Part shown: piece by piece, positions 1 through 64,000 of the stretch
Position numbering within the stretch: position 1 is the first letter of the stretch
How the letters are laid out: each line of letters starts with the position of its first letter
Virus record (IMG/VR): IMGVR_UViG_3300037130_000236
Length of the DNA stretch: 64,000 bases
Strand: one strand, 5' to 3'
Source: a virus
Program-made: the position numbers and the translations under genes
The notes under the pieces: model-generated
The model's database searches: none
What the model was told of the DNA's origin: nothing
Seen by the model: only the letters and a program-made list of their open reading frames with translations

Positions 1-445
1 TATCGACCCACACATGATCCTCTGTCGCTCCCCGCGGTTCTACGGCGATGAAGTGGTCTGGCGTGATACTGGTGCAGGTCACTCGATGTCCGTCCCAGAT
101 GAACTGGCGGCCGACAAACATACGCTCACCCTCGAGGATGAAGGGCTTCCGACCGGCCCATTCTTCGTATGCCTGGCAGGCGGAGATGTTGCGAACGTCC
201 ACCGCGGCGCTGTAAAACCGCTCGTGTTCACAGCCAAACCAATAACCGCCCCGAAAGTCGTCCATGAGTTTCTTGAAGTCGCACTTCATAAATCTCATAC
301 CGCTGGTGATCGCAAGCACGACTGCCGAGTGCATGGAATGGTTTAGGCGTTGCCACGCATGTCCGGGTGTGGCCTCCTGATTCCTGTTCCAAACGTGCTT
401 GCACAGCACGTAAGCAGGGCTCTTGTATTTGGTGGGACGAAGCAT
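1..445 (-). CDS. Hypothetical protein, runs off the left edge
   Basis: Manual translation MLRPTKYKSPAYVLCKHVW... open to position 1; AAGGAG RBS before ATG at 445; absent from ORF track. Confidence 0.6.
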   Translation of the reverse strand, partial: MLRPTKYKSPAYVLCKHVWNRNQEATPGHAWQRLNHSMHSAVVLAITSGMRFMKCDFKKLMDDFRGGYWFGCEHERFYSAAVDVRNISACQAYEEWAGRKPFILEGERMFVGRQFIWDGHRVTCTSITPDHFIAVEPRGATEDHVWVD

Positions 446-519
446 GGGTCTCCTTGTCTGGCTACAACCAGATTGAACTGTGAGCTTGCAAATTGGGATA
501 AGGGAAACTGCTTAGGTCT

Positions 520-662
520 TGGGGGAGATGGCAGGATTTGAACCTGCAATTCCCGGGTCAGCTGCATTGCCCCGCAGCGTTACCGCTCTCGGTCACCATG
601 CGTGACCCAGGAAACCGGCGCAAGACCGGCGGGCTATCCGATACCACTGCCAATCATCTCCC
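520..662 (-). tRNA. tRNA-like RNA (143 nt) with 66-nt branched variable arm; identity unclear
   Basis: GGGAGATG/CATCTCCC acceptor (G-1:C73-type) + CCA; T arm GCAGG-TTCAAAT-CCTGC; anticodon-like arm GCCGG-TCTTGCG-CCGGT; insert closed by TTCCTGGGTCA/TGACCCGGGAA. Confidence 0.7.
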
Positions 663-666
663 ACAT

Positions 667-1011
667 CTATTCTGGCAGCTCTTGATCGATCAGCTCTGCC
701 AGCTCGATGTTCCGGGCGCTCGCCGCGCGCAGAAATGCTTTCGATGCGTCTTCCATCTCTAATGCGGCATCGTATTCCGCATCGCCAGAGTCGCCTTCCT
801 TGGCCACATCGAACCTCTTGATGGCCTTGATCAGGCTTTTCGCTTCGTCTAGCATGGAGGCTTCCTCATCATCTGAAGGGTGTGGCGGAACAAATACATG
901 GCCACAGTTTTGGCACGCTTGGCCGGCCACGGCCTCAAGAGGGATTTCCAGTCCACAGTCTGGGCAAACACCATCTTGATAACTGCGAATGATCGAAATG
1001 CTTTCCGACAT
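667..1011 (-). CDS. Zn-ribbon hypothetical protein
   Basis: CPDC...CQNC pairs; GGAG RBS before MSESIS (start trimmed from track ORF). Confidence 0.6.
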   Translation of the reverse strand: MSESISIIRSYQDGVCPDCGLEIPLEAVAGQACQNCGHVFVPPHPSDDEEASMLDEAKSLIKAIKRFDVAKEGDSGDAEYDAALEMEDASKAFLRAASARNIELAELIDQELPE

Positions 1012-1019
1012 ATGTGCTC

Positions 1020-1661
1020 CTACTGGGGATCCCAGCCGATCTGTTCGATCACATCGGTATCGTGATGCTCGTAACCGCGAAGCTCTGCCTGGCCGACCGT
1101 CACCGGGTCTTGTATGCCCATCGTGATTCGTTGGCACAGCCTGTGGGTCAAGACGATTCCGACAGCCACGCTCAGATTGAAGCAGTGGTAGGCCGGGATC
1201 TTGATGAACCGATGGCAGAGCGCGCGGTAGACCTGTGGAATGGAACCATCCTCGGGTCCGAAGAGGTAAACTCCCCGGTCGGGATGGATGAAGTCGTTCA
1301 GTGGTTCTGCGTTCTCTACGACCTCGATCGCCACCGGTGTAATCCCCGGTTCGAACAGGTCGAGAGGCTTATCGCTGGTGCCCCATTGAACATCGGCATA
1401 CCCGCGCATGCGTTCTTCCCGCGGCAGCCTGTCATAGTCATGGGGATTGACCCGCTTTCCTGTCCACAGCAGATTGTCGATTCCCGTGCAGGAACAGGTG
1501 CGCAGGACACCACCAACATTGCGGACGTATTTCGGGTTCACCAGAACGACGCCGCTGCCTTGCAGCGGCAGCCGGGCGCCGTGCTGTAGGCAACGCCTGA
1601 GTACCTTCTTGCTTTCAAACAGACATCCGCATTTCTCAGCTCTCAGTGCGTCAGTTGCCAT
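1020..1661 (-). CDS. SpoU/TrmH-family SPOUT RNA 2'-O-methyltransferase
   Basis: Motifs NVGGVLRT, YLFGPEDGSIP, IKIPAYHCFNLSVAVGIVL match the SPOUT knot pattern. Confidence 0.88.
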   Translation of the reverse strand: MATDALRAEKCGCLFESKKVLRRCLQHGARLPLQGSGVVLVNPKYVRNVGGVLRTCSCTGIDNLLWTGKRVNPHDYDRLPREERMRGYADVQWGTSDKPLDLFEPGITPVAIEVVENAEPLNDFIHPDRGVYLFGPEDGSIPQVYRALCHRFIKIPAYHCFNLSVAVGIVLTHRLCQRITMGIQDPVTVGQAELRGYEHHDTDVIEQIGWDPQ

Positions 1662-1667
1662 GATTCC

Positions 1668-2108
1668 TCAGTATTGTGCGAGTGTGATTGCCGTGACATT
1701 GAACCGGCGTTTGGCCTTGTCGTAGATGTCGTCCAGATCGAGATCGATGCGTTCGCCGGCGCTGTTGAAGGCCGTTGCATGCCCGTTGATGTAGCGCAGC
1801 TTTTCACTGCCTATTTGCTCAAAGACAACGATCTGATCGTCCTGAATCAGTTCTGCCAGCTCGGCTACAAGATCGACTTCATCATTGTCCTCGTCTGCAC
1901 CGAAATCGACCGTCGGCCAACCGCCGCTGTCGTTGACAGCGTCATCCGGCGCAACTCCAAACAGCTTTCTGGGATCTTTGCCGTCGGCCGGTTTCTCTTC
2001 CATTTCTTCCCAAACCTCCAGGCCGCGCTTGGCTGCCCACGCGCGGAAAGCAGCCTCATCCTTTACCGCAAAGTAGTTGCTGCGTGCACTGCCGTACCAG
2101 TTTGCCAT
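1668..2108 (-). CDS. Hypothetical acidic protein
   Basis: 146 aa ORF with GGAG RBS, in tandem with neighbours. Confidence 0.75.
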   Translation of the reverse strand: MANWYGSARSNYFAVKDEAAFRAWAAKRGLEVWEEMEEKPADGKDPRKLFGVAPDDAVNDSGGWPTVDFGADEDNDEVDLVAELAELIQDDQIVVFEQIGSEKLRYINGHATAFNSAGERIDLDLDDIYDKAKRRFNVTAITLAQY

Positions 2109-2182
2109 GTGGTTCTCTCCTAGTCGCGGTACCGTTTCATCCGGTCCACCACTTGTTCGCGCGTTTCACCTTGCGGCTGTAT

Positions 2183-2686
2183 TCACGCCGCAGTTTGTTC
2201 CAGCGCCACCACTCCAGAAATGCCTTGATCATTGCGCTCCCAACTCTTGTTCGCCATCAGGTCAAGCCAGTACATCCGCTCGGCCATCAGAATCCGGCCC
2301 AGCCAGTTCGTGCCTTGGCCATTGCAGACACCGTAGAAATAGTCATGCCAGGTGTTGCCCTCAACAAGATCGTGAGGGAAGGTATTCACCAGCTGAATGC
2401 GAATGTCCTTGTTCTGGGCGAACTTGGCATGAACCACCTCGGACATGACGATCAGACTGATCTCTTTCCAGTCCGGCCGCGTGAGATGCTTCAGCTCCTT
2501 CGAAAGCTTCTTGGCGCCTTTGCCATCCGTGCTCTCGTACTTGAGCCTGTATTCCTCGTCCCGCGGCAACAATTTGGCTGCCTGATACGCACTCTCGCTG
2601 TTTTGGTACAGGTGGCCGCTATGCCAGAGCGGCGCCTCATGGAAGTTCGACAACCAACGATATTCGCCCATGAATGAATCGATCAT
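2183..2686 (-). CDS. NADAR (YbiA-like) family protein
   Basis: WLSNF, SESAYQAAK, M..VVHAKFAQN, LVEGNTWHDYFYG, NWLGRILM motifs; start trimmed to MIDSF. Confidence 0.9.
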   Translation of the reverse strand: MIDSFMGEYRWLSNFHEAPLWHSGHLYQNSESAYQAAKLLPRDEEYRLKYESTDGKGAKKLSKELKHLTRPDWKEISLIVMSEVVHAKFAQNKDIRIQLVNTFPHDLVEGNTWHDYFYGVCNGQGTNWLGRILMAERMYWLDLMANKSWERNDQGISGVVALEQTAA

Positions 2687-2814
2687 CTTCAACCTTTCCG
2701 TCCCTGTGTCCCGATAGGAGCATCGCCAAACGTTCCCGTCAGAAACACAGGGCACGGGCGGTGAGACCGGATCGTTGGCGCGACCGGTACGCAGTCTCTT
2801 TCCGCAGCTTGAGG

Positions 2815-3057
2815 CTACCGAGGTTTAACCTCAGTGCCCGTCCAAACGTGTGTTGCGGGTTCGGGCTTCATGGTCTTGGGTAGCTGCCGGCCTTCCCAGT
2901 GAACTTCGCTGGGCTCAAAGGTTCGGCTGTATTCACACGCTGTTTCCGCGTCCTCGTCACCTTCGAGGGCTTTCTTGAAAGCCTCTTCGATGGTCTCGGC
3001 TTCCACTTCCTTGGTGGCCCAGTGAAGCTCGGGTACTTCGATCTCAAACCTTGCCAT
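2815..3057 (-). CDS. Hypothetical protein
   Basis: 80 aa ORF with GGAG RBS. Confidence 0.65.
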   Translation of the reverse strand: MARFEIEVPELHWATKEVEAETIEEAFKKALEGDEDAETACEYSRTFEPSEVHWEGRQLPKTMKPEPATHVWTGTEVKPR

Positions 3058-3177
3058 CGGTTCCTCCGTTGCAGGGTACTTCGTAGGCTTCGTGAAGGTC
3101 GTCGGCCATCATCAGGAAGCGGCGCGCGCCTTCGCGCAAGCAGGCTTCATCCAACAGGATGGGATACCAAAGTCATT

Positions 3178-3510
3178 TCACTTCACTCGCACCATCGTCG
3201 TTGTAGCGAGGGTGTCGTAGACGGTGTCCAGCATCTGTTTGGCTAAGGCTCGTCCATCCGGATCGGCCATCAGAGCCACAAACTCCGGACTCTCGTTCCA
3301 CAGGCTGAAGACCAGCGCTTTGAGGCCGGCGATGTCGCCACGGTCAATGAACTCCGAGCACCGCTCGCAGGCAGCCCAGACACGCGTGTAGTTGTGAGCG
3401 GGGCCGACTTCCGGCCCGGACTCCACAAACATGCGAACCAAGATGTCTTGGCCCGCGTCATAATGTCGTGTGGCTAAGCGCTGACTGCAGAAATCACAAT
3501 TGTCTGGCAT
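3178..3510 (-). CDS. Hypothetical protein with two CxxC pairs
   Basis: CDFC, CERC; AAGGAG RBS. Confidence 0.7.
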   Translation of the reverse strand: MPDNCDFCSQRLATRHYDAGQDILVRMFVESGPEVGPAHNYTRVWAACERCSEFIDRGDIAGLKALVFSLWNESPEFVALMADPDGRALAKQMLDTVYDTLATTTMVRVK

Positions 3511-3525
3511 CGTGCTCCTTCAAAT

Positions 3526-3615
3526 TGGCAGGGGCGACAGGATTTGAACCTGCAGTGAACTTGCGTTCCGTGGCTTTGGAGACCACTGTGCCGAACCGGA
3601 TTGCACATCACCCCT
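3526..3615 (-). tRNA. tRNA-Trp(CCA) with 16-nt long variable arm
   Basis: AGGGGTG/CGCCCCT + G73 + CCA; D stem GTGC/GCAC; anticodon arm GTGGT-CTCCAAA-GCCAC; variable hairpin GAAC-GCAA-GTTC; T arm GCAGG-TTCAAAT-CCTGT. Confidence 0.9.
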
Positions 3616-3964
3616 GTGCTGTCCACTCGTTGAGACACTGACGGCAGTTGTATTGTGCCGCGGTCTCGGTGGTCCGCATATCATTCTTGGTTGTCCGAAT
3701 GGTTATCTCGACTGAATCTACATTCCAGCTGAGGCATTTCGGACACTCCACATGTGTTGGTAACGGTCGAAGCATCGAGCCGCCAGGAAACTCCTTGCGC
3801 GCCTCGATCTCTTCAACCACACTCTTGACTTCTGCTTCGGTGAAGGGACGCCCCTTCACCCGAGCGGCCAGAACATCGTTCACTTTGAGCCAGAACGGGG
3901 CATCCCATCGTCCGTGGGAACTGAAGCTCACCCAGCTCATGGGAATCTCGCCTATTTGTGACAT
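3608..3964 (-). CDS. Hypothetical Zn-ribbon protein; stop codon overlaps tRNA-Trp 5' end
   Basis: CPKC...CRQC; TGA at 3608-3610 lies inside the tRNA's first 8 nt. Confidence 0.65.
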   Translation of the reverse strand: MSQIGEIPMSWVSFSSHGRWDAPFWLKVNDVLAARVKGRPFTEAEVKSVVEEIEARKEFPGGSMLRPLPTHVECPKCLSWNVDSVEITIRTTKNDMRTTETAAQYNCRQCLNEWTAQG

Positions 3965-4965
3965 TTGGCCTTCGTGTCCTTGGTCAGCTTCTTGAAGTTG
4001 TAGACCCAGATCTTCGACTCAACGGCATTCGGCGGCAGTGGGAAAGTGATCCCGGCCTTAGCCTCGACGTTGGTCAGCATCGTGTGGACACTCTCCAGGT
4101 CGTTGCCCAGATCGCCGGCCTGAGGAAACAGGAAGGCGACGTACTGGCCCGTCACGATATCGACCACGATCTTGTAGAAACCCGTGGGCACATCCACTTG
4201 GTCGGTGCCGATCTTCTTGTCCGTGGCCACGTCATAGACTGGCCCGGCATAGATCAGATAGGTATGACCGCTCTCGTAGGCGCCGGCGCGAACCGCCGTC
4301 TCGAGCAGCTTCCACAACCCTCGGTTCAAACCCGGGCGCTGAGGCGTCATATTGGAGAGCATGAAGCTCTCCCGTTCCACATCCGGATCCCAGCGCATGT
4401 CGCCGTCCGGAGCAATGTGGCCCATATCGAATCCGCTGCCCACATAGTCAGCCGGCTTGGCGCGACCGCCCTCCGGAAGGGTATCGTCGGCAGCAAAGGC
4501 ATTGCTGCGCACTTCGCAGCCAACCGCATGTTCAGGCGTCAGGGTGTAAGACACCCACTCCGGAAGCTTGGCCACCTCATCGCTGTATACCAGATAGGCT
4601 CGCCGGCAAATGTAGGCGTGCGTACTGTCAGCCGTGAGCAATTCTCCCCTGATGGTCAGAGGTGTCCCATAGGGAACGAACTGATGACAGGAGCTGAGGG
4701 GCTGTTCTGGAGGAGCTGAGTAGACAGTGGGTGCCAAGATCAGGGCGACCATGGCAACGGCCACAGCAAAGCCAAGTCCGCGGCAGAGTCTCTTGACTTG
4801 GCTGAGGGCACATGGAAAAGCCTTCTCATGTCCACACTCAATGCACCGCAGCTTGGTGCGCTCGGGGGTAACGGGCTTCATGATGCCGCCACACACCCAT
4901 GGGGTTGGGATAAACCCGAAGATCTTCACACGACAATCGCAAACGAATGCGCTTCCAAGTTGCAT
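3952..4965 (-). CDS. DNA/RNA non-specific endonuclease (EndoG/NucA-like) with Cys-rich N-terminus and TM/signal segment
   Basis: PEWVSY, R..F..D, DMGH (DRGH-like), SFMLSNMTPQ...LNRGLW, IYAGPVY, VPTGFYKIV. Confidence 0.9.
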   Translation of the reverse strand: MQLGSAFVCDCRVKIFGFIPTPWVCGGIMKPVTPERTKLRCIECGHEKAFPCALSQVKRLCRGLGFAVAVAMVALILAPTVYSAPPEQPLSSCHQFVPYGTPLTIRGELLTADSTHAYICRRAYLVYSDEVAKLPEWVSYTLTPEHAVGCEVRSNAFAADDTLPEGGRAKPADYVGSGFDMGHIAPDGDMRWDPDVERESFMLSNMTPQRPGLNRGLWKLLETAVRAGAYESGHTYLIYAGPVYDVATDKKIGTDQVDVPTGFYKIVVDIVTGQYVAFLFPQAGDLGNDLESVHTMLTNVEAKAGITFPLPPNAVESKIWVYNFKKLTKDTKAKCHK

Positions 4966-4990
4966 TTGGCACTCACTTTCTGGTTCAAAT

Positions 4991-5031
4991 CTCCCGCCGG
5001 GAAAGGGTTCACCGGGCTAACCCGGCGGGAG
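4991..5031. other. GC-rich hairpin upstream of nuclease gene
   Basis: CTCCCGCCGGG ... CCCGGCGGGAG 11-bp inverted repeat; no clear U-tract. Confidence 0.4.
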
Positions 5032-5066
5032 GGGTGGCGTTGTCCTTGATCTTGGACGACCTGAGC

Positions 5067-5414
5067 TTACGCACCAGGACGGGATTCACAACCCGTATTC
5101 ACGCCCGCTTGTGGCTCCGGCTGCACCGGAACAAATTTGCTTCCCGACTCTCTCATCGCCGCGAGAATACGAGCAGCCCGTTCTGTATCAAAGCTCTCGG
5201 GACGGCCGTCGTAGCAGCCTGGAATTCTCCCCGTGCTTGCCCGATAGCAACGGCTTCTGATCTCGTCGGCCAATTTACGATCCGCTTCAGTCGGCGTCAC
5301 ATCGCATTTGAGACAGCGGTCGTTGACAATCTGATTGCAGCCGCAGCGATCGCAGAACGCATACCCATCAGCTCGATAGTTGATACCGTTCTTTAACGCA
5401 TACTCGTCCTGCAT
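5067..5414 (-). CDS. Hypothetical Cys-rich protein
   Basis: CDRCGC...CLKC; GGAG RBS before MQDEY (start trimmed out of the tRNA-like gene). Confidence 0.6.
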   Translation of the reverse strand: MQDEYALKNGINYRADGYAFCDRCGCNQIVNDRCLKCDVTPTEADRKLADEIRSRCYRASTGRIPGCYDGRPESFDTERAARILAAMRESGSKFVPVQPEPQAGVNTGCESRPGA

Positions 5415-5428
5415 TGTTTCTCCATTCA

Positions 5429-5559
5429 TGGTGGGGCAAGGAGGACTTGAACCTCCATGCAACGCCGGTCATGCAGCCCGGCTGCGCCTATCCTGCAGGG
5501 TTGAGCACTGTTGCGCCGGATTATCGGTCCGGTGTGTCTACCAGTTTCACCATCGCCCC
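5429..5559 (-). tRNA. tRNA-like RNA (131 nt), GAT anticodon, Leu-like D arm, 59-nt branched variable arm
   Basis: GGGGCGA/TTGCCCC + A73 + CCA; D arm GTG-AAACTGGTAGA-CAC; CCGGA-CCGATAA-TCCGG; insert closed by GCAAC/GTTGC; T arm GGAGG-TTCAAGT-CCTCC. Confidence 0.75.
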
Positions 5560-5564
5560 ATTTG

Positions 5565-6000
5565 AGGAGCCGAGCCCAGAAGGCTTATTAGGCCAGCCCG
5601 GGCCCGGCTCCGAAGGTTCCGAAATTGGGTCACCTATCAAACCATCAGAGGGTTACACTGCGTTCGCCACCCACAATCGCCAGAATGCTGTGATTCACCG
5701 ATTAGCTCCATGCGCGCTATGAATTGACAGCTCACTTCCTGGGCCGTCCGAAGGCTTACCAGAGCGCGTACCACGGCTGGTTGGGGCATTCTCCCACCTC
5801 TGCTTCGTTGGTTCCGAAGAACCGATCTCGTGCCAGGGGACGGATTTGTCACCGTCATCTCTCCGGCGGATTAACGCGTCTCCGCAGGCCGCTCTACTTC
5901 TTGAGCTACTCCCGACTCAATACTTCAACCGGTGTGCTGTTACGCTAAAGAGTCCATGTCTCGCCTTACCAGGCCAGCCGCAGTTTGCGTAGCAAGAAAC
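5565..6000 (-). ncRNA. Candidate large structured ncRNA directly upstream of the tRNA-like gene
   Basis: No convincing ORF; 12-bp stem 5566-5577/5600-5611; GGTTC-TTCG-GAACC hairpin 5810-5823; further CCTTCGG loops; embedded D-arm-like TAGCTCAAGAAGTAGAGC. Confidence 0.5.
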
Positions 6001-6003
6001 GTG

Positions 6004-6138
6004 TCAACTGCGACCCGCGTGCCAATAGCGTTTGGCGTGAATGCAGCAATTCCCGGCGAGCAGCCGGCCTGCTTCATCTCTGCACCCCGAACTGCCACGC
6101 ATACCATTCCGATACGTCTCCGGCAGTCCCCGTGTCAC
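6004..6138 (-). CDS. Small hypothetical protein (44 aa)
   Basis: AAGGAG RBS + GTG; MTRGLPETYRNG...HAGRS; below track length cutoff. Confidence 0.4.
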   Translation of the reverse strand: MTRGLPETYRNGMRGSSGCRDEAGRLLAGNCCIHAKRYWHAGRS

Positions 6139-6194
6139 GACTCACTCCTTGGAGGATGGCTGCTATCAAGCCAACCTTCCGGTTGAAGAACTTG

Positions 6195-6425
6195 TTAGGC
6201 CGCGGCGGTCAGCGTGACCGAACTGATGGGGGTCGGCGCCGAAGCGGCGGGCTTGGCTGCCTTGGTTGCCTTGGCGGGCTTCGCAGCGGTCGCCGGCGCG
6301 TTGGCGGCGATCTTCTGGCTGGCGATCGCGGTAAAGAAGTTCAGCGCGGTCTGGGTTTGCTCGACGGTTGCGGTTGCAATGTATTCCACCAGGTACTGCT
6401 CAAAGCTCTTGGCTTTCTTTGCCAT
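6195..6425 (-). CDS. Small protein with Ala/Lys/Pro-rich (histone H1-like) tail
   Basis: MAKKAK... AAKPAKATKAAKPAA; GAGGA RBS. Confidence 0.65.
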   Translation of the reverse strand: MAKKAKSFEQYLVEYIATATVEQTQTALNFFTAIASQKIAANAPATAAKPAKATKAAKPAASAPTPISSVTLTAAA

Positions 6426-6429
6426 TCGA

Positions 6430-6760
6430 ATTCCTCTTTCGGTTGGGTTAATGATTGAGCCACACAGGACTGTTGTTCCTGTCTCTTTCACCGTGTTCAG
6501 GATCGAGACTGACGGGATCCATCCTGTGTGGTCCAGTCATGAGCGTTTTGTTCCGCCGGACTCGCTCCCACCGGTCTTAATGCCCGATCCGAGTGCTAGG
6601 TGAAGCCGTACAGCATGGCTTCACTGGCACTGCGTCGTAGGCATCTTTTGGGGCATCACGGTTGAACTCGTGACATCCTCCACCACCTGATGTGTTTCAT
6701 GGCATCAGGACCACTCCTTGGTTTTACTGGCCAAGAACAGGTCGCACCATCAGGGAAAAC
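6430..6760 (-). ncRNA. Candidate structured leader RNA
   Basis: Hairpins CCTGATG/CATCAGG, TCACG/CGTGA, GTGAAGCC/GGCTTCAC, CCACACAGGA/TCCTGTGTGG. Confidence 0.35.
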
Positions 6761-6762
6761 CC

Positions 6763-7023
6763 TTATGGCGTTTGATCTGCCGTCAGTTTGACAAGATCAG
6801 TTGAACTACCAAAGCTTCCATCGGCGTTTCCTTGCCTGAATCGACGCACAGCAGATTGGCCAATTACACGCAGAAGGTTTGCTGATATCCGCAACTCCAG
6901 GATTTCTCCTTGGAGCCTGCGGATTTCGGTTCCTAATCGTGTCATCATCTGTTCGTGACAATCTGCGCAAACAGCCCGTCGCATTCGTCTCGACGAGCAC
7001 TTTTGACATACGCACATGTTCAT
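6763..7023 (-). CDS. Hypothetical protein, N-terminal Cys cluster plus coiled coil
   Basis: MNMCVCQKC...CADC; start trimmed. Confidence 0.5.
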   Translation of the reverse strand: MNMCVCQKCSSRRMRRAVCADCHEQMMTRLGTEIRRLQGEILELRISANLLRVIGQSAVRRFRQGNADGSFGSSTDLVKLTADQTP

Positions 7024-7415
7024 TGCCCTTGAATTGCGTTTTCCTGTTTTGGACAGCTGGATGACCGGGATTGGTCCCGGCGAGCGAAGGTTCGGAACAT
7101 GGTCCCCGACCAATTCGCCGCCGCGGAAAGTAAAGACGGGCGCACACCTGATCAGGCATGGCGGAGAGCCATCTCACGCGACACTTGTCTGGAAGTATGC
7201 TGCGCCGAATGGAGGCTTTGCCTCTGCCGGTCGGATAGACGCGGCAGCAAGGCGAAACCAATCTGGAAGACGGAGGGGAGTTGAGGAAGGGGTACCTGAT
7301 AAATAGCGTTGAAATGGGGCAAATAATGGCATTCTAAGGTCGGTAGAGGCCCAGCCGGGCACGCTGCGGGTTCTGAATATTGAACATGCTTTTTGTAGCT
7401 TCTAATAAGTGCCGA

Positions 7416-7766
7416 CTAAGCCGCCTTGTCCAGGTGCCTGACGAGCATCCGCTCCACCGACGCCACAGACTGATAGCCCGTGACCGTCTCGGCACGGCTG
7501 CCGCTCTTGAACAGGATCAGGGTAGGAATACCCCTGACACCATAAGCAATGGTCTGGCCCTGTTCTGCATCCACGTCGTACTCGACAACCTTTAGGTTGG
7601 AGTGCTTTTCGGCAACGGTGTCAACTACAGCTTTCAGTTGCTTGCAAGGACCGCACCAGGCGGCGGCGAAGAACACCAGAACCGCACCTGGGTAGTTGGT
7701 TACGTCGGCGCACCAGTCCTTGTCCGACGTCGGCATAATCTTCGTGAGCGAAGTCTTCACTGACAT
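7416..7766 (-). CDS. trxA: Thioredoxin
   Basis: VLVFFAAAWCGPCK, YDVD, YGVRGIPTLILFK; AGGAG RBS before MSVKTS. Confidence 0.92.
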   Translation of the reverse strand: MSVKTSLTKIMPTSDKDWCADVTNYPGAVLVFFAAAWCGPCKQLKAVVDTVAEKHSNLKVVEYDVDAEQGQTIAYGVRGIPTLILFKSGSRAETVTGYQSVASVERMLVRHLDKAA

Positions 7767-7921
7767 TGCGTTTCTCCTGACTATGAGTTCAGAACAGTTC
7801 ACCCGGTCCTGCGCACTGCAGTCCTTGCTCCTGCCTTTCTCAAGGAGGATCTCGCGCGGATGGCGTGGGCCTTGCCGGCCAATAGGCCGAATCTGTCTAT
7901 AGGGTGAAACACCTAGCCGTT

Positions 7922-8347
7922 TCAGTCTTCGGCAGGATGAGCGACTTGGTTGCCGTCTTCTCCCACTGACTGCTGGGCGTCTTCGTCCTCGTCCTCGCCG
8001 TCTTCCGGCTCTCTGCCGGCGCCGGGGTCCATGTTGAAGTCACACGGCCGGCACTCGTGGCCAGTTAGTGCCTGGAAGCTCTCCTGGATGTTGTCCATGG
8101 TTGCGGCCAGGTTCTTTCCGTCGAGGTCGCTGATTCCCTGTTGGGTCAGCAGGCAGTCGTTGTAGACCGTTTCCATCGTGGTGAGCGCGTTGTCGACCAG
8201 TTTCAACTCAGGAACTGCTGCGAACAACGCCTCAGCCATGGAAGAACAGTCGGCGTGCATAAAGGATCCGATGAACTGCAGGATCTTCTCAGCCAGCTTG
8301 TCGGAAACGACAACCGGCTCCGGTGGGACGATTTCAAACATAGACAT
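7922..8347 (-). CDS. Hypothetical acidic protein
   Basis: 141 aa with D/E-rich C-terminus. Confidence 0.7.
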   Translation of the reverse strand: MSMFEIVPPEPVVVSDKLAEKILQFIGSFMHADCSSMAEALFAAVPELKLVDNALTTMETVYNDCLLTQQGISDLDGKNLAATMDNIQESFQALTGHECRPCDFNMDPGAGREPEDGEDEDEDAQQSVGEDGNQVAHPAED

Positions 8348-8364
8348 CGGGGCTTTCTCTTTCG

Positions 8365-8922
8365 TCAGGCGGCGATCGCATCCGTTTTCTTGCGGTCGAG
8401 ATAGAGCAAAGCGTTCGACAGCATGCAGCTGAACAGAACCGATTCCGCTCCTTTGTTGAACTGCATCACAGGGATGTTCAGAGCCTGGGCAATGCGGATT
8501 CCCTGTCCTGTTCCGCCACCACCATCTTCATTGGGAAAGGCAATCACCAAGTCGGCATGTTCGAGGATGCCGTAGTTTCTGGCGTGCAGTGAGCGTACCC
8601 CGGGTTTGAGGCGGCTTGCCGCCGGATGGTACTGGGTGACAGAGGCATACCAGTGAGGGTGCAGCCTTTCGGAAGCTACAACAATCTTCGCGCGGTCAGG
8701 AATGATCTCCCGGTTGTAGGAGGACCAGGGCAGATATACGTTCAGCTTCTCGGCAAGAGCGCCTTTCATGGCGGCCTCGTCGATGCCGTAGGCAGCGCCC
8801 GTGCTGATCGTGCAGTTGTGGTTGTGGCTCAACTCATAGGAAAGAAAGCGAGCCTTCCGTTCCTGCTGGTGGTCAGGGTTCCGGGTTCCGATGATGGCGA
8901 CAACTGGTTGTGCAAGAGACAA
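8365..8922 (-). CDS. SLOG-superfamily (DprA/YpsA-like) protein
   Basis: AIIGTR, STGAAYGIDEAA, YLPW, LHARN, ADLVIAF, GGGTGQGIRIA. Confidence 0.8.
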   Translation of the reverse strand: MSLAQPVVAIIGTRNPDHQQERKARFLSYELSHNHNCTISTGAAYGIDEAAMKGALAEKLNVYLPWSSYNREIIPDRAKIVVASERLHPHWYASVTQYHPAASRLKPGVRSLHARNYGILEHADLVIAFPNEDGGGGTGQGIRIAQALNIPVMQFNKGAESVLFSCMLSNALLYLDRKKTDAIAA

Positions 8923-8935
8923 GCGGAACTCCTTT

Positions 8936-9316
8936 TCAGGCGGCTTTGCGTCGGTCGAGGTAAGGCAGCCATTCCGTTGGAAAGATGATGTTCTGTGGCG
9001 CGCCCCGGAACATGGGAGCGATCTGGTGGTCCTTGTAGCCTGCCAACCCGCAGCCTATACGGGTCATTCGGAAGGTCAGGTCTGATCGAAGCTGGGCGAA
9101 TTCGAGGAAGTCGACAATCTTCTCCCGGATTATCTCCAGGGACAATGTCTTGGGTCGATCCGGCCAGGGAGTTGCATCCTTGGTTGGAAGAGCATAGGAC
9201 TGCCCTTGCAGTCCCTCGCCGCGGCCGTAGATCGCGCCCCAGCGTTTCTTGGCCTCAAGAGCAGCGCCGGCGCCGTGCCGGCCGGCGAGATTCGATCCAA
9301 AGACAAAGATCTCCAT
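8936..9316 (-). CDS. A1S_2505-like phage protein (macrodomain-related)
   Basis: IFVFGSNLAGRHGAGAA, G.GLQGQSYALPT, F.MTRIGCGLAGY. Confidence 0.8.
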   Translation of the reverse strand: MEIFVFGSNLAGRHGAGAALEAKKRWGAIYGRGEGLQGQSYALPTKDATPWPDRPKTLSLEIIREKIVDFLEFAQLRSDLTFRMTRIGCGLAGYKDHQIAPMFRGAPQNIIFPTEWLPYLDRRKAA

Positions 9317-9552
9317 CAGAAATCCTCTTCTTCGTCTTCCTCGTCGTCATCGAAGTCCGACTCTTCTTCGAGATGGATGTTGTACTGCGAGACGGCTTCC
9401 AGCGCATCCTCGTAATCCAGGTCGTACTCGTCGCTGACTTCTTCAACCAGGTCGGAGTCGTCCAGGCCCGGATCTACATCGAGCAGATCGTCGAAGAAGT
9501 CGAAGAGTTCCTTGGCGTCGATGCCAACGACTGAATCTCCTTCAATGAACAC
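9316..9552 (-). CDS. Extremely acidic small protein
   Basis: 35 of 78 residues D/E, one K, no R; overlaps start of downstream gene by 1 nt. Confidence 0.7.
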   Translation of the reverse strand: MFIEGDSVVGIDAKELFDFFDDLLDVDPGLDDSDLVEEVSDEYDLDYEDALEAVSQYNIHLEEESDFDDDEEDEEEDF

Positions 9553-9554
9553 GG

Positions 9555-9761
9555 CTACACCTCCCGGTGCGATTTGATGTAAGAGTCTGCTTTCTCAAAA
9601 GTCACCAGGCACTCGTCCTGAAGAACGAAGACCAGTGCGCGGTGTGCGGTGTTGGGTTCTCGGTCCAGGACCGCTTTCATTGTCGAGGCCAGATCCTGCT
9701 CGATTTCCTGCTCTGCCATGCTGATGTACCCAGCAGCGATCGTGGCGTGCGATGCGGACAT
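9555..9761 (-). CDS. Hypothetical protein
   Basis: 68 aa, tightly packed with neighbours. Confidence 0.6.
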   Translation of the reverse strand: MSASHATIAAGYISMAEQEIEQDLASTMKAVLDREPNTAHRALVFVLQDECLVTFEKADSYIKSHREV

Positions 9762-9762
9762 A

Positions 9763-10095
9763 TCAGTTCCCCCGGTAGAATGAGCGTAACCACTTCAGGT
9801 ACAAGGACCAAAGGGCCAGCGTGGCTAGCAGACCTACTGGAAAGAGAACCCAGACCAACAAGCACGTCAGAAAGATCATTCCGATGAATGTCGCCGGGCC
9901 AACAATCAACCCGGCAAGGAATGTCTGGATCGCCAGATTCTTCTGGTCGATCCGATTGATCTCTTCCTCTGTGAAGCCGGCCTGCCGGGCCAGTTGACGG
10001 CGTTGTTCTGCCTTAGCCAGACCTCGCACGATCCAGATAAAACCCAGGACCAGCACTATAAAGACGAAGGAACCCATAGCGCCCTCCGATAGCAT
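9763..10095 (-). CDS. Hypothetical membrane protein
   Basis: Three hydrophobic segments. Confidence 0.65.
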   Translation of the reverse strand: MLSEGAMGSFVFIVLVLGFIWIVRGLAKAEQRRQLARQAGFTEEEINRIDQKNLAIQTFLAGLIVGPATFIGMIFLTCLLVWVLFPVGLLATLALWSLYLKWLRSFYRGN

Positions 10096-10178
10096 TCCGT
10101 GTGTGATGCACCGTGAGTTACCTCTTCCATCCTGCGGCCGCGATCAACGCGTACTTGGTCCGCATCATTTGTTCTTGG

Positions 10179-10913
10179 TCACGAAGCTCTTGCGAGCTGG
10201 CCTTTTTGAATCTGATGGTGAACCACACGCCTGGTCCAGCCGAGGAATTCGTCCACAGTCAAAGTGCTTTTAGCGATGTTGCACACAGAGCAAGCTGAAA
10301 CACAGTTTCCTGACACATACCCGACGTCGCTGTTCAAGCGGTCGATACCGTTCATCGGATACATTTTCTTTGTCTTGTATTTCTTGCGCTTGAACGCCTG
10401 ACCTTCCTCCGGCGTAGCCCCACAGTAGTAACAGTCTCCAAAGATGAGCTTCTTAACTTCATGCTCTGTGAGGCTGAATCCAAGGCCTCGGTGCGCTGCC
10501 GACGTTGGTAGCACTGACATGGCCCGGACCATGCACTTGCTTTCGACAGATACTCCGCGGCACTTACAGGACTTCATCTTGCCGGCAATGAGGTCGAAGG
10601 TCTGGGCTACGACCATCTTGCCGCATACGCATTCACACTTCCAGCGAACCTGCCGAGTATTGGTGACACGCAGGAACCGGCGAACTGCCAGAAAGCCGAA
10701 GACCTGGCCGATCTTGACCTGAGCGCTCTCGTTACAACCACATGAGGTCTTCTTGCCCGCTACCAACGAATCTGAACGAACGTCGATCCTGTTGCCGCAG
10801 TTGCAAACGCAGTGATAGTAGCCATGATCACCTTTCGTGCAGCGACTGAGGGCTTTGAGGAGCCCGAACTGCTGTCCGCTCAGATTCACCAAACTAGGAA
10901 TTACCGCCTCCAA
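10179..10913 (-). CDS. HNH (homing-type) endonuclease
   Basis: Repeated G..FG.L...C.C.CG N-terminal modules; CYYCG, NGIDRLNSDVGY, NCVSACSVCNIAKS. Confidence 0.85.
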   Translation of the reverse strand: MEAVIPSLVNLSGQQFGLLKALSRCTKGDHGYYHCVCNCGNRIDVRSDSLVAGKKTSCGCNESAQVKIGQVFGFLAVRRFLRVTNTRQVRWKCECVCGKMVVAQTFDLIAGKMKSCKCRGVSVESKCMVRAMSVLPTSAAHRGLGFSLTEHEVKKLIFGDCYYCGATPEEGQAFKRKKYKTKKMYPMNGIDRLNSDVGYVSGNCVSACSVCNIAKSTLTVDEFLGWTRRVVHHQIQKGQLARAS

Positions 10914-12565
10914 CCAGCCGAACTGATGAGCTTGTACTTGATTCGCGTTGTCTCCTCCGGATCAGCTCCGGCCAAACTCTCCGCATACATGAGCAAGCCT
11001 GCTTCGGTTGGGCCTTTGCCTTCATGGAAATCCATGAAGACACCGGCCCGCGGTGCTCCGCGGTCGGTTATCTCTTGCACTCGAATCTTGACGACGGCTC
11101 CGACCACGTTCTCTCGGTGAGTCCAGATCCATTCACGCCTCTCATCCGTGATTGCGAATGAGCCGACCTCTCCGAGTGCTCCGTTTTCCGGATTCCGAAC
11201 AACCAGTCGCCCGACCGAATCGCTGTACTTGCCCGTACCCGGCAGCACTTCAACCAATTCCAGGTCAGCGAAGTCAACCTGTTTGACCTTGAACCACGTT
11301 CCGCCAGCGGGATCTCCGGCTGCTTTGACGACAACACCTTCGCCAAAAGGTAGCGGAAGAGAAACAATCTCGTTGTAGAAAGCAATTGGATCCTCCCCAC
11401 GTTTGCAGGCACGGACCATATTCCAGTTGCTGTTGAAGAACCTGATCTCATCTATGACCTTCTCAGCCAGGTACCGGCGCTGGACATAGGGCAAACCACT
11501 TACGTCCTTGCCCTTGTACTTGACCAAGTCCCAGCAGTGAGCGGTCGCTGGGCCACGAAGTCGCTGGATCTCCTGCGCGCGCTCAGGAAGCGCGTTCAAG
11601 ATGCCAGCCACGCGGCCAACGCCATCGGGATGGTAGAGTTCGACCTTGCCGACGGTTCCTTCCAGGTCGGGATAAGGCATCAGCTTGCGAGATGTGAAGA
11701 ACCGGGAGTGGTTGTGCAGATCCTCGAGCTGAGGAATCCGGTCGTAATAGGTCTCTCCTGTTGGCCGGTGCGAATGAAATACAGCACGGCCCTTGCCGAT
11801 GGTGAAGTTGGCAAGCGAGCCATCGAGCTTATGCTCGATGACCCACTGCTGTGAAGGTTGGGCGGGGACAATGACGTCCTTGACGCGGCGCTCGGCAAAG
11901 CCAATAGCAGCCTTCGTGTTATCCCGCCCGACTTGTTCCAGGAACTCTTTGGGCCTGAGAGAGTAGGAGGGTTTTTCCAACGCCAGGCCGTCGTCGTTCA
12001 TGGGAATTACGATCACGCCCTTCTCGGTCGTGATGAATGCGTACCGGCCTTTGTAATCGCCACGGGGAATGTTCAGTTCCCACTGCTCTGTGCCAGGAGG
12101 CACATCGGCGACAACCAGGTCGAAATGAGGGCCGGCTTTGTCAGCCTCATGGAAGTGGTAGTTCATCCGGGACAAGAACATCTTGGTCCCGATCTTCACG
12201 GCCACGGTCTCGTCGGCTAAGAGGGTCTTGGTTCCCTTGCCATAGCCGGACGCGATGACTCCGCTGAAACCATCAACAGTATGCGGTTCGTTCTCGATGG
12301 CGAGAACGCGCGAGCTGACTTTTGGCAGCCCTTTTGGGAGAGTGTATTTAGCACCTGATTGAACAGGTGCCAAGCCCCCAAGGATAGCTCCATCAACCGT
12401 TCTGACATTCCAGAGGTTCCTCGTAATCCAGCGGCTCGGGGTACGCCCAAGCGCGCGTGTGACTGCACTGCTGGTGCTGGGGAGAACAACGGCACTCAGC
12501 ACATCCAATGCGTTCTCCTGGCCCCAAAGAATGGCGGCACGGGCCAACGTTCTGATAAAGCCCAT
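10901..12565 (-). CDS. ATP-dependent DNA ligase with N-terminal LigD phosphoesterase-like region
   Basis: EHKLDG (motif I, K246), WDLV, EGVVVK, WFKVK, C-terminal OB-like region; N-terminal HEADKAGPHFDL and LAIENEPH...YGKG. Confidence 0.85.
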   Translation of the reverse strand: MGFIRTLARAAILWGQENALDVLSAVVLPSTSSAVTRALGRTPSRWITRNLWNVRTVDGAILGGLAPVQSGAKYTLPKGLPKVSSRVLAIENEPHTVDGFSGVIASGYGKGTKTLLADETVAVKIGTKMFLSRMNYHFHEADKAGPHFDLVVADVPPGTEQWELNIPRGDYKGRYAFITTEKGVIVIPMNDDGLALEKPSYSLRPKEFLEQVGRDNTKAAIGFAERRVKDVIVPAQPSQQWVIEHKLDGSLANFTIGKGRAVFHSHRPTGETYYDRIPQLEDLHNHSRFFTSRKLMPYPDLEGTVGKVELYHPDGVGRVAGILNALPERAQEIQRLRGPATAHCWDLVKYKGKDVSGLPYVQRRYLAEKVIDEIRFFNSNWNMVRACKRGEDPIAFYNEIVSLPLPFGEGVVVKAAGDPAGGTWFKVKQVDFADLELVEVLPGTGKYSDSVGRLVVRNPENGALGEVGSFAITDERREWIWTHRENVVGAVVKIRVQEITDRGAPRAGVFMDFHEGKGPTEAGLLMYAESLAGADPEETTRIKYKLISSAGWRR

Positions 12566-12577
12566 ACGCCCTCCGGT

Positions 12578-12820
12578 TTAGTAATCGTGCGTTCCGATGT
12601 CCATCAGGCCAATGCAGGGATCGGTGTTGTGATGGAAGATTGAATCTGCTTCCGGCGGTTCGCCGAGTTCCTTGTGAAGCGCCTTGGCCGCGGCAATCGC
12701 AGCCTCCGTCACCTGTGTTGCGTTCGGCTTCGAATCAAATTCCAGCGATTCCAGCTCAAGCACATCGGACTTTAAGCCATCGGGATGGACATCCAGAAGC
12801 TTGATGAAGAGGATGAACAT
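12578..12820 (-). CDS. Hypothetical protein
   Basis: AGGA RBS before MFILF; follows upstream stop. Confidence 0.55.
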   Translation of the reverse strand: MFILFIKLLDVHPDGLKSDVLELESLEFDSKPNATQVTEAAIAAAKALHKELGEPPEADSIFHHNTDPCIGLMDIGTHDY

Positions 12821-12822
12821 GG

Positions 12823-13068
12823 TCAGTCCTGCTCGATCTTGGAACGATTCCTCCAACGTGGAGGCACTTTGTCCGAATCTGAGCGAGATCCATCGAGATC
12901 GAGGATATGGACATACCGTTTGGTGTCGATGAAGCGACGATTGCCTGCGCCAGGAACATCAAAAGTTCCCTCGACTCGGATCGTTCCATCGTTCACATAG
13001 AGGACGCCCTTGACGAAAGCTCGGCACTCGGCGTCGGTGTTGAACTCGAAATACTTGTTTGCTGCCAT
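12823..13068 (-). CDS. Hypothetical protein
   Basis: GGAG RBS before MAANKY. Confidence 0.6.
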   Translation of the reverse strand: MAANKYFEFNTDAECRAFVKGVLYVNDGTIRVEGTFDVPGAGNRRFIDTKRYVHILDLDGSRSDSDKVPPRWRNRSKIEQD

Positions 13069-13150
13069 AGGTCTCCGGCAGAACAGGCGGGTCTGCAGTC
13101 TACAGACCCGCCGTTCTGAAGATCTCTCATTACCTTGTTGGGGCGGCATT

Positions 13151-13324
13151 TTAACCCACAGCTCCGCCGGTGGGCGCTGACCAATCCTGGAGACTAGCGC
13201 GGCCCTTTGCCGTGAACGGCGTTGTGGCAATGCAGCACGGTCGTGCTACTGGTTGCCGGGTTGTTGGTTCGCTAACAGTTGCTGCCAACAAGACCAAAGC
13301 GAAGAACCGCAGCCAGAAGAGCAT
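13151..13324 (-). CDS. Small protein with signal/TM segment (57 aa)
   Basis: AGGAGG RBS; MLFWLRFFALVLLAATV; manual translation. Confidence 0.45.
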   Translation of the reverse strand: MLFWLRFFALVLLAATVSEPTTRQPVARPCCIATTPFTAKGRASLQDWSAPTGGAVG

Positions 13325-13352
13325 GTTCCTCCTGCAGGTTTCGCAAACGTGA

Positions 13353-13610
13353 TTAGTTCGTGCCGAGAGCGATCGACACTTCGTACAAAGTGTCGCCTGC
13401 CCTGTTCAGCACCTGGCGGCCCACTTCATGCTGCTGTTCGTCAGTAGCATTAGGGTCAAAGGTTTCCCGCAGCTCCGCAACGATGAACTTGGCCAACGTA
13501 TCGCCGGCGATGGGAGTTGTGGGCTCTCCGGTTTTGTCGTCGAAATACTCGGAGAGATAGTTGTCCGGGTAGGCCGAATTGGCCTTGTTAAGCAGTTCGA
13601 CTAACTGCAT
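13353..13610 (-). CDS. Hypothetical phage protein
   Basis: 85 aa, GGAG RBS. Confidence 0.7.
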   Translation of the reverse strand: MQLVELLNKANSAYPDNYLSEYFDDKTGEPTTPIAGDTLAKFIVAELRETFDPNATDEQQHEVGRQVLNRAGDTLYEVSIALGTN

Positions 13611-13666
13611 GTTCCAGCTCCTTCAGTTCCCTGATTCTTTGGGGAGTAAACCAGTGGTCGAGATCA

Positions 13667-15047
13667 TTGCTGTCCAAAATAGCAGGAAGCTCTTCACGCT
13701 TGCCTGACGCGCAAAGTGGGCTGATCCCCGTTACTCTGGAGTGGGTTCCTGAGCAGAACCACAGCCAAAGAGAGAAGGATCAGCCATGACTCAAGTATGC
13801 AGTGTCTACTCGCAGCTTTTGCAACTTTTTCCACGCGGACAGTTCGCGCAGGCTGTCAAGCAGCATCAAGCCGAGTTCAACGCCAAGGGGTTCACCTGCT
13901 GGGAACAGTTCGTGGCCATGCTGTTTTGCCAGGTGGCGCATATGAACTCGCTACGCGAAGTCTGCCTGGGTCTGGCCGGATGCGAATCGCCGCTGAAGCA
14001 TCTGGGCATCAGCGCCGCGCCCAAGAAATCGACCTTAGCGTATGCCAACGCCAATCGCCCTTGGGAACTCTACCAGTCGATTTTCATGCAGTTGCTGGGA
14101 AAGTGTCAGGCCGAGACGGCGACCCGCAGTAGCCGCAAGTTCCGCTTCAAGAACAAGCTGATGAGCCTGGATGGCAGCATCATCGAGTTGTCGGCCACGA
14201 TGTTCGATTGGGCCAAGTATCGCCAGCGCAAGGGCGCCATCAAATTGCATCTGTTGTTGGACCACGACGGCTACCTGCCCTCGTTCGCGGTAGTGACGGA
14301 CGGCAAATATAGCGAACTGAAAGTGGCGCGAGGCTTGCATCTGGAAGCGGGTACGATCCTGGCCATTGATCGCGGCTACAACGATTACGTCTGGTTCGGG
14401 CAATTGACGCGGGACGGGGTCTTCTTCGTCACACGCATGAAGACCAACACGGTCTACACGACGGTCGAGGTGTGCGCGGTTCCAGAAAAGGGCAACGTGC
14501 TCAGCGACCAGATTGTCTCTCTGCCTTCCCTGGATAAGGATGGCGAGGCGCCGGTCCTGTTCCGGCGCATTGAATACTGGAACGCGGACAAGCAGGAGAT
14601 TCTGGTGTTCTTCACCAATCTTCTGCACTTGGCGGCCTCGACAGTAGCCGCGATCTATAAGGACCGTTGGCAGGTGGAACTGTTTTTTAAGGCCCTGAAG
14701 CAAACAGCAAAAGTGAAGTCGTTCCTGGGCACCAGCGCCAATGCGGTCAAGACGCAGATCTGGACGGCGCTGATCGCAATGCTGATCCTGAAGTACCTGC
14801 AGATGAAGTCCAGCTTTGGCTGGTCGCTTTCCAATCTGGCGGCCCTGCTGCGCCAGCAACTGTTCATCTTCAGGGACTTGTGGGCGTGGCTCAACAATCC
14901 GCTGGAGGGACCGCCAGCCGCACGGCAACTGGCCGAGCAGTTACCCATGCCGCTCATGTGGTAGCCACGAGTTGGACAGCAGAAGAAATGCAAGCATCCA
15001 CTTGAGCCCGTAGCACAGAACTTACACGCCGGCGAATTGGACAGCAG
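13667..15047 (+). mobile_element. IS4-family insertion sequence
   Basis: Left IR TTGCTGTCCAA 13667-13677; right IR TTGGACAGCAG at 14972-14982 and again at 15037-15047; no target duplication recognised. Confidence 0.8.
13786..14964 (+). CDS. IS4-family DDE transposase
   Basis: FTCWEQFVAMLF N-terminus; LDGS, IDRGY, YKDRWQVELFFKALKQ (YREK-like signature). Confidence 0.95.
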   Translation: MTQVCSVYSQLLQLFPRGQFAQAVKQHQAEFNAKGFTCWEQFVAMLFCQVAHMNSLREVCLGLAGCESPLKHLGISAAPKKSTLAYANANRPWELYQSIFMQLLGKCQAETATRSSRKFRFKNKLMSLDGSIIELSATMFDWAKYRQRKGAIKLHLLLDHDGYLPSFAVVTDGKYSELKVARGLHLEAGTILAIDRGYNDYVWFGQLTRDGVFFVTRMKTNTVYTTVEVCAVPEKGNVLSDQIVSLPSLDKDGEAPVLFRRIEYWNADKQEILVFFTNLLHLAASTVAAIYKDRWQVELFFKALKQTAKVKSFLGTSANAVKTQIWTALIAMLILKYLQMKSSFGWSLSNLAALLRQQLFIFRDLWAWLNNPLEGPPAARQLAEQLPMPLMW

Positions 15048-15143
15048 GATGCCGGAAACATAGAAGGTCCTCCAGCGCGAGTCATCGAAGAAACCTGACG
15101 CTATCGCCGGGAGAGGATACCTATGTCCAGTGAAATCAACCGC

Positions 15144-15350
15144 TCAATTCACAGAAAAAACTGTCTTGGACAAGAGTGGGTCGAGATAGCGATCGCCGAC
15201 AGAGTTCAGATGATTCAGCCGGTACTGTTCTTCTTGAGTCAGCTTGCCTGCAATGTTCTTGTCAATCAGCAGGCCGCGTTCGTGATTGAGAATCGGCCAC
15301 TCCTCGGCTGAGACCACATGTGGTCTCTTCTGCCAGCTGCGATATTTCAT
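15144..15350 (-). CDS. Hypothetical protein
   Basis: 68 aa, GGAG RBS. Confidence 0.5.
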   Translation of the reverse strand: MKYRSWQKRPHVVSAEEWPILNHERGLLIDKNIAGKLTQEEQYRLNHLNSVGDRYLDPLLSKTVFSVN

Positions 15351-15397
15351 AAGCTCCTTCAGCTCAGGGCCGTCGTCTAACGGCCCTGGCTGGTGGG

Positions 15398-15787
15398 TTA
15401 CAGTGTCTCGAGCAGCTTCTTCAGATCCTCTTCGGAAGCGCCTTCGAGCGCCTCGTCCTGTTTCCTGGCGAGAATCCCGAGAATCTTCTGCTTCTGGGCC
15501 TTCTTATTCGCGGCCTGCTCGGCCTCTTCGGCTTCGGTCTTCTTCACTGCGATAACGTGCTTGACGATCTCCAGCTTGAGCTGCAGGATCGTGTCGGCCT
15601 TGGTCGTGGTCAGCACGAAGCTCTCAGTCTCGGTTTCCCTGATCTGACGAGCAATGCCCTTGGCGATGTTGTCGAGGCTGGCGCCTCCGTTGCGAACGGT
15701 CAGCGGCAGATCAAACAAGTCCTCTACGGTGACGAGGCCCTTGGACGTATCGAACCGCAGCTTCAAACGTGCTGCTTTCTCGAACAT
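15398..15787 (-). CDS. Conserved phage coiled-coil protein
   Basis: MFEKAARLKLRF...VEDLFDLPL; charged helical C-terminus; partner of upstream gene. Confidence 0.8.
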   Translation of the reverse strand: MFEKAARLKLRFDTSKGLVTVEDLFDLPLTVRNGGASLDNIAKGIARQIRETETESFVLTTTKADTILQLKLEIVKHVIAVKKTEAEEAEQAANKKAQKQKILGILARKQDEALEGASEEDLKKLLETL

Positions 15788-15812
15788 GGATTCTTTCTCC
15801 TGGGTGAATTGG

Positions 15813-17840
15813 TTAGAAGGTGATCTTGAGGGTACGGGTGAAGCTGCCCTTCACGCGGCACAATATATAGTTCCGCTGTGTGGATGAAAAGCCGATGCCG
15901 CTCAGTTGGCGATCTGACTCCTCGGTCTTCATCTTCGAGCCAACAACCTCGAACACCTTGCGATGCACGTTGAGGCTGTCGGTCAGGAACTCGTTGAAGA
16001 ACCCGCGGGCCTTGCCATCATTGAGGCAGCCGTCGAGCATGAAGAAGTAATGCTTGTTGCCGACGGTCTTCTCATCCCAGTAGTTGGGCGAGAGCATGAG
16101 AACGGACACTTTGTGGAAGGTCTGGGTTGGAATACCCCAGAGATTCTTGGCCGCCTGCGATGAAGGAAGCGACTTGACGATCTCCAATCCGCCCTTGTGG
16201 GTGTAATTGAATTCCGCCACGACCGCAGCAGTGTTGGCAGGAACAGCCTTCGGATGAGCAAACGTGCGAACGACGCCATCGAATTCGATTTCAACTTCGA
16301 ACCCAACGTCCACGGTCTCCCGCTTGTTGTAGTTGTAAACGAATAGCCTGTAAAGGCCCTCGCGCATAGTCCTACGATCGGGATATGTGATGTTCTCGAC
16401 CGCGCTTCGGCTACCGCCAGATCCCACATTCATGTCCACATCGAGTTCACCACCCGCTCTTGACCGCCGGTTGCTGAAGCAGATCTCTTCGCCATTGATT
16501 GTCGTGCGAGATGCTCCAGGCTCGATGAGATGCAGATCGAGATCGTCATAGTTGAACCAGGACAGCGAACAGCGAAGGTCGCCGTCTACGGCGCCGCCGG
16601 CACGCTTGACACGTTCCTTGATGGAATCAGCAAGTTCTCCTGCATAGGACCAGGAGAAGTTGTTCGGCCATTTGAACATGGTCTTGGCCGTCGGATCGAC
16701 GGGAGAGATCAAGCTGAGCAGGTTGCCGGCGTGACGGTTCTCGAACATCACTTCCAACGACTCTGCCTTGGGCAGCACGTTGGCAAGGAAGTCCTCGATG
16801 GACACCGTCTCGATTTTGTCCAGGTTGGGTACCTTCTCGGGAACTGCGCTGGCCAGACCGTCGAAGACATTCATGGCCTTCTTGGCCTTGCGGTCCGCGA
16901 AGAGAATGTTGTTGATGGTAATGTCTTCGATGGTGGCGTAGCGACGATCCAGAGCAGAGGTGAACCCCAGCTCCTCGATCGTGGTACGCGCCTTCTCGAT
17001 CATTCCCTTGGTGATCAGAGCAGTCGGCCGTTTGTAGTTGGTGGGTGCGACCTTCGACTCGTACGAAGCTACGGCGGCATCCATTTCCCGGCCTTCGGAC
17101 AAGTCTGTGAGCAGCGATCCGATGACGTTGCCACGTATCCTTGATACCGCAGCCGGAACAGCCTTGGCATGCAACCAGGCGAACAGATCCTGCGCTTCCA
17201 CGCTGCGCACCTTGGCGAACTCCACCTTCAGCTTGCGGAAGCTGGTCAGTTCGAAAGTGTGCTCCTCACCGCGATACAACGAGTTCTGGCTGATCAGCTC
17301 AAGAATAGTGTCGATCGATTCCAGTGTGATCTCCTTGAGACCACGGAGAAGCACATCCTTGGTACTTCGGAAGTCCGACAGTTGTGGACCGATGGCATCG
17401 CCACGGACAACACAGGTTGTTGGAAGCGTGATGAAGAAGTGCTCCCAGGCCAGAACTTCCTTTGATTCAAGTTGCTGAAGGTTCCCATCCGTCCCTGCAG
17501 TGCGTTCGGTGTGAAGGAAGATGTTGTCGATCGGAGACAACTTGACCAGGGCGGACAGCGCATCAACTACCGGCTGGTAGGGACTGCCGACACGAACATC
17601 CCAGAGGCTCACGAGCTGTCCGTCAATGATGGCGACTATACCGCCTACTGCACGGATGAAGCTCTTGCAGCACTGGCAGTCATGCTCAGTCCGCTGTTTG
17701 TAGAGTGGGTTCGAGCCCGCCGGGAAGCTGCTGAGATAGACATCCCACAGCTGATCCTTGTCGACTTGCACCCGGTATAGTTGATACCCCTTCATGACAT
17801 CGAACTGCAGGGCAACCGCCTTCTTTAAGACACTGAACAT
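15813..17840 (-). CDS. Large phage protein with YfaP/DUF2135-like domain
   Basis: HDCQCCKSF N-terminal Cys motif; LRCSLSWFNYDDLDLH...LDVDMN...VENI. Confidence 0.8.
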   Translation of the reverse strand: MFSVLKKAVALQFDVMKGYQLYRVQVDKDQLWDVYLSSFPAGSNPLYKQRTEHDCQCCKSFIRAVGGIVAIIDGQLVSLWDVRVGSPYQPVVDALSALVKLSPIDNIFLHTERTAGTDGNLQQLESKEVLAWEHFFITLPTTCVVRGDAIGPQLSDFRSTKDVLLRGLKEITLESIDTILELISQNSLYRGEEHTFELTSFRKLKVEFAKVRSVEAQDLFAWLHAKAVPAAVSRIRGNVIGSLLTDLSEGREMDAAVASYESKVAPTNYKRPTALITKGMIEKARTTIEELGFTSALDRRYATIEDITINNILFADRKAKKAMNVFDGLASAVPEKVPNLDKIETVSIEDFLANVLPKAESLEVMFENRHAGNLLSLISPVDPTAKTMFKWPNNFSWSYAGELADSIKERVKRAGGAVDGDLRCSLSWFNYDDLDLHLIEPGASRTTINGEEICFSNRRSRAGGELDVDMNVGSGGSRSAVENITYPDRRTMREGLYRLFVYNYNKRETVDVGFEVEIEFDGVVRTFAHPKAVPANTAAVVAEFNYTHKGGLEIVKSLPSSQAAKNLWGIPTQTFHKVSVLMLSPNYWDEKTVGNKHYFFMLDGCLNDGKARGFFNEFLTDSLNVHRKVFEVVGSKMKTEESDRQLSGIGFSSTQRNYILCRVKGSFTRTLKITF

Positions 17841-17843
17841 TGG

Positions 17844-18344
17844 CTAGGCTCTTTCCTCGAACATGCTGTCGATAATGCCGCTGTCACCGTACTCCAATTC
17901 GGTGGTCAGCTTGGCAAGCTCGCTGGCTGTGAATGGACGGAACCGCGGCGTTGCCTCAGTTCCCGCGAACGATGCGTTCTGGATTCTGCGGCCCATCAGA
18001 CTTGCTTGTCCGACCAGAACACTGGGCACGTTGACCACTCCGCCGCCGATCAGCTTGCCGTCGACGCGGAAGGTGACGTACTTGATGAAGCGATCGGCCG
18101 AGTCCGTGTGGACCCGCAGGCCCACCCGGCCGCCGGGAATCTGCTTGCAGTCGTAGTCCCGCTCCCAGCCGTTGGCAATGCCACGGCGGACACGACGAAC
18201 CCAACTCTTGGCGTCGCGCAGCAGATACATGAAATTGCGTTGATCTTCCTTTGCCGCGCTGCGAATCTTCTCAGCCACGTCTGGAGTGATCCAGTCGCGG
18301 ATCGATTCGCGGACGGCGTCTGAAATGCCTTTACCCTGGCTCAT
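17844..18344 (-). CDS. Hypothetical protein
   Basis: GGAG RBS before MSQGKG. Confidence 0.65.
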   Translation of the reverse strand: MSQGKGISDAVRESIRDWITPDVAEKIRSAAKEDQRNFMYLLRDAKSWVRRVRRGIANGWERDYDCKQIPGGRVGLRVHTDSADRFIKYVTFRVDGKLIGGGVVNVPSVLVGQASLMGRRIQNASFAGTEATPRFRPFTASELAKLTTELEYGDSGIIDSMFEERA

Positions 18345-18360
18345 GAAGTCTCCATTTCGG

Positions 18361-18465
18361 CTATCTTCCGCCGATGTTGATTTTGATTGCGTCTGTGACA
18401 AATCCAAAGAAAAGGACAGCGGCCACAACGATGAAAGCTCCTAGAAATGCTTCGGGCCAGGTCAT
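18361..18465 (-). CDS. Micro membrane protein (34 aa)
   Basis: MTWPEAFLGAFIVVAAVLFFGF; overlaps upstream stop. Confidence 0.45.
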   Translation of the reverse strand: MTWPEAFLGAFIVVAAVLFFGFVTDAIKINIGGR

Positions 18466-18704
18466 TGGGCTGGCCTCGTTTCCCGGTAGAGATACCCGTA
18501 AACACACGCGAAGGTGAGAACGATCAGCAACACCAGCGCCAGGAAGAACGGCATGTTCGGGAAGATGAGCAGCACTCCGAAGTGCAGTGTGATGGCTGCC
18601 CCAATGCAGCCAATCAAGCACAGGAGGTGCTTGAATGCGGTCCCATGCCGTTTGAGGTTGATCCGCGAGGGCTTCTTCCTCGCTGTGTCAATATCGATTC
18701 TCAT
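18462..18704 (-). CDS. Small 2-TM membrane protein
   Basis: GAGGAG RBS; two hydrophobic helices. Confidence 0.6.
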   Translation of the reverse strand: MRIDIDTARKKPSRINLKRHGTAFKHLLCLIGCIGAAITLHFGVLLIFPNMPFFLALVLLIVLTFACVYGYLYRETRPAQ

Positions 18705-19028
18705 AGCCGAATACTCCTCGCTCTCTCAGCGGGCGGCGCCTTCCAACGCCGCCCACTTTGATGTCCAGCAATTCTCTGGCAGTCGGTAAGCTCAGGACAG
18801 CTTCAGGCAATCTGTGTGTCCTGAACCTGGCATACTCGCTGTAGGTCCCAGTCGTGCTGGATCTGCCGTTTTACGGGCGTCTTGTTAAAGCCGAGTCGAA
18901 CACCGGACACCCTCGAGGACTGAGGCGTGGCGCTGGGATCATTGCCACTGCATGATGTGTTCGTTGGTGCGTCTCAAGCTGTGTCTACAGTAGGATGGAT
19001 GGGCTGCAGGCTGAATAGAGGGAAGCTC

Positions 19029-19457
19029 CTATGCGGCCTTCGCTTCAGGCACCAGCATGGTTGAGTGGCGATCGGCATCTTCCTCGCGGGCACGCTTCCA
19101 GCAATGCAGGAAGCCGCCGTCGTGGGCGCCTGTCTTCAGATCGATGGCGAAGATGCCAAAGAAGATTAGCGCCTCCAGCGCGAAGCTGGAAAATATCCCG
19201 AACACAACGCCACTGAGCACACCGACAATGGTGCGAACCCAGGGCGTCTTGATGGGCCGGGTGACCCAGACGACAAGCCACACGATCAGGAGCGCCGGCA
19301 TGAGAGCTGCAACCAGAAACAGGATGAGCAGCTCGACCGCGGACTTCATGGCAACCCACAGGAATGCCTTCCGACGGTAGCGCCTTCGGTTGCGCCAGAA
19401 TAAACAACTGCCGACAATCGCAATCGCGGCGGCCCATAACATGACGATTGGTTTCAT
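19029..19457 (-). CDS. Membrane protein
   Basis: GGAGG RBS before MKPIV; several TM segments. Confidence 0.65.
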   Translation of the reverse strand: MKPIVMLWAAAIAIVGSCLFWRNRRRYRRKAFLWVAMKSAVELLILFLVAALMPALLIVWLVVWVTRPIKTPWVRTIVGVLSGVVFGIFSSFALEALIFFGIFAIDLKTGAHDGGFLHCWKRAREEDADRHSTMLVPEAKAA

Positions 19458-19600
19458 AGAGCCTCCGCTGGACGCAAGGCAGCCAGCTCCGAAACTTGAC
19501 GTTTCAGACGAGCGGAGCTGACCATGCACAGGCACACGGCTGCGCCGAGTGCAAGGATGAGCGTGAAAAGGAACGCGAATGCCTTCAACGAATACCTGAG

Positions 19601-20128
19601 TTAGCTCTGCTGGTTCCAGGCATCGAACGTCAGTTTGTCTATACCGGAGGACGGTTGAATGCACTGAATCATTGGACCTTCGTGATCGCAGGATGTGCAG
19701 CGAACAAACTGATAACCGTTGCGCGTGCTGATGCCCATTCCGACGATGCTGTGACAGACGGGGCACGGCACGTAGCGATTGCGGCCGTCTGTAATGTCGA
19801 AGTGGATCTCCTGCCAGAGCTTGTCGAGCACGTCACCATGGCAGCGGTGTGCCGGCCTGCAGAAGCAGCCGAGAATATCGTCGTCTGTGAACGTCCCGTC
19901 TGTGGATAGAGCTAGCAGGATCTGCAGCCGGCGCTTGGGCTCGACATGAGCCCACTTCGGATCGCCGCGCAGCCACTCCTCGTAGGAATCAACGGCTTCG
20001 TCGACCGATCCAACCTGAACGGATGCCTTGGTATTGCCGACAGGCAGGTGGGTAAACGGATTGCCGTAGATGCTGCCGCGGCCGATGTACTTGGTGGAGT
20101 GCTCTCGCTTGCAGTGAACTACTCGCAT
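19601..20128 (-). CDS. DUF4326-like protein fused to Lar-like Zn ribbon
   Basis: YIGRGSIYGNPF, LGCFC..HRCHGDVL; C-terminal PCPVC...VRCTSCDHEGP...AWN. Confidence 0.75.
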   Translation of the reverse strand: MRVVHCKREHSTKYIGRGSIYGNPFTHLPVGNTKASVQVGSVDEAVDSYEEWLRGDPKWAHVEPKRRLQILLALSTDGTFTDDDILGCFCRPAHRCHGDVLDKLWQEIHFDITDGRNRYVPCPVCHSIVGMGISTRNGYQFVRCTSCDHEGPMIQCIQPSSGIDKLTFDAWNQQS

Positions 20129-20571
20129 CAGTTCCTCCGTGGCAGCAGGATCATGGGCGAAGCCATGACCATGCGTACGGTTTCTCCGCTGCTATCAGTT
20201 GGCGGCAGCGGAGCGGCTGGTGGTATCCATCCAAACTTGCGCCTGTTACGACGCAGTTCTCTGTCAGCGCCGCAGTGCTTGCACAGGTCGTGCAGCTTCG
20301 CGCACTTGTCACAGAGAACATCGGTGCAGGTGCTGCCGTAGAGCACGTCTTTGTTGCAGATGGCACAGGGCCGCGTGGTCATTGCGGCCCCGCCGATGCC
20401 TGAGCCAAGGTAGTGGCAGATAGGACAGAGCAGCAGCTTCAGGCGTGCTGCGCGATCGTAGTCGTTCTCGAGATCCTTAGCGCGCTTCAGGTAGTCACGA
20501 GCATGACTGTTGTTCATGCTGGTTTGCCACTGAACGGCGTGTCGATCCAATTTCTTGGCTGCTTGATTCAC
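20128..20571 (-). CDS. Cys-rich hypothetical protein
   Basis: Four CxxC pairs. Confidence 0.65.
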   Translation of the reverse strand: MNQAAKKLDRHAVQWQTSMNNSHARDYLKRAKDLENDYDRAARLKLLLCPICHYLGSGIGGAAMTTRPCAICNKDVLYGSTCTDVLCDKCAKLHDLCKHCGADRELRRNRRKFGWIPPAAPLPPTDSSGETVRMVMASPMILLPRRN

Positions 20572-20589
20572 TTCAACTCCAGGCCGTGG

Positions 20590-20826
20590 CTATGCTGCGG
20601 CGGTTACTCCGGCTCCCGGATGTTCTTCACTGGCCTCTGGCTTGGAGCCAAAGAGATTGAACAGATAGTCACCGAGCGATTGCACGCGCCGGGCGATCTG
20701 GCTGGGTAGGGAGTGCAGGCGCTGCAGGTCACACTTCTTTTCGTCTTCCTTGCGGATGATCAGGTAGAGCCCGCCTGTGATGGCGACGATGGCAACAAAC
20801 AGCAGGAATCCAAAGATCAGCTTCAT
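20590..20826 (-). CDS. Small membrane-anchored protein
   Basis: GGAGG RBS; MKLIFGFLLFVAIVAITGGLYLII. Confidence 0.55.
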   Translation of the reverse strand: MKLIFGFLLFVAIVAITGGLYLIIRKEDEKKCDLQRLHSLPSQIARRVQSLGDYLFNLFGSKPEASEEHPGAGVTAAA

Positions 20827-20858
20827 GGTGCGTCCCTCCAGGACGGGTGCTACGCGGC

Positions 20859-21014
20859 TTACTGCCTTTTCGCCGGCTGTCTGAATGTACGGATGAGCTC
20901 GAACGTCGTGAATCCGAAGAACACGATGACGAACAAGGACAAAACGAATTGAGCAAGACGGGTCACTCCGATGAAGGCGAGTGACAGGATTGCAAGAATT
21001 GAGAGCTTGGTCAT
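20859..21014 (-). CDS. Small membrane protein (51 aa)
   Basis: MTKLSILAILSLAFIG...; ATGA overlap with upstream HNH gene; manual translation. Confidence 0.5.
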   Translation of the reverse strand: MTKLSILAILSLAFIGVTRLAQFVLSLFVIVFFGFTTFELIRTFRQPAKRQ

Positions 21015-21634
21015 GCTGCCTCTCTTTTGAGAACAGTTGAATGCAAATGGTGATGAACTCGAAGAACCCAGGCGATGAAATCGTCGCCTGATAGCGTGCT
21101 TTTGGCCTCATTGCATTTGCCACAGCACGATACGACATTGTCGGGCTCATAGCCGAGGTCATTGTTCCAGCGATCGATGCCGTTATAAACGAAAGCACCC
21201 GTGAAGGAGTTGGAAACTCCTGTGGTGAACTTCTGAGCTGGAACACAGCCACAGTAGTAGCAATCGCCGGCAAAGAGTTCGAGGCATTGGTTTTGGGACA
21301 AATTCCACAGGTAACCTCGGCTTTTAGCTTGCCGTTTGTAATGTGCGATCAGCTTGTTACGAGCCGCAATTCCCTCGCCAAGGCTGGCGGAAGGACGAGG
21401 TTTACCTCTAAGTGGGTTTCCCGACCTGTTAAGACAACCGCAGCTCTTCTTTTGTCCATTTACCAGCTGGCTTGTTGAAGCTGTGGTTGCGTTTCCACAG
21501 GAACATTTGCAATTCCAAAGCTGTTCGTTTCGCTTGTTCTTTCCGCCTTTGCAAATGACTTCCAGCTTGCCGATGAAATTGCCAACAAAGCCTTTTGTGG
21601 AAGAACGCGGTCGTCTTTTGGAGGGATAGGTCAC
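21011..21634 (-). CDS. HNH endonuclease, paralog of 10179-10913
   Basis: WNCKCSCGN, KSCGC, CYYCG, NGIDRWNNDLGY, VSCCGKCNEAKS; GTG start overlapping upstream TAG. Confidence 0.85.
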   Translation of the reverse strand: MTYPSKRRPRSSTKGFVGNFIGKLEVICKGGKNKRNEQLWNCKCSCGNATTASTSQLVNGQKKSCGCLNRSGNPLRGKPRPSASLGEGIAARNKLIAHYKRQAKSRGYLWNLSQNQCLELFAGDCYYCGCVPAQKFTTGVSNSFTGAFVYNGIDRWNNDLGYEPDNVVSCCGKCNEAKSTLSGDDFIAWVLRVHHHLHSTVLKREAA

Positions 21635-21996
21635 TATGCGGTTCCCTTCAATACGCTCTGAGTGTGTTCTTTGTTGAGCTTCATCCGCCGGAAAGGTAGG
21701 TAGACCCAAAGCATGAGCACATTCAGCAACGTATTGCCGAGCGCAAACATGACCGAATTGGCTTCGGTGATCCCGTGAATGCCGAAGTTGATGGTCTCCA
21801 GCCCGAGCAGGCTGATGCCCTTGTTCTTGTCGATCCACTTCAGGGTTGCGTCCTTGCGTTTGGTGGTCAGCAGCTTCTGAATCCAGGGAATCTTGTCTGC
21901 CTTCAGGAAGGCGCCCCAGGCGAAGATGCCGACACCGACACCGGCCGCGACGTTGCCGGTATTAGACGGGGTCAGAATCATCCGTGTTCTCCTCAC
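21634..21996 (-). CDS. Membrane protein
   Basis: GAGGAG RBS; hydrophobic segments. Confidence 0.65.
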   Translation of the reverse strand: MRRTRMILTPSNTGNVAAGVGVGIFAWGAFLKADKIPWIQKLLTTKRKDATLKWIDKNKGISLLGLETINFGIHGITEANSVMFALGNTLLNVLMLWVYLPFRRMKLNKEHTQSVLKGTA

Positions 21997-22065
21997 AGTG
22001 GCGAGCTTTGTACATGCAGAAGGCGTACACGGCTACGAAGAACAGCAGCAATGCGATCTTGAATC

Positions 22066-22395
22066 CTATAGGCACAGCTTTACCTCCGTGCAAATGGTCT
22101 GGCCTTTAGGCCAGACCCGTTTCAGGCCGAGCAGAATTGCGTATTCCATGGCTCGGGTATTCGCAAGCCAACGCAGGCCGGTGGTAATCCATCGGGCCAC
22201 GAGTGCCTGCGACTTCGTCGGTGTTCCCGCAGCTTTGCGGAGCCGCTCATCAAGGATCGGCAGACACGTCCGTGCGGGACGTCCGTAGACAAGGAGCTCT
22301 CGGGTCTTGCCCCGGTCGCGGAGCTTGCCGGCGATGAGGGCGGACCAGAATCCTGCTTCATACGACGGCAGGAGCCACAATAGCCAGATTGGCAT
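22066..22395 (-). CDS. Hypothetical protein
   Basis: AGGAAGGA RBS before MPIWLL. Confidence 0.5.
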   Translation of the reverse strand: MPIWLLWLLPSYEAGFWSALIAGKLRDRGKTRELLVYGRPARTCLPILDERLRKAAGTPTKSQALVARWITTGLRWLANTRAMEYAILLGLKRVWPKGQTICTEVKLCL

Positions 22396-22633
22396 GGGTT
22401 CCTTCCTGATGATGCCGGTTGAGATACGCTTGAATCTCTGCCAGGACCGCATGTTCCTCGGCCATGGTTGCAATTCGCATTTCATCGAAGTTGTAGAGAC
22501 GCACGGTGCCGTGCTTCAGGCAGGTGGTTGTTGTCACCACCTGTCCATGAAAGTTCTCGTGGGCGCGAGTAGTGGGCCAACTCCAATGGTCTCCTGTGCA
22601 CGAGCACTTGGGCCTGCGATGAAATCCGAACAC
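22358..22633 (-). CDS. Hypothetical protein
   Basis: 91 aa, AGGAG RBS with GTG start. Confidence 0.5.
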   Translation of the reverse strand: MFGFHRRPKCSCTGDHWSWPTTRAHENFHGQVVTTTTCLKHGTVRLYNFDEMRIATMAEEHAVLAEIQAYLNRHHQEGTHANLAIVAPAVV

Positions 22634-22642
22634 GTTCAGCTC

Positions 22643-23119
22643 CTAGTGAATGACATGGGTGAAGAGATGCATCACCCAGTTATGGCCGACATTGACGAGG
22701 CCAGACGCCGCGCCAATCAGGACAAGGGAAAGAATCCCTCCCAGGAAGGCAGCCAGCAGTTTGAGACTTGCAGGTGCCTGCTTGTCCGGAATGGTCAGGG
22801 CATACATCTCCCTGAGTGCGGGTGCTTCCGCTTCGATAACAGTCCGATCAACATTCCACTTCTTGCAGAAGGTGTCGATCTTGGCCGTGGCTTTGTCCCG
22901 CAGGGCAAAGTACGCAGGCGATCCTTTGGGTAGTCCCTTGGCCTGGTGGCCATTGGCTGTCTCGATGATTCGGGCCAGAGCCTTTTCAAGAGCTTCCTGG
23001 TCCCGATGCTGGCGCCAGGCGTTGAACGTGCTCATGCCCGTTCCGTGCCAGGAGCGAATCTTGAGGCCCGCCTGTTGTAACCAGGGCGTAGAAACCTCTG
23101 CGGTGATGACTGCGGCCAT
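22643..23119 (-). CDS. Hypothetical protein with C-terminal TM
   Basis: GAGGAG RBS before MAAVIT. Confidence 0.65.
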   Translation of the reverse strand: MAAVITAEVSTPWLQQAGLKIRSWHGTGMSTFNAWRQHRDQEALEKALARIIETANGHQAKGLPKGSPAYFALRDKATAKIDTFCKKWNVDRTVIEAEAPALREMYALTIPDKQAPASLKLLAAFLGGILSLVLIGAASGLVNVGHNWVMHLFTHVIH

Positions 23120-23140
23120 GCTGCTCCTCTTATGACTCCA

Positions 23141-23171
23141 CAATAAGAGCCCCGACCATTGGCCGGGGCTC
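23141..23171 (-). terminator. Probable intrinsic terminator
   Basis: GAGCCCCG/CGGGGCTC stem followed by TTATT. Confidence 0.5.
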
Positions 23172-23231
23172 AGGGGAACTACCTAGTGCAATCGGTATTT
23201 GTCATCCGCTCGATCAGAGCGAACTCGGCCA

Positions 23232-23891
23232 TCAGGCTGCCTCTTTACCGTACTCCCCGTCGGGAAAAGGATCTGTGTTGACCTGTTCGGCAGGAGCTTC
23301 TTCGACAGCTGGCGCTGCTTGGAACTCAGACGGAACTTGCTCGGCAGGAAGCTGGTTGCTGAGCACCTGATCGGGGTCAATGCCTGCATCGATCATCTGT
23401 TGACGGCGCATGGCTTGCTGTTCCTCCATCACGTACTTGCCGAGGCGTTCCGTGACATGGCGGTCGAATTCGACCTGACGAGCAGCTTCGTCCTCGATCT
23501 CGTGGAAGGGACAGCCGGCCGTGTCGAGCTTGACGACATCGGTAACGGCCCGCTTCAGTGCGAAGGTAAGCAGTCTGGACTGCTCGTTGAGCCCGTTGAT
23601 CTGGTTCAGGATGGTGAGGCTGACCGTTTCTTCAGCCTTGGGCTTGACAACCACCTTGGCATCCTTGAACTGATCGAGCGAGGCAATGTCGGCGCGAATG
23701 GTCTCGGCCGCGGCGCGCGCCGAACCCAGGTTGCCGATGGTCAGAGCCGGTGGCTGGAAGGTCTTCGTGGTATCACCCACGGTGACTTCGACCACAAACG
23801 ACCAGCGACGGATCTTGCGCTGGGCTTCCTTGCTCTTGGGTGCGAGGTTGTTTCTGTTCTTCTTGGGCGTTCTGGTTCTGGATACTGGCAC
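23232..23891 (-). CDS. Hypothetical protein, basic N-terminus and acidic C-terminus
   Basis: AGGAG RBS + GTG (VPVSRTR). Confidence 0.65.
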   Translation of the reverse strand: MPVSRTRTPKKNRNNLAPKSKEAQRKIRRWSFVVEVTVGDTTKTFQPPALTIGNLGSARAAAETIRADIASLDQFKDAKVVVKPKAEETVSLTILNQINGLNEQSRLLTFALKRAVTDVVKLDTAGCPFHEIEDEAARQVEFDRHVTERLGKYVMEEQQAMRRQQMIDAGIDPDQVLSNQLPAEQVPSEFQAAPAVEEAPAEQVNTDPFPDGEYGKEAA

Positions 23892-24143
23892 GCATTTCTC
23901 CTGAAGTTGTAACTTCAAGTCCAGTGTGCAGAAACTCATGAAAGTACCAAAGGCATGGCAGGCTGGCCTTACGACCAGCCTGTTCCGTCCATGCTGTAGT
24001 CTTTGGCTACAAGCGCATAATCCATCTCCTTCGGCAGGCTGCCTACGCCGCACACCGGCACGCTGTGGCCGAACAGGCGGTGTTCAACATCGTGAAACGC
24101 ACATGGTATTGCTTCAGAACATCCGTGATGCGTTAAGCGGGCG

Positions 24144-24411
24144 GTGCTCGGGACATCTTCGCTCCAATGAGAGGTGCATTCAGCGCGAATCGGTCGAATC
24201 ACGCCGGTGAATGGTTGAGTAGGCCATCAACCGGTGGAATCCTGCCGCTTGTCGGGACATCAATCGCTCCATTTAGCGATTAACGGAATCGTGAATTAAC
24301 CACTAGGGACATGTTTGCCTATACTAGAGCGGGAAATCCCGGACCAGAAAACAGGCAAAGTGTGTCGAAAGTATCAAGACTCGATCGGAACTCTAGGGAT
24401 GTCCCGACATC
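24144..24411. promoter_or_regulatory. Four operator-like 14-bp dyads, consensus GATGTC-CC-GACATC
   Basis: 24144-24157, 24248-24261, 24300-24313 (degenerate) and 24398-24411 (perfect). Confidence 0.6.
24318..24327 (+). promoter_or_regulatory. CCTATACTAG motif copy 1, antisense to local genes
   Basis: Identical 10-mer at 40635, 45634 and 54225. Confidence 0.45.
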
Positions 24412-24459
24412 TCACTTGCAAAAATCCGAACCTCGATGCGGAATTGAATCCGCAGGAGA

Positions 24460-24945
24460 TTAGGCTGCCGATGCCAACGCGTCGGCAATGGCTTCGACGG
24501 CGACCGGACCCGGGGTGGATGCCGGCGCCAGGACCGTAATGGTCTTGGCGCGCGCATGGAATCCGCGGCCACTGGAATTGCGATGCCACTCGCTGGTCAC
24601 ATAGACCAGATCGCCCTGCTTCAGCGCCAGGATCTGGGCATGCAGGGTGGGATCGGCGGTCTGAACGAACCGGTCCTTGTCGGGATTGATCTGGATCACA
24701 AGGCCGATGTACTGACGACCGAACTCGTCCTCGATGCCCTCGTCACGAACGGCGAGCACGGTGCCCTGCATCCGGATCTCGGTGTACACCTCGGTGCCCA
24801 CGGACAGACCCTGGCCGTCCAGGATCTCGCGGTTCTGTTTGGTCTGAAGTGCGAAGTTCTGCGCGGCACGAACGAACGGCTTAATCGCCACGGGCGGCGT
24901 GTTGCGCTGCTGATTGCGCTGGCGGCTAACAAAAGAGCTGGCCAT
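24460..24945 (-). CDS. Hypothetical protein, possible OB fold
   Basis: AAGGAGG RBS; beta-rich GDLVYVTSEW...FHARAKTITVL. Confidence 0.7.
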   Translation of the reverse strand: MASSFVSRQRNQQRNTPPVAIKPFVRAAQNFALQTKQNREILDGQGLSVGTEVYTEIRMQGTVLAVRDEGIEDEFGRQYIGLVIQINPDKDRFVQTADPTLHAQILALKQGDLVYVTSEWHRNSSGRGFHARAKTITVLAPASTPGPVAVEAIADALASAA

Positions 24946-25011
24946 TTGATTGCCCTCCTTTGGGCATTTGCGTTGTTGGTTGAGGTTGTGCATCGGCAAA
25001 GACCGAGGCAG

Positions 25012-25356
25012 TTACTGGTGAGCTTGAGGTCTCCGAGGAGCCGGAGCGATGGCGCCAACGAACACCATGTTGGAAGAGAACTGTCCAACTTGGCATTGGG
25101 CACAGGCATCGCCACGATATGGCTTGCCTTGGTTGTCCTCACCAGAACGGCAAACCACTTCGAGGTTGCCGAAAGATGGGCGGTAGCTGTGGCAGGCACG
25201 ACGCAGGAAGTCCCTGGTCTTGGCCACAATCACCTGGCGGTTCGGTTCGTCAGGCCTCATGTCGCCGGCAAAGATGACCAGCTTGGTGAGGTCAGACTCC
25301 GGACTGGTCAACTCCCTCGGGAGGACCGGACGGGGCAGACGGATTGTCCCTTGCAT
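25012..25356 (-). CDS. Hypothetical protein
   Basis: GAGGAGG RBS before MQGTIR. Confidence 0.6.
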   Translation of the reverse strand: MQGTIRLPRPVLPRELTSPESDLTKLVIFAGDMRPDEPNRQVIVAKTRDFLRRACHSYRPSFGNLEVVCRSGEDNQGKPYRGDACAQCQVGQFSSNMVFVGAIAPAPRRPQAHQ

Positions 25357-25669
25357 ACAACGCCTCCTCAGGCATGGGTGGAAGATGCGGAAACTGAGCA
25401 GCCCACTGTGTAAGCCGCATCTGCAGCTCACAAAGATCAGTGGTCTTGCCGGTGAATACCAGCTCGGCTGTGTGCAGCACAGGCGTCGATTCAAGGACAT
25501 TGACCCGGACATCGATGGGCAGGCCGGACGCACACTCGATCCGGCCCAGAGCCAATGGAAATCCAGGATGGTAGGCAACGATCAGCTTGCAGGCGCCGGT
25601 CGAGCCGGGATCAGCAAACAACAGCTTCTCGAAGTCATTGCACTCGAAGTCGTTGAAGTCGCTGGGCAT
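25292..25669 (-). CDS. Hypothetical protein
   Basis: Coupled to upstream stop; 65-nt overlap with downstream gene. Confidence 0.55.
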   Translation of the reverse strand: MPSDFNDFECNDFEKLLFADPGSTGACKLIVAYHPGFPLALGRIECASGLPIDVRVNVLESTPVLHTAELVFTGKTTDLCELQMRLTQWAAQFPHLPPMPEEALYARDNPSAPSGPPEGVDQSGV

Positions 25670-26127
25670 CAGGCAGCCTCAAGGAGCTGGATGCTTTCGG
25701 TCAGTGTTGCTCCCAGGATGTCTGAGGTGCTTTCAGGATGAGCAGCGGAGTTCTCGGCGAACACCGTCCAGAGCGTGAGGAACTGTTCCCGATGCTCCCA
25801 GACGTATTTGGCGATACGGTCAAGGACCGAGAAGCTCAGCAGCGTGTCGATCTCCCTGCGCGCGATGCGCATGCAGTCACCGAACTCACTGCTCGGATCG
25901 CTGATGAACAGTTGGTTGGCGTAGAGCTGGATCAGGTAGAAGGACAGCACTTGGCGTGCATCCTTGTTCAGGGTGACAGTGAAGACGACCTCACTGATGG
26001 CGACCAGCACTTGGTCATCCGAAGGGATTCCACCCTCGAACTTGGAAAAGGCAGCCTTGATCGCATCGGTGACAAGAATGCTGCCCTTAACCATGCTGGC
26101 AAAGGAATTGAGTAGACCAGTATTCAT
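25669..26127 (-). CDS. Hypothetical protein
   Basis: GGAGG RBS before MNTGLL. Confidence 0.65.
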   Translation of the reverse strand: MNTGLLNSFASMVKGSILVTDAIKAAFSKFEGGIPSDDQVLVAISEVVFTVTLNKDARQVLSFYLIQLYANQLFISDPSSEFGDCMRIARREIDTLLSFSVLDRIAKYVWEHREQFLTLWTVFAENSAAHPESTSDILGATLTESIQLLEAA

Positions 26128-26134
26128 GGTGAGT

Positions 26135-26400
26135 CCTCCAGACCCAACGGGTTGTTGTTGCGTGAAAGATCGCCGGGCAGTCAAGGAGATGAACCTGCCC
26201 GGCGCCCTCTGCAGTGGAGTGCGAGGGAATCTCTGTGGATTGAGCGGAGCAAGCTCGACGCTCCAAAGAGCGGTCAGATAACGCTCCGACCCAGCGGGCC
26301 TGTTTCTAGCGCGGGAGGTCTCCGCTTTTCAGGATGCACGCACCCTGCCCCAATTGCATTGTGGATGGGGTCGAGCAGTGAAGCACTACGGCAAACACCG
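26135..26400 (-). ncRNA. Candidate structured intergenic RNA
   Basis: About seven consecutive hairpins including CGCCGGGCAG/CTGCCCGGCG and GGTCGGA/TCTGACC. Confidence 0.35.
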
Positions 26401-26404
26401 TAGG

Positions 26405-26704
26405 TTAGAACTTCAACTTGTCCAGTCCAATGCAGCGGACTGAGTTGTGGTTGACTTCCGGTGCAACCCGGCGAAACTTGGGCTTGGCCGGTCGACCCAG
26501 AACCGCTTGCAGTGTCTTCTCCATCGCAGCACCCGGCCGCATGAGGCGGACGTTGCGCTCCATCAGAGCAGTGAATCCCGGAAGGTTCTGGTGAGCCATA
26601 CCGAGAGCAACCTTGGCAGACTCCGAACCCAGGTTGTACTGGGCCAGCAGTCCATGGAGGACCTGCCGACGGCCGGTCCTGTCGAGAGCTTGAACATCGA
26701 TCAT
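26405..26704 (-). CDS. Hypothetical protein
   Basis: 99 aa, GGAG RBS. Confidence 0.6.
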   Translation of the reverse strand: MIDVQALDRTGRRQVLHGLLAQYNLGSESAKVALGMAHQNLPGFTALMERNVRLMRPGAAMEKTLQAVLGRPAKPKFRRVAPEVNHNSVRCIGLDKLKF

Positions 26705-26750
26705 GGCGAACTCCGCATTGCGGTTGACGATGTTGAGGTTGGGCTGAGGG

Positions 26751-26945
26751 CTAGAACTTCCGGCCGATCAAGCCGGTCGAATAGGCGAGCGTGTCACCGG
26801 TATCAGAACCGTTGAGCAGAGCTTCTCTCGATGCCTGGAAAGTCCGGGGCATGAGAGTGCGGATCATCCGGTCTTCGTGAATGGCGTGCAGGCGGTCCTG
26901 TCCTAACGTGGAACCGCGACGAGTGCGAGCATGAGGCATGGGCAT
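26751..26945 (-). CDS. Hypothetical protein
   Basis: AGGAG RBS before MPMPHA. Confidence 0.5.
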   Translation of the reverse strand: MPMPHARTRRGSTLGQDRLHAIHEDRMIRTLMPRTFQASREALLNGSDTGDTLAYSTGLIGRKF

Positions 26946-27085
26946 AGACGAGGCTCTCCTTGAAGCCTGGTGGAAGTGGTTGAATTGTTGGGATTTGAAA
27001 CAGAGGGAGTTGGGAACCGCGGCATCAGAGAACAACAAGGTTCAATCTGCCACCTGAAAGTGAATGATGATCCCGGCCACGATAA

Positions 27086-27337
27086 CTACCGTGGCCAAGG
27101 TATGGGCTCAGCAGAATACATCCGCTCCAACTCGCCGACCTGAAAGGCCTGCTTGTTCTTGCGACGCTCCCACCAGAAAAAACCGGCGAAGATCAGAACG
27201 GCCAGGGCAACCTCGGCCATCAGTAAAGGAATCAAGTCACGGTGCTCCCAGACGAACAGGGAGAGAGACTGTGACGCATCGGAGAACCACGAAGGATCCT
27301 TCGGCGGATTGAGAATGATGACATCACCGTTGAGCAC
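27086..27337 (-). CDS. Small membrane protein
   Basis: AGGAG RBS; one TM. Confidence 0.55.
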   Translation of the reverse strand: MLNGDVIILNPPKDPSWFSDASQSLSLFVWEHRDLIPLLMAEVALAVLIFAGFFWWERRKNKQAFQVGELERMYSAEPIPWPR

Positions 27338-27346
27338 GGCAGTCTC

Positions 27347-27481
27347 CTAGCAGATGGCAGCCGATGCACCGGCAGCCTGCATGGCCTTGTTGCACTGGGC
27401 GTTAAAAATGGCAGCGAGAATCAGGGCAGTGATTACCCCGGCAATGACACGAGCAGCGATGTAACCAAGCATCTCCAGCAT
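27347..27481 (-). CDS. Micro membrane protein (44 aa)
   Basis: AAGGAG RBS before MLEMLGY. Confidence 0.45.
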   Translation of the reverse strand: MLEMLGYIAARVIAGVITALILAAIFNAQCNKAMQAAGASAAIC

Positions 27482-28095
27482 GAGCATTCTCCTTGAACAC
27501 ACAGGTTGTACCGAGTGGATGAGAGACAGGACGTAAAGTCCATAGAGGGAAGGCATTACAGCAAAGCGATGAGCCTGGTAGTGGAGTACCAGGCCCATGG
27601 GTGCCACAGATGGCACAAAGCTTGATCGAGCAGGATATAGCGACTCTGGTGTATAACCGGCTTTCCGCTTTCAGCAAAGCCGATGATGGGGTTTACACTC
27701 ACCCACCACTCCTGAACACAGCCAGAAGTGGATTTACACTAGGTCTCTCCGTCCTGCCTGACACCAACACATACACGCGCGCACGCGGGAGCTGGTTCTC
27801 AGGATTGCCCTTAAATAGCCAAACCACAATAGGCCGCGGTCAAGCTTCACCACCGTTCAATAGGCGGTAGTTTCAGCATGACTGGCTTTTATGGGCTTAA
27901 ATGAATCCGGCGCTCCAAAGCTCTTTAACGTGATCTGAGCATCGGGGACGTGGTACATGTGGGCATAAGCCACTGTAAGCATCTGAATGACAGACACTTA
28001 CCTGACTACCTCACCACTTCGCCTGACACGCCTCTACCCGAGGGCGAAGCCCCTCGGGACATAGCGGCTGTTCTGCGGCTGGTTGCCCAGCGGCG

Positions 28096-28135
28096 GGTAT
28101 TGACTGTTGGCATATCCATATATAGGTATTGACTG
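28096..28135. repeat. Direct repeat GGTATTGACTG x2 within a ~700 bp non-coding, hairpin-rich interval
   Basis: 28096-28106 and 28125-28135. Confidence 0.55.
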
Positions 28136-28314
28136 ACCCTGGGCTGAGCCCAATGAGGCAATCGATCCCATGTGTGGTTCCAACTTGCCGATTCCCAGGA
28201 CGAATCCTGGTCATCAGGATGGGCATGACCCATCAATGTCAGAATCGTTCCAGAGTGGAATGATCCTGACATTTCGGCCTTCAAGCAGGGCCGAACCGCC
28301 AAGTTGTTAATGGT

Positions 28315-31300
28315 TTAGAAGTCTGTGCTTTCGTCGAACTCGAAGTCCTCTGAAGCAATCTCTGCCACCAGGTTGGACTTGTAGTCCGAGTGCAGCTCAG
28401 GAGCTGAGTCATAGACGTGGATCACGCCCTTGGGCGACATCATGTAGCTGCCGTCCGGGATGGTTGGATCGGCTGTGCGGGACAGGAGCTTGTCATTGCT
28501 GCGGTGGTAGATATTGCCACCGAGAGCCTTGACTGCTACTGGCCTAACCAGCCGGCGCTTTGCATAGCCGTTGAGGTCGATGAATGCGACGCAACCGGTA
28601 AGGCCGAGATCCTCCTCGGCCGACAGGATGTCATCCAGGATGTAGTTCGGCACACCGTCACCGACGGATTGCGTGAACTTGTCCTCCCCAACGAGTGGGT
28701 CGGTGTTGCGGTTATAGACCGTGTTGAGCCAGTAAATTCCGAACTTGCGCCGAGTCTCCACAGACCATGGCCGCCCGGACACACTGAGAGTGGTGCCCGA
28801 TACGGAGAACTGGTTGGTGTAGAAATCAACTAGGCCTGGAGTGTGAACTTCCTCCATGCTGGTGACCTTGCCGGTGGCGTCCTTGACCAGGATGGTCTCG
28901 GTGAAGCCATTGGCAATACGGTCATAGACGTTGTCAGGCAGCACGCCGCCGTTGTCGGCCTTGGCTTCCTGGAACTGACGAATCCACCAGCTGCGAAGGT
29001 CTCTGACCATCGAGAGGATAGCTTCATCCTCCGGATAGGCATTGAGCAGCTTGGCTGCCAGTGGCCGCTTGATCATGTGTTCCACCTGACGGCTCTCTTC
29101 GAGCAACTGGTCACGACGCGTGTTCAGCAGATTGAGCGCCTTGCACAGCTTGGTTTCCACCAGAATGTAGTTGCCCATGTTCTTGCGATCACGGGGCATG
29201 CGGTTGGCGAAGGAGATCGGAAAGACCAATGTCTTCAGAGCTTCCTTAGCCTCAGCGAAGAGCGACATCACTGTCAGCTTGTCGCCTTTACGCATCTGGG
29301 TGTAATCGATGACCAGGTCCGAGTTGGACATGGCACGAGCACACATGAAGTCTGGCTTGGCGGCGTTGACAAGCGATGCCACATAGACAAACCAGTCCAG
29401 CGTAGGCTCATACTCGATCGGCACGATCTTCGCCAGTCCCTCAGGCAGCAGCTGAATCAGCTCATGCCTTTGCGGAGCGATGAAGTTGTCAGGCACGATG
29501 AACGTCTTGGCCTGCAGGCTCTCACCGATGGTGATCCGGTGTTCGCCAGACAACAGGGTGTCCAGCCAGCCGTTGTTGATGAAGGAACCCAGGGATTCCG
29601 AATACTCGGTGAACTCCCTGAGCTGCTGTGCGAAGCAGTTGAAGTTCCACTCATCGCCGATGCCCAGCCACTTCTCGCGGTTGGTCTTGGCGAATGCGGA
29701 TACCTCACGGACTTTGATGGTGAGTTTGGGTTGAACTGGATAGTCCATCGTCTGCCACTTGGCGATGAAGGCAGGGTCCTGGATGGCGAACAGATTGTCA
29801 TCCATATCCCCACCATTCAGCTTGCCCAGCAGATCGCCGGCGTTGGCGCCGAAGAAGCACCAGCCCTGTCCCTTGGACTCCAGGAGTTCAGGAACAAGGA
29901 TGTTGCAGACAAGAACCATCTCAGTTGAGTTGGTGTTGGGATTACGCCCAACGAGCACCGGGCCTTCCAGGAGATCCGGAATGCACACGGTAGGCAGCCC
30001 ATCCCGCTCGCCACCGAGAGTGTCGAGTGTGAAGTCGGGCATGCCGTTGGGCATCATGACCAGTGGATTGGGCCGAGCATAGACACGGATCGCACCCTTT
30101 AGTGGAATGCGGCCGCGGGTAATGTCCAGAGAATCCTGGAAGCCATGCTTGAAGATCCGCCGGTAGAGCACCGGCAGAGTCTTCGATTCATGCTGCAGCT
30201 TCATGGCACGCACCAGCGCCCATTCGGGCTTGGGCATATCCATGTCGCGGCGAGCAGCGTCCGACACATTCACCAGAGTGGCGAAGTAGTCAGTGATGGC
30301 ATCTTCGTCGTCGCCGAAGAGGATCTTGGCACGCTCGTCCATGACCTCAAGGCCATACCGTACGCAGAGGTCTTCTTCGAAGAACCCGGCATTGGTGATG
30401 GTCTGAAGATCGGTCATGAGTTCGTGCTTGCTGGTCTTCAACAGCAGCCCGATGTAGATGCGGTCGCCATGAAAGACGACCTCGTCCTTGGAGCCATAGA
30501 GATAGATGTCATAATCTGCCATCCTCTCGTTTGCTGCGTAAATACCTTTGCCGAGACCGAATGGTCCGACCAGGGTTGCAGCGCACCCGTCAAAGCCGGG
30601 TAAGTTGATGACGCCAGAGCCATCTAGGAAGCTGGTCTCCTGATCGTTGAGCAGCTTCATGTTGAAGTTGAGAATGGAGATGACTCTCCCATTCTTCAGC
30701 TTGGCCATGGTGACCTGGCCTGTCGGCACCGGATAGCTCGAGATGATCTCGGCTTCCAGCATGGACTGGTGAGCAGCCATGGTACGGCGCATCCGCTTGG
30801 GCGCCTTGGGATCAGAGGAGATGAACACTCCCAGATCCTTGAGGCGCTTGACGTTGGCCGAAGCTGACACCAGGACCATGGTCCCGGTGCCATTGACATC
30901 GGCATAGACGACGCGGAAGCGTTCGTCACCTTCAGTCCAGCCGTGACGGCAAAGGAACTTCGCCGTTTCAGCCATGTCCTTGCATCCATCCTTGCCGGAC
31001 GCTTCGAATGTGACGATGCCATACCTGGCACCTTCGGGCATCAGTGCATCGAGAACCTGCCGGGTCTCATGCTGCATGAAGTGCTCGTCCTTCTGATAGA
31101 GAACAGGCTTGCCGGGATACGGCCGGCGCACACGAGTGATGATCTCTACGTCCGTTGCGTCATAGAGAATGTGGAAAGCCATTCGGCTGTCGTGGTTCCA
31201 CAAGGGAACTTCGACATCAGTCGCTTCGCCGTCAGAGTAGATGAACTCCTCTGCCGTTTGCTCATCTTCGAGACGCAATGCCTTCACGTCTTCCTCCTTG

Positions 31301-31368
31301 AGATGATTGTGAATTGGGCTGTGGCTTAGAGCGATCAGTTCGCTCAACAGATTCTTGTCGTTAGACAT
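28315..31368 (-). CDS. Single-subunit two-barrel RNA polymerase, YonO/cellular-RdRP-like (~1017 aa)
   Basis: Ordered motifs K..KR, FLDGSGVI, GLGKG, TDLQT, GRIPLKG, VLVGRNP, GGDMDDNLFAIQDP; AAGGAG RBS before MSNDKN. Confidence 0.8.
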   Translation of the reverse strand: MSNDKNLLSELIALSHSPIHNHLKEEDVKALRLEDEQTAEEFIYSDGEATDVEVPLWNHDSRMAFHILYDATDVEIITRVRRPYPGKPVLYQKDEHFMQHETRQVLDALMPEGARYGIVTFEASGKDGCKDMAETAKFLCRHGWTEGDERFRVVYADVNGTGTMVLVSASANVKRLKDLGVFISSDPKAPKRMRRTMAAHQSMLEAEIISSYPVPTGQVTMAKLKNGRVISILNFNMKLLNDQETSFLDGSGVINLPGFDGCAATLVGPFGLGKGIYAANERMADYDIYLYGSKDEVVFHGDRIYIGLLLKTSKHELMTDLQTITNAGFFEEDLCVRYGLEVMDERAKILFGDDEDAITDYFATLVNVSDAARRDMDMPKPEWALVRAMKLQHESKTLPVLYRRIFKHGFQDSLDITRGRIPLKGAIRVYARPNPLVMMPNGMPDFTLDTLGGERDGLPTVCIPDLLEGPVLVGRNPNTNSTEMVLVCNILVPELLESKGQGWCFFGANAGDLLGKLNGGDMDDNLFAIQDPAFIAKWQTMDYPVQPKLTIKVREVSAFAKTNREKWLGIGDEWNFNCFAQQLREFTEYSESLGSFINNGWLDTLLSGEHRITIGESLQAKTFIVPDNFIAPQRHELIQLLPEGLAKIVPIEYEPTLDWFVYVASLVNAAKPDFMCARAMSNSDLVIDYTQMRKGDKLTVMSLFAEAKEALKTLVFPISFANRMPRDRKNMGNYILVETKLCKALNLLNTRRDQLLEESRQVEHMIKRPLAAKLLNAYPEDEAILSMVRDLRSWWIRQFQEAKADNGGVLPDNVYDRIANGFTETILVKDATGKVTSMEEVHTPGLVDFYTNQFSVSGTTLSVSGRPWSVETRRKFGIYWLNTVYNRNTDPLVGEDKFTQSVGDGVPNYILDDILSAEEDLGLTGCVAFIDLNGYAKRRLVRPVAVKALGGNIYHRSNDKLLSRTADPTIPDGSYMMSPKGVIHVYDSAPELHSDYKSNLVAEIASEDFEFDESTDF

Positions 31369-31502
31369 GGTGATTCTCCTTCCCCCTCCACGGGGTCGGT
31401 TGAGTACGAATGAGTTTTGCTGGGTCTTGTGCGCAGAAGCCGCGGGCATGGGCTTCCTGTTGCCAGTCAGTTCCCATGCCCTGTTTGCGTCGTTGAGTAG
31501 TC

Positions 31503-31775
31503 TTAGAGGGAGGCAGGCGTTGCGGCCGTCTTCTTGGCGAAGAGGCCAGTGAACCCAGTCCATGCCTGCTTGGCTGCCGGGATCGCACAGACCTGAGCGG
31601 TGCCAGCCGCACGGGCTGTCACATCGGTGGTGCGCTGCGTGGCATCGGCGGCATAGTGAATGCCTTTGGCAAGGTTGTCGCCGATGAAGTGAATGGCGAT
31701 GGAGCTGAATGCTCCGTTGACGATTTCGTTCAACATGGCACGCTGTTCAGGTGTGAGCTGTTTCTTCGTGGTCAT
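31503..31775 (-). CDS. Hypothetical protein
   Basis: AAGGAG RBS before MTTKK. Confidence 0.55.
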   Translation of the reverse strand: MTTKKQLTPEQRAMLNEIVNGAFSSIAIHFIGDNLAKGIHYAADATQRTTDVTARAAGTAQVCAIPAAKQAWTGFTGLFAKKTAATPASL

Positions 31776-31801
31776 TTCATTCTCCTTGAATGGCAGCAAG
31801 C

Positions 31802-31971
31802 GAATTAGGACCGGGTGGGCTAAAACCCAAATAGGCCAGCCTCCCTGTACTACTTGTTACCTGGTGTCTTCATCCCCATCACTTGCGGCGCCTCGCACGA
31901 AGCCCCATGAACGAGTCACATGACCAGTTGCTGCTCTGTTTATGAGTCGCTGAATTAGACCCGGGTGGGCT
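31802..31971. repeat. 20-bp direct repeats in divergent intergenic region
   Basis: GAATTAGGACCGGGTGGGCT 31802-31821 and GAATTAGACCCGGGTGGGCT 31952-31971. Confidence 0.65.
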
Positions 31972-32045
31972 GTCAGATAAATGTGGCAAATCTCTTACGC
32001 GAATCCTGAAACCTGCTCAGAACACAAGCAAAAAAGGCCCCACAC

Positions 32046-32525
32046 GTGGGCCTTTGGTACATCGAGGGTCGGAACCATGCTGGGAACATGGTCAAACCCA
32101 TCGATCCTTGGCCTGCACCAGGCCCGAACTCGCACATTTTCTTCAAGGTCACGGCAGTGAACCCCAACGACTACGGGATTCCTCCCACGACGTTCATCGT
32201 CGAGGCGCTCAATGAGGAGGTGGCCGTCGAGTGCATCAAGCGCGCGATCTGGGCTGGCATCCTCTTGCCACACAGCTACAATGGCGCTCTCAATCCATGG
32301 CCCGCATATTTCCAGAGCAATGCCCTGAGGTATCTGCTCGATGGGATGTTCGTTGCCGAGGAACTGGAGACTCTGCCGACGCTGCGGTTCTTTCCCGATC
32401 CGTGCATTCGGGATGAGTGGCTTCGCTACCAGCTCTCCTGGATGGCTCGTCTTGTCGAGGATATCCAGAAGTGGTGGGATGCCATGCTGGCACGGACCTT
32501 CTTCACTTCCTGGTTTGGAAGGTGA
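32046..32525 (+). CDS. Hypothetical protein
   Basis: First gene of rightward block; start uncertain. Confidence 0.6.
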   Translation: MGLWYIEGRNHAGNMVKPIDPWPAPGPNSHIFFKVTAVNPNDYGIPPTTFIVEALNEEVAVECIKRAIWAGILLPHSYNGALNPWPAYFQSNALRYLLDGMFVAEELETLPTLRFFPDPCIRDEWLRYQLSWMARLVEDIQKWWDAMLARTFFTSWFGR

Positions 32526-32656
32526 AGTTTCTTGTCGTCATCCTTGTCGTTGCGGCAGTAGTTCTGCTCTGTACTGGCCATGTCATCTTGGCCTGCGGGG
32601 CAATCATGCTTGCTGGCACCATGTCCCGGTTCATCATCCGAACCCCAACCCTTTGA
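32522..32656 (+). CDS. Micro membrane protein
   Basis: GTGA overlap; MKFLVVILVVAAVVLL. Confidence 0.45.
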   Translation: MKFLVVILVVAAVVLLCTGHVILACGAIMLAGTMSRFIIRTPTL

Positions 32657-32666
32657 AGGAGTTTCA

Positions 32667-33374
32667 ATGAGTTCCAGCCTCAATCACTACACAGCAAACG
32701 TTCAGGTGACGGATGCCGTCATGCACAACAAGACCCCGCTCAGCACTTCGACATTCACGGTTGCCGTCCTGGCCGCCAATGTGACCGATGCCAAGGCCCT
32801 GATCCAGGAGTTCTATGGCCGCACGGGGATGTCCTCCAAGATCATCGATGGGGTTCACACCCTGTATCGGGCTGCCACTCCCAACGTCCCTGGCGCCATC
32901 CGGACTGTCACGGTGACCAATGTCGTTCTGGTGACTTCCCCAACTGCTGCCGTTCCTGTTGCCGTTTCTACTTCGGCGCCGGCGACTGCTGCTGCTGTGC
33001 CTGTTGCCGCAGCCGCGACTTTGGTTGTTGCTGCCGCGGTCGCCGCAACACCTGCTCCAACTCCTCCGCCTCCTGCTTCAACAGCTACCAGCACTGCGAC
33101 GGCTGCCGCCGCGACGGAGACCGCATCTGTCATCGATGCGACTGCTTCGCCTGCAGCCACTACGGCAGTCACCGACACAACGACAGCCACTGTTGCCGCC
33201 ACGGTTCCTTCCACACCCGCACCGACCTCGAAGGCAGGTGGACGAGGACGCAAGACCATCACAGTGGATGCTTCTGCATCGACTGAGACGGCTGCCCCTG
33301 CTACAGCCGCTCCCGCTTCTTCCACCACGGCAAGTGAGCCGGCTTCCTCCACGACTGCGCCCGCAGCCAGCTAA
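32667..33374 (+). CDS. Protein with long Ala/Thr/Pro low-complexity tail
   Basis: AAGGAG RBS before MSSSLN. Confidence 0.7.
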   Translation: MSSSLNHYTANVQVTDAVMHNKTPLSTSTFTVAVLAANVTDAKALIQEFYGRTGMSSKIIDGVHTLYRAATPNVPGAIRTVTVTNVVLVTSPTAAVPVAVSTSAPATAAAVPVAAAATLVVAAAVAATPAPTPPPPASTATSTATAAAATETASVIDATASPAATTAVTDTTTATVAATVPSTPAPTSKAGGRGRKTITVDASASTETAAPATAAPASSTTASEPASSTTAPAAS

Positions 33375-33397
33375 GACGACACATTTTCGTGAAGGCC

Positions 33398-33435
33398 CTA
33401 CAAGCCCGCCGCCCTGGCGGGCTTCGTAGCTTTGG
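33398..33435 (+). terminator. Probable intrinsic terminator
   Basis: AAGCCCGCC/GGCGGGCTT stem, then CTTT. Confidence 0.5.
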
Positions 33436-33498
33436 TACATTCCCTTGCCTCCACATACTCGCAATTGACGGCCCAGCCAGGGCTGTAAGGAATGAAGC

Positions 33499-33705
33499 AT
33501 GTCGAAGGAAGCAATTCTGTTTGCCGTCACCGAGACCAAGGTTCGTGACAAGGCAGCCGGCCGCGTAGGCACGGTCACGTTTGAGAGCGCGAACGCCAAG
33601 GGCACCAGCAAGGTTGTCCTGGTGAGTCAGGAAGAGATCGTCGACGACTACCGGGTGGGTGAGTTCTATGAACTGACCCTCAACCAGGTTCAGGCGCCGA
33701 AGTAG
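33499..33705 (+). CDS. Small beta-rich hypothetical protein
   Basis: AAGGA RBS; 68 aa. Confidence 0.7.
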   Translation: MSKEAILFAVTETKVRDKAAGRVGTVTFESANAKGTSKVVLVSQEEIVDDYRVGEFYELTLNQVQAPK

Positions 33706-33761
33706 TCAGCTGTCTGCTGACATTGTCCCAATCATCAACCCGTTTTGAGAGGAATTCCGCA

Positions 33762-34013
33762 ATGGCATTTTGGGAAGTAACTGGCACCGTCGTGACCGAG
33801 GACAACAACGCAGTCACGTTTCGCACCTTTGTCCCCGCCGAGGAGCTGGTGGATACCGTCAACGAAGGTCTCGATGCGATCTTTGAGATCGAGAACCCCG
33901 AGGTCTACGACGAACCCGAGACCACGACCAACGGTTGCTTCGCCATGGCTCAGGGCCTTGCGGCGATTGAACCGCCTCCGGCCGTGAATGTTCACGTCGA
34001 GGTGCATGTCTAG
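33762..34013 (+). CDS. Small acidic hypothetical protein
   Basis: GAGGA RBS before MAFWEV. Confidence 0.7.
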   Translation: MAFWEVTGTVVTEDNNAVTFRTFVPAEELVDTVNEGLDAIFEIENPEVYDEPETTTNGCFAMAQGLAAIEPPPAVNVHVEVHV

Positions 34014-34015
34014 TC

Positions 34016-34237
34016 ATGCAGGCTCGAGTCAAACTCACACCGCGCATTATTGCCAGGTTGATTGTCGGCAAGCCCGTGACAGTCAACCTGCCGGCAGGCA
34101 CATCGTCACTTTCCCTCGTAACGGAAGGCAAGTTCCACGAATTCCTCCGTGCGTTTCATGCACCGGAAGAGTTTGATCCGGAGACCTCGCATACGGAAGT
34201 GATCGGCCTGTTCGACCTGATTTTTGGAAGGCACTAA
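34016..34237 (+). CDS. Hypothetical protein
   Basis: 73 aa, packed with neighbours. Confidence 0.5.
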   Translation: MQARVKLTPRIIARLIVGKPVTVNLPAGTSSLSLVTEGKFHEFLRAFHAPEEFDPETSHTEVIGLFDLIFGRH

Positions 34238-34281
34238 ACCACAACCGAGTCCCAGCAGTTGATCAGGAAAGGCATTCTGGA

Positions 34282-34620
34282 ATGAAGATCCAACCCATCA
34301 GCAACTACCTCATCATCAAGCTCGATCCGGCCGATGAGAACATCGGCAACAGCAAGTTGATTGCACCAGGCCAGCTCAATGAGGCCTACAACGTCCCCAA
34401 GCGGATGGGCACCGTCCGTGCAGTTGGCCGCGGCCTCGTCACTGCCGGCGGCGAGATCATCCCTCCGCAGTTGAAGGCCGGCGATCGCGTCTACGTCCTG
34501 CAGACCAAGGTCGAGATCACCGTCGAGTACGACGGCGAAGACTGCCTCGTCCTGTCGGACGAGTCGCACGTCATCGGCATCATCACCGAGGAGTCTTCAC
34601 TGATTCTGGGGGGCAAGTAA
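34282..34620 (+). CDS. groES: Co-chaperonin GroES/Cpn10
   Basis: IQPISNYLII, GTVRAVGRG, LKAGDRV, YDGEDCLVLSDESHVIGII. Confidence 0.9.
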   Translation: MKIQPISNYLIIKLDPADENIGNSKLIAPGQLNEAYNVPKRMGTVRAVGRGLVTAGGEIIPPQLKAGDRVYVLQTKVEITVEYDGEDCLVLSDESHVIGIITEESSLILGGK

Positions 34621-34630
34621 TGCCTCCCTT

Positions 34631-35155
34631 ATGACCATGTCTGCCGCTCAGCAAGAAGCGATCAATGAACTCTCCGCGATGTGTGAAGCGCGCGGCTGGC
34701 TCACCCCTCGTGATCAGATGGTTCACCTGTTCTCCCACCACCAGTGCGACATGATCTGTGAAGAGAATGGACTGCTGTGGAATAAGGCGTGTTCCTGCGG
34801 CACCACTATCGATGTACGCCGTGGTGGCTACATACAGCATCTGATTGCAATCCTGAACAAGGAGTCCGGACATGAAGCTGTTTCTTTTGACGTTCGAGGT
34901 CAAGTTCAAGCAGGACACAAATGTCCTGACTATCAAGGATCAGATGATTGTCCCCGAGAAGACCGAAGCCTCTGCCAAGAAGCGTTTTCTCGCAACGATC
35001 GAGAAGGTGGGGACGATACTTTTGCGCTTCAACGACTCGACCAGGATTCTTGCACCCATCCGCGATTTCGGCGGAGAGGTCTCTATTACAAGTTGCATAA
35101 AGCAGTAACGGACTTCCTCTGCGGCCTGCTCTGTACCTTTGGTACTTCCTACTAG
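34631..35155 (+). CDS. Hypothetical protein; 3' half overlaps next gene
   Basis: Plausible N-terminal ~80 aa; frame stays open across 34872-35108. Confidence 0.45.
   Translation: MTMSAAQQEAINELSAMCEARGWLTPRDQMVHLFSHHQCDMICEENGLLWNKACSCGTTIDVRRGGYIQHLIAILNKESGHEAVSFDVRGQVQAGHKCPDYQGSDDCPREDRSLCQEAFSRNDREGGDDTFALQRLDQDSCTHPRFRRRGLYYKLHKAVTDFLCGLLCTFGTSY
34872..35108 (+). CDS. Hypothetical protein
   Basis: AAGGAG RBS before MKLFLL. Confidence 0.55.
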   Translation: MKLFLLTFEVKFKQDTNVLTIKDQMIVPEKTEASAKKRFLATIEKVGTILLRFNDSTRILAPIRDFGGEVSITSCIKQ

Positions 35156-35172
35156 CCGTTCATTCTGGGCAC

Positions 35173-35457
35173 ATGGATGCCCAGAAAGAAGCATATAAGC
35201 TCCTCAAGGAACACGGCGAGCAGATCAGGCACAACAAGCATGAAGCCTGGCGTGTCAACGGCCACCTCATCACCATCACCAAAACCAGAACCGATGACCG
35301 CGGCTGGCTGAACAAGCTCTGCGAGATTCGCCGTTGTCTAAAGATGCCGGTGGAAGAAGCCTTCCGCCAGACTCGGTGCAACGGAAAGGGCCGGTTCACC
35401 GACGCTCCGGTGGCACAGCACTCTGTCAGTTGGGCTGGCCCGGCCGCGACGAGGTAA
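35173..35457 (+). CDS. Possible HicA-like (dsRBD-fold) protein
   Basis: KLLKEHG..IRHNKHEAW...LITI.KT.TD.RG..N...IRR pattern. Confidence 0.5.
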   Translation: MDAQKEAYKLLKEHGEQIRHNKHEAWRVNGHLITITKTRTDDRGWLNKLCEIRRCLKMPVEEAFRQTRCNGKGRFTDAPVAQHSVSWAGPAATR

Positions 35458-35462
35458 GCCAA

Positions 35463-35642
35463 ATGCTGACTGGCATCTCTCTCAACAAGATCGATCTCTT
35501 CGATACCACCGAACTCGACGCCGAGTTCAATGCCCACTGGGCCAAGAAGGAGCAACAACCCAATGCCACCTCGCAAGAACCAACCCAAGAAAGCCACGGC
35601 GAAGGCCAAGCCGGCGCCGGTCAAGCCGACGGCGAAAACTGA
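35463..35642 (+). CDS. Hypothetical protein
   Basis: GAGG RBS before MLTGIS. Confidence 0.45.
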   Translation: MLTGISLNKIDLFDTTELDAEFNAHWAKKEQQPNATSQEPTQESHGEGQAGAGQADGEN

Positions 35643-35976
35643 GCCCGCGGCGGCACCGGCAGTCGTAGCACCGCAGGCACCCAAGTTTACTGCCGGCGAT
35701 CTCGTACGGAAGGCCCTCCAGCTGCGCCAGCAGCATACCCTGAACGCTCCTGCTCCCACAACTGAGGTGCCAAAAGGATCCAAGCCCACGATCGTCGAGT
35801 TCAAGGTCGTCCTCAGCGACGGCACGGTTCTCCACGCCACAGGCAAGCATGCCGATGTCATGGTGCGCTTCAGCAACGAGTGCCAGGAGATCTGCCAAAC
35901 CCAGGGCTTGGCTGCCTACAACGGACCCCCTATGACCCGGTACACCGCCCAGGAGTGGGCAGCCAAGAACGCATAA
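35563..35976 (+). CDS. Hypothetical protein with Lys/Ala/Pro-rich N-terminus
   Basis: AAGGAG RBS before MPPRKN. Confidence 0.65.
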   Translation: MPPRKNQPKKATAKAKPAPVKPTAKTEPAAAPAVVAPQAPKFTAGDLVRKALQLRQQHTLNAPAPTTEVPKGSKPTIVEFKVVLSDGTVLHATGKHADVMVRFSNECQEICQTQGLAAYNGPPMTRYTAQEWAAKNA

Positions 35977-36786
35977 ACTTCGCTCATGTCAAACTCCGGT
36001 AGTAGAGCAGTTTCCGGCGTGTCCTGCACTCGACCGCAACTCGAGAATTGGGGTCTCTTCCACAACGCCCTCCTGCACCGCTCCCTGAGTGGGAAGGCGA
36101 AGATAACCGGCCAAACCTTTTTTGATGCTCCAATAGTGAATCAGCTCTGAGTAGCACGGCCAAGAGAGTCGTTGTATTATCTTTCAGCTGGATTCCTTTT
36201 TTCTTCAGACGGAGTGATTTCAGTCGGTGCAGGAACGTAGATATGCATTGGCCGCAAACTGGATGCCACCTGGAGGACGAGATCGCCTCCTGGCGCCCAT
36301 CCGTATCTGGAATCCATCGTGCGTTGCAGTAGGCGCGAATGAGAGCCGTGATTCTAGCTCGCCATCGGATTGTTGGGCCGGCGAAACATAGCCCGATTTA
36401 CCCTGCAACGCACAATATTTTACACACCGTCAGAATGGGCAGACATTGGCCGGTTATGGCGATTTCGCGCTAATTGAGAACCTCGAACGCTGATGTATGG
36501 GATGTAACCCTCATGCCTTGTATGAGATAAAGGATACATATATAAAGGCACAAAGCATCGGACCCCTTTAGTCTACGGCTTGCGCCGACAGACTTCACAG
36601 AGGTGGAGCCCGATGTGCTCTAACTGTTCTTGGGGAGCAACGACCTCAATAAAATTAAGCGGCACCGGCGGCTTCAAGCAGACCTGGGGGTCAGAGGCCG
36701 TCGGTGCCGTTGGGCGGTCTTTTCGCAGAACCGCCCATCCCTTGAATACATTTTGGCTCCTCACATGCGGGCTTCACGCCCGCTGC

Positions 36787-37743
36787 CTACGCCGCCGGAG
36801 CAGCGGGCAGGGCCGTCGCCACCCGGTTCTGCCCCTCACGCTTTGCCTTGTATAAAGCCCTGTCGGCTGCCAGGAGCAGGTCTGGAGGTGTCGTGATCGT
36901 TCCATCCGGCTGGGGCATTGTAGTGGCAACACCGATGCTTGCGGTCACCGACACCCAATCACCGGAATTCTTATTCGAGCGAAAGCGTAAGGTCTGGATG
37001 GCAGAGTGCACTTTTTCAGCGGCCCTGAACGCACCGAGCCCCTCTGTAGCGGGAAGGATGATTGCCATCTCATCCCCACCCCAGCGGCAGACAATATCTG
37101 AAGCGCGCACGGAGTCGCTGATGGCGGAAGCAACCGTGCACAGACAAACATCCCCGACAGGATGCCCGTACCGGTCATTGAACGGCTTGAAATGATCTAT
37201 ATCGAGTAGCAGCAGGGACAGTTGCGATTCCTCGCGGACCGTTCGTTTCCATTCCCTTCTAAGGCTTTGGTCGAAAGCGCGACGATTCCAGAGCCCGGTG
37301 AGAGCGTCCGTCATGGCCAGGGCGGACAGTTTCTCCTCCAGCACCTTGCGGCCGGTGATGTCCCGCATGGACAAAACGTAGACGCGGGGCTCGCCGTTCA
37401 CCGGATCGCGCACACACCGGGTATTGATGCTGGTCCAAACCGGGGTTTGGTCCTTCTTCAACAGCCGCACTCTCACGTGGGAATAGGCAGCGCCATCCTC
37501 GGCGCTGCCCGTGGCAATATCTTCGAGGACCGCAAGGTCCTCGGAAAATACGAACTCGTCGAAATCTTTGCCGATCATCTCGCCGGGGTCCCAGTTGAGA
37601 GTGTCGAGAGCAGAAGGGGACACGTAGCGAATCGCATGATCCGCGCCAACGCTGCACAGAATATCGGCGCAGTTCTCTGCCAGGAACTTGTAATCGATCT
37701 CGACCGCGCCGCTCGGCTCGTGTTGGTCTTCAGGAGGAATCAA
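36787..37743 (-). CDS. PAS-GGDEF diguanylate cyclase
   Basis: PAS (YVSPS..WDPGEMIGK...RDIT), TDALTGLWNRR, DIDHFKPFNDRYGHPVGD, RASD I-site, RWGGDEM, TASIG, ADRALYKAK; GAGGAG RBS + TTG. Confidence 0.9.
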   Translation of the reverse strand: MIPPEDQHEPSGAVEIDYKFLAENCADILCSVGADHAIRYVSPSALDTLNWDPGEMIGKDFDEFVFSEDLAVLEDIATGSAEDGAAYSHVRVRLLKKDQTPVWTSINTRCVRDPVNGEPRVYVLSMRDITGRKVLEEKLSALAMTDALTGLWNRRAFDQSLRREWKRTVREESQLSLLLLDIDHFKPFNDRYGHPVGDVCLCTVASAISDSVRASDIVCRWGGDEMAIILPATEGLGAFRAAEKVHSAIQTLRFRSNKNSGDWVSVTASIGVATTMPQPDGTITTPPDLLLAADRALYKAKREGQNRVATALPAAPAA

Positions 37744-38300
37744 CTCAACTCCTCGAACGAGGCCAGGGAAAAACGTTTGCGGTGCGCCCCCGCAAACGGC
37801 CCTTAAACCCGTGGTCGGGGAGTTGGAAAGCCGATACGACACGGCTCCTGTGACCTTTAGCCGCGAAGCCTGGACATACGTCACAGGCTCCCCGACCCAA
37901 AGGCAAGGGAGATCACACGTCTTGCGACGTGCCTTTGTCGTATTCGGGGTTTCCACACCCCAGGGCGGCGCGTGACCGCCCCAAAGTCATCATAACTTTG
38001 TTTTGCAGTCTTTTGGTAGAGTAAGAATCTGTTTTTCTCCAACCTGCCCCGGAATAGCCGAGAGCTTTTTGCCCGGCGAGGTTGAGCCACGCTGCCATCA
38101 TTCGGGGCAGGTAGGCACGCAATAAAGCATCGGCTTTCTAAGCCGGGCCGACTTCTTGCCTCATTGGGTTCATGAACCCCATAATCTTCTCACTGGCACC
38201 AACAGCTCGTAGCGCTCACTGAGAGATCTATCGATCTTCCGTTACAGGTTCCGGGCGTCTGGTCTGCACCTCGGAAGCAGACCCACTATCCAAACCCCTG

Positions 38301-38330
38301 GAACCCCGCCTTCGGACGGGGTTCTTTTTT
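38301..38330 (+). terminator. Intrinsic terminator
   Basis: GAACCCCG-CCTTCGGA-CGGGGTTC followed by TTTTTT. Confidence 0.75.
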
Positions 38331-38505
38331 GCCCGGGGAGGGAAGGGGGCCGGCGGAACTGGGGATGGGTGGGCGGATACTCAATGCTTGAGGTCTACTC
38401 ACAGATCTGTCCAGTAGGGTGAACCCCTTAGATTGGCATCTATTCTGACCCAAAAACCCTTTGAACCTTTGACACCTGCCGGTCGAGGTGCGATGCTTCT
38501 TAATA

Positions 38506-38610
38506 GTGAGTTTCACTCAATTGTTAATTGTAAGTAATACTTACTATTGAGTTTACACTTAAAAGAGAGTAGCTCTTATAGAGCTACTCTTATATTGAGT
38601 ATTACTCAAA
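38506..38610. repeat. AT-rich cluster of five dyad elements; possible replication origin or control site
   Basis: TGAG-TTTCA-CTCA, CAATT-GTT-AATTG, GTAAGTA-A-TACTTAC, AGAGTAGCTC-TTATA-GAGCTACTCT, TTGAGT-TATT-ACTCAA. Confidence 0.65.
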
Positions 38611-38712
38611 GCAGCAGGGTTGAACCGAGAATAGCCCTGCCCTCCCTTTGGTAGATCGCTCTCGAATCGCATTCTCAACATGAGGCCGGAAACCGGCCAC
38701 AGGAGAGTTCAT

Positions 38713-39060
38713 TTGAGCGCCCACCCCACCACAGCCATCGACATCGCCAAGCTGCTTGCAGCTGACAACGTGTCCACAGCGGACCGCATCTGGGCAGTTG
38801 ACTTTGAAGTCAAGATGCCGATTGAGCTGATCACCGAAGAAGATTTGCAGTGCCCTGATTGCGGCGTGGTTCATGACCCCAGCCTGGAGAATGCACGGGT
38901 GGTTGCCGACACCGTCACCGTCCTTGGCGGTCCTGATGCCCAGGTGTCAGTGGATCGAGTCCGTGAGTATGTCCTCAACCAGGAACCCGAAGCTGGCCTG
39001 CATATGACCGACTTCGTTCTCACTGGCGTCAAGCTGCTCGCTGCTGCGGAGGTGGTATAG
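38713..39060 (+). CDS. Hypothetical protein with CPDC motif
   Basis: AGGAG RBS + TTG. Confidence 0.65.
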   Translation: MSAHPTTAIDIAKLLAADNVSTADRIWAVDFEVKMPIELITEEDLQCPDCGVVHDPSLENARVVADTVTVLGGPDAQVSVDRVREYVLNQEPEAGLHMTDFVLTGVKLLAAAEVV

Positions 39061-39521
39061 TGCTCGATAACTCGGACAATCTCGCCGTCACCCAGCAGGG
39101 TGTTCATGCTGTGGAGACGCCTGCTGACCTGTTCAGCGATCCGCCATTCGGTCATCTTTTTGCAGAGCTGACCGATCTCGCTGCGGCAACGGCCGCCGGC
39201 TTCCGCACCGTCCTGGTGCCGCCGGACACGCCGCTGTTCTGCTTCTACTGCCACGATACCGAGGCGCCGGAGTACCGCCTGCGCCGCAAGGCCGGCAAGT
39301 ACGTCGCACTCTGCCACCGGCCTGGAACCATCGAAGGCTGCTGGGATCGTGATGTGGCTCCCATGTGCGAGTACAAGAACCACGAAGCTGTCCAGTGCGC
39401 CCAGGTCGCCGAGTGGGTGGTTGCATTCGGGAAGGACATGCTGATGCGAACCCACCGCTGTCTGATCCACGTTCCGCCGGCGCTTTCCGATGTTTCCGAG
39501 CACCGGGTCTTTCCTATCTAG
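39060..39521 (+). CDS. Cys/His-rich hypothetical protein
   Basis: CFYC, CH, C, C..., HRCLIH; GGAGG RBS + GTG. Confidence 0.65.
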   Translation: MLDNSDNLAVTQQGVHAVETPADLFSDPPFGHLFAELTDLAAATAAGFRTVLVPPDTPLFCFYCHDTEAPEYRLRRKAGKYVALCHRPGTIEGCWDRDVAPMCEYKNHEAVQCAQVAEWVVAFGKDMLMRTHRCLIHVPPALSDVSEHRVFPI

Positions 39522-39659
39522 GGTTGCTCTCTGTACGCCAGAGGCCCTTTCTCAGTTGTATCTCTCCCGTCTTTGTTCCCCATCCCAAGCCTCAGTACAA
39601 GACGGGAGGAATGGCGCGCGAGCGCAGACCTCCCGTTCCACAACCCTTAGGAAGAATCC

Positions 39660-40142
39660 GTGCCCCTCGATCAAACCGGCTATCGCAACACCTTCCCGCT
39701 CACCAAAGTCCTTGACCGCCTCTTTCTGGGCGGCTTCAAGGACGCTGAAGACCTCAGGTCCGGCAACCCACACAACATCACCCACATCTGCAACTGCACT
39801 ACTGAACCGCTCACGATTCCGTCCAGATGCGTCACCAGCATTATCCAGATGGACCAGCTCGACGGCCACGACTGGGATGTCCAGAAGCTCTACTCGGCTG
39901 TCGATTGGATCCGTCGCGCGCTGCTCGGCGGAGGCACCGTCCTGGCCCATTGCCATGCTGGCATCAGCCGGTCTCCGGTGCTGGTTGCGACCTATCTCTA
40001 CACCTGCGGCTTCGACTTCGACCGCGCGCTCGACCGCATCAAGGCCCAGCGCCCGATCGTGCAGCCTGCACCTGTCGTCCTGGTCAGTGCCAAGCGGGCC
40101 TTTGGTATCTCCCCGCTTGCCATCCACACTGCAGGCAGATGA
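39660..40142 (+). CDS. Dual-specificity protein phosphatase
   Basis: LFLGG, ITHICNC, catalytic HCHAGISRS (HCxxGxxRS). Confidence 0.9.
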   Translation: MPLDQTGYRNTFPLTKVLDRLFLGGFKDAEDLRSGNPHNITHICNCTTEPLTIPSRCVTSIIQMDQLDGHDWDVQKLYSAVDWIRRALLGGGTVLAHCHAGISRSPVLVATYLYTCGFDFDRALDRIKAQRPIVQPAPVVLVSAKRAFGISPLAIHTAGR

Positions 40143-40165
40143 ACCCGTCTCAAAGAAAGGCACCA

Positions 40166-40546
40166 ATGCGTAAAACACTGCTTTCAATTCTGTTCCTTCT
40201 GCTGCTGGCTGTTCCGGCGATCGCGCAGAAGCCTGCACCCGCGGCCGCGCCGGCTCAACCTTCAACGGCGCTGGTCAAGCCCAGCGAGGTCGAGGATCTC
40301 AAGATCGAGAATCTCAAGCTCAAGCTGAGCCTTTACACCCAGCACAAGGTGGACCTCCAGCGCGAGGAAGACTCGGTCAATCAGGACGGTGAGAAGCTGG
40401 CTGAGCAGATCATCGCCGATCATCCTGGCCACCATCTTGATTTCAAGACATTGACGATCGTTTCCGATGCCCCGACGGAGACTGCCAAGTCCGCCCCGGC
40501 CGCTACGCCTGCCTCCCCGGCCCCGGCAGATCCTCCCAAGAAGTAA
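40166..40546 (+). CDS. Secreted coiled-coil protein
   Basis: Signal peptide MRKTLLSILFLLLLAVPAIA-Q. Confidence 0.75.
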   Translation: MRKTLLSILFLLLLAVPAIAQKPAPAAAPAQPSTALVKPSEVEDLKIENLKLKLSLYTQHKVDLQREEDSVNQDGEKLAEQIIADHPGHHLDFKTLTIVSDAPTETAKSAPAATPASPAPADPPKK

Positions 40547-40634
40547 TCTGCACTGCCCCGAGTCGCCGGTTCCCGCCGGCGAGTTCCTCTCTGTAAGAGC
40601 CTTCCACTCAATGGACTAACTGCCCGCAATAATC

Positions 40635-40644
40635 CCTATACTAG
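40635..40644 (+). promoter_or_regulatory. CCTATACTAG candidate late promoter, copy 2
   Basis: Ends 10 nt before ATG 40655; within CCCTA-TAC-TAGGG. Confidence 0.55.
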
Positions 40645-40654
40645 GGAGGTATGT

Positions 40655-41374
40655 ATGGCAACTTCTGGTCTTATTCCGATTCCGGAAGACCTGGCCCTTT
40701 TCCCCGTCCCCACCGAGAATGTGAATGGCCTCCTCGCCACCAGCGAGGACCTCGGCCTCACTGTTGAGGAAAAGCAGGAACTCGACAACTACCAGTCTGC
40801 GCTGCGGATTCTTGGTCCGGCAGCCGGAGCTGTGCTCATGTGTCCCGGCAACCAGGAGAATGTAGCGGACGAGGACAAGTGTCCGTACTCGTCGAAGTGT
40901 CCCTTGCTCCGGATGCACAAGGCCCCCGCGGACAAGATGTGTCCCGTTGAACGCCTGATTGTCGAAGAGCGTTTCAACGCCTGGTGCAGAGAGCTTTCCA
41001 CCGACCCGGTCCTGGCGAAGGAATCTGACCGAGTCGCTATTTCCGATCTCTGCTGGATCGACCTGCAGATGCAGCGTTCGCTGCACATCCTGAGCAAAGG
41101 AGATGAAGCTCGCCTCACGGTGACCAATCCCAAGGATGTTCACCCGGAGACATTCCTTCCTATCTCCTGGGAGAAAGTCATCCACCCGAACGTCGAGCTT
41201 TTGGTAACACTGCAGACCCAGCGCAGAATGATCTTGAAAGATTGGATGCTGACTCCTGAGCAGAAGTGGAAGAGGGAGAAGGCGGAAGGCAAGGGGTCTG
41301 GGAAGGACATAGCCAGCAAGCAATCAGCACGGGCCGACAAGCTCAGAGCGATCAAGTCAAGCAACGAGGATTAG
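40655..41374 (+). CDS. Hypothetical protein with Cys cluster; possible terminase small subunit
   Basis: GGAGG RBS; CPG..CPY..CP..CP; helical C-terminus; function is inference only. Confidence 0.6.
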   Translation: MATSGLIPIPEDLALFPVPTENVNGLLATSEDLGLTVEEKQELDNYQSALRILGPAAGAVLMCPGNQENVADEDKCPYSSKCPLLRMHKAPADKMCPVERLIVEERFNAWCRELSTDPVLAKESDRVAISDLCWIDLQMQRSLHILSKGDEARLTVTNPKDVHPETFLPISWEKVIHPNVELLVTLQTQRRMILKDWMLTPEQKWKREKAEGKGSGKDIASKQSARADKLRAIKSSNED

Positions 41375-41465
41375 ACGGATCCCCACACGGAGATGGACCC
41401 AAATCCACCCGTACTCGCCGGGCCAACTGAAAGGTTGGCCCGGTGAATCCCCCCAAGAGGTAAGA

Positions 41466-43082
41466 ATGTCAGGACGCGGCAGGCCAAGAGCTAGCATTAC
41501 CAGGGAGCAGGTTGCAGCCGAACTCAAGGCTGGGTTGAACGTCAAACAGATCGCCAAGAAGTACAACTGCTCTCCTGACACAGTCGAGCGCAGGGCGAAC
41601 CCTACAGGCAGGAAAGACAAGCGTGTAGGGCATCATGGCGCTTCCGCCGCAAAGCCTTCCCCTTCTCCTGTCGACATTGGAACCTTCAAGACCACCGCCG
41701 AGGCAGAAGCTGAGGATCTGCCGAAATCGGATGCACAGCCCACCACTTCCGTCAATGGACGGCAGTGGCTGCTCTCCAAGGTGGTGGGCAACGACATCCG
41801 GCAACGGTACTGGTACAACAAGGACCAGGATCGCTACATCACGGTGATCCGTGGCGTGGGCGAGCCGATCGTGACCTCCGGCGCCGAGCACCGCGCCATC
41901 TGTGAAGCCTATTCCAACATGGTTGGGAAGAGTTCCACCCTGAATGAGATTGCGCGCGACTTCGGCATGCCCAGAGCCTGGCTGATCCAGTATCTGCACA
42001 TCCACGGCATCACCCACGACAAGGAGCCCTTCTCAGCCGAAGAGCTGATCGAGCGGACCACCGACGACCTGGTCGAAGATCTCTACAATATGAAGCGCCG
42101 TGCGGTCTTCACCGCCATGAACGAGAAGTCCTGGAAGGAGATCAAGAAACGGGCTGCCTTGTGGGACAATTTTGAGCATTCGGTATCACGGGTTGTCGAC
42201 GACTGGGCCAACCGCTTCGTTCCAGACTACCGCCCACAGTTGGTGAACATTGTGCGTGCGTCGAGGCCGTTCTCGGCCGTGGTCCTGCCGATGGACTTCC
42301 ACTATGGCAAGGGGTCCTGGTTCGACGAAGCCGGCCACAGCTACACACGGCAGAGTTGTAAGGATCTTCTGAGGTTCCACGCTGAGAACATCCTGAACAG
42401 CCTGGTGGTTCGCGGACGTCCGACTCGGATCGTTGTTCCCTTCGGCTCGGACTGGTTCCATGTGGACAATCAGTTCGGCAGCACCACGCGCGGCACGCCT
42501 CAGGACCTGGATGGCACACCCGAGATGATCCTGAGCGAGGGCCTCGAATTCAAAGTCGAGTTCTGCGACTGGCTTCGTCAAGTCGCACCGATCGTGCTTC
42601 TTCCTTGCCCCGGCAACCACGATCACCACTCTGACATTGCCTTGATGAAGTACCTGCAAGCCTGGTACCGCAATGACGATGATGTGGAGATCATCGACAG
42701 CCTGATGAGCCGCAACTACTACGTCTGCGACAACACGCTGATCGGCGCTACCCACGGCAACGACGTAAACCTTTCCGACCTGCCCACTCTGATGGCCAAC
42801 GAATGCCGCCAGGAATGGGCCCAGACCGCCCATCAGATATTTGTCACCGGACACACCCATAGCGAAGTGCTTGAGGACGACGGTGGCATCATGCACTACA
42901 CCTGCCCGTCGCTGTCGGCGGCAGATCGATGGCATGAAGGCCGCGGCTACAACCTCAACCGCCAGGCGATGGCTGCGATCATTCTCGATGAAGAGGATGG
43001 TCCCACCAACTTCGTCGTCTCAGCGCGCCAGAACCGGACCACCGTCGGCTTCAACATCAAGAACCGGTCGAGAGCGGCCTAA
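41466..43082 (+). CDS. Calcineurin-like metallophosphoesterase with N-terminal AT-hook/HTH-like region
   Basis: GRGRPR + HTH-like N-terminus; DFHYG, GSDWFH, GNHD, THG, GHTH. Confidence 0.85.
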   Translation: MSGRGRPRASITREQVAAELKAGLNVKQIAKKYNCSPDTVERRANPTGRKDKRVGHHGASAAKPSPSPVDIGTFKTTAEAEAEDLPKSDAQPTTSVNGRQWLLSKVVGNDIRQRYWYNKDQDRYITVIRGVGEPIVTSGAEHRAICEAYSNMVGKSSTLNEIARDFGMPRAWLIQYLHIHGITHDKEPFSAEELIERTTDDLVEDLYNMKRRAVFTAMNEKSWKEIKKRAALWDNFEHSVSRVVDDWANRFVPDYRPQLVNIVRASRPFSAVVLPMDFHYGKGSWFDEAGHSYTRQSCKDLLRFHAENILNSLVVRGRPTRIVVPFGSDWFHVDNQFGSTTRGTPQDLDGTPEMILSEGLEFKVEFCDWLRQVAPIVLLPCPGNHDHHSDIALMKYLQAWYRNDDDVEIIDSLMSRNYYVCDNTLIGATHGNDVNLSDLPTLMANECRQEWAQTAHQIFVTGHTHSEVLEDDGGIMHYTCPSLSAADRWHEGRGYNLNRQAMAAIILDEEDGPTNFVVSARQNRTTVGFNIKNRSRAA

Positions 43083-43159
43083 CCCACAATAGTTAGGAAC
43101 ACCAGCCGACAGCGCGCCTACCACCGGCGCGCTGTTGTCGCATTCGGTAGGACAGGACC

Positions 43160-43318
43160 ATGAAACCCTTCTCCACGCAGATCAAGAAGCCCGCACGAAA
43201 GGCCGCACTGACCGCGATGCCCACCCGTGTCATGAGGACAGGCGTGAGCCGGTCCGTGGTCGGCGGAGTAGCGCGCTCAGCCAGGACCGCCGGCGCCCGC
43301 AGGCTCCGCGGGGTTTGA
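43160..43318 (+). CDS. Small very basic protein (52 aa)
   Basis: AGGA RBS; MKPFSTQIKKPARKAA...RRLRGV; manual translation. Confidence 0.45.
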   Translation: MKPFSTQIKKPARKAALTAMPTRVMRTGVSRSVVGGVARSARTAGARRLRGV

Positions 43319-43697
43319 TTCCTACAAGAAGACGGCCGCGATGGCCCAGCCAAAACCAGCAGCGCGGCCCACGGCAGCCAAGAAGGCCAAAGCCGCATAA
43401 TCCTCAACTTCCAGGCCTTCCAAACGGGCCTGCCAGCGCAGACCCCGTTCTTTTTCGCCAGTCTGCCCGCCCTTTTTCTGTGCTGCCGCTTCGCGTCAGA
43501 CTTGGTTTGGCCCAGCCGACGGGCTTGAGTACCTTGCATGAGTGCCCCATCATTCAACGGTGAAGGGTATTGGAATCCCAGGCTCCGTGCACCTTTGCTC
43601 TGTGACCTCGGGTACATACTGCAATTTAGATCTCGTGGTACACACAGTGTAGGTTGCTAATCACCAACAGACACATTCAAAAGGAGGTTTCGTACAA

Positions 43698-44111
43698 ATG
43701 TCTCGATACGCTGACGTAACATTCAGGTGGTTGTTTGTTGCAGTTATCATCTCCATGATCGCCATTGAGCCTCGGGCCAATGCGATCCAGGCAACAACGA
43801 ATCAACCGAATCGTATGACTCAAAACACTGAACAGGCGATTATCAAAAAAACTGTACAACAAAAGTTAGGGCAATCGCCATTATTCAAAATCAATAAGAT
43901 TTCAGTGGCATCTGATTTTGCATTAGTGCTTTGGGTCCAAGGAGAAGGTGGGGGCGTAGTGTTGTTAAAAGAAACTTCTGGAACCTGGAATATCCTTGCC
44001 CATAGTGGCGGATGGTATGGGTTGAAAGACCTGAAGGAATATGGAGTGCCACAGGAGATTGCCGAACGGCTGCTAACCCAAGCTGATCCCAAATGGCGCA
44101 ATTACGAATGA
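43698..44111 (+). CDS. Exported hypothetical protein (AT-richer moron)
   Basis: AAGGAGG RBS; signal-like N-terminus; visibly lower GC. Confidence 0.7.
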   Translation: MSRYADVTFRWLFVAVIISMIAIEPRANAIQATTNQPNRMTQNTEQAIIKKTVQQKLGQSPLFKINKISVASDFALVLWVQGEGGGVVLLKETSGTWNILAHSGGWYGLKDLKEYGVPQEIAERLLTQADPKWRNYE

Positions 44112-44276
44112 ATCCAGCCGCATGCCTATCAGCCTGTGGCAAAAGTCGAGAAGCCCGAGGTTCGTGCTATCTCAAGTCCGAAAATCCGGACTTGGGGCAC
44201 CCAGGCTTCGTACTGAATCTCAGTCGCGGGACGTGAACCCGCCCGACGCCTATCGTCGCATGCGTCCTTCGTCATC

Positions 44277-44750
44277 TTACGGGGTGCATAGGTCGTTATA
44301 TGCGGCTGAGTTCTGAGCCTTCAGAAGCACTATGAGAGTCCAAATTCCGATTGCGGTTCCTATTGGAAACTCAGTTAGATTTACCAGGGCAATAATTGCC
44401 GCGATAATGGACGCAGTCCTGCCCCATTTTTGCAGGGTAAGTAGCCCGATTGCAGCAATTAAACCCGACAAAACAGAAGCCCAAGCCGCGAATATAACAA
44501 CGCCCGTGATGAAACGGATATTCTCGGGGGTCTCATCCCAATGCTTATAGCCAACCCAGAGGATGACGATGTTCAGTGCGACATTCGCCAACCAACAGAA
44601 AGCGAGAGCCCGGAGTTTCCTTCCAAGACCAATATGCAGTAGTGGAACAAATGGCTGTGAGGGAGTGCTAGCGGTATCCGTCGCCTTTCCGCAATTCGGG
44701 CAAAAACTTTGCGTTCCAATCAGGGGTTGACCGCATCCAGAGCAATACAT
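44277..44750 (-). CDS. Double Zn-ribbon membrane protein (moron)
   Basis: MYCSGCG...FCPNCG then 3-4 TM; FPIGTAIGIWTL. Confidence 0.75.
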   Translation of the reverse strand: MYCSGCGQPLIGTQSFCPNCGKATDTASTPSQPFVPLLHIGLGRKLRALAFCWLANVALNIVILWVGYKHWDETPENIRFITGVVIFAAWASVLSGLIAAIGLLTLQKWGRTASIIAAIIALVNLTEFPIGTAIGIWTLIVLLKAQNSAAYNDLCTP

Positions 44751-44782
44751 AGTGTCTCCTCATCCGCTACTAGTGGATTCCT

Positions 44783-45328
44783 TTACTTGGCATACTTTGC
44801 GCAGTCAATTTGCGGAGGACTGGGCACTTGATTGAGAGTTAGGTTGCTCCCAGATTGCCCCCTGTAATACCACGTTCCTTTTGACTTCATCATTGGAATT
44901 GCAGTCACTTGAGAATGGTTGCTAGTGTCCTGATATAACCCCCAACCATTCCCTGACCATTGTCTCTCGGTCGCGCCTTGCATGTACATCATTCCTTGCC
45001 ACTCGATGCCGTTCAGCTTATCGGCATCCGACAAAGCGTTTTCGATTACGCCAACGGAGCTACCGTTGTCTTCGACTAGTCCTCGACCGTTGTAGCCAGA
45101 AACTGAGGCCATTGTCAAATTGAAAAGCGAGCCGCCCCATGCGTAAGTCAAATACCGGTCGCCGCAGTGGGTACCAACCCTGTCGTAATACTGGCCGGCC
45201 GCGGCTTTGGCCTCTGTGCTTCCTGACTTGCAGCCGGAGGTGAAGGCAAGCGCACAGCAGAATAGCGACAAGGCCACCGCCAGACGCCAACTGGTCCGCC
45301 CAAAGTGGCGGGCATTCCACAGGATCAT
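44783..45328 (-). CDS. Putative lipoprotein (moron)
   Basis: Signal peptide ending FTSG-C. Confidence 0.7.
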   Translation of the reverse strand: MILWNARHFGRTSWRLAVALSLFCCALAFTSGCKSGSTEAKAAAGQYYDRVGTHCGDRYLTYAWGGSLFNLTMASVSGYNGRGLVEDNGSSVGVIENALSDADKLNGIEWQGMMYMQGATERQWSGNGWGLYQDTSNHSQVTAIPMMKSKGTWYYRGQSGSNLTLNQVPSPPQIDCAKYAK

Positions 45329-45633
45329 AAAATCTCCTTAACCGGGGGACGCTCCGAGTATATTACCCCCCGCGTATACAAGGCAATCTTGTGAAAGAAG
45401 CGGGTGCGTCGGCCAGCCGCATTCAGCCTGGTGGAAGACGACAGTTTATTCGGGTGGGGATCCTGTGTCGTCTTCATGGGCAGGAGTCCTGCCGCGCCAT
45501 CTACGAGGGAGTCGGTTGACGAGAACAGCCACTCATCCAGACACGTTTTGATCATGGTTGCTGCTTCGCAACGCCGGTAAAACGGCGTTTGCAGTGATTT
45601 GCAGAAGCCGGTTCGGGGATGCGTCAACAGAAC

Positions 45634-45643
45634 CCTATACTAG
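45634..45643 (+). promoter_or_regulatory. CCTATACTAG candidate late promoter, copy 3
   Basis: CCTATACTAGACAG shared with copy 4; 20 nt before GTG 45664. Confidence 0.55.
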
Positions 45644-45663
45644 ACAGCTTCCAGGAGTCCGAT

Positions 45664-45912
45664 GTGAACAATCCCTTCAATCCGATCATGAGCACACTGA
45701 GGGTAACGAACTGGCGAGCTGTCGGGTTTGCCGCAGCCTCTGGAGGTGCTCAGTTTGCTGCCGGCTCCGCAGCGGTAGGTGCCATCGTCGGACGAAAGAA
45801 CCACAAAGTCAGCGCCATGGGAAGAGGGGCACTGTATGGAGGTGCAGCCGGCACCGTGGGCGCAGCGGGCTTCTCTGTATGGGCCCAACGCGCTCTCCGG
45901 GCTGCAGCGTAA
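45664..45912 (+). CDS. Small Gly/Ala-rich glycine-zipper protein
   Basis: AGGAG RBS + GTG; MNNPFNPI...GALYGGAAG. Confidence 0.65.
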   Translation: MNNPFNPIMSTLRVTNWRAVGFAAASGGAQFAAGSAAVGAIVGRKNHKVSAMGRGALYGGAAGTVGAAGFSVWAQRALRAAA

Positions 45913-45933
45913 CCAAGAGATTCGGAAGGCCAT

Positions 45934-46608
45934 TTGCCCAGATTTGCTCCAGCAACACTCGCCGTCATGTCCGGCTCCGCAGTTCTTGGCGGGGCATTCG
46001 GCTTTTCGCGCGCCAGTGCCGCTGCTCAGGATGATCCTGCTCCTGAACGGCTTGGATTCTCGATTGTTCAAGGCGGGGCCACGGCCGCCGTGGCCGCCGG
46101 CGTCGGAGCGTTCGCGTGGAAGAGCCGTGACATCCTGGCTCCCGCAGCCTGGGGAACTGCCAGGGGCATCGGCGAGAGTGCCACCCGGTCCATGAGCCGT
46201 GCCTTTCAGACCAAGGGACTTACCGGGATGCTGAGTCACCCTCTCACCGTGGCCGGCTTCGGCACGGTTGCTGGGGGCCTGATCGGTTCCAAGTTGAGTG
46301 ACGACCCCGTCAGAGGAGCTGCCGCCGGCGCGGCCATCGGGGGCGTAACGACTCTGGCTGCCCGCGGAGCAACGAAACTCTGGGGCGGATCTCCCTGGTA
46401 TGCGAAGGCTGCCCTGGTGGCGGCCGCTGCCATTGGAGCAGGCACAGCGACGCATGCCTTTACGCACGAAGATTCCTATGCCGCCGAGGATCATGCCGTC
46501 AGTGACGGTTCCGGAGGCTACGAGACAGATCCCGGTGTCCGCCGGCGCATGGCTTCGATGAATGCCACAGGAGATGTGGTCTTTGGTCTCCATTCAAGGC
46601 GCCACTAA
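45934..46608 (+). CDS. Gly/Ala-rich glycine-zipper protein
   Basis: GAAAGAAIGG, several hydrophobic G-rich helices. Confidence 0.7.
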   Translation: MPRFAPATLAVMSGSAVLGGAFGFSRASAAAQDDPAPERLGFSIVQGGATAAVAAGVGAFAWKSRDILAPAAWGTARGIGESATRSMSRAFQTKGLTGMLSHPLTVAGFGTVAGGLIGSKLSDDPVRGAAAGAAIGGVTTLAARGATKLWGGSPWYAKAALVAAAAIGAGTATHAFTHEDSYAAEDHAVSDGSGGYETDPGVRRRMASMNATGDVVFGLHSRRH

Positions 46609-47138
46609 TGCCCATCGATCTCAATCAGGCTGCACAAACGAACTTCGGCAATGCCACCCAAAGTGTACGGATGGCGCCATCGAAGGCCTTCTGGCGCGGG
46701 GCGAGCGCCGGCACGTTTGGCGCTGCCTCTGGCGTCCTGATGGTGGCGCACGAAGCGGCGGCCGCCCAGCGCGGCGAAGTTGTCCCCACCACTTTGGGGC
46801 GTAGCGCGAGCCTGGTGACCTATCCAGCTTTGGCCGGGACGATTGCGGCCGGCACTTCAACTCTTGCAGCCGTGATGGGTCTCTCGATTCCTCTCGTGGG
46901 CCCTCTCGCTTGCATCGCAGCCCTCTACCCGGATGCGGTGCTTGGCAATTCGGTGAGTCGTGCAATACGCGGAGTGACCGACCTCGGCCGGCAGATCCGC
47001 CATCTGGAGTTTGGTGGGCACTACACCGACACCGAGACTGCTCAGCGCCTGCGTATGCAGGCTTTCTATGAGATGAGCGGCGCCACTTCGGCGGCCCGCC
47101 GTTACCTGGGCCAAGAGGCCTACTTCCTTCACCGGTAA
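46608..47138 (+). CDS. Gly/Ala-rich putative virion protein
   Basis: TAATG coupling; hydrophobic core. Confidence 0.7.
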   Translation: MPIDLNQAAQTNFGNATQSVRMAPSKAFWRGASAGTFGAASGVLMVAHEAAAAQRGEVVPTTLGRSASLVTYPALAGTIAAGTSTLAAVMGLSIPLVGPLACIAALYPDAVLGNSVSRAIRGVTDLGRQIRHLEFGGHYTDTETAQRLRMQAFYEMSGATSAARRYLGQEAYFLHR

Positions 47139-47148
47139 TGGAGACAAA

Positions 47149-47424
47149 GTGAACAACCCACTCAATGCTATTTGGAGTTCTCTCAGCTCGGCAGCCAAAT
47201 GGACGGCTGGCCGGGTGTCGCAACCTGGAATTGCAAGGAATGCTGCGATTGGTACGGGTATCGTCGCCGGTGCCGGCATTGCCGGAGGAGTCGGCGGTGC
47301 CTACAAGAACTGGTCCATTGGCGGGAATCAGGACAAGGCCCGGTCCGCCCGGATCGGCGCAACCCTCGGTGTCCTCGGAGCAGGTTCTGTGCTCGGAGTT
47401 CGTGCCCTTGCAAAGCGCGTTTAA
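47149..47424 (+). CDS. Small glycine-zipper protein, likely paralog of 45664-45912
   Basis: GGAG + GTG; MNNPLNAI...GTGIVAGAGIAGGVGG. Confidence 0.7.
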   Translation: MNNPLNAIWSSLSSAAKWTAGRVSQPGIARNAAIGTGIVAGAGIAGGVGGAYKNWSIGGNQDKARSARIGATLGVLGAGSVLGVRALAKRV

Positions 47425-47457
47425 CCCAACCTTCAACCTTCGGAAAGTGAGTGCCTC

Positions 47458-47910
47458 ATGGGATCTCCCGTCACCATTTCCAACCCGGCTCCCGGCTGTT
47501 CGTACCTGAACTACCCGCGTGCTGTGTTGAATACACCCCATCCTGTCTACGGCGGGAACCTTGCTGGCTTCGGCGTGGGGGATCTGCCCACCCAGTTCGA
47601 GTCAGGCCTTCCCGTGTTCACGGCCATCACGGCAAATGCAACTTCGGGGCTGATCGACGTTGCCGCCAACGCAATCGAGTTGGATGCGACCTTCAGCGAT
47701 CTGCACACCAGCTGCACGATCACGGTCTTCCTCGCGGACGGCGAAACAGTCGTCGCCACCTGGAACAACGTGTCGACTCTCAACAGCGGCAACCTGTATG
47801 CCGGCTTTGCCGAGCAGCGCAAGCTCATCGGCGGTGGTTCCCTGGTCTTTCAGGTCTCGAACTACGACGGCGCCGGCTCCATCACCCTCTCGGTTCGCCG
47901 CACCGGCTAA
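47458..47910 (+). CDS. Putative beta-rich structural protein
   Basis: 150 aa, low charge, late-region position. Confidence 0.65.
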   Translation: MGSPVTISNPAPGCSYLNYPRAVLNTPHPVYGGNLAGFGVGDLPTQFESGLPVFTAITANATSGLIDVAANAIELDATFSDLHTSCTITVFLADGETVVATWNNVSTLNSGNLYAGFAEQRKLIGGGSLVFQVSNYDGAGSITLSVRRTG

Positions 47911-48001
47911 GAGTTGGTGTTTACCCAGAGTAGGCACCCTACAAAGGCTTCGTCCGCTGAGCCAGCCTGGCAAATCAGCGGATCTCTCCAAGGAATCCCA
48001 C

Positions 48002-50110
48002 TTGAGTACCGGATTCGTTCCGTTGGCGGATCTGGTTGCCGGCCTCACGCCGGATGATCAGACCTTCTTTGCCAACACCATCAAACGAGATCACGAAGCT
48101 GCAGGCACCGACCAGGAGGGAATCCTGCGCCGGATCTTGGGCTGTAAGCAGTGCCAGGACTGTGTCGCAGGCTACAAGCAGAAGCATCCTGGTAAAGCAT
48201 TCGGAATCAAGTGCTTCGGTGTCTATGACACTCCCGATTACGAGGCGATGCAGGCTGACCTGCACGCCCGTGGTGATGACATGGAGCTGGACGAGATCCG
48301 TGAGATCTATGATCCGGCGTTCTGGTCCACCAGGTACATGGTTCTGCGCGACGATCAGGGCAACATCGAGCCTTGCGCGCCGCGCGTATACCAGGAAGAG
48401 GCGCTCCGCTGCACTTCCCCGCGCAAGGTCGACAGGTGGGGCCGTGGCCTGGGCAAGACCCTCTGCGGCGTCATCGAAGAACTCCACTTCATCAGCATCA
48501 ACAAGAACACCGAAGTCATGGTGGTGGCGCCTTCCCAGGCGCAAGCCCAGCTGTGGTGGGATGAGATCGTCTTCCAGATCGAGAACTCGCCGGCGCTCGG
48601 CGGCAACGACTTCCTGATCTCGAAGAAGCAGCAACCTTATTACTACATGCGATTCGGCAACGGATCGGTCATCAAGATCTTCACGGCCGGATCGAAGTCC
48701 GGCAAGGGCGCAGATTCCGTCCGTAGCCAATCCCCGCGGCGTATCCGGCTGGAGGAGCAGGACTACCTGGCGGACAAGGATTACCAGGCCATCATGCCGC
48801 TGATGCGCCGGTTCAAGAACATCACCTTCCACGGCTCCTCGACCCCAACCGGCCTGCGCGGGATGTTCTGGCAGATGTGCAACAAGCTGCCGGACTACAA
48901 AGAGTTCTTCCACCCGATCATGGATCACCCGAACTGGGGGACCGATCAGCTGAACGAGGAAGTCTGCCTGGCCGAGGCCCAGACCCTCGAGAAGTATCGT
49001 CACGAATGGCTGGCCGAGTTCGGCGACCCAACCGCCGGCGTGTTCAAGTCTGCCTTCGTTGACTGGGCCATGAAGCCCTACAGCCTCAAGACTCTCATCT
49101 ACGACGCAAACAAGCGTCATGTGATGGGAATCGACTGGAACGGCAAGGGCACCGGCACCCGGATTGTGGTCACCCAATACGACCCCACCACCCGCAAGCG
49201 GCGAGTGGTTCACCACGAGGCGATCGACGACGACAAGGCAACGACCAAGAAGTCCTTCAACAGGATCGTGGAGCTGAACAAGCTCTGGCATTGCGACTAT
49301 GTGTACGTCGATGCCGGCTTCGGCTTTGTTCAGGACGAACTCATCAAGGACATCGGCGTTCAGGCCGGCACATTTGATTCGGATACCGCGAAGCTGAAGT
49401 ACATCAACGTCATCGACTTCGGCGCCAAGCTGGAGACCAACGCTCTTGTTCCCAACCGGGACCCGGACTCGAAGTACCTGCCCAACCCCAAGGACGACAT
49501 TCTCAAACGGCGCACCAAGCCGTTCATGGTCGAGGGCGTGGTCATGGCCTTCGAGATGGAGCTGGTGGAGGTTTCGCGCGAGTATGCACTGCTCGAGGAA
49601 CAGCTTCGTGGCTTCCGGGTCAAGACCTGGACCAAGGGCGGAGCTGCCGACACCTACTCGACCGATGCCGACTCAGGCGATCACGATCTCGATGCTTTCA
49701 TGTTGTCGATGCTGGGAATCGAGCTGAACTACGGTCTCTGGCACACCAAGGAAACCGTCAGGCGTTTGGTACAAATCGCCCATGTGTCAGGCTGGGGATT
49801 GCCGTCCACTGTAATTAGCCAGCAGACGGCGTCGCCTGTCCAGACGCCAGGGGCGCCGGCCCCGGCTGCCACCGAGAGGATGCGTGAACTCAAACGCGAG
49901 ACCTCCGGTGTTCCTGCGCGAACCAAGCCAGAAAGCAACCTGCAGGAGCAGTACCGTTTGCTTCACATGGCGAGGCAGAGCTACACCGTGGTGCCTGTCA
50001 ACTCACCTGGGTCCGCCGGCAATGGTCGCGTTCCTTCCCGCACCAGCTTCTTTCAGAATTCAACCCGGCCCGGATTTGGCAGTGCCGGTCGTCGTTTTGG
50101 TGGTGGTTAA
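48002..50110 (+). CDS. terL: Terminase large subunit
   Basis: RWGRGLGKT (Walker A), IRLEEQDY (Walker B-like), GSSTPTG, GIDWN, VDAGFG, DHDLDA; AAGGA RBS + TTG. Confidence 0.9.
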   Translation: MSTGFVPLADLVAGLTPDDQTFFANTIKRDHEAAGTDQEGILRRILGCKQCQDCVAGYKQKHPGKAFGIKCFGVYDTPDYEAMQADLHARGDDMELDEIREIYDPAFWSTRYMVLRDDQGNIEPCAPRVYQEEALRCTSPRKVDRWGRGLGKTLCGVIEELHFISINKNTEVMVVAPSQAQAQLWWDEIVFQIENSPALGGNDFLISKKQQPYYYMRFGNGSVIKIFTAGSKSGKGADSVRSQSPRRIRLEEQDYLADKDYQAIMPLMRRFKNITFHGSSTPTGLRGMFWQMCNKLPDYKEFFHPIMDHPNWGTDQLNEEVCLAEAQTLEKYRHEWLAEFGDPTAGVFKSAFVDWAMKPYSLKTLIYDANKRHVMGIDWNGKGTGTRIVVTQYDPTTRKRRVVHHEAIDDDKATTKKSFNRIVELNKLWHCDYVYVDAGFGFVQDELIKDIGVQAGTFDSDTAKLKYINVIDFGAKLETNALVPNRDPDSKYLPNPKDDILKRRTKPFMVEGVVMAFEMELVEVSREYALLEEQLRGFRVKTWTKGGAADTYSTDADSGDHDLDAFMLSMLGIELNYGLWHTKETVRRLVQIAHVSGWGLPSTVISQQTASPVQTPGAPAPAATERMRELKRETSGVPARTKPESNLQEQYRLLHMARQSYTVVPVNSPGSAGNGRVPSRTSFFQNSTRPGFGSAGRRFGGG

Positions 50111-50529
50111 TGGCCAACGGAGATCCCCAGGACAACATTGCGGCGAGTGTGGCAGCTAGTTACGACATGCCGATCGCGGTCTCCGTCATTGAGAAGTTGT
50201 CCAAGTTCCCGTTCCTCCAGCAGTTGGGCTACAACGGCCAACTGAACTGGTTGAAGGGAGGATTCCTCGGGTTGCAGGACTTCTTCGACGAGATGACAAC
50301 CTATTCGAGCGCCGCCGACATCCTGCAGATTGCCTGGCAGCTCATCCAGTCCAGAGTGCCCCTCAACCTGGATGTGCAGAAGAACCTGTACACGACGGAT
50401 TCGATGGGAACGGTCGGCAATGCCTTCCAGCAACTGGTCGGTTTCCAACAGACCTTCGCCGTCAATCCCGACGACCTTTCCGATTCAACCGGCAGCGCAG
50501 TCGTTGCCAACAATCTTCCGAGTTCTTAA
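50110..50529 (+). CDS. Hypothetical late protein
   Basis: TAATG coupling to terL. Confidence 0.7.
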   Translation: MANGDPQDNIAASVAASYDMPIAVSVIEKLSKFPFLQQLGYNGQLNWLKGGFLGLQDFFDEMTTYSSAADILQIAWQLIQSRVPLNLDVQKNLYTTDSMGTVGNAFQQLVGFQQTFAVNPDDLSDSTGSAVVANNLPSS

Positions 50530-52169
50530 TGGCCTTCGAGTCGATCCAGTTCAAGTACACCCCTCCGCCCACCGTCTCGGCGTCGATTCCCGCCGCACAA
50601 GCTGCTGTGCCTGTGAGTCTGGCAACGGGTGGCAGCCTGGCGAATTCCGGGAATGCCACGGCGAGCGCATCGGCCGCCGGAAAGCTGATCGCCAGACTGG
50701 CAGACCTGCTGGACACCAATCAGTACCTGCAGCAGGTGATCCTTGCGATGAGCACGGGGCTGGGCATTGAGTTCGATCCTTCCGTGGATCCGGAGACCGC
50801 GCGGGCACTGCAAACGATCTATTCAAACCTGCCGGTGCCGACCTCGCTTACCGTCAGTATGTACAACCGGATGCTCGATGCCAAAATGACGGCATTGCAG
50901 ATCGAATCAGGTCTGGGAACCGGCACGGCCTACGAGACGAATCCGTTTCAGGCGTCGGCCGTCACTCAAATCAACCAGACCATCGAAAGCGGCCTGGTCA
51001 ACAGCGGACAATCCCAGTACCAGACCGCTCTGCTTCTGGGGCCGTTGAAAGGGGACGCGGTCCTCTTCAACAACATGACAGCCCAGCTGTCACAGTATCC
51101 GGTCATTGCATCGCCGGGAACGCCTTCGATCGCCACCAACAATCCGAATCAGATCTCGATTCTGGGGCAGGACGTATCGCCGGCGCTGGCGAGCACAATG
51201 AACAGCTCGCTCGACTCCTTCCAAAGCTCCTATGCGTCGGTCTTCCAACTGACTGCGGGTGTAGGAGTCGTCGCACAGGACGTCAATAATGTCCTGAACC
51301 AGTTCTTCCTGGAACCTCCCACCAATCTGGTGAGGATGATCCCGATGTTGCAGGCACTTCAAGGCTTCTCACAAGGGCCTCGTCTGGACTCGATCGTCAA
51401 CGGGATGACTGGCACGGTGTTCGTTCAACTCATCGCTGAAGCGGCCGGGATGGTCATCGTGGCCGACCGTTTCATGCAGACCGCGGTGCAGCCCCTCAAA
51501 GGCAGCACATCCAATATCGGCCAGATGGTCTCGCAGATCCAGGCGGCCGCAGCCATGGCCAACGTGGTGGTCAACGGGGCAAGACAGAGCTTCGTGAACA
51601 CCACCGGCGGACTCAAGGGTTGTTCGCTGGCCTACAACAGCGGCCTGCCAACAGCGCCGGTCAGTTCGTCTGCGCTGGTGCCGGCGAGCACCTTCCAGGT
51701 TCCCGGGGCGGGGCCAATGACTCCCGGCCTGATGACGTTGGCTACCCACCTCGATTGGGCAAACACGACAGTCAGCAACCGGGTCATGGTGCTTCAGGAA
51801 TCGTTCCAGAAGCTGTTGAATCGCCGGACTGGCGACATGAACACCCAGATGGACATCATCGCCAGCACTCAAGCCCTGAACACACTGACCCAACTGGCCA
51901 AGGCCGTGATGACTTACAACAGCAGCCAGCCTGCGGTAGGCGCCACAAACTCTGTCACTCAGACCGCGGCCGTGAGCCAGATCCTCAGCGGGATGAGTTC
52001 GACGACAGGCACTTCCTTCGTTGTCACCAACGGCCAGATGCAGGCCGTTTCTCCCACAGTCCCCGCACCGCCCAGCAACGTGCAAACGGTTCTGACCAAG
52101 GGCGGCGTGAACCTGATCGTCGCATCCTCGTCGACTGTACAAGCACCCACCATCGGAGCAGTGAGCTAA
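50529..52169 (+). CDS. Putative structural protein (S/T/Q/N-rich, 546 aa)
   Basis: TAATG coupling; between terL and portal. Confidence 0.7.
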   Translation: MAFESIQFKYTPPPTVSASIPAAQAAVPVSLATGGSLANSGNATASASAAGKLIARLADLLDTNQYLQQVILAMSTGLGIEFDPSVDPETARALQTIYSNLPVPTSLTVSMYNRMLDAKMTALQIESGLGTGTAYETNPFQASAVTQINQTIESGLVNSGQSQYQTALLLGPLKGDAVLFNNMTAQLSQYPVIASPGTPSIATNNPNQISILGQDVSPALASTMNSSLDSFQSSYASVFQLTAGVGVVAQDVNNVLNQFFLEPPTNLVRMIPMLQALQGFSQGPRLDSIVNGMTGTVFVQLIAEAAGMVIVADRFMQTAVQPLKGSTSNIGQMVSQIQAAAAMANVVVNGARQSFVNTTGGLKGCSLAYNSGLPTAPVSSSALVPASTFQVPGAGPMTPGLMTLATHLDWANTTVSNRVMVLQESFQKLLNRRTGDMNTQMDIIASTQALNTLTQLAKAVMTYNSSQPAVGATNSVTQTAAVSQILSGMSSTTGTSFVVTNGQMQAVSPTVPAPPSNVQTVLTKGGVNLIVASSSTVQAPTIGAVS

Positions 52170-54385
52170 TGCCACGCACACCAGACACCACTCTTCAGGA
52201 CAATGCAGCGGCCCGGCAGGAGCGGCTCATGGCCTTTGTTGACGGCACGTCCACCAAAGCCAAGCCCGGCAAAGCCGCGGTGATCCGCCGGACGATCGCC
52301 GGCCAGGTCATCGAGCCCAACATCAAAGGGCTGGGGCGCAGGACTGCCTCGTATACCGATAAAGGCTTTCAGCCTGTTGAACGGTCGACTGGTGAACGCA
52401 ACATCAGCGACAAGCTGATGGAAGGCATGAAGATCGAGGACGCCGGCAAGATGCTGAACGGCGACCTGAACAAGATCAAGCTCGACAAGGCAGCTGATTA
52501 CATCGGCACCTACTATATGTGGAACGGCATCCTGATGCCGGAGTATGACATGCGCGAACCGCACGCCATCTCTGACACCGAGGTCTACGTCAAGCAGGCC
52601 GTGGCCCGCAAGCTGGCGCTCGCCGCGCGCGCCGGCTACGAAATCATGAGCGACCGCGAGGAAGACGCTGATTACATCCAGACTCGCATCAATGCGTTTG
52701 AATTCGTCACCGAACGCAGCTTCGAGAGCTTCATCAAGGGCGTTCTGCGCAACCTGTTCCTGTGTTCCAACTGCTTCCTGCTCAAGATCCGCAAGGAAGA
52801 CGCTTCCCCGGTGAGCAAGAAGGAGGGCGGCAGAGTCCCAGTCGCTGCCTATGTGATCGTCCCCGCCCACACCATGCACCCTTATCTGGAGAAGGGGAAG
52901 ATCAGCAAGTGGCGCCGCATCTTCGACCACGGCATTCCGTGGATCGATTACCCGGTTGAGGACATCATCCACCTGAAGTGGGACGTCAAGCCAGGCCACA
53001 TCTTCGGAACGCCGCGCACCATCGCCGTCCGGGATGACATCTTCGCCCTGCGCCGGCTTGAAGAGAACATCGAACTCCTGTTCATCAACCACCTGTTCCC
53101 GTTGTTTCACGTTCAGGTAGGCAACGAGAAGGCTCCCTGCACCTACGGTCCGGGCGGTGAGTCCGAGATCGATATGGTGCGCTTCCAGATCGAGAACATG
53201 CCCAAGGAGGGCGTGTTCGTAACCGACGAGCGCGTCACCGTCACCGCCGTTGGCGCCAACGGCAAGTCTCTCGACTTCAAGGCCCTGGTGGAGCACTTCA
53301 AGTCCCGGGTCTACATCGGCCTGGGCATGAGCGCCATCGATATGGGCGAAGGCGCCGACGCCACCCGCGCCACAGCCGACAACATCTCGCAGAACTTGAA
53401 GGATTCAATCAAGGCCGACCTCGACGAGCTGGCCGATCAGATCCGGATGCTCATCTTCAAGGAATGGTTCCAGGAAGCCAACTACTCGACATCCGTGCAG
53501 AAGGGCGTGGCGCGCACCAAGCTGGCATTCCACGAACTCGATCTCGACAATCGGATCAAGGAAGAGACGCATGTGATGGCTCTCTTCAATTCCCACCTGC
53601 TCACCGAGACGGAAGCCCGCAAGCGAATGAACCTCAAGCCGATGAGCAAGACGGAGCAGAACGATACTCACTTCGCTCTCCATGTGCTTCGCCTCGAGCG
53701 CGAGATCCAGAAGTACAAAACCGCATCGGCCATCGAGATCGGCCAACAGGATGTGACGAACCAGAAGGCGTTGGCCGGAACCCAGATGAAGCTGATGGAA
53801 GCCCAGGCCAAGCTGTCCGAGGTCAAGGCCGGCCACGAACAACAGAGTCTTGAAGCACAGGCGAAACACCTGCCTGTCATTGCCAAGGCGAAGGTCGCCG
53901 TGGCCAATGCCAGCTCACGCCGGACCAGCAAGGGTACCGGCGCCGGTCACCCGCGCGGAGGCACGGCCAAGAAGACAACCCAGACCGCTGCGGCAACCGC
54001 CAATAAGATGCGCCCGACCAACCAGCATGGATCGAAGCTGGGCCCAGGCAAGAACAGTGACAGCCTCATGAGCGAAATCTATGAAGGCTTGGTGCAAGGT
54101 CGTGACCGACTGATTGCCGATGGTCTCAATGTGGATAAGAACTGGCGCAAAGCAAGCGGTCAGATCATCGATGAGATCGTTGCACGACTCAACCAGCGCG
54201 AAATCACCGATTCAGTTGGTGATTCCTATACTAGACAGGAACGAGCCGCCGGACTGACTTCATTGAAGTCCGTGATTGCTGAAACTTCTGATCCTGAGCT
54301 TCTTTCCGTGCTTCTTCGAGCGGAATTGGAAGACGAGGTAGATGATGCCGAACTTGAATATGCCATTGCCGGTCGTGCAGCTTAA
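52169..54385 (+). CDS. Portal protein
   Basis: DIIHLKW...IFGTP...DDIFALRRLEENI portal-like segment; position; start trimmed to TAATG overlap. Confidence 0.8.
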   Translation: MPRTPDTTLQDNAAARQERLMAFVDGTSTKAKPGKAAVIRRTIAGQVIEPNIKGLGRRTASYTDKGFQPVERSTGERNISDKLMEGMKIEDAGKMLNGDLNKIKLDKAADYIGTYYMWNGILMPEYDMREPHAISDTEVYVKQAVARKLALAARAGYEIMSDREEDADYIQTRINAFEFVTERSFESFIKGVLRNLFLCSNCFLLKIRKEDASPVSKKEGGRVPVAAYVIVPAHTMHPYLEKGKISKWRRIFDHGIPWIDYPVEDIIHLKWDVKPGHIFGTPRTIAVRDDIFALRRLEENIELLFINHLFPLFHVQVGNEKAPCTYGPGGESEIDMVRFQIENMPKEGVFVTDERVTVTAVGANGKSLDFKALVEHFKSRVYIGLGMSAIDMGEGADATRATADNISQNLKDSIKADLDELADQIRMLIFKEWFQEANYSTSVQKGVARTKLAFHELDLDNRIKEETHVMALFNSHLLTETEARKRMNLKPMSKTEQNDTHFALHVLRLEREIQKYKTASAIEIGQQDVTNQKALAGTQMKLMEAQAKLSEVKAGHEQQSLEAQAKHLPVIAKAKVAVANASSRRTSKGTGAGHPRGGTAKKTTQTAAATANKMRPTNQHGSKLGPGKNSDSLMSEIYEGLVQGRDRLIADGLNVDKNWRKASGQIIDEIVARLNQREITDSVGDSYTRQERAAGLTSLKSVIAETSDPELLSVLLRAELEDEVDDAELEYAIAGRAA
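54225..54234 (+). promoter_or_regulatory. CCTATACTAG candidate late promoter, copy 4
   Basis: Inside portal 3' end, upstream of protease-capsid operon. Confidence 0.55.
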
Positions 54386-54530
54386 CGGTCCTGGGATGCA
54401 GAACTCCAGAGTGACTCCGCTGCAACAGGCACTTGCGCAGGATGCGTCCGCTCTGTTCCAGAGCAACGCATCGATTCAGCCCATCCCGCAGGGAGGTCCC
54501 TTCCTGCTTGAGATTCCTCTCAATCGTTAG
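54342..54530 (+). CDS. Small hypothetical protein
   Basis: GAGG RBS; 62 aa. Confidence 0.45.
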   Translation: MMPNLNMPLPVVQLNGPGMQNSRVTPLQQALAQDASALFQSNASIQPIPQGGPFLLEIPLNR

Positions 54531-54570
54531 GTAGTGGGGCGCCGGACAGTACCTGTTACCCGGGCGACTA

Positions 54571-54584
54571 ACTAACAGTTGGTT
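54571..54584 (+). repeat. ACTAACAGTTGGTT copy 1
   Basis: Identical to 58843-58856; 16 nt before ATG 54601. Confidence 0.6.
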
Positions 54585-54600
54585 CCATACAAGGTAGGAC

Positions 54601-56994
54601 ATGCTGAGCGAACGCCGTTGGCTCAAGATCCACGACTTTCTGACGTTTCGTCCGAGCGCGGTTCTTGAGAACAAGAGATTCCTGTTCGAGTGCAAGGACT
54701 CGAAGTCCGAGACAGGCCACAGCCTGCTCGTTCGCGTGGACGCGACTCACGCCGGCATCGTAACTGGCAATCGCAAGTTCTACCGTCCCGATTGCATGCA
54801 GGACGCGGTTCAGACCTGGATTCCCAAAGGGGTCGCACCGCTTCCCGTTCTTCGCGGGCACGACAAAGAAGGCGACGTGCTGGGCCGGATTCGTGAGGCC
54901 AAGTACATCGACGACTCCTGGAAGTACGCCAGGGACTTTCCGGTTCTGAAGGACTCAGTCTTCTATAACCGTGATTCGAAGACCAGCGGTAAGTTCAACG
55001 TGTTCAAGACGGTGGACTGGATTCAGGACAACCTGGCCCGCGTGAAGGGCTACCAGGGAATCGGTCATATCGAACTGGGTTTGACTCTGACCAACCCTGA
55101 AGCGATTCAGAAGATACTCCGTGACGAGTATCTGTGCGTTTCGGCCGGTGCGATTACCGACTCGGCTACCTGCTCCATCTGCCACACCGACTGGGCGTCG
55201 GAGGACAAGTGCGAACACCGCCCCGGTGAGATCGTCGATGGACGCATGGCCTTCCTGATCTCGGGAAGGTTCAAGTACAAGGAACTCAGCTTCGTCAACT
55301 TTGGAGCCGACCCGTTTGCTCAGGTGAAGTCCTACGAGTTGAAGGACTCACTCGAGAAGATGTTCTTCCTTGGTCTGCCTCTCGATGACCAGCAGTTTGC
55401 TATCGATAGGGGCCTCAAACTGACCGACAGCCTGTACGAGTCGGACATCGTGATTGAATACGAGGAACCAAAGATGACGATTGATGTGGCCGTCGCACAA
55501 CAGACTCTCAAGAGTCCCGATTTGACGGCAGCGCAAGCATTCGATCTGCAGGATCAACTCACAGCCTGGGCGCCTGAGTCAGACGAAGAGAAGACCTCCC
55601 GGCGCAGTCTGCAGTCCACACTCACCGCCAAGATCCGCAAGAACGGTTGGAAGCGGAAAGAAACTGCCGATCCGGCCGCGATCGAGGATGCCGGCATGAG
55701 CGCCGATCTCGCAGCGGTTCCCGCGGTAGCGGATGGCGTGAACGATGCAACTTCCATTACGACAGCGGTTGCTGAGGCAACCGAGTGCGTGGACGGGATC
55801 TGCGATTGGACAGGGTTCACCCTGACCGACGAGGACCAGGTGTTCTTCGCCGACGAGCAGAAAGTCTACGACGCGCTTTGCACCGAGATGGATGCCGCGG
55901 GCACCGGCGGCGAACTCAAGGACGAACAGATCAAGGACGCCAAGCTGGATGCGGAAGCCCGCAAGAAACTGGGTGGCAAATCCTTCTGTGGCCCGAACCG
56001 CACCTTCCCCGTGGAAGACTGCGCGCATCACACCGCAGCCCTCCGGCTGCTGGGCCGGGCCAAGATCAGCGACGGCGCCAAGGAGAAGATCCGAGCCTGC
56101 GTTGAGAGAAAGGGCAAGACGTTGAAGTGTTCCGTTGCCTCCAAGACCGAAGACAAGATCAATACCACGGCCACCGAGGGCACCGAGATCAGTGACGAAC
56201 TGAAGGCCCTGGCTGTTCACGTCAAACTGATCGATTCGGTGGATGGCTACGATGCCGTCTCAGCCGAAGAAGCCTTGAAGGACGAAAAGCGGGCTCAGAT
56301 CAAGGAAATACTTGGCCATTACCATGCCCTGGATGTTCATCACAAAGGTTGTGAGCCTGATCTGCAGTACAAGATTGAGGATCTCCACAATGCTCTGGCC
56401 GAACGGTGGGGCAAGGACCGCTGGGTCGCATGGGCCAAGAAGTCGCTGGCCGAGCATATCAAGGATTCCCTGTTCGTTTCCAAGGACGAGCTGGCCGAGA
56501 AGGACGACGCCGTTCTGGGCCTGACCGATGAGCTGGCGACGATCAGAACCAGTGTCGCCACCAAGGACCGCCTGCTCGCCGCCGTCCTCCTGGATTCGAA
56601 GACGAGCCTGGCAACGACGCTGGTCATGCACAACTGCCTGCGGAAGAAGGACGGCTATGTCGGCCTCGATCCGAAGCAGATTCAGGACAAGATCGCCGAG
56701 TTTGCCAAGCGCCACATCCAGAGTCTGAAAGACGCTGTGACCGATCTTTTCACCGAGCTGCAGTGGAACACCGCGGCCGAACCGGGGAAAGCTGGCACCG
56801 ACCAGGGAACCACGGTAAACGACAACGCTCACGTAGATGAGGCTGATGGAACGGACCCCAGTCCGGCTCTGATCCCTGCGCTCACGGTGCAAGACGCCCA
56901 GAAGCTCGATCGCATGCTCACCTACATTCATGACGAAACGGACCGCCAGCGGTACATCGCCGACGTTCGTTACGGACGTGTGCAGCTCAGCTAA
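54601..56994 (+). CDS. Prohead maturation protease with scaffold-like C-terminus
   Basis: ATHAG..GN...Y, VLRGHD, VSAG, CSIC..CEH..G, ELSFVNFGADPFA; acidic/coiled-coil C-terminus. Confidence 0.8.
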   Translation: MLSERRWLKIHDFLTFRPSAVLENKRFLFECKDSKSETGHSLLVRVDATHAGIVTGNRKFYRPDCMQDAVQTWIPKGVAPLPVLRGHDKEGDVLGRIREAKYIDDSWKYARDFPVLKDSVFYNRDSKTSGKFNVFKTVDWIQDNLARVKGYQGIGHIELGLTLTNPEAIQKILRDEYLCVSAGAITDSATCSICHTDWASEDKCEHRPGEIVDGRMAFLISGRFKYKELSFVNFGADPFAQVKSYELKDSLEKMFFLGLPLDDQQFAIDRGLKLTDSLYESDIVIEYEEPKMTIDVAVAQQTLKSPDLTAAQAFDLQDQLTAWAPESDEEKTSRRSLQSTLTAKIRKNGWKRKETADPAAIEDAGMSADLAAVPAVADGVNDATSITTAVAEATECVDGICDWTGFTLTDEDQVFFADEQKVYDALCTEMDAAGTGGELKDEQIKDAKLDAEARKKLGGKSFCGPNRTFPVEDCAHHTAALRLLGRAKISDGAKEKIRACVERKGKTLKCSVASKTEDKINTTATEGTEISDELKALAVHVKLIDSVDGYDAVSAEEALKDEKRAQIKEILGHYHALDVHHKGCEPDLQYKIEDLHNALAERWGKDRWVAWAKKSLAEHIKDSLFVSKDELAEKDDAVLGLTDELATIRTSVATKDRLLAAVLLDSKTSLATTLVMHNCLRKKDGYVGLDPKQIQDKIAEFAKRHIQSLKDAVTDLFTELQWNTAAEPGKAGTDQGTTVNDNAHVDEADGTDPSPALIPALTVQDAQKLDRMLTYIHDETDRQRYIADVRYGRVQLS

Positions 56995-57027
56995 GCAACC
57001 AAGACTTAGGTTGCAGGAGAAACTATC

Positions 57028-58824
57028 ATGCCAGTCGATCTCAATAACCAGTACACCGGCAAACTGTTCGGGCAGGACCGTATTGGTCAGACGACCCCGG
57101 ACCTGGAGCTCTCTGAGCCCCTGAAGCCTTGGCTGCCTGTTCCGTATCCGGCGCCCTATCTGCCGGGTCTGCGTCAGGATCAAGGCCATCCGAAGTTGGC
57201 GTCTGTCGTGCTCAGCTCGCAGCATCTGATTGGGCAAGACAAGAGCGGCGCGCTCGTTCCTTCCGGCCTGCAATGCGGAAAGACTCCCGCCGGTTCCAAC
57301 GTGTGGTGCATCATTCAGTGGGGCGCAGGTTCGATCGATCAGTTCACCATCGACCCCCGCACCGGCAACGCCGTCACTCCTGGCGACCATTGTGTTCTGG
57401 CAGCTCCCGCCGACGCCGCGCCTGGCAACGTGACCCTGACCAACGGCACCGTGATTGCGGTCAGCTGGACCGACATCAACTGGGCCTGGAACTGCACTCT
57501 GTTCCCGAGCGTGACGACTGGCACGACCCTGTCCGGGTCCGCCACCAACGTTCCCCTGGTTCCGGTGCTCACGCCTTCCGCCGCTGCGACCGCGTCGACC
57601 CTGGTTTACACAGTCGCTGCGGCTGGTGACACTTTTGCAGGTCAGCTGACCTTCAAGGTCGGCGCGGCCGGCACACCTGTGACGGTTGAGTTCAACGGAA
57701 CACTGGCAGCGGCTGCAACAGCTGTTGCGGCTGCGGTTACTGCTCAGGCGCCTGCTTCTGCTGTGACTGCTGCGAATGCGGTTCTCACCGCGGCGAACAC
57801 CGCGCTGGCCACGGCCAACACCGCCGTGACGACTGCCAACACCGCTCTCACCGCCGCGAATGTGGTTGTTACCACGGCCGGCAACACAGTGACAGCGACG
57901 GACCTTGCCAACCAGTCTGCGGCTCTGGCGGCCTACAACACCGCTCTGGCCAACCTGGCGACTGCCCAGACCACCCAAGTTGCTGCACAGAACGCTTACA
58001 CCGCCGTGTTCAACCTGAACGCAGTGACCGTCGCGGCCACCACGACCACACTGACCCTCACGGGCGTGGTTGACGGCGCGCTCCTGGCCGGCACCAACTC
58101 CTTCGTCTTCACCAGCGACATCGACGACGTGGGCCATGTGGGCACGGCAGTCCCTTACTCGTATGGCACGGCCCGTCCGATCGGCGTTTGCACTCGGAAC
58201 GTCTTCCAGTACATCGGAGGCGTGAAGATCATCGACAAATCGCTCGCCGGCGGCATCCTGTACCGCCTCGAAGGCCTGAACCCCATCGGATTCCAGGTCA
58301 TGAACTACATGCACGAGATGGGCACGGCCATCCAGACCCAGTACGTGCTGAAGGTGCCGTGGATCGGGGCCACGCCGAACACGCTGCAGCAAGACGCAAC
58401 GACCGACGGCATTCAGGGCTACGTGCAGGGCTATGGACGCACCTTCGCCCACTTCACGGGCCTTCCCACCACCGGCGCAGGCGTGACCTTCTCGCAGTTC
58501 CAGAACGACCAGGGCAACTACACGGTGTTCAACCCGGCAGTCAACTCTCCGGTTGATCTGGTCGGTCGCATCATCGGCGTCGTGAACATGATCAACAAGA
58601 TCGGGTTCTCGAACCGCATCAAGACCCTGTGGGATCCGTCTCGCATGGTTGGCCCGATGACCGATCCGAATCCGGCGGCCATCATGATGGGCGGCTCGGC
58701 CACTGCCGGCCTGCCTTACGACCTGAACCTGACGACTGACGGCATCTACAAGGCCTCTCAGTTGCAGAAGACTCAGGCCCGGCCCGAGTACGGCACCTAC
58801 GTCCTGGTCCGCGTGCTCCTGTAA
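57028..58824 (+). CDS. Putative head decoration/fibre protein with internal Ala/Thr/Asn heptad repeats
   Basis: Between protease and capsid gene; TAANTAL/ATANTAV/TTANTAL/TAANVVV. Confidence 0.7.
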   Translation: MPVDLNNQYTGKLFGQDRIGQTTPDLELSEPLKPWLPVPYPAPYLPGLRQDQGHPKLASVVLSSQHLIGQDKSGALVPSGLQCGKTPAGSNVWCIIQWGAGSIDQFTIDPRTGNAVTPGDHCVLAAPADAAPGNVTLTNGTVIAVSWTDINWAWNCTLFPSVTTGTTLSGSATNVPLVPVLTPSAAATASTLVYTVAAAGDTFAGQLTFKVGAAGTPVTVEFNGTLAAAATAVAAAVTAQAPASAVTAANAVLTAANTALATANTAVTTANTALTAANVVVTTAGNTVTATDLANQSAALAAYNTALANLATAQTTQVAAQNAYTAVFNLNAVTVAATTTTLTLTGVVDGALLAGTNSFVFTSDIDDVGHVGTAVPYSYGTARPIGVCTRNVFQYIGGVKIIDKSLAGGILYRLEGLNPIGFQVMNYMHEMGTAIQTQYVLKVPWIGATPNTLQQDATTDGIQGYVQGYGRTFAHFTGLPTTGAGVTFSQFQNDQGNYTVFNPAVNSPVDLVGRIIGVVNMINKIGFSNRIKTLWDPSRMVGPMTDPNPAAIMMGGSATAGLPYDLNLTTDGIYKASQLQKTQARPEYGTYVLVRVLL

Positions 58825-58842
58825 TCCAGGCACACGCACCTT

Positions 58843-58856
58843 ACTAACAGTTGGTT
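58843..58856 (+). repeat. ACTAACAGTTGGTT copy 2
   Basis: Directly abuts GGAG RBS of 58866. Confidence 0.6.
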
Positions 58857-58865
58857 GGAGCCTCC

Positions 58866-59066
58866 ATGCCGCAGATCGTGATCACCCATGGGCAAGCGTA
58901 TGTCAAGGGCGACGGTCTGCGGTGCATGGCAAAACGCTCCGATGGCACAGGCCGCGTCTGCGACAAGCTTGTGGTCAAGAAGAACCCAGCAGGTGAGATC
59001 GCCGGAGCATTCCAGTGCCCCGATCGCCGGTGTCGCCAGCATATCCAAGTCGAGACCAGACGATAA
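58866..59066 (+). CDS. Small Zn-finger protein, Mu Com-like pattern
   Basis: RC...CDKLV...FQCP..RC..IQV. Confidence 0.6.
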   Translation: MPQIVITHGQAYVKGDGLRCMAKRSDGTGRVCDKLVVKKNPAGEIAGAFQCPDRRCRQHIQVETRR

Positions 59067-59143
59067 CTGCGGTCTCTGACGCACACCTTTACAATCCGCC
59101 GGCCCACGTTGGACCAAACCGCCCTGAGGAGGGTATTTTCCAC

Positions 59144-60469
59144 ATGTCAAAGACCAAGGTCACTCCCGAACAATTCAAGGCAGAACTTGAACTGCAGGAT
59201 CGGTTTGCGACAATCTTCCGCACGAACGGGTGGGACCCCGTCGCCGACAAGGTTGTCGACATCAACGATGCCCTGGACATCCAGAACGCTGCCTTCATGA
59301 TTCCGAAGGCGATGACGACCATCGTGCAGGAAGGCATCGAGCCGATGTTGATCGGCACCCACCTGCTTCAGAAGATCCAGTACAAGCCCGGCATGATGAC
59401 CGTATTCCCGGCCGTCGAGCCTCTGCGTGCAGAGGAAACCGGCGACGGCATGGATCTGCCGATCTACAACATCAACATCGGCGGCGCGCAGTCCTTCGGC
59501 GTGACCGTCAAGCGTCACGGCCTTCGCCTGAAGATCGCCAAGCGGTTCGTCGAGGAATCGGCCTACCCATGGATCAACTTCTGGCTGCGTCTGGCCGGCA
59601 ACGCTCTCGCGCGCCACAAGGAAGAGTACATCTTCGACTTCATCACGAAGCTCGGCACGTTGGTCTTCGACAACGATCCGAACTCCCGTCTGGCCAGCTC
59701 CCCGCTGCAGCCGATCAAGGGCGTCACGACCGGCCGCAACTACAAGGGCGTGCTGAACGGCTCCATGACAGTGGACGACGTGTTCGATATGTACGCGGCT
59801 GTGCTGCTCAACGGCTTCGTGCCCGACACGCTCCTGGTCCACCCCATGGCGTGGCTGATGTGGGTCAAGGATCCTGTCCTCCGTGAGTTTGCCATCCAGG
59901 CAGGCGGCGGCAGCTTCTTCGCCAACTTCACCGGCAACCCCGCGGTGCTTGGCAACAAGTTCTACAACAACGGCGGACTCGGCATCGGTCAAGGCCAGAC
60001 CGGGCAGTACACCAACGGTCAGCTCACCGGCGGCGAAGTGTCGCAGGCGACTTCTGGCAACTACCAGAACATGACGTCGGCCCCGATCCTGCCGAACTAC
60101 CTCGGCATTCCATTCCGGATCCTGGTCAGCCCGTTCGTGAACTTCGATCCCGAGCAGCGCACAACCGACATCATGATGTTCAACAGCCGCAACCTCGGCG
60201 CCCTGATTGTGGCTGAAGAGCCTCATGTCAAGAGCTGGGAAGACGGCCAGTACAACATCCAGAACATGTCGATCGAAGAGACCTACGGCTTCGGCATCCT
60301 CAACGAGGGCCAGGCCATCGCGGTCGCCCGCAACGTGAAGATCCGCCCGAACGAGTTCGTGATGCCCGCCCGCACCGTGTACAACCTGTCGGATTCGGAC
60401 AGCACCTACACCGATCTGGGCACGGCGCCGATCTTCGATCCGGCCAACCCGCTCAACGTCAACGCCTAA
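59144..60469 (+). CDS. Major capsid protein (HK97-like fold inferred)
   Basis: GAGGAGG RBS; 441 aa; PDTLLVHPMAW, ILVSPFV; followed by terminator; strongly biased codon usage. Confidence 0.85.
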   Translation: MSKTKVTPEQFKAELELQDRFATIFRTNGWDPVADKVVDINDALDIQNAAFMIPKAMTTIVQEGIEPMLIGTHLLQKIQYKPGMMTVFPAVEPLRAEETGDGMDLPIYNINIGGAQSFGVTVKRHGLRLKIAKRFVEESAYPWINFWLRLAGNALARHKEEYIFDFITKLGTLVFDNDPNSRLASSPLQPIKGVTTGRNYKGVLNGSMTVDDVFDMYAAVLLNGFVPDTLLVHPMAWLMWVKDPVLREFAIQAGGGSFFANFTGNPAVLGNKFYNNGGLGIGQGQTGQYTNGQLTGGEVSQATSGNYQNMTSAPILPNYLGIPFRILVSPFVNFDPEQRTTDIMMFNSRNLGALIVAEEPHVKSWEDGQYNIQNMSIEETYGFGILNEGQAIAVARNVKIRPNEFVMPARTVYNLSDSDSTYTDLGTAPIFDPANPLNVNA

Positions 60470-60495
60470 CCAACAGTCAGTTCTGTGCAACCATC

Positions 60496-60525
60496 GGGCG
60501 GCGGGCAACCGCCGCCCTTCGTGTA
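60496..60525 (+). terminator. Probable terminator after capsid gene
   Basis: GGGCGGCG-GGCAAC-CGCCGCCC then TTCGTGT. Confidence 0.5.
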
Positions 60526-60619
60526 GTGACCTGTAACCGTTTCTCAGCGAGGCCCGATGTACACGAGATTCAATCGGCCTAGACACAAACACCCACCGTA
60601 TGTAACCAAGGAGGTTTTC

Positions 60620-60856
60620 ATGGCAGCAATCGACGATCTTAACACAGCGGTCGCGGCGCTTCAGGCCGAGGATGTGCTGGTGCTGGCCGGACTTGCCAGT
60701 CTTCAAGCACAGGTCACCACGCTTAACACAACCATTGCCAACTCGCCGAACGTGGACCCCGCGATTGAGACCGCCGCGCAGGCGGTGCAGGCCGAGGTGG
60801 CCAAGTTCCAGGCCGCACTTGCACCCGCAGCTCCCGCCGTTCCCGCGGCCAGCTAA
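60620..60856 (+). CDS. Small Ala-rich coiled-coil protein
   Basis: AAGGAGG RBS before MAAIDD. Confidence 0.7.
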   Translation: MAAIDDLNTAVAALQAEDVLVLAGLASLQAQVTTLNTTIANSPNVDPAIETAAQAVQAEVAKFQAALAPAAPAVPAAS

Positions 60857-60954
60857 CCAAATCATGTCCAGGCGGAGACTGCCGTCTTCCGCCTGGCCGA
60901 CCCTGAGTCTTTGGTAGATCTCCGCCTTTATCGACACTCGGAAGTGGAGATCCT

Positions 60955-61563
60955 ATGTCCAGTCTGATCGTGATGCCCGGCAGCGAAGAGTTCAAGAAAA
61001 CGCTGGCCTCGATAGCAAAGGCGCCGCGCCGCCGGAAGCTTGTACAACCTGTCGACCTCGTAGGTCACACCTTGATGCTGAACACCGCCCTGGTCAAGAC
61101 CTTCCAGTGTGGCGGCTTCGTCCTGGGCCCGAACAGGCCCATCGGTATTGTGGACGAACAGTCTCAGCAGATTCCGATTCGCAAGGCATTGGAAGAGAAG
61201 AAGCTGATTGACGTCACCGGCAAGGACATGGCCACCAAAGGGTTCAAGGGAACCGGTGGCCAGACCTCGGCAATCACCGAAGAAGACACCGGCAAGAAGG
61301 TATTCGTCGGCCGCGATCGCCGCGGCAACCTCTACATCGCAACTCCCAGATCCAAGACTGAAGCCAAGCGGTTCGAGCGCGAAATCCGGACGACTGGCAC
61401 GCTCAAGAGCGTTGACTTCGAGACCGAGACCACAGGTCTCTGCGCCATTACCGAAGAGGTAGTGGAATCCAGCGAACAGCCTGTCAAGAAGCCCGCGAAG
61501 AAGGTCAAGAAGAATGTCCGCACCCGTCGTACTTCAGGCAACGCCGTCCGATCAAGAAACTGA
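60955..61563 (+). CDS. Hypothetical basic protein
   Basis: GGAG RBS; 202 aa. Confidence 0.7.
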   Translation: MSSLIVMPGSEEFKKTLASIAKAPRRRKLVQPVDLVGHTLMLNTALVKTFQCGGFVLGPNRPIGIVDEQSQQIPIRKALEEKKLIDVTGKDMATKGFKGTGGQTSAITEEDTGKKVFVGRDRRGNLYIATPRSKTEAKRFEREIRTTGTLKSVDFETETTGLCAITEEVVESSEQPVKKPAKKVKKNVRTRRTSGNAVRSRN

Positions 61564-62218
61564 TGTGGTTCTTGGCCAGGCGATCATCGTCGCTTTCGAC
61601 CAGGCGCTCGACACCTCGACGCTGAACGATAGCACGTTCTCGTTGACGTTCCCCGCTCCAACTCAAGTTCTCACATCGGGCCAGCTCGTTGCTGGCGAGG
61701 CCGCCCCTTCAACATTCAATGTTGAAGGGGTCTGGTCGTTTGCAGACGACACCACGGGTCGCACGATTGCGACCTTCACACCCACCAGACACTTCCAGGA
61801 GAACACGCTCTACACGGCGATGCTGCTGGGCGCTGATGCGTCCCTTTCGACCGAAGACGTGATGAACCCCGCCGGCGAATCGATGAATGTCAGCTACCAG
61901 TGGACATTCACCACCGGCATTTTGAACCTGCTGACACCTCCACCTGTTTCTCCTCTTCTGGATGCATTTCCAGCCCTTCAGCTCGATCAGATCAAGGTCA
62001 TTCCAAGACGGCGGATTGGCCAGGATTTGAGTCAGTCGTTCGACATTCTGTTTCCAGATGACATCGATCCGACCTCATTCTCGGTCGAGGACCTTTACAT
62101 GAGCATCGAGCCTCTCCTCGGGGATCCTACTGTATCTGTGCCGCAAGCTCTGCAGTATGCAGCCGTCATCACCGGTAACAAAATCCAGATCACGGTCACA
62201 GGTTGGCCGTCAAGTTAG
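61514..62218 (+). CDS. Ig-like (Big_5/SbsA-type) virion protein
   Basis: V...TP....DV......VAFDQALD..T....F.L...ATFTP....NTLYT. Confidence 0.75.
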   Translation: MSAPVVLQATPSDQETDVVLGQAIIVAFDQALDTSTLNDSTFSLTFPAPTQVLTSGQLVAGEAAPSTFNVEGVWSFADDTTGRTIATFTPTRHFQENTLYTAMLLGADASLSTEDVMNPAGESMNVSYQWTFTTGILNLLTPPPVSPLLDAFPALQLDQIKVIPRRRIGQDLSQSFDILFPDDIDPTSFSVEDLYMSIEPLLGDPTVSVPQALQYAAVITGNKIQITVTGWPSS

Positions 62219-62226
62219 GAAATGAC

Positions 62227-62679
62227 ATGTCACAACTTACACCGCACTTCGCAGACACTGAACCCGGACTGACTGTCCTGGCAGGCGCTGACTCGCACGT
62301 CATCGAGAACGTGACCTTCCTCTGCGAGAAGGTCCTCGAACCCATTCACGACAAGTTCGGAACTGTCCGCGTTCATGACAGCTACCGCGATCCTGGCCAC
62401 AACGCCCAGGTCGGCGGCAAGACAGCTTCCTTCCACCTTTGCATCGGCGGCCACGCCGCCGTCGATGTCGATGCGCCCGCAGTCTCCATGCAGGGTCTCT
62501 TCGACTGGCTGCGTCTCGAAAGCAAGCTTCCCTTCGACAAGGTCATCCTCGAGAAGAACAAGGCTGAAGTTCCGGCCTGCGTTCACATTCAGATCGACCG
62601 CCTCAATCCACCCAGACGCCAGGCATTCATCGGCCACACCGGCGCCGCAACCGTGTACACCCCAGTGGAAGTCAACTAG
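62227..62679 (+). CDS. Peptidase M15A-family endolysin
   Basis: LTPHF, VLEPI, SYR.P.HN..VGG...SFH...AAVD. Confidence 0.85.
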   Translation: MSQLTPHFADTEPGLTVLAGADSHVIENVTFLCEKVLEPIHDKFGTVRVHDSYRDPGHNAQVGGKTASFHLCIGGHAAVDVDAPAVSMQGLFDWLRLESKLPFDKVILEKNKAEVPACVHIQIDRLNPPRRQAFIGHTGAATVYTPVEVN

Positions 62680-62688
62680 GAGACCTTC

Positions 62689-62919
62689 ATGGCATACAGG
62701 ATCGATCTGACAACCCGGAACGCTTCCATTGCGATCGTTCTCGGTTTGGACGTTCTCTTCTTCGCCGCCGCGATCGGGGCTTCCGTTCAACCTGCATTTG
62801 CAGACTTGAGCACGAAGCTCTGGGGCCTGTTTGCAGGCACCAACGGCGCGCTGATGCTCGCTCTGAACGCGAGCGGCAACACCCCAACACCCCCAACACC
62901 AGCAGTGGCAGGCGCGTAA
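62689..62919 (+). CDS. Putative holin (2 TM)
   Basis: AGGAG RBS; two hydrophobic helices next to endolysin. Confidence 0.55.
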   Translation: MAYRIDLTTRNASIAIVLGLDVLFFAAAIGASVQPAFADLSTKLWGLFAGTNGALMLALNASGNTPTPPTPAVAGA

Positions 62920-63773
62920 TGAGACGCTTTCATCCTCGCTTTCAAGAACGAGCACTGAGATCCCGCCGGAAGTTCAAGCTTCCGGCGTGGTTCCTGCCTT
63001 TTGTGAAGGTTGCCGTCTTCGCGGTTCCGTTTGCGTTCCTTTGTGTTTGTCTCGGTCTGGCCGGCCTCGAAGCTCGCAAGGCAACCATTGGCTTGGAAGC
63101 CACTGACGCAGCGGCCAAGAACTTCATCGTTGACACCCAACAGCAGGTACATGTTGTGGGCAACAACACTAACCACCTCATTGTTGAGGCAGGTCTCACC
63201 GCAAAGGAAGCGCGCCTGGCCGCTACTTCCCAACGCCAGTTCTGGGATAACGAAGTTCCTGTCCTGGCTGCCCGCGCGAACGGAACCTTTGACCGCACCG
63301 ATGCGCTGCTTGCCTCCTTCCGCAAGACCTCAGACGGTCTCGACGCCGATCTGACCACCATTACGAACGACATTACTGACACGACAACCACGCTCAAACC
63401 AGCCTTGGTCGCCACCGCCGCCGCCGCCACATCCGCATCGAACATGGCCCAGCAGGCCAGCAAGGATCTTGCCGATCCCAACATTCCGGCAACTCTGAAG
63501 AACATCAATGACGGTACTCATCAAATTGCTCTCACATCTGGTTCCGTTGCTCACACTGCTGACAATCTGGATCGCAAGGTCGACAAGATGCTTCACCCAG
63601 GATTCTGGGGAGCCGTCAAGGCCTACACCGTGTTCGGGGCCCAGCTCGCCACCGACGCAATCGAGATGCACTACTACCTGTTCTCAGTCGCCCCAGGTGC
63701 AACCGTCCAGACCGTCAAAGCAGCTGTCACGCACATCGCCAAACCCCTCACTCACCGGCCAGCAGCCAAGTAG
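62919..63773 (+). CDS. N-terminally anchored coiled-coil protein, possible inner spanin
   Basis: Basic N-terminus, one TM, long helical T/A-rich region; follows holin. Confidence 0.5.
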   Translation: MRRFHPRFQERALRSRRKFKLPAWFLPFVKVAVFAVPFAFLCVCLGLAGLEARKATIGLEATDAAAKNFIVDTQQQVHVVGNNTNHLIVEAGLTAKEARLAATSQRQFWDNEVPVLAARANGTFDRTDALLASFRKTSDGLDADLTTITNDITDTTTTLKPALVATAAAATSASNMAQQASKDLADPNIPATLKNINDGTHQIALTSGSVAHTADNLDRKVDKMLHPGFWGAVKAYTVFGAQLATDAIEMHYYLFSVAPGATVQTVKAAVTHIAKPLTHRPAAK

Positions 63774-63825
63774 CTTTGGTAGTTCGGACCAACGCGCCAC
63801 ACTCACGATAGGAGATACACCCGTT

Positions 63826-64000
63826 ATGAACATTTCATTCAAGTCCCTCGGACACGCCTTCGCCACCGCATTCAAATGGGTGGCCAACAATGCGCCCGCC
63901 GACATTGCCAAGATCGAAGCCACCAAGACCGTTGTGGATGAGGTTCTTCCCGAAGTCCCGACATACGGTGGGGTTGCAACCTCTCTGGCCGATCTCGGCT
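63826..64000 (+). CDS. Hypothetical protein, runs off the right edge
   Basis: AGGAG RBS; MNISFKSLGHAFATAF... Confidence 0.6.
   Translation, partial: MNISFKSLGHAFATAFKWVANNAPADIAKIEATKTVVDEVLPEVPTYGGVATSLADLG

What the first reader, a model, noticed from the sequence alone, without database searches (positions are those of the whole stretch)
520..6760. Candidate system: non-canonical tRNA-like RNAs clustered with an RNA methyltransferase and large structured RNAs
Seen: all three CCA-ending tRNA-like genes in this 6 kb have enlarged variable arms (66, 16 and 59 nt). The two giant-arm ones both carry C instead of U at position 33. Two share the 17-mer TGCAGGTTCAAATCCTG. A SPOUT methyltransferase gene, a nuclease gene and two structured non-coding blocks are co-oriented with them. 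Established: class I variable loops are 4-5 nt and class II about 13-25 nt; U33 is near-invariant for decoding; hosts abort phage infection with anticodon nucleases (PrrC, PARIS AriB, VapC). Inference: these may be tRNA-scaffolded RNAs acting as decoys, synthetase/T-box ligands or carriers of extra domains, possibly modified by the adjacent methyltransferase, rather than ordinary tRNAs.
Basis: partly seen in the sequence, partly recalled or inferred. Interest (0 to 1): 0.85.

Follow-up and report, generated by a model that had tools for sequence, protein, structure and literature searches.

The report
Phage tRNA genes with oversized arms
A large prophage of peat-soil Acidobacteriaceae carries three real, conserved tRNA-derived genes, two of them with 58-66 extra folded bases in the variable arm. 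They look like re-shaped or non-decoding phage tRNAs, and I found no evidence that they form a system with the neighbouring methyltransferase and nuclease.

Summary
Three co-oriented, CCA-ending tRNA-like genes lie at 520-662, 3526-3615 and 5429-5559 (minus strand), with variable regions of 66, 16 and 58-59 nt. A strict acceptor plus T-arm scan finds 3, against 0.14 expected by chance.

- **tC (5429-5559)** descends from a tRNA-Leu(UAA)-type gene. It has four compensatory pairs across relatives, so it is not a decaying pseudogene. Its anticodon triplet differs between sister phages (GAU, ACG, ACA).
- **tB (3526-3615)** is a tRNA-Trp with a GCAA-capped extra hairpin.
- **tA (520-662)** is a His-type (G-1:C73) body without a normal anticodon loop.

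C33 does not mark a non-decoder. The loop CCGAUAA is the same in tRNA-Ile(GAU) of all four cultured phages I sampled.

Relatives carry similar inserts in the D loop and the anticodon loop. No splicing endonuclease or RtcB was found, and contigs from RNA libraries span the genes unspliced, so the inserts are probably retained expansions.

The link to the SpoU methylase and the nuclease is not supported by synteny. One upstream block (6426-6770) is a well-conserved structured RNA with no Rfam match.

The closest precedent is the irregular acidobacterial tRNAs of Mukai et al. 2017. This scan has noted extra-arm and C33 phage tRNAs on other DNA before. I class it as a new variant of a known kind.

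The parts
520..662 (-). tA: His-type tRNA-like RNA with an 8-bp acceptor (G-1:C73), a canonical D and T arm, a 6-bp stem with a 5-6 nt loop in place of the anticodon arm, a 66-nt rod-like variable-arm insert, and an encoded CCA
   Evidence: Not found by ARAGORN or Rfam.
667..1011 (-). small Cys-rich (zinc-ribbon-like) ORF between SpoU and tA
   Evidence: weak zf-ChsH2 match; no PHROG
1020..1661 (-). divergent SpoU/SPOUT 2'-O-methyltransferase; target unassigned
   Evidence: Pfam PF00588, 61 bits. Far below the TrmJ, RlmB and TrmL cut-offs. Weak PDB matches to Nhr and TrmH.
2183..2755 (-). NADAR-domain protein
3526..3615 (-). tB: tRNA-Trp(CCA) with A1:U72, G73, U33 and A8, plus a 16-nt extra arm (4-bp stem, GCAA loop)
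   Evidence: Identical in every relative that has it. Absent from the G001 prophage.
3952..4965 (-). non-specific DNA/RNA endonuclease with an N-terminal Cys cluster and a hydrophobic helix
5067..5423 (-). Cys-rich small protein, always found just downstream of a tRNA or tRNA-like gene in relatives
5429..5559 (-). tC: tRNA-Leu(UAA)-derived class II body (A73, CCA) with loop CCGAUAA and a 58-nt branched variable arm (5-bp base helix plus two hairpins)
5560..6194 (-). nc1: mosaic spacer. It holds a long hairpin (5566-5611) 6 nt before tC and a degenerate tRNA relic (about 5829-5916).
   Evidence: (twister-P5 match, E 1.1, read as noise)
6195..6425 (-). 76-aa Lys/Ala-rich small protein
6426..6770 (-). 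nc2: conserved, strongly folded 345-nt RNA candidate or 5' leader; no Rfam family
   Evidence: (z = -4.1)

Best explanation
The three genes are real, phage-borne derivatives of tRNA genes in one co-oriented gene string of a large temperate phage of uncultured Acidobacteriaceae. tC comes from a tRNA-Leu(UAA)-type gene, tB is a tRNA-Trp and tA is a G-1:C73 His-type gene. The extra sequence is a retained expansion of the variable arm, not an intron. Selection keeps the acceptor, T and D arms and the base of the extra arm. The anticodon triplet is either swapped between sister phages (tC) or not presented in a 7-nt loop at all (tA). I infer that they are cut out of a polycistronic transcript by RNase P and RNase Z, carry CCA, and are charged through anticodon-independent identity sets (LeuRS with A73 and the Leu-type D arm; HisRS with G-1:C73; TrpRS). 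I further infer that they serve the phage in the conflict over tRNA. tB, and possibly tC with its phage-typical CCGAUAA loop, would act as re-shaped replacement decoders that host tRNA nucleases handle poorly. tA, and possibly tC, would be charged but not used in decoding. Shown here: the genes, their structure and conservation, their descent, the C33 pattern, and the lack of splicing enzymes in the two nearest records held. Inferred: processing, charging and the role in defence evasion. The methyltransferase, the nuclease, NADAR and (just outside the window) the tmRNA are neighbours in a translation and RNA-maintenance island, not demonstrated partners.
For: Real and non-random: 3 hits against 0.14 expected. 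Under structural selection: tC has 4 pairs with changes on both sides (acceptor 7:66, D stem, base of the extra arm, T stem), 97.7% of cells paired, and 0 of 500 shuffles reach this. The outer helix of the tA insert is kept, with one compensatory pair, while its tip varies. Descent: a model built from tC hits 85-90 nt class II genes in all 151 Acidobacteriaceae genomes searched, at about 70-77 bits. Those I aligned are tRNA-Leu and share the anticodon stem CCGGA/UCCGG, with loop CUUAAAA. The best cultured-phage match of tC is a tRNA-Leu. Anticodon swap: GAU, ACG and ACA alleles sit on bodies 86-92% identical, and each of the first two recurs identically in many peat metagenomes. C33 is a mobile-element tRNA trait: 0 of 26 scattered host tRNAs, 7 of 25 in a host mobile-element cluster, and the only tRNA-Ile of a 34-tRNA relative. 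Four of four sampled cultured-phage tRNA-Ile(GAU) genes have CCGAUAA. Extra GNRA-capped arms recur: Trp here, and Lys(UUU) in L069. Not spliced by proteins: no tRNA_int_endo and no RtcB in G001 or G002, and no group I or ribozyme match. Contigs from RNA libraries of different studies span tA and tC with the inserts in place. Context: relatives of this phage carry a PNKP-like kinase/phosphatase, a CCA-adding enzyme, RlaP, PTH2, RtcB, RNase T and a permuted tmRNA. Precedent: acidobacterial G-1 tRNAs with non-His anticodons are charged by HisRS but not used in translation (PMC5389517). Phage tRNAs are proposed to escape anticodon nucleases through loop changes (PMC10264068). Septu cuts the variable loop of tRNA-Tyr (PMC13096335).
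Against: There is no direct evidence of mature RNA size, CCA status, charging or decoding. RNA-library contigs cannot exclude DNA carry-over or a rare spliced form. If LeuRS charges tC and it decodes, it would put Leu at Ile, Arg or Cys codons, which is hard to square with a helpful replacement tRNA. tB has A8 instead of U8. A more distant relative (L045) has an ordinary tRNA-Ala at the syntenic place and 34 normal tRNAs, so the expansions are not needed by the wider group. No host tRNA nuclease was identified here. Overall divergence among the genomes is low, so the covariation rests on 3-6 distinct sequences.
Confidence: 0.5

Rival explanations
1. Pure decoys or sponges: none of the giant-armed RNAs decodes. 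They present a tRNA top half, and for tC a chosen anticodon loop, to soak up or block host tRNA-targeting toxins. The tC triplet is re-set between sister phages to match the host's target.
For: All three anticodon bases differ between alleles, while positions 32, 33, 37 and 38 and the stem stay the same. Three of about 13 differences fall on these 3 of 131 positions. tA has no 7-nt loop. In relatives the irregular parts are again the anticodon loops. G-1 irregular tRNAs are charged but not translated.
Against: The GAU allele carries exactly the loop of working phage tRNA-Ile genes. No nuclease target is known. There are only three alleles. tB looks like a competent decoder.
Confidence: 0.2
2. 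Processing punctuation: former tRNAs kept only as RNase P and RNase Z cleavage signals that free the downstream small ORFs from a long transcript. The inserts are tolerated drift in loops that no longer matter.
For: No promoter- or terminator-like sites above chance across 300-7200. Each element is followed within about 20 nt (tB, tC) by a ribosome-binding site and an ORF. Only the acceptor, T and D arms are strongly kept. A tRNA relic lies in nc1. Inserts sit in three different loops in relatives.
Against: The base helix and hairpins of the tC arm are kept with compensatory and wobble changes. The encoded CCA and the identity elements (A73; G-1:C73) are retained.
Confidence: 0.12
3. Intron-bearing tRNA genes: the inserts are removed, by an unknown ribozyme or enzyme, to give normal-sized tRNAs.
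For: In relatives an intact 7-nt loop sequence is followed by the insert, and removing the insert restores a perfect anticodon arm. The best example is L069:4660-4847, with a Lys-type loop, a 113-nt insert and then the 3' strand of the stem. L047:8869-8992 is similar. A distant relative encodes RtcB.
Against: The window's inserts sit in the variable arm, where removal is not needed. No EndA and no RtcB in G001 or G002. No group I or small-ribozyme match. By eye I found no bulge-helix-bulge motif in L049:5457-5570. RNA-library contigs are unspliced. At 43-66 nt the inserts are too short for group I introns.
Confidence: 0.08
4. Y-RNA-like partners of a Ro60/Rsr ring protein, with the extra arm as the docking helix.
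For: A SpoU-bearing relative (L075) encodes a TROVE/Ro60 protein. The host G001 has a TROVE gene with a weak tRNA-like match about 0.7 kb upstream.
Against: No TROVE gene in the provirus record G002, and none among the window ORFs I scanned. No YrlA match. In YrlA the RNA ends form the Ro-binding stem, whereas here they form an acceptor stem with CCA.
Confidence: 0.05
5. Non-functional pseudogenes that accumulated junk insertions.
For: Ordinary tRNAs lie at the same place in L045. A true relic exists in nc1. tA varies at 5% against a 2% background, but so does its neighbourhood.
Against: Compensatory changes occur in four helices of tC. Acceptor and T arms are perfect in all copies. Identical copies occur in many metagenomes. 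CCA is retained.
Confidence: 0.05

Closest known systems
Irregular and allo-tRNA-like tRNAs of Acidobacteria from forest and peat soil (Mukai et al. 2017, PMC5389517)
   Same: Same host phylum and habitat. Polycistronic, irregular tRNAs whose anticodons disagree with the body's identity. G-1 tRNAs with non-His anticodons are charged by HisRS but not used in translation. Five-stem junction forms are described. The proposed roles are missense suppressor or regulatory RNA.
   Different: The defining 8/4 or 9/3 acceptor/T-stem split is not present: tA is 8/5, and tB and tC are 7/5. That paper does not describe 58-66 nt branched variable arms, D-loop or anticodon-loop inserts, or a prophage setting, as far as I read it.
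Phage tRNAs with anticodon-loop changes proposed to escape host anticodon nucleases (van den Berg et al. 2023, PMC10264068); phage tRNA-Ile(GAU) with loop CCGAUAA
   Same: The tC(GAU) loop is identical to that of the tRNA-Ile genes of phages Pokken, pEa_SNUABM_55, Acj9 and JG003. C33 is enriched in mobile-element tRNAs of this host and absent from its scattered tRNAs.
   Different: Those are 76-nt class I tRNA-Ile genes. tC has a tRNA-Leu body, a giant arm, and alleles with other anticodons.
Class II tRNA-Leu (Rfam RF00005)
   Same: Leu-type D arm, A73, the anticodon stem of the host-family tRNA-Leu(UAA), and a variable arm at the same place.
   Different: Non-Leu anticodon, C33, and a variable arm about 45 nt longer that branches.
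Engineered aptamer-tagged or V-Spinach tRNAs (Mukai 2020, PMC7590224)
   Same: A tRNA carrying a folded extra domain at the tip of the variable arm. Small hairpins are tolerated in translation, while large ones give marginal activity or sequestration.
   Different: Those are synthetic. No binding partner is known for the natural arms here.

Membership tests
Canonical tRNA (Rfam RF00005) | Score above the gathering cut-off with a full cloverleaf | tested here: met
   tC 47.4 bits and tB 41.7 bits, against 29. tA is not detected at E <= 5, so this is met for two of the three.
Canonical tRNA (Rfam RF00005) | 7-nt anticodon loop with U33 and a purine at 37 | tested here: not met
   tC has C33. tA has loop UCUUGCG (C33, C37), or a 5-6 nt loop in the consensus fold. 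Only tB meets it.
Canonical tRNA (Rfam RF00005) | Variable region of 4-5 nt (class I) or about 13-25 nt (class II) | tested here: not met
   66 nt (tA) and 58-59 nt (tC). tB has 16 nt on a Trp body, which is normally class I.
tRNA-Leu (identity set known from E. coli: A73, Leu-type D arm, anticodon not read) | A73, a Leu-type D arm, class II architecture, and similarity to host-family tRNA-Leu | tested here: met
   (tC only). Charging itself was not tested.
tRNA-Leu | A Leu anticodon (NAG or NAA) | tested here: not met
   GAU, ACG and ACA
Allo-tRNA (Mukai 2017) | 12-bp acceptor branch split 8/4 or 9/3 | tested here: not met
   tA is 8 + 5; tB and tC are 7 + 5
tRNA-His-type identity | G-1:C73 pair and a GUG anticodon | tested here: inconclusive
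   G-1:C73 is present and invariant in 6 variants of tA. There is no GUG anticodon.
Intron-containing tRNA (group I, or bulge-helix-bulge with EndA and RtcB) | A group I core, or a splicing endonuclease plus a ligase | tested here: not met
   No Rfam intron or ribozyme match. PF01974 and PF01139 are absent from G001 (86% complete) and G002 (58% complete).
YrlA / bacterial Y RNA with Ro60 | An adjacent TROVE gene and a YrlA-type fold | tested here: not met
   No TROVE gene in G002 or among the window ORFs scanned; there is one on host contig C7. No RF02553 match.
T-box leader (for nc2) | Match to RF00230 | tested here: not met
   No match at E <= 10 on 6400-6800
SpoU/TrmH-family 2'-O-methyltransferase | SpoU_methylase domain above the cut-off | tested here: met
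   61.4 bits against 29.7. The TrmJ, RlmB and TrmL equivalog cut-offs are not met.

The most novel reading that the evidence does not exclude
The tRNA top half is used by these phages as a chassis for added RNA domains. tC would be a re-settable anticodon-loop mimic whose triplet is swapped between sister phages to match whichever host tRNA a defence nuclease attacks. The conserved upstream RNA nc2 would sense these RNAs and control the island: it has an invariant GGUGGUGG stretch complementary to the CCACCA 3' ends, a UUCAA-containing hairpin loop reminiscent of a T-loop, and a hairpin loop of the form CCAYRAA.
Probability: 0.15. Interest if true: 0.85.

Novelty: new variant of a known kind. 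Interest (0 to 1): 0.6.

Why it matters
Natural tRNAs are thought to tolerate very little change in size. Here a phage lineage keeps tRNA-derived genes with 58-66 nt folded domains in the variable arm, and its relatives keep similar inserts in the D loop and the anticodon loop, all under structural selection. If these RNAs decode, they show how far a working tRNA can be re-shaped, probably to escape host tRNA nucleases. They would also be natural counterparts of engineered aptamer-tagged tRNAs. If they do not decode, they are a class of charged tRNA mimics in phage-host conflict. The result also corrects a tempting inference: C33 next to GAU is the normal state of phage tRNA-Ile genes, not a mark of a dead tRNA.

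Tried and rejected
- **Cultured-phage DNA search.** The 6.6-kb region, tA and tB found nothing. tC found only a tRNA-Leu 5' half.
- **DNA search of 301 genomes of the host's order.** Only G001 matched.
- **Covariance model of tC in 151 family genomes.** The full-length form was found only in G001. All other listed hits are 85-90 nt, the size of ordinary class II tRNAs; those I aligned are tRNA-Leu.
- **Single-protein locus searches in viral contigs.** Only the two near-identical proviruses came back.
- **Exact-pattern scans for tC and nc2 in viral contigs.** Same two records.
- **Inserts as copies of a mobile repeat.** No second copy of any insert in the window or in 10 related loci.
- **tA as a hypervariable hotspot.** It has 5% mismatches against a 2% background, but the neighbouring coding bins are as variable, so I dropped the idea.
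- **Joint 548->649 in one RNA-library contig.** Only 30 letters fit on the short side, at a likeness setting of 90. I read it as a divergent allele, not splicing.
- **RNA runs.** All are assembled contigs, so they show neither ends, strand nor level, and parts without cover say nothing.
- **Weak Rfam matches.** Twister-P5 in nc1 (E 1.1), C/D sRNA matches inside ORFs, and Glutamine-II in nc2 (E 0.56) are all read as noise.
- **Promoter and terminator scan.** At or below chance.
- **tA as an attachment-site tRNA fragment.** Rejected, because it is a complete element inside the prophage in G001.

Full report
**Where the window comes from**

The window's own assembly is not held. The nearest records are an IMG/VR provirus (G002, 124 kb, 98% identical over 400-7000) and a prophage in a 3.26-Mb contig of a 6.1-Mb genome (G001, 79-97% identical in collinear blocks). 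The G001 contig is titled as an uncultured Acidobacteriaceae MAG. Related contigs come from peat, permafrost and wetland metagenomes. All genes in 400-7000 lie on the minus strand.

**The observation**

A strict scan for a 7-bp acceptor stem plus a canonical T arm finds three elements in 64 kb. All three lie in the flagged region, on one strand, and all end in N-CCA. Simulated sequence gives 0.14 such hits, or 0.005 with CCA.

- Rfam scores tC (5429-5559) at 47.4 bits and tB (3526-3615) at 41.7 bits.
- ARAGORN calls only tB, as tRNA-Trp.
- tA (520-662) escapes both tools.
- The variable regions measure 66, 16 and 58-59 nt.
- The shared 17-mer is the T arm. An ordinary tRNA-Met of a related phage has the same T arm, so it carries no special meaning.

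**tC (5429-5559)**

tC has a Leu-type D arm, A73 and an encoded CCA.

- A covariance model built from its five distinct variants hits 85-90 nt class II genes in all 151 Acidobacteriaceae genomes searched, at about 70-77 bits. Only G001 has the 131-nt form, at 164 bits. The tally includes two unpublished genomes, on which nothing here depends.
- In the alignment, the hits I aligned are tRNA-Leu. The host-family tRNA-Leu(UAA) has the same anticodon stem (CCGGA/UCCGG), with loop CUUAAAA. tC differs by a changed loop and about 45 added bases in the variable arm.
- Three alleles exist. GAU with encoded CCA is in the window and many identical metagenome copies. ACG without encoded CCA is in G001 and eight metagenome copies. 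ACA is in L049.
- Across these alleles the acceptor stem, the D stem, the base helix of the extra arm and the T stem each show one change on both sides. In all, 97.7% of cells pair, and no shuffle of 500 reaches this. The first hairpin of the arm moves between G-U and A-U pairs.
- tC is therefore a constrained RNA, yet its anticodon triplet changes about ten times faster per site than the rest.

**tB (3526-3615)**

tB has the Trp set (A1:U72, G73, CCA anticodon, U33), an odd A8, and a 4-bp extra arm capped by GCAA. It is identical in every relative that has it, and missing from G001, L047 and L049. A tRNA-Lys(UUU) in another tRNA cluster of G001 carries a similar GAAA-capped arm.

**tA (520-662)**

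tA has an invariant 8-bp acceptor stem with G-1:C73, a D arm with GG and a perfect T arm. In the consensus fold of six variants, the 'anticodon' arm is a 6-bp stem with a 5-6 nt loop. The insert is a long irregular rod whose outer helix is kept, with one compensatory pair, and whose tip varies. Its D loop resembles that of a tRNA-His in the G001 cluster.

**C33**

None of 26 scattered G001 tRNAs lacks U33. Seven of 25 tRNAs in the G001 contig-5 cluster do, and so does the single tRNA-Ile(GAU) of the 34-tRNA relative L045. The tRNA-Ile(GAU) genes of four cultured phages from four host genera all have the loop CCGAUAA, identical to tC. C33 therefore cannot be used to argue that tC does not decode.

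**Relatives widen the picture**

I reached more distant relatives through the small Cys-rich protein encoded just downstream of tC.

- L047 and L049 carry a class I tRNA with a 43-52 nt insert after an intact 7-nt loop sequence. The exons are about 90% identical, but the inserts are unrelated.
- They also carry a tRNA with a roughly 50-nt hairpin in the D loop and a CUA triplet in an irregular loop.
- L049 also has the ACA allele of tC.
- The G001 contig-5 cluster holds two further giants of 188 and 190 nt. In one, a Lys-type loop is followed by a 113-nt insert and then the 3' strand of the stem.
- L045 has 34 ordinary tRNAs, with a normal tRNA-Ala at the place syntenic to tC.
- The inserts are not copies of a repeat.

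**Intron or expansion?**

Neither an archaeal-type splicing endonuclease nor RtcB is found in G001 or G002. Nothing in the region matches a group I intron or a small ribozyme. Contigs from metatranscriptome libraries of separate studies span tA (404-729) and most of tC (5119-5534) with the inserts in place. These are assembled contigs, and DNA carry-over cannot be excluded. I read the inserts of the window as retained expansions.

**The 'system' claim**

- The SpoU gene is a divergent family member with no assignable target.
- Its relatives at 83, 79 and 52% identity sit in other large-phage contigs without any long tRNA-like gene nearby.
- L047 has long tRNA-likes but no SpoU gene called on the 19 kb read.
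- The nuclease is a Serratia-type non-specific enzyme with an N-terminal Cys cluster and a hydrophobic helix. Nothing ties it to tRNA.
- The neighbourhood is nevertheless meaningful as an island. Relatives carry a PNKP-like enzyme, a CCA-adding enzyme, RlaP, PTH2, RtcB, RNase T and a permuted tmRNA.

**The non-coding blocks**

nc2 (6426-6770) is 93-95% identical in G001 and L049, and 80% identical in L047. The adjacent protein is only 72-77% identical in L049 and L047. nc2 has long invariant runs, indels of 1, 14 and 47 nt, and stepwise A-U to G-U to G-C changes in a hairpin. It folds with z = -4.1 and matches no Rfam family. It ends at the ribosome-binding site of a 76-aa Lys/Ala-rich ORF.

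nc1 (5560-6194) is conserved only in patches. It contains a leader hairpin and a degenerate tRNA relic.

**Comparison with what is known**

- Mukai et al. 2017 described irregular, polycistronic tRNAs from acidobacterial peat and forest metatranscriptomes. These include G-1 species with non-His anticodons that HisRS charges but that are not used in translation. The authors proposed missense-suppressor or regulatory roles. tA and tC fit this kind but not the defining 8/4 or 9/3 architecture.
- The anti-nuclease reading follows van den Berg et al. 2023 and the report that Septu cuts the variable loop of tRNA-Tyr.
- In the searches I ran, I found no paper describing 58-66 nt branched variable arms or D-loop hairpins in phage tRNAs.
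- Notes of this scan report extra-arm and C33 phage tRNAs, and giant-armed tRNA-like RNAs, on other DNA.

**Verdict**

I class it as a new variant of a known kind and score its interest at 0.6.

Noticed in passing
window 6426-6770 (-): A 345-nt non-coding stretch is more conserved than the flanking protein genes. It folds strongly (z = -4.1), has non-triplet indels and has no Rfam match. It is a candidate new structured RNA or leader of the 76-aa Lys/Ala-rich ORF.
   Followed up: partly
window about 6660-6700 (-), within nc2: An invariant GGUGGUGG stretch is complementary to the CCACCA 3' ends of tC and of the L047/L049 tRNA-likes. A 7-bp hairpin has a loop starting CCAUGAA, CCACGAA or CCACAAA in different phages, which resembles the anticodon loops of the tC alleles. 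This could be chance.
   Followed up: no
L047:9885-10010 and L049:6464-6589: A tRNA with a roughly 50-nt hairpin inserted in the D loop and a CUA triplet in a 6-7 nt loop. It could be an amber-suppressor-like RNA. The gene calls of L047 look normal under the standard code.
   Followed up: partly
L047:8869-8992 and L049:5457-5570: A class I tRNA with a 43-52 nt insert after a 7-nt loop sequence (AUAACAG or ACAACAG). The exons are about 90% identical but the inserts are unrelated.
   Followed up: partly
L069 (G001 contig 5, 707000-713000): A cluster of about 26 tRNA genes in another mobile-looking region of the host. Seven of 25 have C33. A tRNA-Lys(UUU) has a GAAA-capped extra arm. Two giant tRNA-likes of 190 nt (2741-2930) and 188 nt (4660-4847) are present.
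   Followed up: partly
L078-L081 (cultured phages Pokken, pEa_SNUABM_55, Acj9, JG003): All four sampled tRNA-Ile(GAU) genes have C33 (loop CCGAUAA). The query tRNA matched 1078 phage records, so this may be a general trait of phage tRNA-Ile genes.
   Followed up: partly
L008:446-639 (-), L041:12760-13014, L047:15727-16002, L073:9827-10172: A permuted (two-piece) tmRNA is encoded by this phage group just beyond the window's left edge. ARAGORN predicts an unusually long tag of about 30 residues ending in LAAV.
   Followed up: partly
window about 5829-5916 (-): A degenerate tRNA relic: a D arm without GG, a 10-nt 'anticodon' loop, an 8-nt T-like loop and a 6-of-7 acceptor stem.
   Followed up: partly
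L077 (G001 contig 7, 244373-247657): The host has a TROVE/Ro60-like gene with a weak tRNA-like Rfam match about 0.7 kb upstream. This is a candidate YrlA-type Y RNA locus.
   Followed up: no
L070:8707-8790 (G002 68713-68782): Another irregular tRNA-like sequence with a GCA-type loop and a long variable region. It scores below the Rfam cut-off (25.8 bits).
   Followed up: no
window 13786-14964 (+) and 36787-37956 (-): A DDE transposase (DUF4372 plus DDE_Tnp_1) and a PAS-GGDEF diguanylate cyclase lie inside the phage-like window.
   Followed up: no

What the first reader, a model, noticed from the sequence alone, without database searches (positions are those of the whole stretch)
520..662. His-type acceptor tRNA-like RNA with a 66-nt multi-hairpin variable arm
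Seen: 8-bp GGGAGATG/CATCTCCC acceptor followed by CCA (G-1:C73, the tRNA-His identity element), but the loop is TCTTGCG (TTG by position, C33, C37), not GTG. The insert at 548-613 is closed by an 11-bp stem and contains AGCG-GTAA-CGCT and GCTGC/GCAGC hairpins, with an alternative GGTCAC/GTGACC pairing. Inference: mismatch between acceptor identity and anticodon plus a switch-like insert suggests a non-decoding role or an intron at a non-canonical site.
Basis: partly seen in the sequence, partly recalled or inferred. Interest (0 to 1): 0.78.

Follow-up and report, generated by a model that had tools for sequence, protein, structure and literature searches.

The report
Phage tRNA look-alike with giant arm
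A large phage of soil Acidobacteria carries a real, conserved 143-base RNA gene shaped like a transfer RNA, with a histidine-type end and a 63-base extra arm; its anticodon-like loop varies in length, so it probably does not read codons, and what it does is unknown.

Summary
On the minus strand, window 662..520 encodes a cloverleaf with an 8-bp acceptor (G-1:C73) followed by CCA, a D arm, an anticodon-like hairpin, a canonical T arm and a 63-nt arm at the variable-arm site. ARAGORN and Rfam tRNA miss it. With the arm removed, ARAGORN calls tRNA-Gln(UUG).

I collected 15 distinct copies from related phage, prophage and metagenome contigs. They fall into two types. Acceptor, T arm and stems are almost invariant: 5 of 63 columns vary, against 24 of 62 third-codon positions in the adjacent ORF. 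The inner arm is replaced between types (36 of 42 columns vary) yet keeps its length and rod shape. The anticodon-like loop is 7 (or 5) nt in type A and 8 (or 6) nt in type B.

Some close relatives lack the element. Among 151 Acidobacteriaceae genomes only one prophage has it.

Best reading (about 0.45): a non-decoding tRNA mimic, excised by RNase P and probably chargeable by HisRS, with the arm as a type-specific handle. Rivals are a decaying tRNA, an RNA-processing signal, or an odd decoder. An intron and a Ro60 partnership are not supported.

This scan has noted giant-armed phage tRNA look-alikes on other DNA. I found no published description.

The parts
520..662 (-). Whole tRNA-like RNA gene, 143 nt including the encoded CCA
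   Evidence: Sequence. Own covariance model R1 scores it 167.9 bits. 15 distinct homologous copies. RNAalifold consensus is a cloverleaf plus a long arm.
655..662 (-). 5' acceptor strand GGGAGAUG; base 662 is G-1
   Evidence: Invariant in 15/15 copies, and all 8 pairs are kept. ARAGORN starts the arm-deleted tRNA at 661, i.e. G+1.
523..530 (-). 3' acceptor strand CAUCUCCC; base 523 is C73, paired with G-1
   Evidence: Invariant in 15/15 copies. It directly abuts the T stem.
520..522 (-). Encoded CCA end
   Evidence: Sequence. The Trp and Ile-like genes of the cluster also encode N73-CCA. Two copies (L037, L123) have one C fewer in the C run.
631..652 (-). D arm: 4-bp stem (3 bp in the window copy, U.C at 652:631) and a 14-nt loop ending in the invariant GGAUA
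   Evidence: The 5' part of the loop differs by type (4 fixed differences). The window copy alone has U at 652 and A at 648.
614..630 (-). Anticodon-like hairpin; loop 625-619 (UCUUGCG) or 624-620 (CUUGC)
   Evidence: Stem invariant or wobble-compatible. U38.G44 becomes C-G and one G is inserted in type B. The Rfam tRNA-Sec model aligns it as a 6-bp stem with a short loop.
550..613 (-). Giant extra arm at the variable-arm position (about 63 nt, rod-like hairpin; base stem 613-603 with 560-550; apical hairpin 587-576)
   Evidence: MFE -34.6 kcal/mol, z -4.6. Base stem has UA->CG and GC->AU double changes between types. 36 of 42 inner columns vary, but length (62-64 nt) and topology are kept.
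531..547 (-). T arm GCAGG-UUCAAAU-CCUGC
   Evidence: Canonical T loop. Invariant except G53A in one copy, L028. Its first 16 nt are identical to the T arm of the neighbouring tRNA-Trp.
445..519 (-). Context: conserved intergenic region between the element and the next ORF (start codon at 445)
   Evidence: 70/72 identical between the window and G001. It is also present directly after the upstream ORF in relatives that lack the element. No sigma-70-like promoter or terminator was found in 300-1300 on this strand.
5432..5559 (-). Context: sibling giant-arm tRNA (Rfam tRNA 47.4 bits) with a 57-nt arm and loop CCGAUAA (GAU, C33)
   Evidence: In the type-B prophage the loop is CCACGAA (ACG) with a compensatory D-stem change, and the arm is conserved.
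3526..3615 (-). Context: tRNA-Trp(CCA) with a 12-13-nt extra arm and A8
   Evidence: ARAGORN, Rfam 41.7 bits, sequence.

Best explanation
This is a functional, phage-encoded tRNA mimic and not a decoding tRNA.

Shown: it lies inside a co-oriented run of small phage genes, with no promoter or terminator of its own found. Its acceptor stem (G-1:C73), encoded CCA, T arm, D stem and the GG of the D loop are kept under purifying selection.

Inferred from established tRNA biology: it is transcribed as part of a polycistronic RNA and cut out by host RNase P and 3' trimming. It should fold into the tRNA L-shape and present a histidine-type acceptor end, which bacterial HisRS recognises mainly through G-1:C73. 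It is therefore probably aminoacylated with His, or at least bound by HisRS and other enzymes that bind the tRNA end.

Its anticodon-like loop is not a conserved 7-nt loop, so it is unlikely to pair with codons on the ribosome.

The roughly 63-nt rod-like arm projects from the core. It exists in two sequence-unrelated but isomorphic versions that travel with type-specific D-loop and loop sequences. I read it as a handle or ruler for a partner that differs between phage types.

Most likely use (inference only): a decoy or adaptor in the conflict over tRNAs between phage and host. It might soak up or divert a tRNA-binding host factor, such as a tRNA-targeting defence nuclease or HisRS. This fits the neighbouring translation-support genes: tRNAs, a two-piece tmRNA, a SpoU-type methylase and a weak PTH2 match.
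For: Architecture
- The cloverleaf plus arm is predicted independently for type A and type B and for all 15 copies together, with 42 pairs, 7 of them showing double changes.
- With the arm deleted, ARAGORN calls a tRNA.
- The best Rfam model is tRNA-Sec, at 27.5 bits, through the 8-bp acceptor, 6-bp stem and long arm.

Selection
- Variable columns over 17 linked copies: core 5/63, against 24/62 third-codon positions of the adjacent ORF (P = 4e-5).
- Acceptor plus T arm: 2/33 (P = 6e-4).
- The window and G001 are 40/40 identical in acceptor, T arm and CCA, while the neighbouring ORF is 90.5% identical.

Not a decoder
- The loop is UCUUGCG in type A and CCUUGGCG in type B. The 38:44 change from U.G to C-G extends the stem and leaves 5- and 6-nt loops.
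- Position 37 would be a pyrimidine and position 33 a C in the 7-nt reading.
- The related phage record G002 already carries a canonical tRNA-Gln(UUG).

Arm as a constrained but exchangeable module
- Inner arm: 36/42 columns vary (P = 2e-6 against third positions).
- Both versions are 62-64 nt and fold to the same rod topology.
- The base stem keeps pairing through UA->CG and GC->AU changes.

His-type end
- Host tRNA-His in G001 has G-1:C73 and an encoded CCA.
- Acidobacterial irregular G-1 tRNAs with a non-His anticodon were charged by E. coli HisRS in vitro but did not insert His in vivo (Mukai et al. 2017, PMC5389517).

Context
- The window is from a large phage or prophage: terminase, ligase and exonuclease PHROGs. 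SpoU, NADAR and a nuclease lie next door, and a permuted tmRNA lies about 2 kb downstream in relatives.
Against: - No expression, processing or charging data exist.
- The element is dispensable. Relatives whose flanking ORF is 82% identical lack it precisely.
- It was found in one phage lineage only. Among 151 Acidobacteriaceae genomes only the G001 prophage has it. Among 185,579 species genomes, the pattern scan found only that genome.
- 5 of the 15 distinct copies carry a change that weakens a helix or the 3' end: window U.C in the D stem, L028 G53A, L037 and L123 one C fewer, and L121 three arm mismatches.
- Within type A the inner arm varies at about the synonymous rate, 13/42 against 12/63. 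Constraint on it is therefore weak.
- No candidate partner was identified. There is no TROVE/Ro60, RtcB, HisRS or CCA-adding enzyme in the two related phage records.
- The arm shows no extended complementarity to phage sequence.
- The decoy function itself rests on analogy only.
Confidence: 0.45

Rival explanations
1. Decaying tRNA gene. A former phage tRNA, possibly Pro(UGG)- or Gln(UUG)-like, acquired a hairpin insertion at the variable loop and small deletions in the anticodon loop. It is now a non-functional relic on its way to being lost.
For: - Presence/absence polymorphism among close relatives.
- Loops that look like CUUGGGC minus one or two bases. The best outside hits of the covariance model are host tRNA-Pro(UGG), whose loop is CUUGGGC.
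- Scattered disruptive changes in 5 of 15 copies.
- The inner arm evolves at about the synonymous rate within type A.
- G002 carries another degenerate tRNA-like stretch (L026:16714-16783, 25.8 bits).
Against: - The core is five times less variable than linked third-codon positions (5/63 against 24/62, P = 4e-5).
- All 8 acceptor pairs, G-1:C73 and the GG of the D loop are invariant in 15 copies spanning two types. The encoded CCA is kept in 13 of them.
- Two unrelated arms keep the same length and topology, with compensatory changes in the base stem. Neutral decay would not produce that.
Confidence: 0.2
2. RNA-processing (punctuation) element. The tRNA shape serves only to recruit RNase P and 3' tRNA nucleases, so that the polycistronic phage transcript is cut between the upstream small ORF and the downstream gene. 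This would set mRNA ends and stability. The excised RNA itself would have no job.
For: - The element sits 4 nt after a stop codon and 75 nt before the next start codon, in a co-oriented gene run with no promoter or terminator found on this strand.
- Conservation is strongest in the acceptor and T arm, which are the parts RNase P reads.
- The downstream intergenic region is itself highly conserved.
Against: - It does not explain G-1:C73-CCA, an intact anticodon-like hairpin, or a 63-nt arm kept in length and shape through sequence replacement.
- Relatives manage the same gene junction without it.
Confidence: 0.15
3. Unusual but working decoder. It would be a His-charged (or Gln-charged) tRNA that reads CAA/CAG through UUG in type A. 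With the 8-nt loop of type B it would read a quadruplet or shift the frame. The effect would be deliberate recoding or mistranslation during infection.
For: - With the arm removed, ARAGORN accepts a 7-nt loop with UUG for the type A copies.
- The sibling giant-arm tRNA differs between types in exactly the three anticodon positions, GAU against ACG, with flanks kept. This suggests that triplets matter in this family.
- Class II tRNAs show that long arms are compatible with the ribosome (established knowledge).
Against: - In the 7-nt reading it has C33 and a pyrimidine at 37.
- The 38:44 covariation closes the loop to 5 or 6 nt.
- Loop length is not conserved between types.
- G002 has a normal tRNA-Gln(UUG).
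- G-1 irregular tRNAs charged by HisRS were not used in translation in E. coli (PMC5389517).
- A rod of roughly 28 bp is far beyond any arm known to function on the ribosome (my knowledge).
Confidence: 0.1
4. Intron-containing or partner-bound known class. Either the arm is an intron that is spliced out, or the RNA is a YrlA-type Y RNA that works with a Ro60 (TROVE) protein.
For: Non-canonical intron positions exist in archaeal tRNAs (my knowledge). Earlier notes of this scan tie some giant-armed phage tRNA look-alikes to Ro60-like genes (unchecked here).
Against: - The arm has no bulge-helix-bulge; its base is a continuous helix.
- The host is bacterial.
- No RtcB and no TROVE were found in G002 or G203.
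- No Rfam YrlA or ribozyme hit at E <= 10 over the element.
- In YrlA the long stem is formed by the RNA's ends, whereas here the ends form a tRNA acceptor with CCA.
Confidence: 0.05

Closest known systems
Irregular G-1 tRNAs and allo-tRNAs of Acidobacteria and their phages (Mukai et al. 2017, NAR, PMC5389517)
   Same: Same host phylum. tRNA-shaped genes with non-standard cloverleaves and long extra arms. Their G-1 species carry a non-His anticodon, were charged by E. coli HisRS in vitro, and were not used for translation. The authors propose non-translational or conflict-related roles.
   Different: Allo-tRNAs are defined by 8/4 or 9/3 acceptor/T branches and a long D stem with a tetraloop. 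Here the T stem has 5 bp and the D arm is 4 bp with a 14-nt loop. Their arms are of class II size, not about 63 nt. The published ones sit in tRNA polycistrons or next to toxin-antitoxin genes, not inside a phage operon of ORFs.
Bacterial tRNA-His
   Same: G-1:C73 extra pair followed by an encoded CCA, as in the host's own tRNA-His. Canonical T loop and the GG of the D loop.
   Different: No GUG anticodon. A different acceptor sequence from host tRNA-His. A 14-nt D loop, a 63-nt extra arm, and a non-canonical loop length.
Class II tRNAs and tRNA-Sec (Rfam RF00005, RF01852)
   Same: An extra helix at the variable-arm position. If G-1:C73 is counted, a 13-bp acceptor/T branch like bacterial tRNA-Sec. 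tRNA-Sec is the best-scoring Rfam model (27.5 bits).
   Different: The score is below both gathering thresholds. The arm is about three times longer than known arms. There is no UCA anticodon, no G73 and no 6-bp D stem.
Stable tRNA-like RNAs in the phage T4 tRNA cluster (species 1 and 2 RNAs, rnaC and rnaD; from my own knowledge, not checked here)
   Same: RNAs of about 120-140 nt encoded among phage tRNA genes, processed like tRNAs, with no decoding function assigned.
   Different: No sequence or structural comparison was made here. A different host and phage lineage.
Giant-armed phage tRNA look-alikes noted earlier by this scan (e1-3451191, e1-2167918 and others; AI notes)
   Same: tRNA-shaped phage genes with 68-86-nt structured arms at the variable-arm position and anticodon loops unsuited to decoding, often with a mutated position 33.
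   Different: Those have Lys-, Asp- or Tyr-type bodies in phages of other phyla. There is no sequence relation to this element. This one has a His-type acceptor and a loop of variable length.

Membership tests
Canonical tRNA (Rfam RF00005 / ARAGORN) | Scores at or above the family threshold (29 bits) or is called by ARAGORN | tested here: not met
   No RF00005 hit over 520-662 even at E <= 10. ARAGORN finds nothing there. The G002 copy gets only a 49-nt local hit of 19.3 bits.
Canonical tRNA (Rfam RF00005 / ARAGORN) | Acceptor stem, D stem, T arm with a UUCRANY-type loop, GG in the D loop | tested here: met
   All are paired and conserved in 15 copies. ARAGORN calls a tRNA once the arm is deleted.
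Canonical tRNA (Rfam RF00005 / ARAGORN) | 7-nt anticodon loop with U33 and a purine at 37, conserved in length | tested here: not met
   The type A loop is UCUUGCG (C33, C37) or 5 nt. The type B loop is 8 or 6 nt.
tRNA-His | G-1 paired with C73, then CCA | tested here: met
   Base 662 (G) pairs with base 523 (C); CCA is at 522-520. G-1:C73 is invariant in 15 copies. The host tRNA-His has the same arrangement.
tRNA-His | GUG anticodon | tested here: not met
   The loop holds UUG or UGG-like letters and no GUG.
tRNA-His | Aminoacylation by HisRS | not testable with these tools
   Needs an in vitro charging assay. The precedent for G-1 irregular tRNAs is in PMC5389517.
tRNA-Sec (Rfam RF01852) | Score at or above 47 bits, UCA anticodon, G73, 6-bp D stem | tested here: not met
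   27.5 bits on the L039 copy. The loop is CUUGC, the discriminator is C, and the D stem has 4 bp.
allo-tRNA (Mukai 2017) | 12-bp acceptor/T branch split 8/4 or 9/3 | tested here: not met
   The T stem has 5 bp (GCAGG/CCUGC) after an 8-bp acceptor, giving 8/5, or 7/5 plus G-1.
allo-tRNA (Mukai 2017) | Long variable arm with a Ser-type discriminator (G73/U73) | tested here: not met
   The arm is present but is about 63 nt, and the discriminator is C.
YrlA-type Y RNA with Ro60/Rsr | A TROVE (Ro60) gene in the same element, and an Rfam YrlA match | tested here: not met
   No PF05731 match in G002 or G203. No YrlA hit at E <= 10. A very distant Ro60-like protein would be missed.
Intron-containing tRNA (archaeal type) | Bulge-helix-bulge at the exon-intron borders, with a splicing endonuclease and ligase | tested here: not met
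   The arm base is a continuous 10-12-bp helix. No RtcB in related phage records. The host is bacterial.
tmRNA | tRNA-Ala-like acceptor (G3.U70) with a tag reading frame | tested here: not met
   ARAGORN and Rfam place the phage's permuted tmRNA elsewhere, about 2 kb downstream in relatives. This element has G3-C70 and no tag.

The most novel reading that the evidence does not exclude
The element and its giant-armed sibling at 5432-5559 would belong to an undescribed class of 'armed' tRNA mimics. These would be phage RNAs that keep a chargeable tRNA end, here of histidine type. They would use an exchangeable rod-like arm of about 60 nt as a docking handle for a phage- or host-specific partner. 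The function would be to neutralise tRNA-targeting immunity or to redirect an aminoacyl-tRNA synthetase. The two arm types would be alleles shaped by an arms race.
Probability: 0.15. Interest if true: 0.8.

Novelty: new variant of a known kind. Interest (0 to 1): 0.55.

Why it matters
Phage tRNAs are now seen as weapons against tRNA-cleaving defence systems, but the known examples are ordinary decoders with small loop changes. This RNA keeps the tRNA end under purifying selection, has given up a standard anticodon loop, and carries an arm three times longer than any known tRNA arm.

If it is a mimic, it would show that phages also deploy tRNA mimics and not only spare tRNAs. It would also offer a tractable test case with two natural arm alleles, a His-type end that is easy to assay, and natural deletion variants.

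Standard tRNA finders miss such genes, so phage tRNA inventories may be incomplete. If it proves to be a decaying gene, it still records how phage tRNA genes pick up insertions and erode.

Tried and rejected
- Public phage genomes: blastn of window 1-8000 against 50,697 phage records found nothing.
- Wider homologues: a BLAST of the element over 201 Acidobacteriaceae genomes gave only G001 plus short chance hits. The loose pattern scan of 185,579 species genomes gave 73 hits. Only G001 is real; the rest are adjacent or intron-containing ordinary tRNAs. IMG/VR holds only two related records.
- Antisense idea: the arm and the D/anticodon-like region have no match or complement longer than 12 nt in the window or related loci, which is chance level. 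The 5-nt complementarity between loop CUUGC and GCAAG in the downstream intergenic region does not covary in type B (my reading).
- Acceptor mimicry of host tRNA-His or tRNA-Gln: the acceptor sequences differ and only the G-1:C73-CCA arrangement is shared. A degenerate pattern search for the host tRNA-His anticodon arm was useless.
- Attachment-site remnant: rejected. The element lies in the middle of phage contigs of 124 and 178 kb, between conserved phage genes.
- Partner hunting: Pfam, PHROGs, NCBIfam and ESM Atlas gave no function for the flanking small proteins. The SpoU methylase could not be assigned to TrmH, TrmJ or TrmL.
- Ribozyme: only a sub-threshold Twister-P5 hit elsewhere in the cluster (5840-5898, 19.9 bits, E = 1), and nothing over the element.

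Full report
WHAT IS THERE

The feature is a gene on the minus strand, read from window 662 down to 520. Its parts, in order:
- GGGAGAUG (662-655), then AU.
- A D arm: a 4-bp stem in all other copies. The window copy has U at 652, giving U.C. The loop has 14 nt and ends in GGAUA (652-631).
- An anticodon-like hairpin (630-614).
- A 63-64-nt arm (613-550).
- UU, then a canonical T arm GCAGG-UUCAAAU-CCUGC (547-531).
- CAUCUCCC (530-523) and CCA (522-520).

The 3' acceptor strand abuts the 5-bp T stem. The helix is therefore 7 bp plus a G-1:C73 pair, the tRNA-His arrangement. Formally it can also be read as an 8/5 branch like bacterial tRNA-Sec.

ARAGORN and the Rfam tRNA model both miss it, even at E <= 10. 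When the arm is deleted or replaced by a normal-sized variable region, ARAGORN calls tRNA-Gln(UUG) starting at G+1 for the type A copies, 4 of 7 at default settings and all 7 with relaxed ones. It calls an undetermined tRNA for the G001 copy. The best Rfam model is tRNA-Sec at 27.5 bits, below its 47-bit threshold. It aligns an 8-bp acceptor, a 6-bp anticodon-type stem and a long arm.

A strict scan of both strands of the 64-kb window required a T arm plus a perfect 7-bp acceptor 45-230 nt upstream. It returned three hits only: this element, tRNA-Trp (3615-3530) and an Ile-like tRNA (5559-5433). All three are on the minus strand and each is followed by N73-CCA.

WHERE IT LIVES

The window is part of a large phage or prophage.
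- PHROG matches to terminase, DNA ligase and exonucleases.
- Next to the element, a SpoU-family methylase, a NADAR protein and a non-specific endonuclease.
- The closest records are two IMG/VR proviruses of 124 kb (G002) and 178 kb (G203), and a prophage in an Acidobacteriaceae MAG (G001, CAWENG010000004.1).
- In these relatives a circularly permuted tmRNA lies about 2 kb downstream. G002 also has a canonical tRNA-Gln(UUG) and tRNA-Leu(GAG).

The element starts 4 nt after the stop codon of a small ORF and ends 75 nt before the next start codon. No sigma-70-like promoter or terminator was found on its strand nearby. Co-transcription followed by excision through tRNA processing is the natural inference.

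COMPARATIVE EVIDENCE

I gathered 15 distinct copies in three steps: homologues of the upstream protein, their contigs, and one pattern scan of the JGI metagenomes. The copies are and alignment A5. They form two types.
- Type A has 10 sequences, including the window. The loop reads UCUUGCG.
- Type B has 5 sequences, including the G001 prophage. The loop reads CCUUGGCG, the 5' part of the D loop differs, and the inner arm is unalignable.

RNAalifold was run separately on each type and on all 15 together. Each time it predicted the same architecture: 8-bp acceptor, D stem, 6-bp hairpin, long rod-like arm and T arm. There are 42 pairs, 7 with double compensatory changes. These include UA->CG and GC->AU in the base of the arm.

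Conservation is strongly uneven. Over 17 linked copies:
- The core (acceptor, D stem, hairpin, T arm, CCA) varies in 5 of 63 columns.
- Third codon positions of the adjacent ORF vary in 24 of 62 (P = 4e-5).
- The inner arm varies in 36 of 42 columns (P = 2e-6 in the other direction).

Within type A the inner arm varies at about the synonymous rate, 13/42 against 12/63. Between types it is essentially replaced: 23/42 fixed differences against 12/63. Even so, the two arms are 62-64 nt long and fold into the same unbranched rod with an apical 4-bp hairpin at the same place. The core is thus under purifying selection. The arm behaves as an exchangeable module whose length and shape matter more than its sequence.

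THE ANTICODON-LIKE LOOP

The change U->C at position 38, opposite G44, turns U.G into C-G in type B. This supports a sixth stem pair and leaves loops of 5 nt (CUUGC) and 6 nt (CUUGGC). In the other register the loops are 7 and 8 nt. Either way, the loop length is not conserved and the loop is not canonical.

The covariance model's best outside hits in 151 Acidobacteriaceae genomes are ordinary tRNA-Pro(UGG) genes (43 bits), whose loop is CUUGGGC. Descent from a Pro-like arm by loss of one or two G is possible. The acceptor shows no such relation.

Host tRNA-His has G-1:C73 and an encoded CCA, but a different stem sequence.

DISTRIBUTION

The element is lineage-restricted and dispensable.
- The full-length element (150.7 bits) occurs only in G001 among the 151 family genomes searched with the model. 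Two of those genomes, G004 and G027, are unpublished. No claim here rests on them individually.
- It occurs only in G001 among 201 genomes searched by BLAST.
- It is the only true hit in the scan of one genome per species.
- Four contigs of a related phage (flanking ORF 82% identical) lack it cleanly. The ORF's stop is followed at once by the conserved intergenic sequence that follows the element elsewhere.

INTERPRETATION

- The intron idea fails. There is no bulge-helix-bulge, the host is bacterial, no RtcB was found, and the loop stays non-canonical after arm removal.
- A Ro60/Y-RNA relationship was suggested by earlier notes of this scan on other phages. It finds no TROVE gene here.
- A remnant of an integration site is excluded by the element's position in the middle of phage contigs.

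Four readings remain.
1. I favour a non-decoding tRNA mimic (0.45). Selection acts on exactly the parts read by RNase P, HisRS, EF-Tu and other proteins that bind the tRNA end and elbow. The part needed for decoding is not kept. The arm looks like a type-specific handle.
2. The closest published precedent is in the same phylum. Mukai et al. 2017 (PMC5389517) describe irregular acidobacterial tRNAs, among them G-1 species with a non-His anticodon. E. coli HisRS charged these efficiently in vitro, yet they did not insert His in vivo.
3. A decoy role against tRNA-targeting defence fits the current view of phage tRNAs (PMC10264068, PMC11555353, PMC13056530). Here it remains inference.
4. The main rivals are a decaying tRNA gene (0.20), a pure RNase P punctuation signal (0.15) and an odd decoder (0.10).

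The relic reading is the one to take most seriously. The element is sometimes absent, 5 of 15 copies carry a weakening change, and its loop looks eroded. Against it stand the fivefold deficit of variation in the core and the isomorphic replacement of the arm.

NOVELTY

I found no description of a tRNA-shaped gene with an arm of about 60 nt in the papers searched. That library lacks most subscription journals. Rfam has no family for it. This scan has noted analogous giant-armed phage tRNA look-alikes on other DNA. Those notes are unchecked by me and show no sequence relation to this element.

I class it as a new variant of a known kind (irregular or tRNA-like RNAs of phages). Interest is moderate to high, tempered by the narrow distribution and the lack of expression data.

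Noticed in passing
window 5432-5559 (-); L027:16942-17069 (-): The sibling giant-arm tRNA (57-nt arm, Rfam tRNA 47.4 bits) has loop CCGAUAA (GAU, with C33). In the type-B prophage the loop is CCACGAA (ACG). Exactly the three anticodon positions differ, the arm is conserved, and the D stem shows a compensatory U-A to C-G change.
   Followed up: partly
window 3526-3615 (-): tRNA-Trp(CCA) with a 12-13-nt extra arm (class II-like) and A8. Its T arm shares 16 nt with the His-type element. It is identical in all type-A relatives and absent from the corresponding place in type-B loci.
   Followed up: partly
L026:10774-11226; L039:8086-8354; L027:9290-9667 (about 2 kb beyond the window's start): A circularly permuted (two-piece) tmRNA gene inside the phage (Rfam tmRNA_permuted, 70-73 bits). 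ARAGORN predicts a 30-residue tag ending in ...GVLAAV.
   Followed up: no
L164 = G001:C5:707700-712200: A dense array of 25 tRNA genes in 4.5 kb in the host MAG. Two Ser tRNAs score best with the tRNA-Sec model and may be allo-tRNA-like. L164:2040-2230 is a 191-nt tRNA-like RNA missed by ARAGORN and Rfam. It has an 8-bp acceptor followed directly by CCA and an insert of about 100 nt where the anticodon arm should be (MFE z = -6.4).
   Followed up: partly
L026:16714-16783 (G002:68713-68782): A degenerate tRNA-like stretch (Rfam tRNA 25.8 bits, below threshold) whose fold is no better than shuffles. It may be a tRNA pseudogene in the same phage.
   Followed up: partly
window 2183-2755 (-) and 3608-3964 (-): The NADAR protein and a 118-aa protein are only 66-69% and 58-65% identical between type-A and type-B phages. 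Their neighbours are mostly 88-99% identical. Their divergence tracks the arm type, which may simply reflect mosaic recombination.
   Followed up: no
window 667-1011 (-): In type-A phages the small ORF upstream of the element is fused in frame to an N-terminal zinc-ribbon-like part, giving 114 aa. Type-B phages and the element-free relatives have only the 62-66-aa C-terminal part.
   Followed up: partly
window 445-519 (-): The intergenic region downstream of the element is 97% conserved between types. It is also present in relatives that lack the element. It contains a small hairpin (UCUGG...CCAGA) just before the ribosome-binding site of the next gene.
   Followed up: no
window 5840-5898 (-): A sub-threshold Twister-P5 ribozyme hit (19.9 bits, E = 1) inside a 430-nt ORF-poor stretch upstream of the Ile-like tRNA. 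Another reader flagged that stretch as a candidate structured RNA.
   Followed up: no

What the first reader, a model, noticed from the sequence alone, without database searches (positions are those of the whole stretch)
5429..5559. Leu-like tRNA body with Ile (GAT) anticodon, C33 and a 59-nt variable arm
Seen: perfect acceptor, D, anticodon and T stems, A73, D loop AAACTGGTAGA typical of tRNA-Leu, loop CCGATAA, insert 5457-5515 closed by GCAAC/GTTGC with an internal GCAGC-CGG-GCTGC hairpin. Established: bacterial LeuRS largely ignores the anticodon and uses A73 and tertiary shape. Inference: if charged with Leu and able to decode, it would misread Ile codons; otherwise a decoy. Intact stems argue against random decay.
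Basis: partly seen in the sequence, partly recalled or inferred. Interest (0 to 1): 0.78.

Follow-up and report, generated by a model that had tools for sequence, protein, structure and literature searches.

The report
Anticodon-swapping giant-armed leucine-type phage tRNA
A temperate phage of soil Acidobacteria carries a real, selected gene for a leucine-type tRNA with a four-fold oversized side arm, C instead of the universal U33, and a different anticodon (Ile, Arg or Cys type) in each phage lineage; it may put leucine at the wrong codons or may not decode at all, and neither has been tested.

Summary
On the minus strand at 5429-5559 lies a 131-nt tRNA (Rfam tRNA model, 47.4 bits). It has a leucine-type core, A73 and an encoded CCA. 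Its anticodon loop is CCGAUAA (C33, anticodon GAU), and 59 nt sit where the variable arm belongs.

It is not decay. I found five alleles in related proviruses and peat or soil contigs. They keep 98% of pairs and show four compensatory double changes, one of them in the stem that closes the big arm.

The new finding is that the anticodon differs by lineage (GAU, ACG, ACA). C32, C33, A37, A38 and the anticodon stem never change.

The RNA always lies just upstream of a small zinc-ribbon gene. In relatives that gene sits beside RtcB or RlaP RNA-repair genes, or behind a different giant tRNA-like RNA.

My best reading (about 0.4) is a LeuRS-charged adaptor with a swappable anticodon, a weak missense decoder. 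The main rival (about 0.35) is a non-decoding tRNA mimic or cargo scaffold. Charging, expression and decoding are untested.

This scan has noted oversized leucine-type phage RNAs on other DNA before. Those lack an anticodon arm; this one keeps it.

The parts
5429..5559 (-). Whole RNA gene, 131 nt: tRNA-Leu-type cloverleaf with A73 (5432) and encoded CCA (5431-5429)
   Evidence: Rfam RF00005 47.4 bits; five alleles, 98.3% of cells paired, 4 compensatory pairs
5553..5559 (-). Acceptor stem, 5' strand (pairs with 5433-5439)
   Evidence: 7 pairs including G6.U67; A7-U66 becomes G-C in allele C
5534..5550 (-). D arm: 3-bp stem plus A.A mismatch, loop AAACUGGUAGA, the same layout as host tRNA-Leu
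   Evidence: Comparison with host tRNA-Leu genes; U11-A24 becomes C-G in allele B
5516..5532 (-). Anticodon arm: stem CCGGA/UCCGG, loop CCGAUAA; C33 at 5526, anticodon GAU at 5525-5523
   Evidence: Sequence. Stem and loop positions 32, 33, 37, 38 are invariant in five alleles, while the triplet is GAU, ACG or ACA
5457..5515 (-). Oversized variable arm (59 nt between the stems). P1 5514-5510/5463-5459; P2 5508-5504/5488-5484 with a 15-nt loop holding the palindrome CCUGCAGG; P3 5482-5478/5468-5464 with a 9-nt loop
Evidence: MFE and alifold. P1 A-U becomes G-C in allele C; P2 shows two G.U to A-U changes.
5440..5456 (-). T arm: GGAGG / UUCAAGU / CCUCC
   Evidence: Rfam alignment; G49-C65 becomes A-U in allele C
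5067..5414 (-). 115-aa zinc-ribbon gene. Its ATG lies 14 nt after the tRNA's CCA, with GGAG between them. It is always found downstream of a giant tRNA-like RNA
   Evidence: Synteny in G001, G002, L004, L214, L216. Homologs lie next to RtcB or RlaP. No Pfam, PHROG or NCBIfam family and no fold match
5566..5609 (-). GC-rich hairpin ending 6 nt before the tRNA 5' end, conserved in all alleles
   Evidence: Alignments

Best explanation
This is a working gene of a large temperate acidobacterial phage, for an RNA derived from a class II tRNA-Leu.

Shown here:
- The cloverleaf and the base of the big arm are held by selection.
- The body keeps the features that bacterial LeuRS is known to use: A73, the Leu-type D arm with A14 and A15, G18G19 at Leu spacing, and U48.
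- The anticodon arm is fully canonical except for C33.
- Only the three anticodon bases differ between lineages: GAU, ACG and ACA.

Inferred:
- LeuRS ignores the anticodon and the variable arm, so the RNA can stay a leucine acceptor while its anticodon is exchanged. Allo-tRNAs do the same on a serine body, and nematode nev-tRNAs on a leucine body.
- It would then deliver Leu to AUY (this allele), CGN or UGU codons.
- C33 and the 57-nt branched arm probably make it a weak, and perhaps regulated, decoder.
- The arm may be a handle for a protein, possibly the zinc-ribbon protein encoded 14 nt downstream.
For: - Real tRNA fold under selection.
- Leu identity layout matches host tRNA-Leu base for base in the D arm, the arm junctions, the T loop and A73. 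The family-specific model R1 hits only 85-90-nt class II tRNAs elsewhere, and in G001 the best non-self hit is tRNA-Leu(UAA).
- All three alleles keep a 7-nt loop, C32, A37 and A38, while the triplet varies. All three anticodon bases differ between A and B, against 12 of 131 bases overall (P = 6e-4 for those three positions).
- Apart from C33, the two commonest loops equal the host's own tRNA-Ile (CUGAUAA) and tRNA-Arg (CUACGAA) loops.
- By contrast, the sister giant RNA at 520-662 changes loop length (7 versus 8 nt) between the same phages. None of 95 other oversized Leu-shell phage RNAs keeps an anticodon arm, apart from one artefact.
- Precedents: Ser-body allo-tRNAs with many anticodons are active missense tRNAs (PMC5389517). 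Leu-charged nev-tRNAs carry Gly or Ile anticodons (PMC3333845). Candida tRNA-Ser(CAG) decodes with G33, at lower efficiency (PMC1991585). Hairpin aptamers in the variable arm are tolerated (PMC7590224).
Against: - U33 is nearly universal in elongator tRNAs, and C33 is fixed here.
- A 51-nt Spinach aptamer placed in the variable loop left only marginal tRNA activity (PMC7590224).
- ACA is not a natural bacterial anticodon, and A34 is used only in tRNA-Arg.
- GAU and ACG could draw IleRS or ArgRS (my own knowledge).
- No benefit of Leu misincorporation to a phage is known.
- No expression, processing or charging data exist.
- Only three anticodon states are known, and B to C is a single transition that could be drift.
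Confidence: 0.4

Rival explanations
1. Non-decoding tRNA mimic. The tRNA-Leu shell gives processing (RNase P, CCA), stability and perhaps leucylation. The function lies in the big arm as cargo, or in the anticodon loop as bait for a loop-binding enzyme such as an anticodon nuclease. C33 would stop ribosomal use or cleavage.
For: - C33 is fixed and the arm is huge and well conserved (55 of 59 nt between alleles A and B).
- A large class of phage RNAs with the same Leu shell and no anticodon arm exists: more than 118 viral contigs and 95 distinct sequences, often at the ends of tRNA arrays.
- The neighbouring RNA at 520-662 looks non-decoding.
- In relatives the linked zinc-ribbon gene sits beside the RtcB RNA ligase and RlaP, which suggests an RNA damage and repair setting.
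- tRNases specific for tRNA-Ile exist (PMC9424206). Phage tRNAs with altered anticodon loops have been proposed to evade nucleases (PMC10264068).
Against: - Cargo alone does not explain why the loop keeps exactly 7 nt with C32, A37 and A38 while only positions 34-36 change.
- ACA mimics no natural tRNA.
- RtcB is absent from the two provirus records that carry this RNA.
- No nuclease or binding partner has been identified.
Confidence: 0.35
2. Faithful replacement tRNA. IleRS (allele A) or ArgRS (allele B) charges it through the anticodon, and the odd body and C33 make it invisible to a host tRNase, so it restores normal decoding during infection.
For: - The loops copy host tRNA-Ile and tRNA-Arg(ACG) apart from position 33.
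- A73 suits Ile, Arg and Leu alike.
- The idea of nuclease-evading phage tRNAs is published (PMC10264068).
Against: - It lacks the minor IleRS elements (G4-C69, G12-C23 and G29-C41 instead of C4-G69, U12-A23 and C29-G41) and A20 for ArgRS (sequence compared with my own knowledge of E. coli identity sets).
- The complete Leu core invites LeuRS.
- Allele C (ACA, A73) fits no synthetase that reads the anticodon.
- A phage could more simply alter a true tRNA-Ile.
Confidence: 0.1
3. The 57-59 nt are an intervening sequence that is cut out, leaving a short-armed tRNA.
For: 'Enigmatic introns' have been reported in Lak megaphage tRNAs (PMC6784885). Relatives of this phage carry RtcB.
Against: - The insert sits at the native tRNA-Leu arm junctions, not in the anticodon loop.
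- There is no bulge-helix-bulge motif at its base (sequence).
- Removing it would leave a 2-3-nt variable loop.
- It is too small for a group I intron, and Rfam finds nothing in it.
- There is no RtcB in this phage lineage.
Confidence: 0.05
4. A decaying tRNA-Leu pseudogene or a chance look-alike.
For: ARAGORN does not call it. Its nucleotide divergence between alleles (about 10%) is no lower than that of the flanks.
Against: Four compensatory pairs; no broken pair among 12 substitutions (P <= 0.016); kept in at least 19 metagenome contigs, 2 proviruses and 1 genome.
Confidence: 0.02

Closest known systems
Allo-tRNAs of Acidobacteria and other bacteria (Mukai et al. 2017, PMC5389517)
   Same: Class II bodies with long variable arms and a spread of non-cognate anticodons. 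They are found in soil Acidobacteria and their mobile DNA. Their identity is set by a synthetase that ignores the anticodon. Some are active missense tRNAs and others look inactive.
   Different: Allo-tRNAs have 8/4 or 9/3 acceptor/T branches, Sec-like D arms, G73 or U73 (serine identity) and arms of ordinary length. This RNA is 7/5, has A73 and a Leu-type D arm, a 57-nt branched arm, and C33.
Nematode nev-tRNAs (Hamashima et al. 2012 and 2015; PMC3333845, PMC4300185)
   Same: A Leu-type class II body carrying Gly or Ile anticodons. They are leucylated in vitro because LeuRS does not read the anticodon.
   Different: They are eukaryotic and chromosomal, with a 15-20-nt arm and no giant arm (the papers' abstracts); their position 33 was not checked here.
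Oversized tRNA-Leu-shell RNAs of uncultured phages
   Same: The same Leu-type D arm, T arm and 7-bp acceptor stem, 110-190 nt long, phage-borne and often beside tRNA genes.
   Different: In those RNAs the insert replaces the anticodon arm: 0 of 94 real cases keep it in register. Here the anticodon arm is intact and the insert is the variable arm. There is no sequence similarity between the inserts.
Candida CUG-clade tRNA-Ser(CAG) with G33 (PMC1991585)
   Same: A class II tRNA bearing another amino acid's anticodon and lacking U33. Position 33 lowers decoding efficiency and tunes synthetase recognition.
   Different: It has a Ser body, a G33 purine and a normal arm, and it underlies a fixed genetic-code change in a eukaryote.

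Membership tests
tRNA (Rfam RF00005) | Score at or above the curated gathering threshold (29 bits) over the full model | tested here: met
   47.4 bits over model positions 1-71. Allele C scores 44.9 bits.
Bacterial tRNA-Leu (class II) | A73, a 3-bp D stem with a 13.22 mismatch, A14 and A15, G18G19 at Leu spacing, U48, and a 7/5 acceptor/T branch | tested here: met
   Position-by-position match to five host tRNA-Leu genes. Model R1's best non-self hit in G001 is tRNA-Leu(UAA).
Bacterial tRNA-Leu (class II) | A leucine anticodon (NAG or NAA) and U33 | tested here: not met
   The loop is CCGAUAA, CCACGAA or CCACAAA in the three allele groups.
Bacterial tRNA-Leu (class II) | Variable arm a single hairpin of about 13-15 nt | tested here: not met
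   59 nt, branched into two hairpins. Host arms are 13-15 nt.
Bacterial tRNA-Leu (class II) | Aminoacylation by LeuRS | not testable with these tools
   Needs a charging assay.
Allo-tRNA (Mukai 2017) | A 12-bp acceptor branch split 8/4 or 9/3 | tested here: not met
   7-bp acceptor stem and 5-bp T stem, both with compensatory support.
Allo-tRNA (Mukai 2017) | Long variable arm with G73 or U73 (SerRS identity) | tested here: not met
   The arm is long, but the discriminator is A73 in all alleles.
Allo-tRNA (Mukai 2017) | One body carrying diverse non-cognate anticodons | tested here: met
   GAU, ACG and ACA on one conserved body.
Anticodon-less tRNA-Leu-shell phage RNAs (class noted by this scan) | Leu-type D and T arms with a 7-bp acceptor stem | tested here: met
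   The pattern scan recovers this RNA (L004) together with the class.
Anticodon-less tRNA-Leu-shell phage RNAs (class noted by this scan) | Anticodon arm replaced by a variable insert | tested here: not met
   A canonical 5-bp stem with a 7-nt loop is present here. Among 95 class sequences, only one artefact has one in register.
Intron-containing tRNA (archaeal-type, or Lak phage 'introns') | Insert in the anticodon loop (37/38) or flanked by a bulge-helix-bulge motif | tested here: not met
   The insert lies between positions 44 and 48 at the native arm junctions, with no BHB motif (sequence).

The most novel reading that the evidence does not exclude
A regulated missense adaptor. The phage makes a leucine-charged tRNA whose anticodon cassette is swapped between lineages to choose which codons are misread. 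C33 throttles it. The Y-shaped arm is a handle by which the co-transcribed zinc-ribbon protein (or another factor) sequesters or releases it. This would be a tRNA used as a conditional toxin or proteome-remodelling tool in phage-host conflict.
Probability: 0.1. Interest if true: 0.85.

Novelty: new variant of a known kind. Interest (0 to 1): 0.62.

Why it matters
Natural tRNAs that carry one amino acid's identity and another's anticodon are rare and show how the genetic code can be bent. This one adds three features not combined before: a canonical 7/5 leucine body, a fixed non-U33, and a branched variable arm about four times the normal size. The anticodon also changes between closely related phages.

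If it decodes, phages deliberately mistranslate chosen codons. If it does not, it is the best-preserved link between true tRNAs and the widespread anticodon-less tRNA-shaped RNAs of phages, whose role is unknown.

It is also a natural example of a tRNA that carries an aptamer-sized module in the variable arm, a design that synthetic biologists have only recently built.

Tried and rejected
- **BLAST.** The RNA against 401 genomes of the host's class gave a full-length hit only in G001.
- **Covariance model R1.** Against 151 genomes of the host's family, it gave a full-length hit only in G001; all other hits are ordinary class II tRNAs.
- **Arm 19-mer in genome contigs.** 34 hits, of which 33 are chance.
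- **Viral scans.** Three patterns found only two provirus contigs.
- **Protein-anchored viral scan.** It found the same two contigs.
- **Rfam at permissive E-values.** Over 3400-6800 it found nothing credible besides tRNA; the twister-P5 hit (19.9 bits) and the mascRNA hit (17.6 bits) are far below threshold.
- **BLAST of the arm alone.** No similar sequence elsewhere in the window or in 117 viral loci.
- **Promoter and terminator scan.** Nothing useful near the gene.
- **Zinc-ribbon protein.** No Pfam, PHROG or NCBIfam family. The AlphaFold model has pLDDT 73. Foldseek against the PDB gives no match below E = 2.7.
- **SpoU methylase subfamily.** Unresolved.
- **RtcB.** Not found in the two provirus records.
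- **Four-allele covariation.** Not significant on its own (137 of 500 shuffles). It became significant only with allele C.
- **Not attempted.** A codon-level test for recoding between phage alleles, because I judged it to have too little power.

Unpublished genomes (G256; G405 and G423) contribute only to the 'not found' tallies. No positive claim rests on them.

Full report
**What is there**

The feature lies on the minus strand. Read 5'-3' from 5559 to 5429 it is a 131-nt cloverleaf. It has:
- a 7-bp acceptor stem with one G.U pair;
- U8 and G9;
- a 3-bp D stem with an A.A mismatch and the 11-nt loop AAACUGGUAGA;
- A26;
- a 5-bp anticodon stem CCGGA/UCCGG with loop CCGAUAA;
- 59 nt between the anticodon and T stems;
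- a 5-bp T stem with loop UUCAAGU;
- A73 and an encoded CCA.

Rfam's tRNA model scores it at 47.4 bits (threshold 29) and places one 57-nt insertion at the variable-arm site. ARAGORN does not report it. My own cloverleaf script finds only this RNA and the tRNA-Trp at 3529-3615 in the 64-kb window.

**Leucine-type body**

I took the class II tRNAs of the nearest held genome (G001) and typed them with ARAGORN. G001 carries a related prophage, and its record title calls it an uncultured Acidobacteriaceae MAG.

The D arm of the window's RNA has the same length and layout as the host tRNA-Leu genes (GGUGAAAUUGGCAGACAC in tRNA-Leu(GAG)). The big arm starts and ends at the same bases as the normal Leu arm (C-GC...GC-A-U). 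The T loop, the 3' acceptor start and A73 also agree.

A covariance model built from the family (R1) finds only 85-90-nt class II tRNAs at 69-76 bits in 150 other genomes of the host's family. In G001 its best non-self hit is tRNA-Leu(UAA).

From established work on E. coli LeuRS (my knowledge), the enzyme uses A73 and the core tertiary layout and needs neither the anticodon nor the variable arm. The elements it uses are all present here.

**A small family, and the anticodon varies**

Sources searched:
- G002, an IMG/VR provirus, holds the locus at 99% identity; G001 holds it at about 91%.
- A 21-mer from the arm found 19 true metagenome contigs.
- A homolog of the downstream protein led to contig L216, which carries a third, more distant allele.

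The clean sequences fall into five alleles: A1 (the window), A2, A3, B and C. Their anticodon loops are:
- A: CCGAUAA, anticodon GAU;
- B: CCACGAA, anticodon ACG;
- C: CCACAAA, anticodon ACA.

C32, C33, A37, A38 and all five stem pairs never change. Apart from C33, loops A and B are identical to the host's own tRNA-Ile(GAU) and tRNA-Arg(ACG) loops.

Alleles B and C end in ACCU rather than ACCA. B has an extra 82 nt before the next gene.

**Selection**

On the five-allele alignment, 98.3% of cells pair. Four pairs show changes on both sides:
- acceptor 7-66;
- D stem 11-24;
- arm helix P1;
- T stem 49-65.

No shuffle out of 500 reaches the observed covariation, and slid controls pair at 39-51%.

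Between A1 and B there are 12 substitutions and none breaks a pair. Random placement gives that result with P = 0.001-0.016, depending on transition bias. All three anticodon bases are among the 12 (P = 6e-4 for those positions; P = 0.07 for any run of three).

The evidence is limited by depth. With four alleles the covariation was not significant.

**The arm**

The minimum-energy and consensus folds give a Y shape:
- closing helix P1, GCAAC/GUUGC;
- P2, GUGCU/RGCRC, with a 15-nt loop containing the palindrome CCUGCAGG;
- P3, (G)CCGG/CCGG(C), with a 9-nt loop.

P1 has one compensatory change and one A.C mismatch in allele C. P2 shows two G.U to A-U changes. The first P3 pair is broken in two alleles.

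The arm matches nothing in Rfam and nothing else in the window or in 117 other viral loci.

**Context**

The ATG of a 115-aa zinc-ribbon gene lies 14 nt after the CCA, with a GGAG between them. This arrangement holds in every allele. Further downstream are:
- an Endonuclease_NS gene (3952-4965);
- small Cys-rich genes;
- a long-armed tRNA-Trp;
- a NADAR gene;
- a SpoU methylase;
- a second giant tRNA-like RNA at 520-662.

Homologs of the zinc-ribbon protein (52-75% identity in the alignment; found) lie within 1.4 kb of RtcB, or directly upstream of it, in two other contig families. In a third they lie with RlaP and Endonuclease_NS.

In L214 and L216 the RNA that abuts this gene is a different giant tRNA-like molecule. 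It has a class I body and a 44-52-nt insert in the anticodon loop. L216 carries both kinds in tandem. So the position just upstream of this gene regularly holds an oversized tRNA-shaped RNA. RtcB itself is absent from the two provirus records that carry this RNA.

**Relation to the wider class**

A gapped pattern (Leu D loop, 55-85 nt, Leu T loop) hit more than 118 viral contigs. These hold 95 distinct RNAs with the Leu shell and a very diverse middle. They often sit at the end of tRNA arrays and score 33-43 bits with the tRNA model.

Earlier notes of this scan describe the same class on other DNA. In none of the real cases is there an anticodon arm in register. The present RNA differs because it keeps the full arm and places the extra RNA in the variable arm.

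The neighbouring RNA at 520-662 behaves like that wider class. Between the same two phages its shell is conserved, its insert diverges strongly, and its loop changes from 7 to 8 nt.

**Reading**

The pattern is a conserved leucine-type body, a canonical loop frame, and only the triplet changing. That is what one expects when identity is set away from the anticodon, as in Ser-body allo-tRNAs and Leu-charged nev-tRNAs.

A non-U33 base does not forbid decoding. Candida tRNA-Ser(CAG) works with G33 at reduced efficiency, and G33 also tunes synthetase recognition. Small hairpins in the variable arm are tolerated, although a 51-nt aptamer left only marginal activity.

I therefore rank a weak Leu-inserting adaptor with a swappable anticodon first (0.4). 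A non-decoding mimic, bait or cargo scaffold is close behind (0.35). A faithful Ile or Arg replacement (0.1), an excised insert (0.05) and decay (0.02) are less likely.

That the gene is real and under selection is near certain. What it does is inference.

**Limits**

There are no RNA-level data. Only five alleles are known, all from one phage lineage. The window's own assembly is not held, so the host is inferred from G001.

Identity rules for IleRS, ArgRS and LeuRS are taken from E. coli work, from memory, not tested here.

Noticed in passing
L214:2862-2982 and L216:2874-2984: A second kind of giant tRNA-like RNA directly upstream of the same zinc-ribbon gene. It has a class I body (Rfam 57.6 and 55.2 bits) with a 44-52-nt insert in the anticodon loop that begins AYAACAG. 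The L216 copy has a G3.U70 pair (the alanine identity pair) and C at loop position 2.
   Followed up: partly
L212:3001-5902, L213, and the contig of P0008: Homologs of the 115-aa zinc-ribbon protein lie next to or near RtcB RNA ligase, tRNA genes and a His_Phos_1 gene. In L214 and L215 they lie with RlaP and Endonuclease_NS. This may be an RNA damage and repair module.
   Followed up: partly
L095-L211 (IMG/VR contigs): More than 118 viral contigs carry oversized tRNA-Leu-shell RNAs (95 distinct sequences) with no anticodon arm in register. Many are AT-rich and several sit at the ends of long tRNA arrays (for example L144:3264-3371). No Rfam family other than tRNA fits them.
   Followed up: partly
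window 520-662 (-): The sister giant-armed RNA. Between phage types A and B its tRNA shell is conserved, its insert diverges strongly, and its putative anticodon loop changes from UCUUGCG (7 nt) to CCUUGGCG (8 nt).
   Followed up: partly
window 3526-3615 (-): A tRNA-Trp(CCA) with a 16-nt variable arm and a normal U33, also placed just before the ribosome-binding site of a small Cys-rich gene. The G001 prophage has no counterpart at that position.
   Followed up: partly
window 5714-6158: About 440 nt of ORF-poor sequence upstream of the tRNA are replaced by about 80 nt in the G001 prophage and are only partly conserved in L216. Rfam finds nothing above threshold there.
   Followed up: partly
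G001:C5:707792-712099 (L041, L045, L048, L049): A second element in the host genome has an array of about 25 tRNA genes. It includes a class II-shaped 'tRNA-Lys(UUU)' with a long variable arm (L048).
   Followed up: no
L002 / L050 (G001), just 3' of the type B RNA: An 82-nt GC-rich segment with hairpins lies between the tRNA 3' end (ACCU, no encoded CCA) and the ribosome-binding site of the zinc-ribbon gene. It is absent from type A.
   Followed up: no
L056, L062, L068, L070 (contigs Ga0182028_*): Four contigs from one metagenome carry the type A RNA with single-base homopolymer deletions. These are most likely sequencing errors, so I left them out of the allele set.
   Followed up: no
window 13786-14964 (+) and 36787-37956 (-): A DDE transposase (DUF4372 plus DDE_Tnp_1) and a PAS-GGDEF diguanylate cyclase lie inside the phage-like window.
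   Followed up: no
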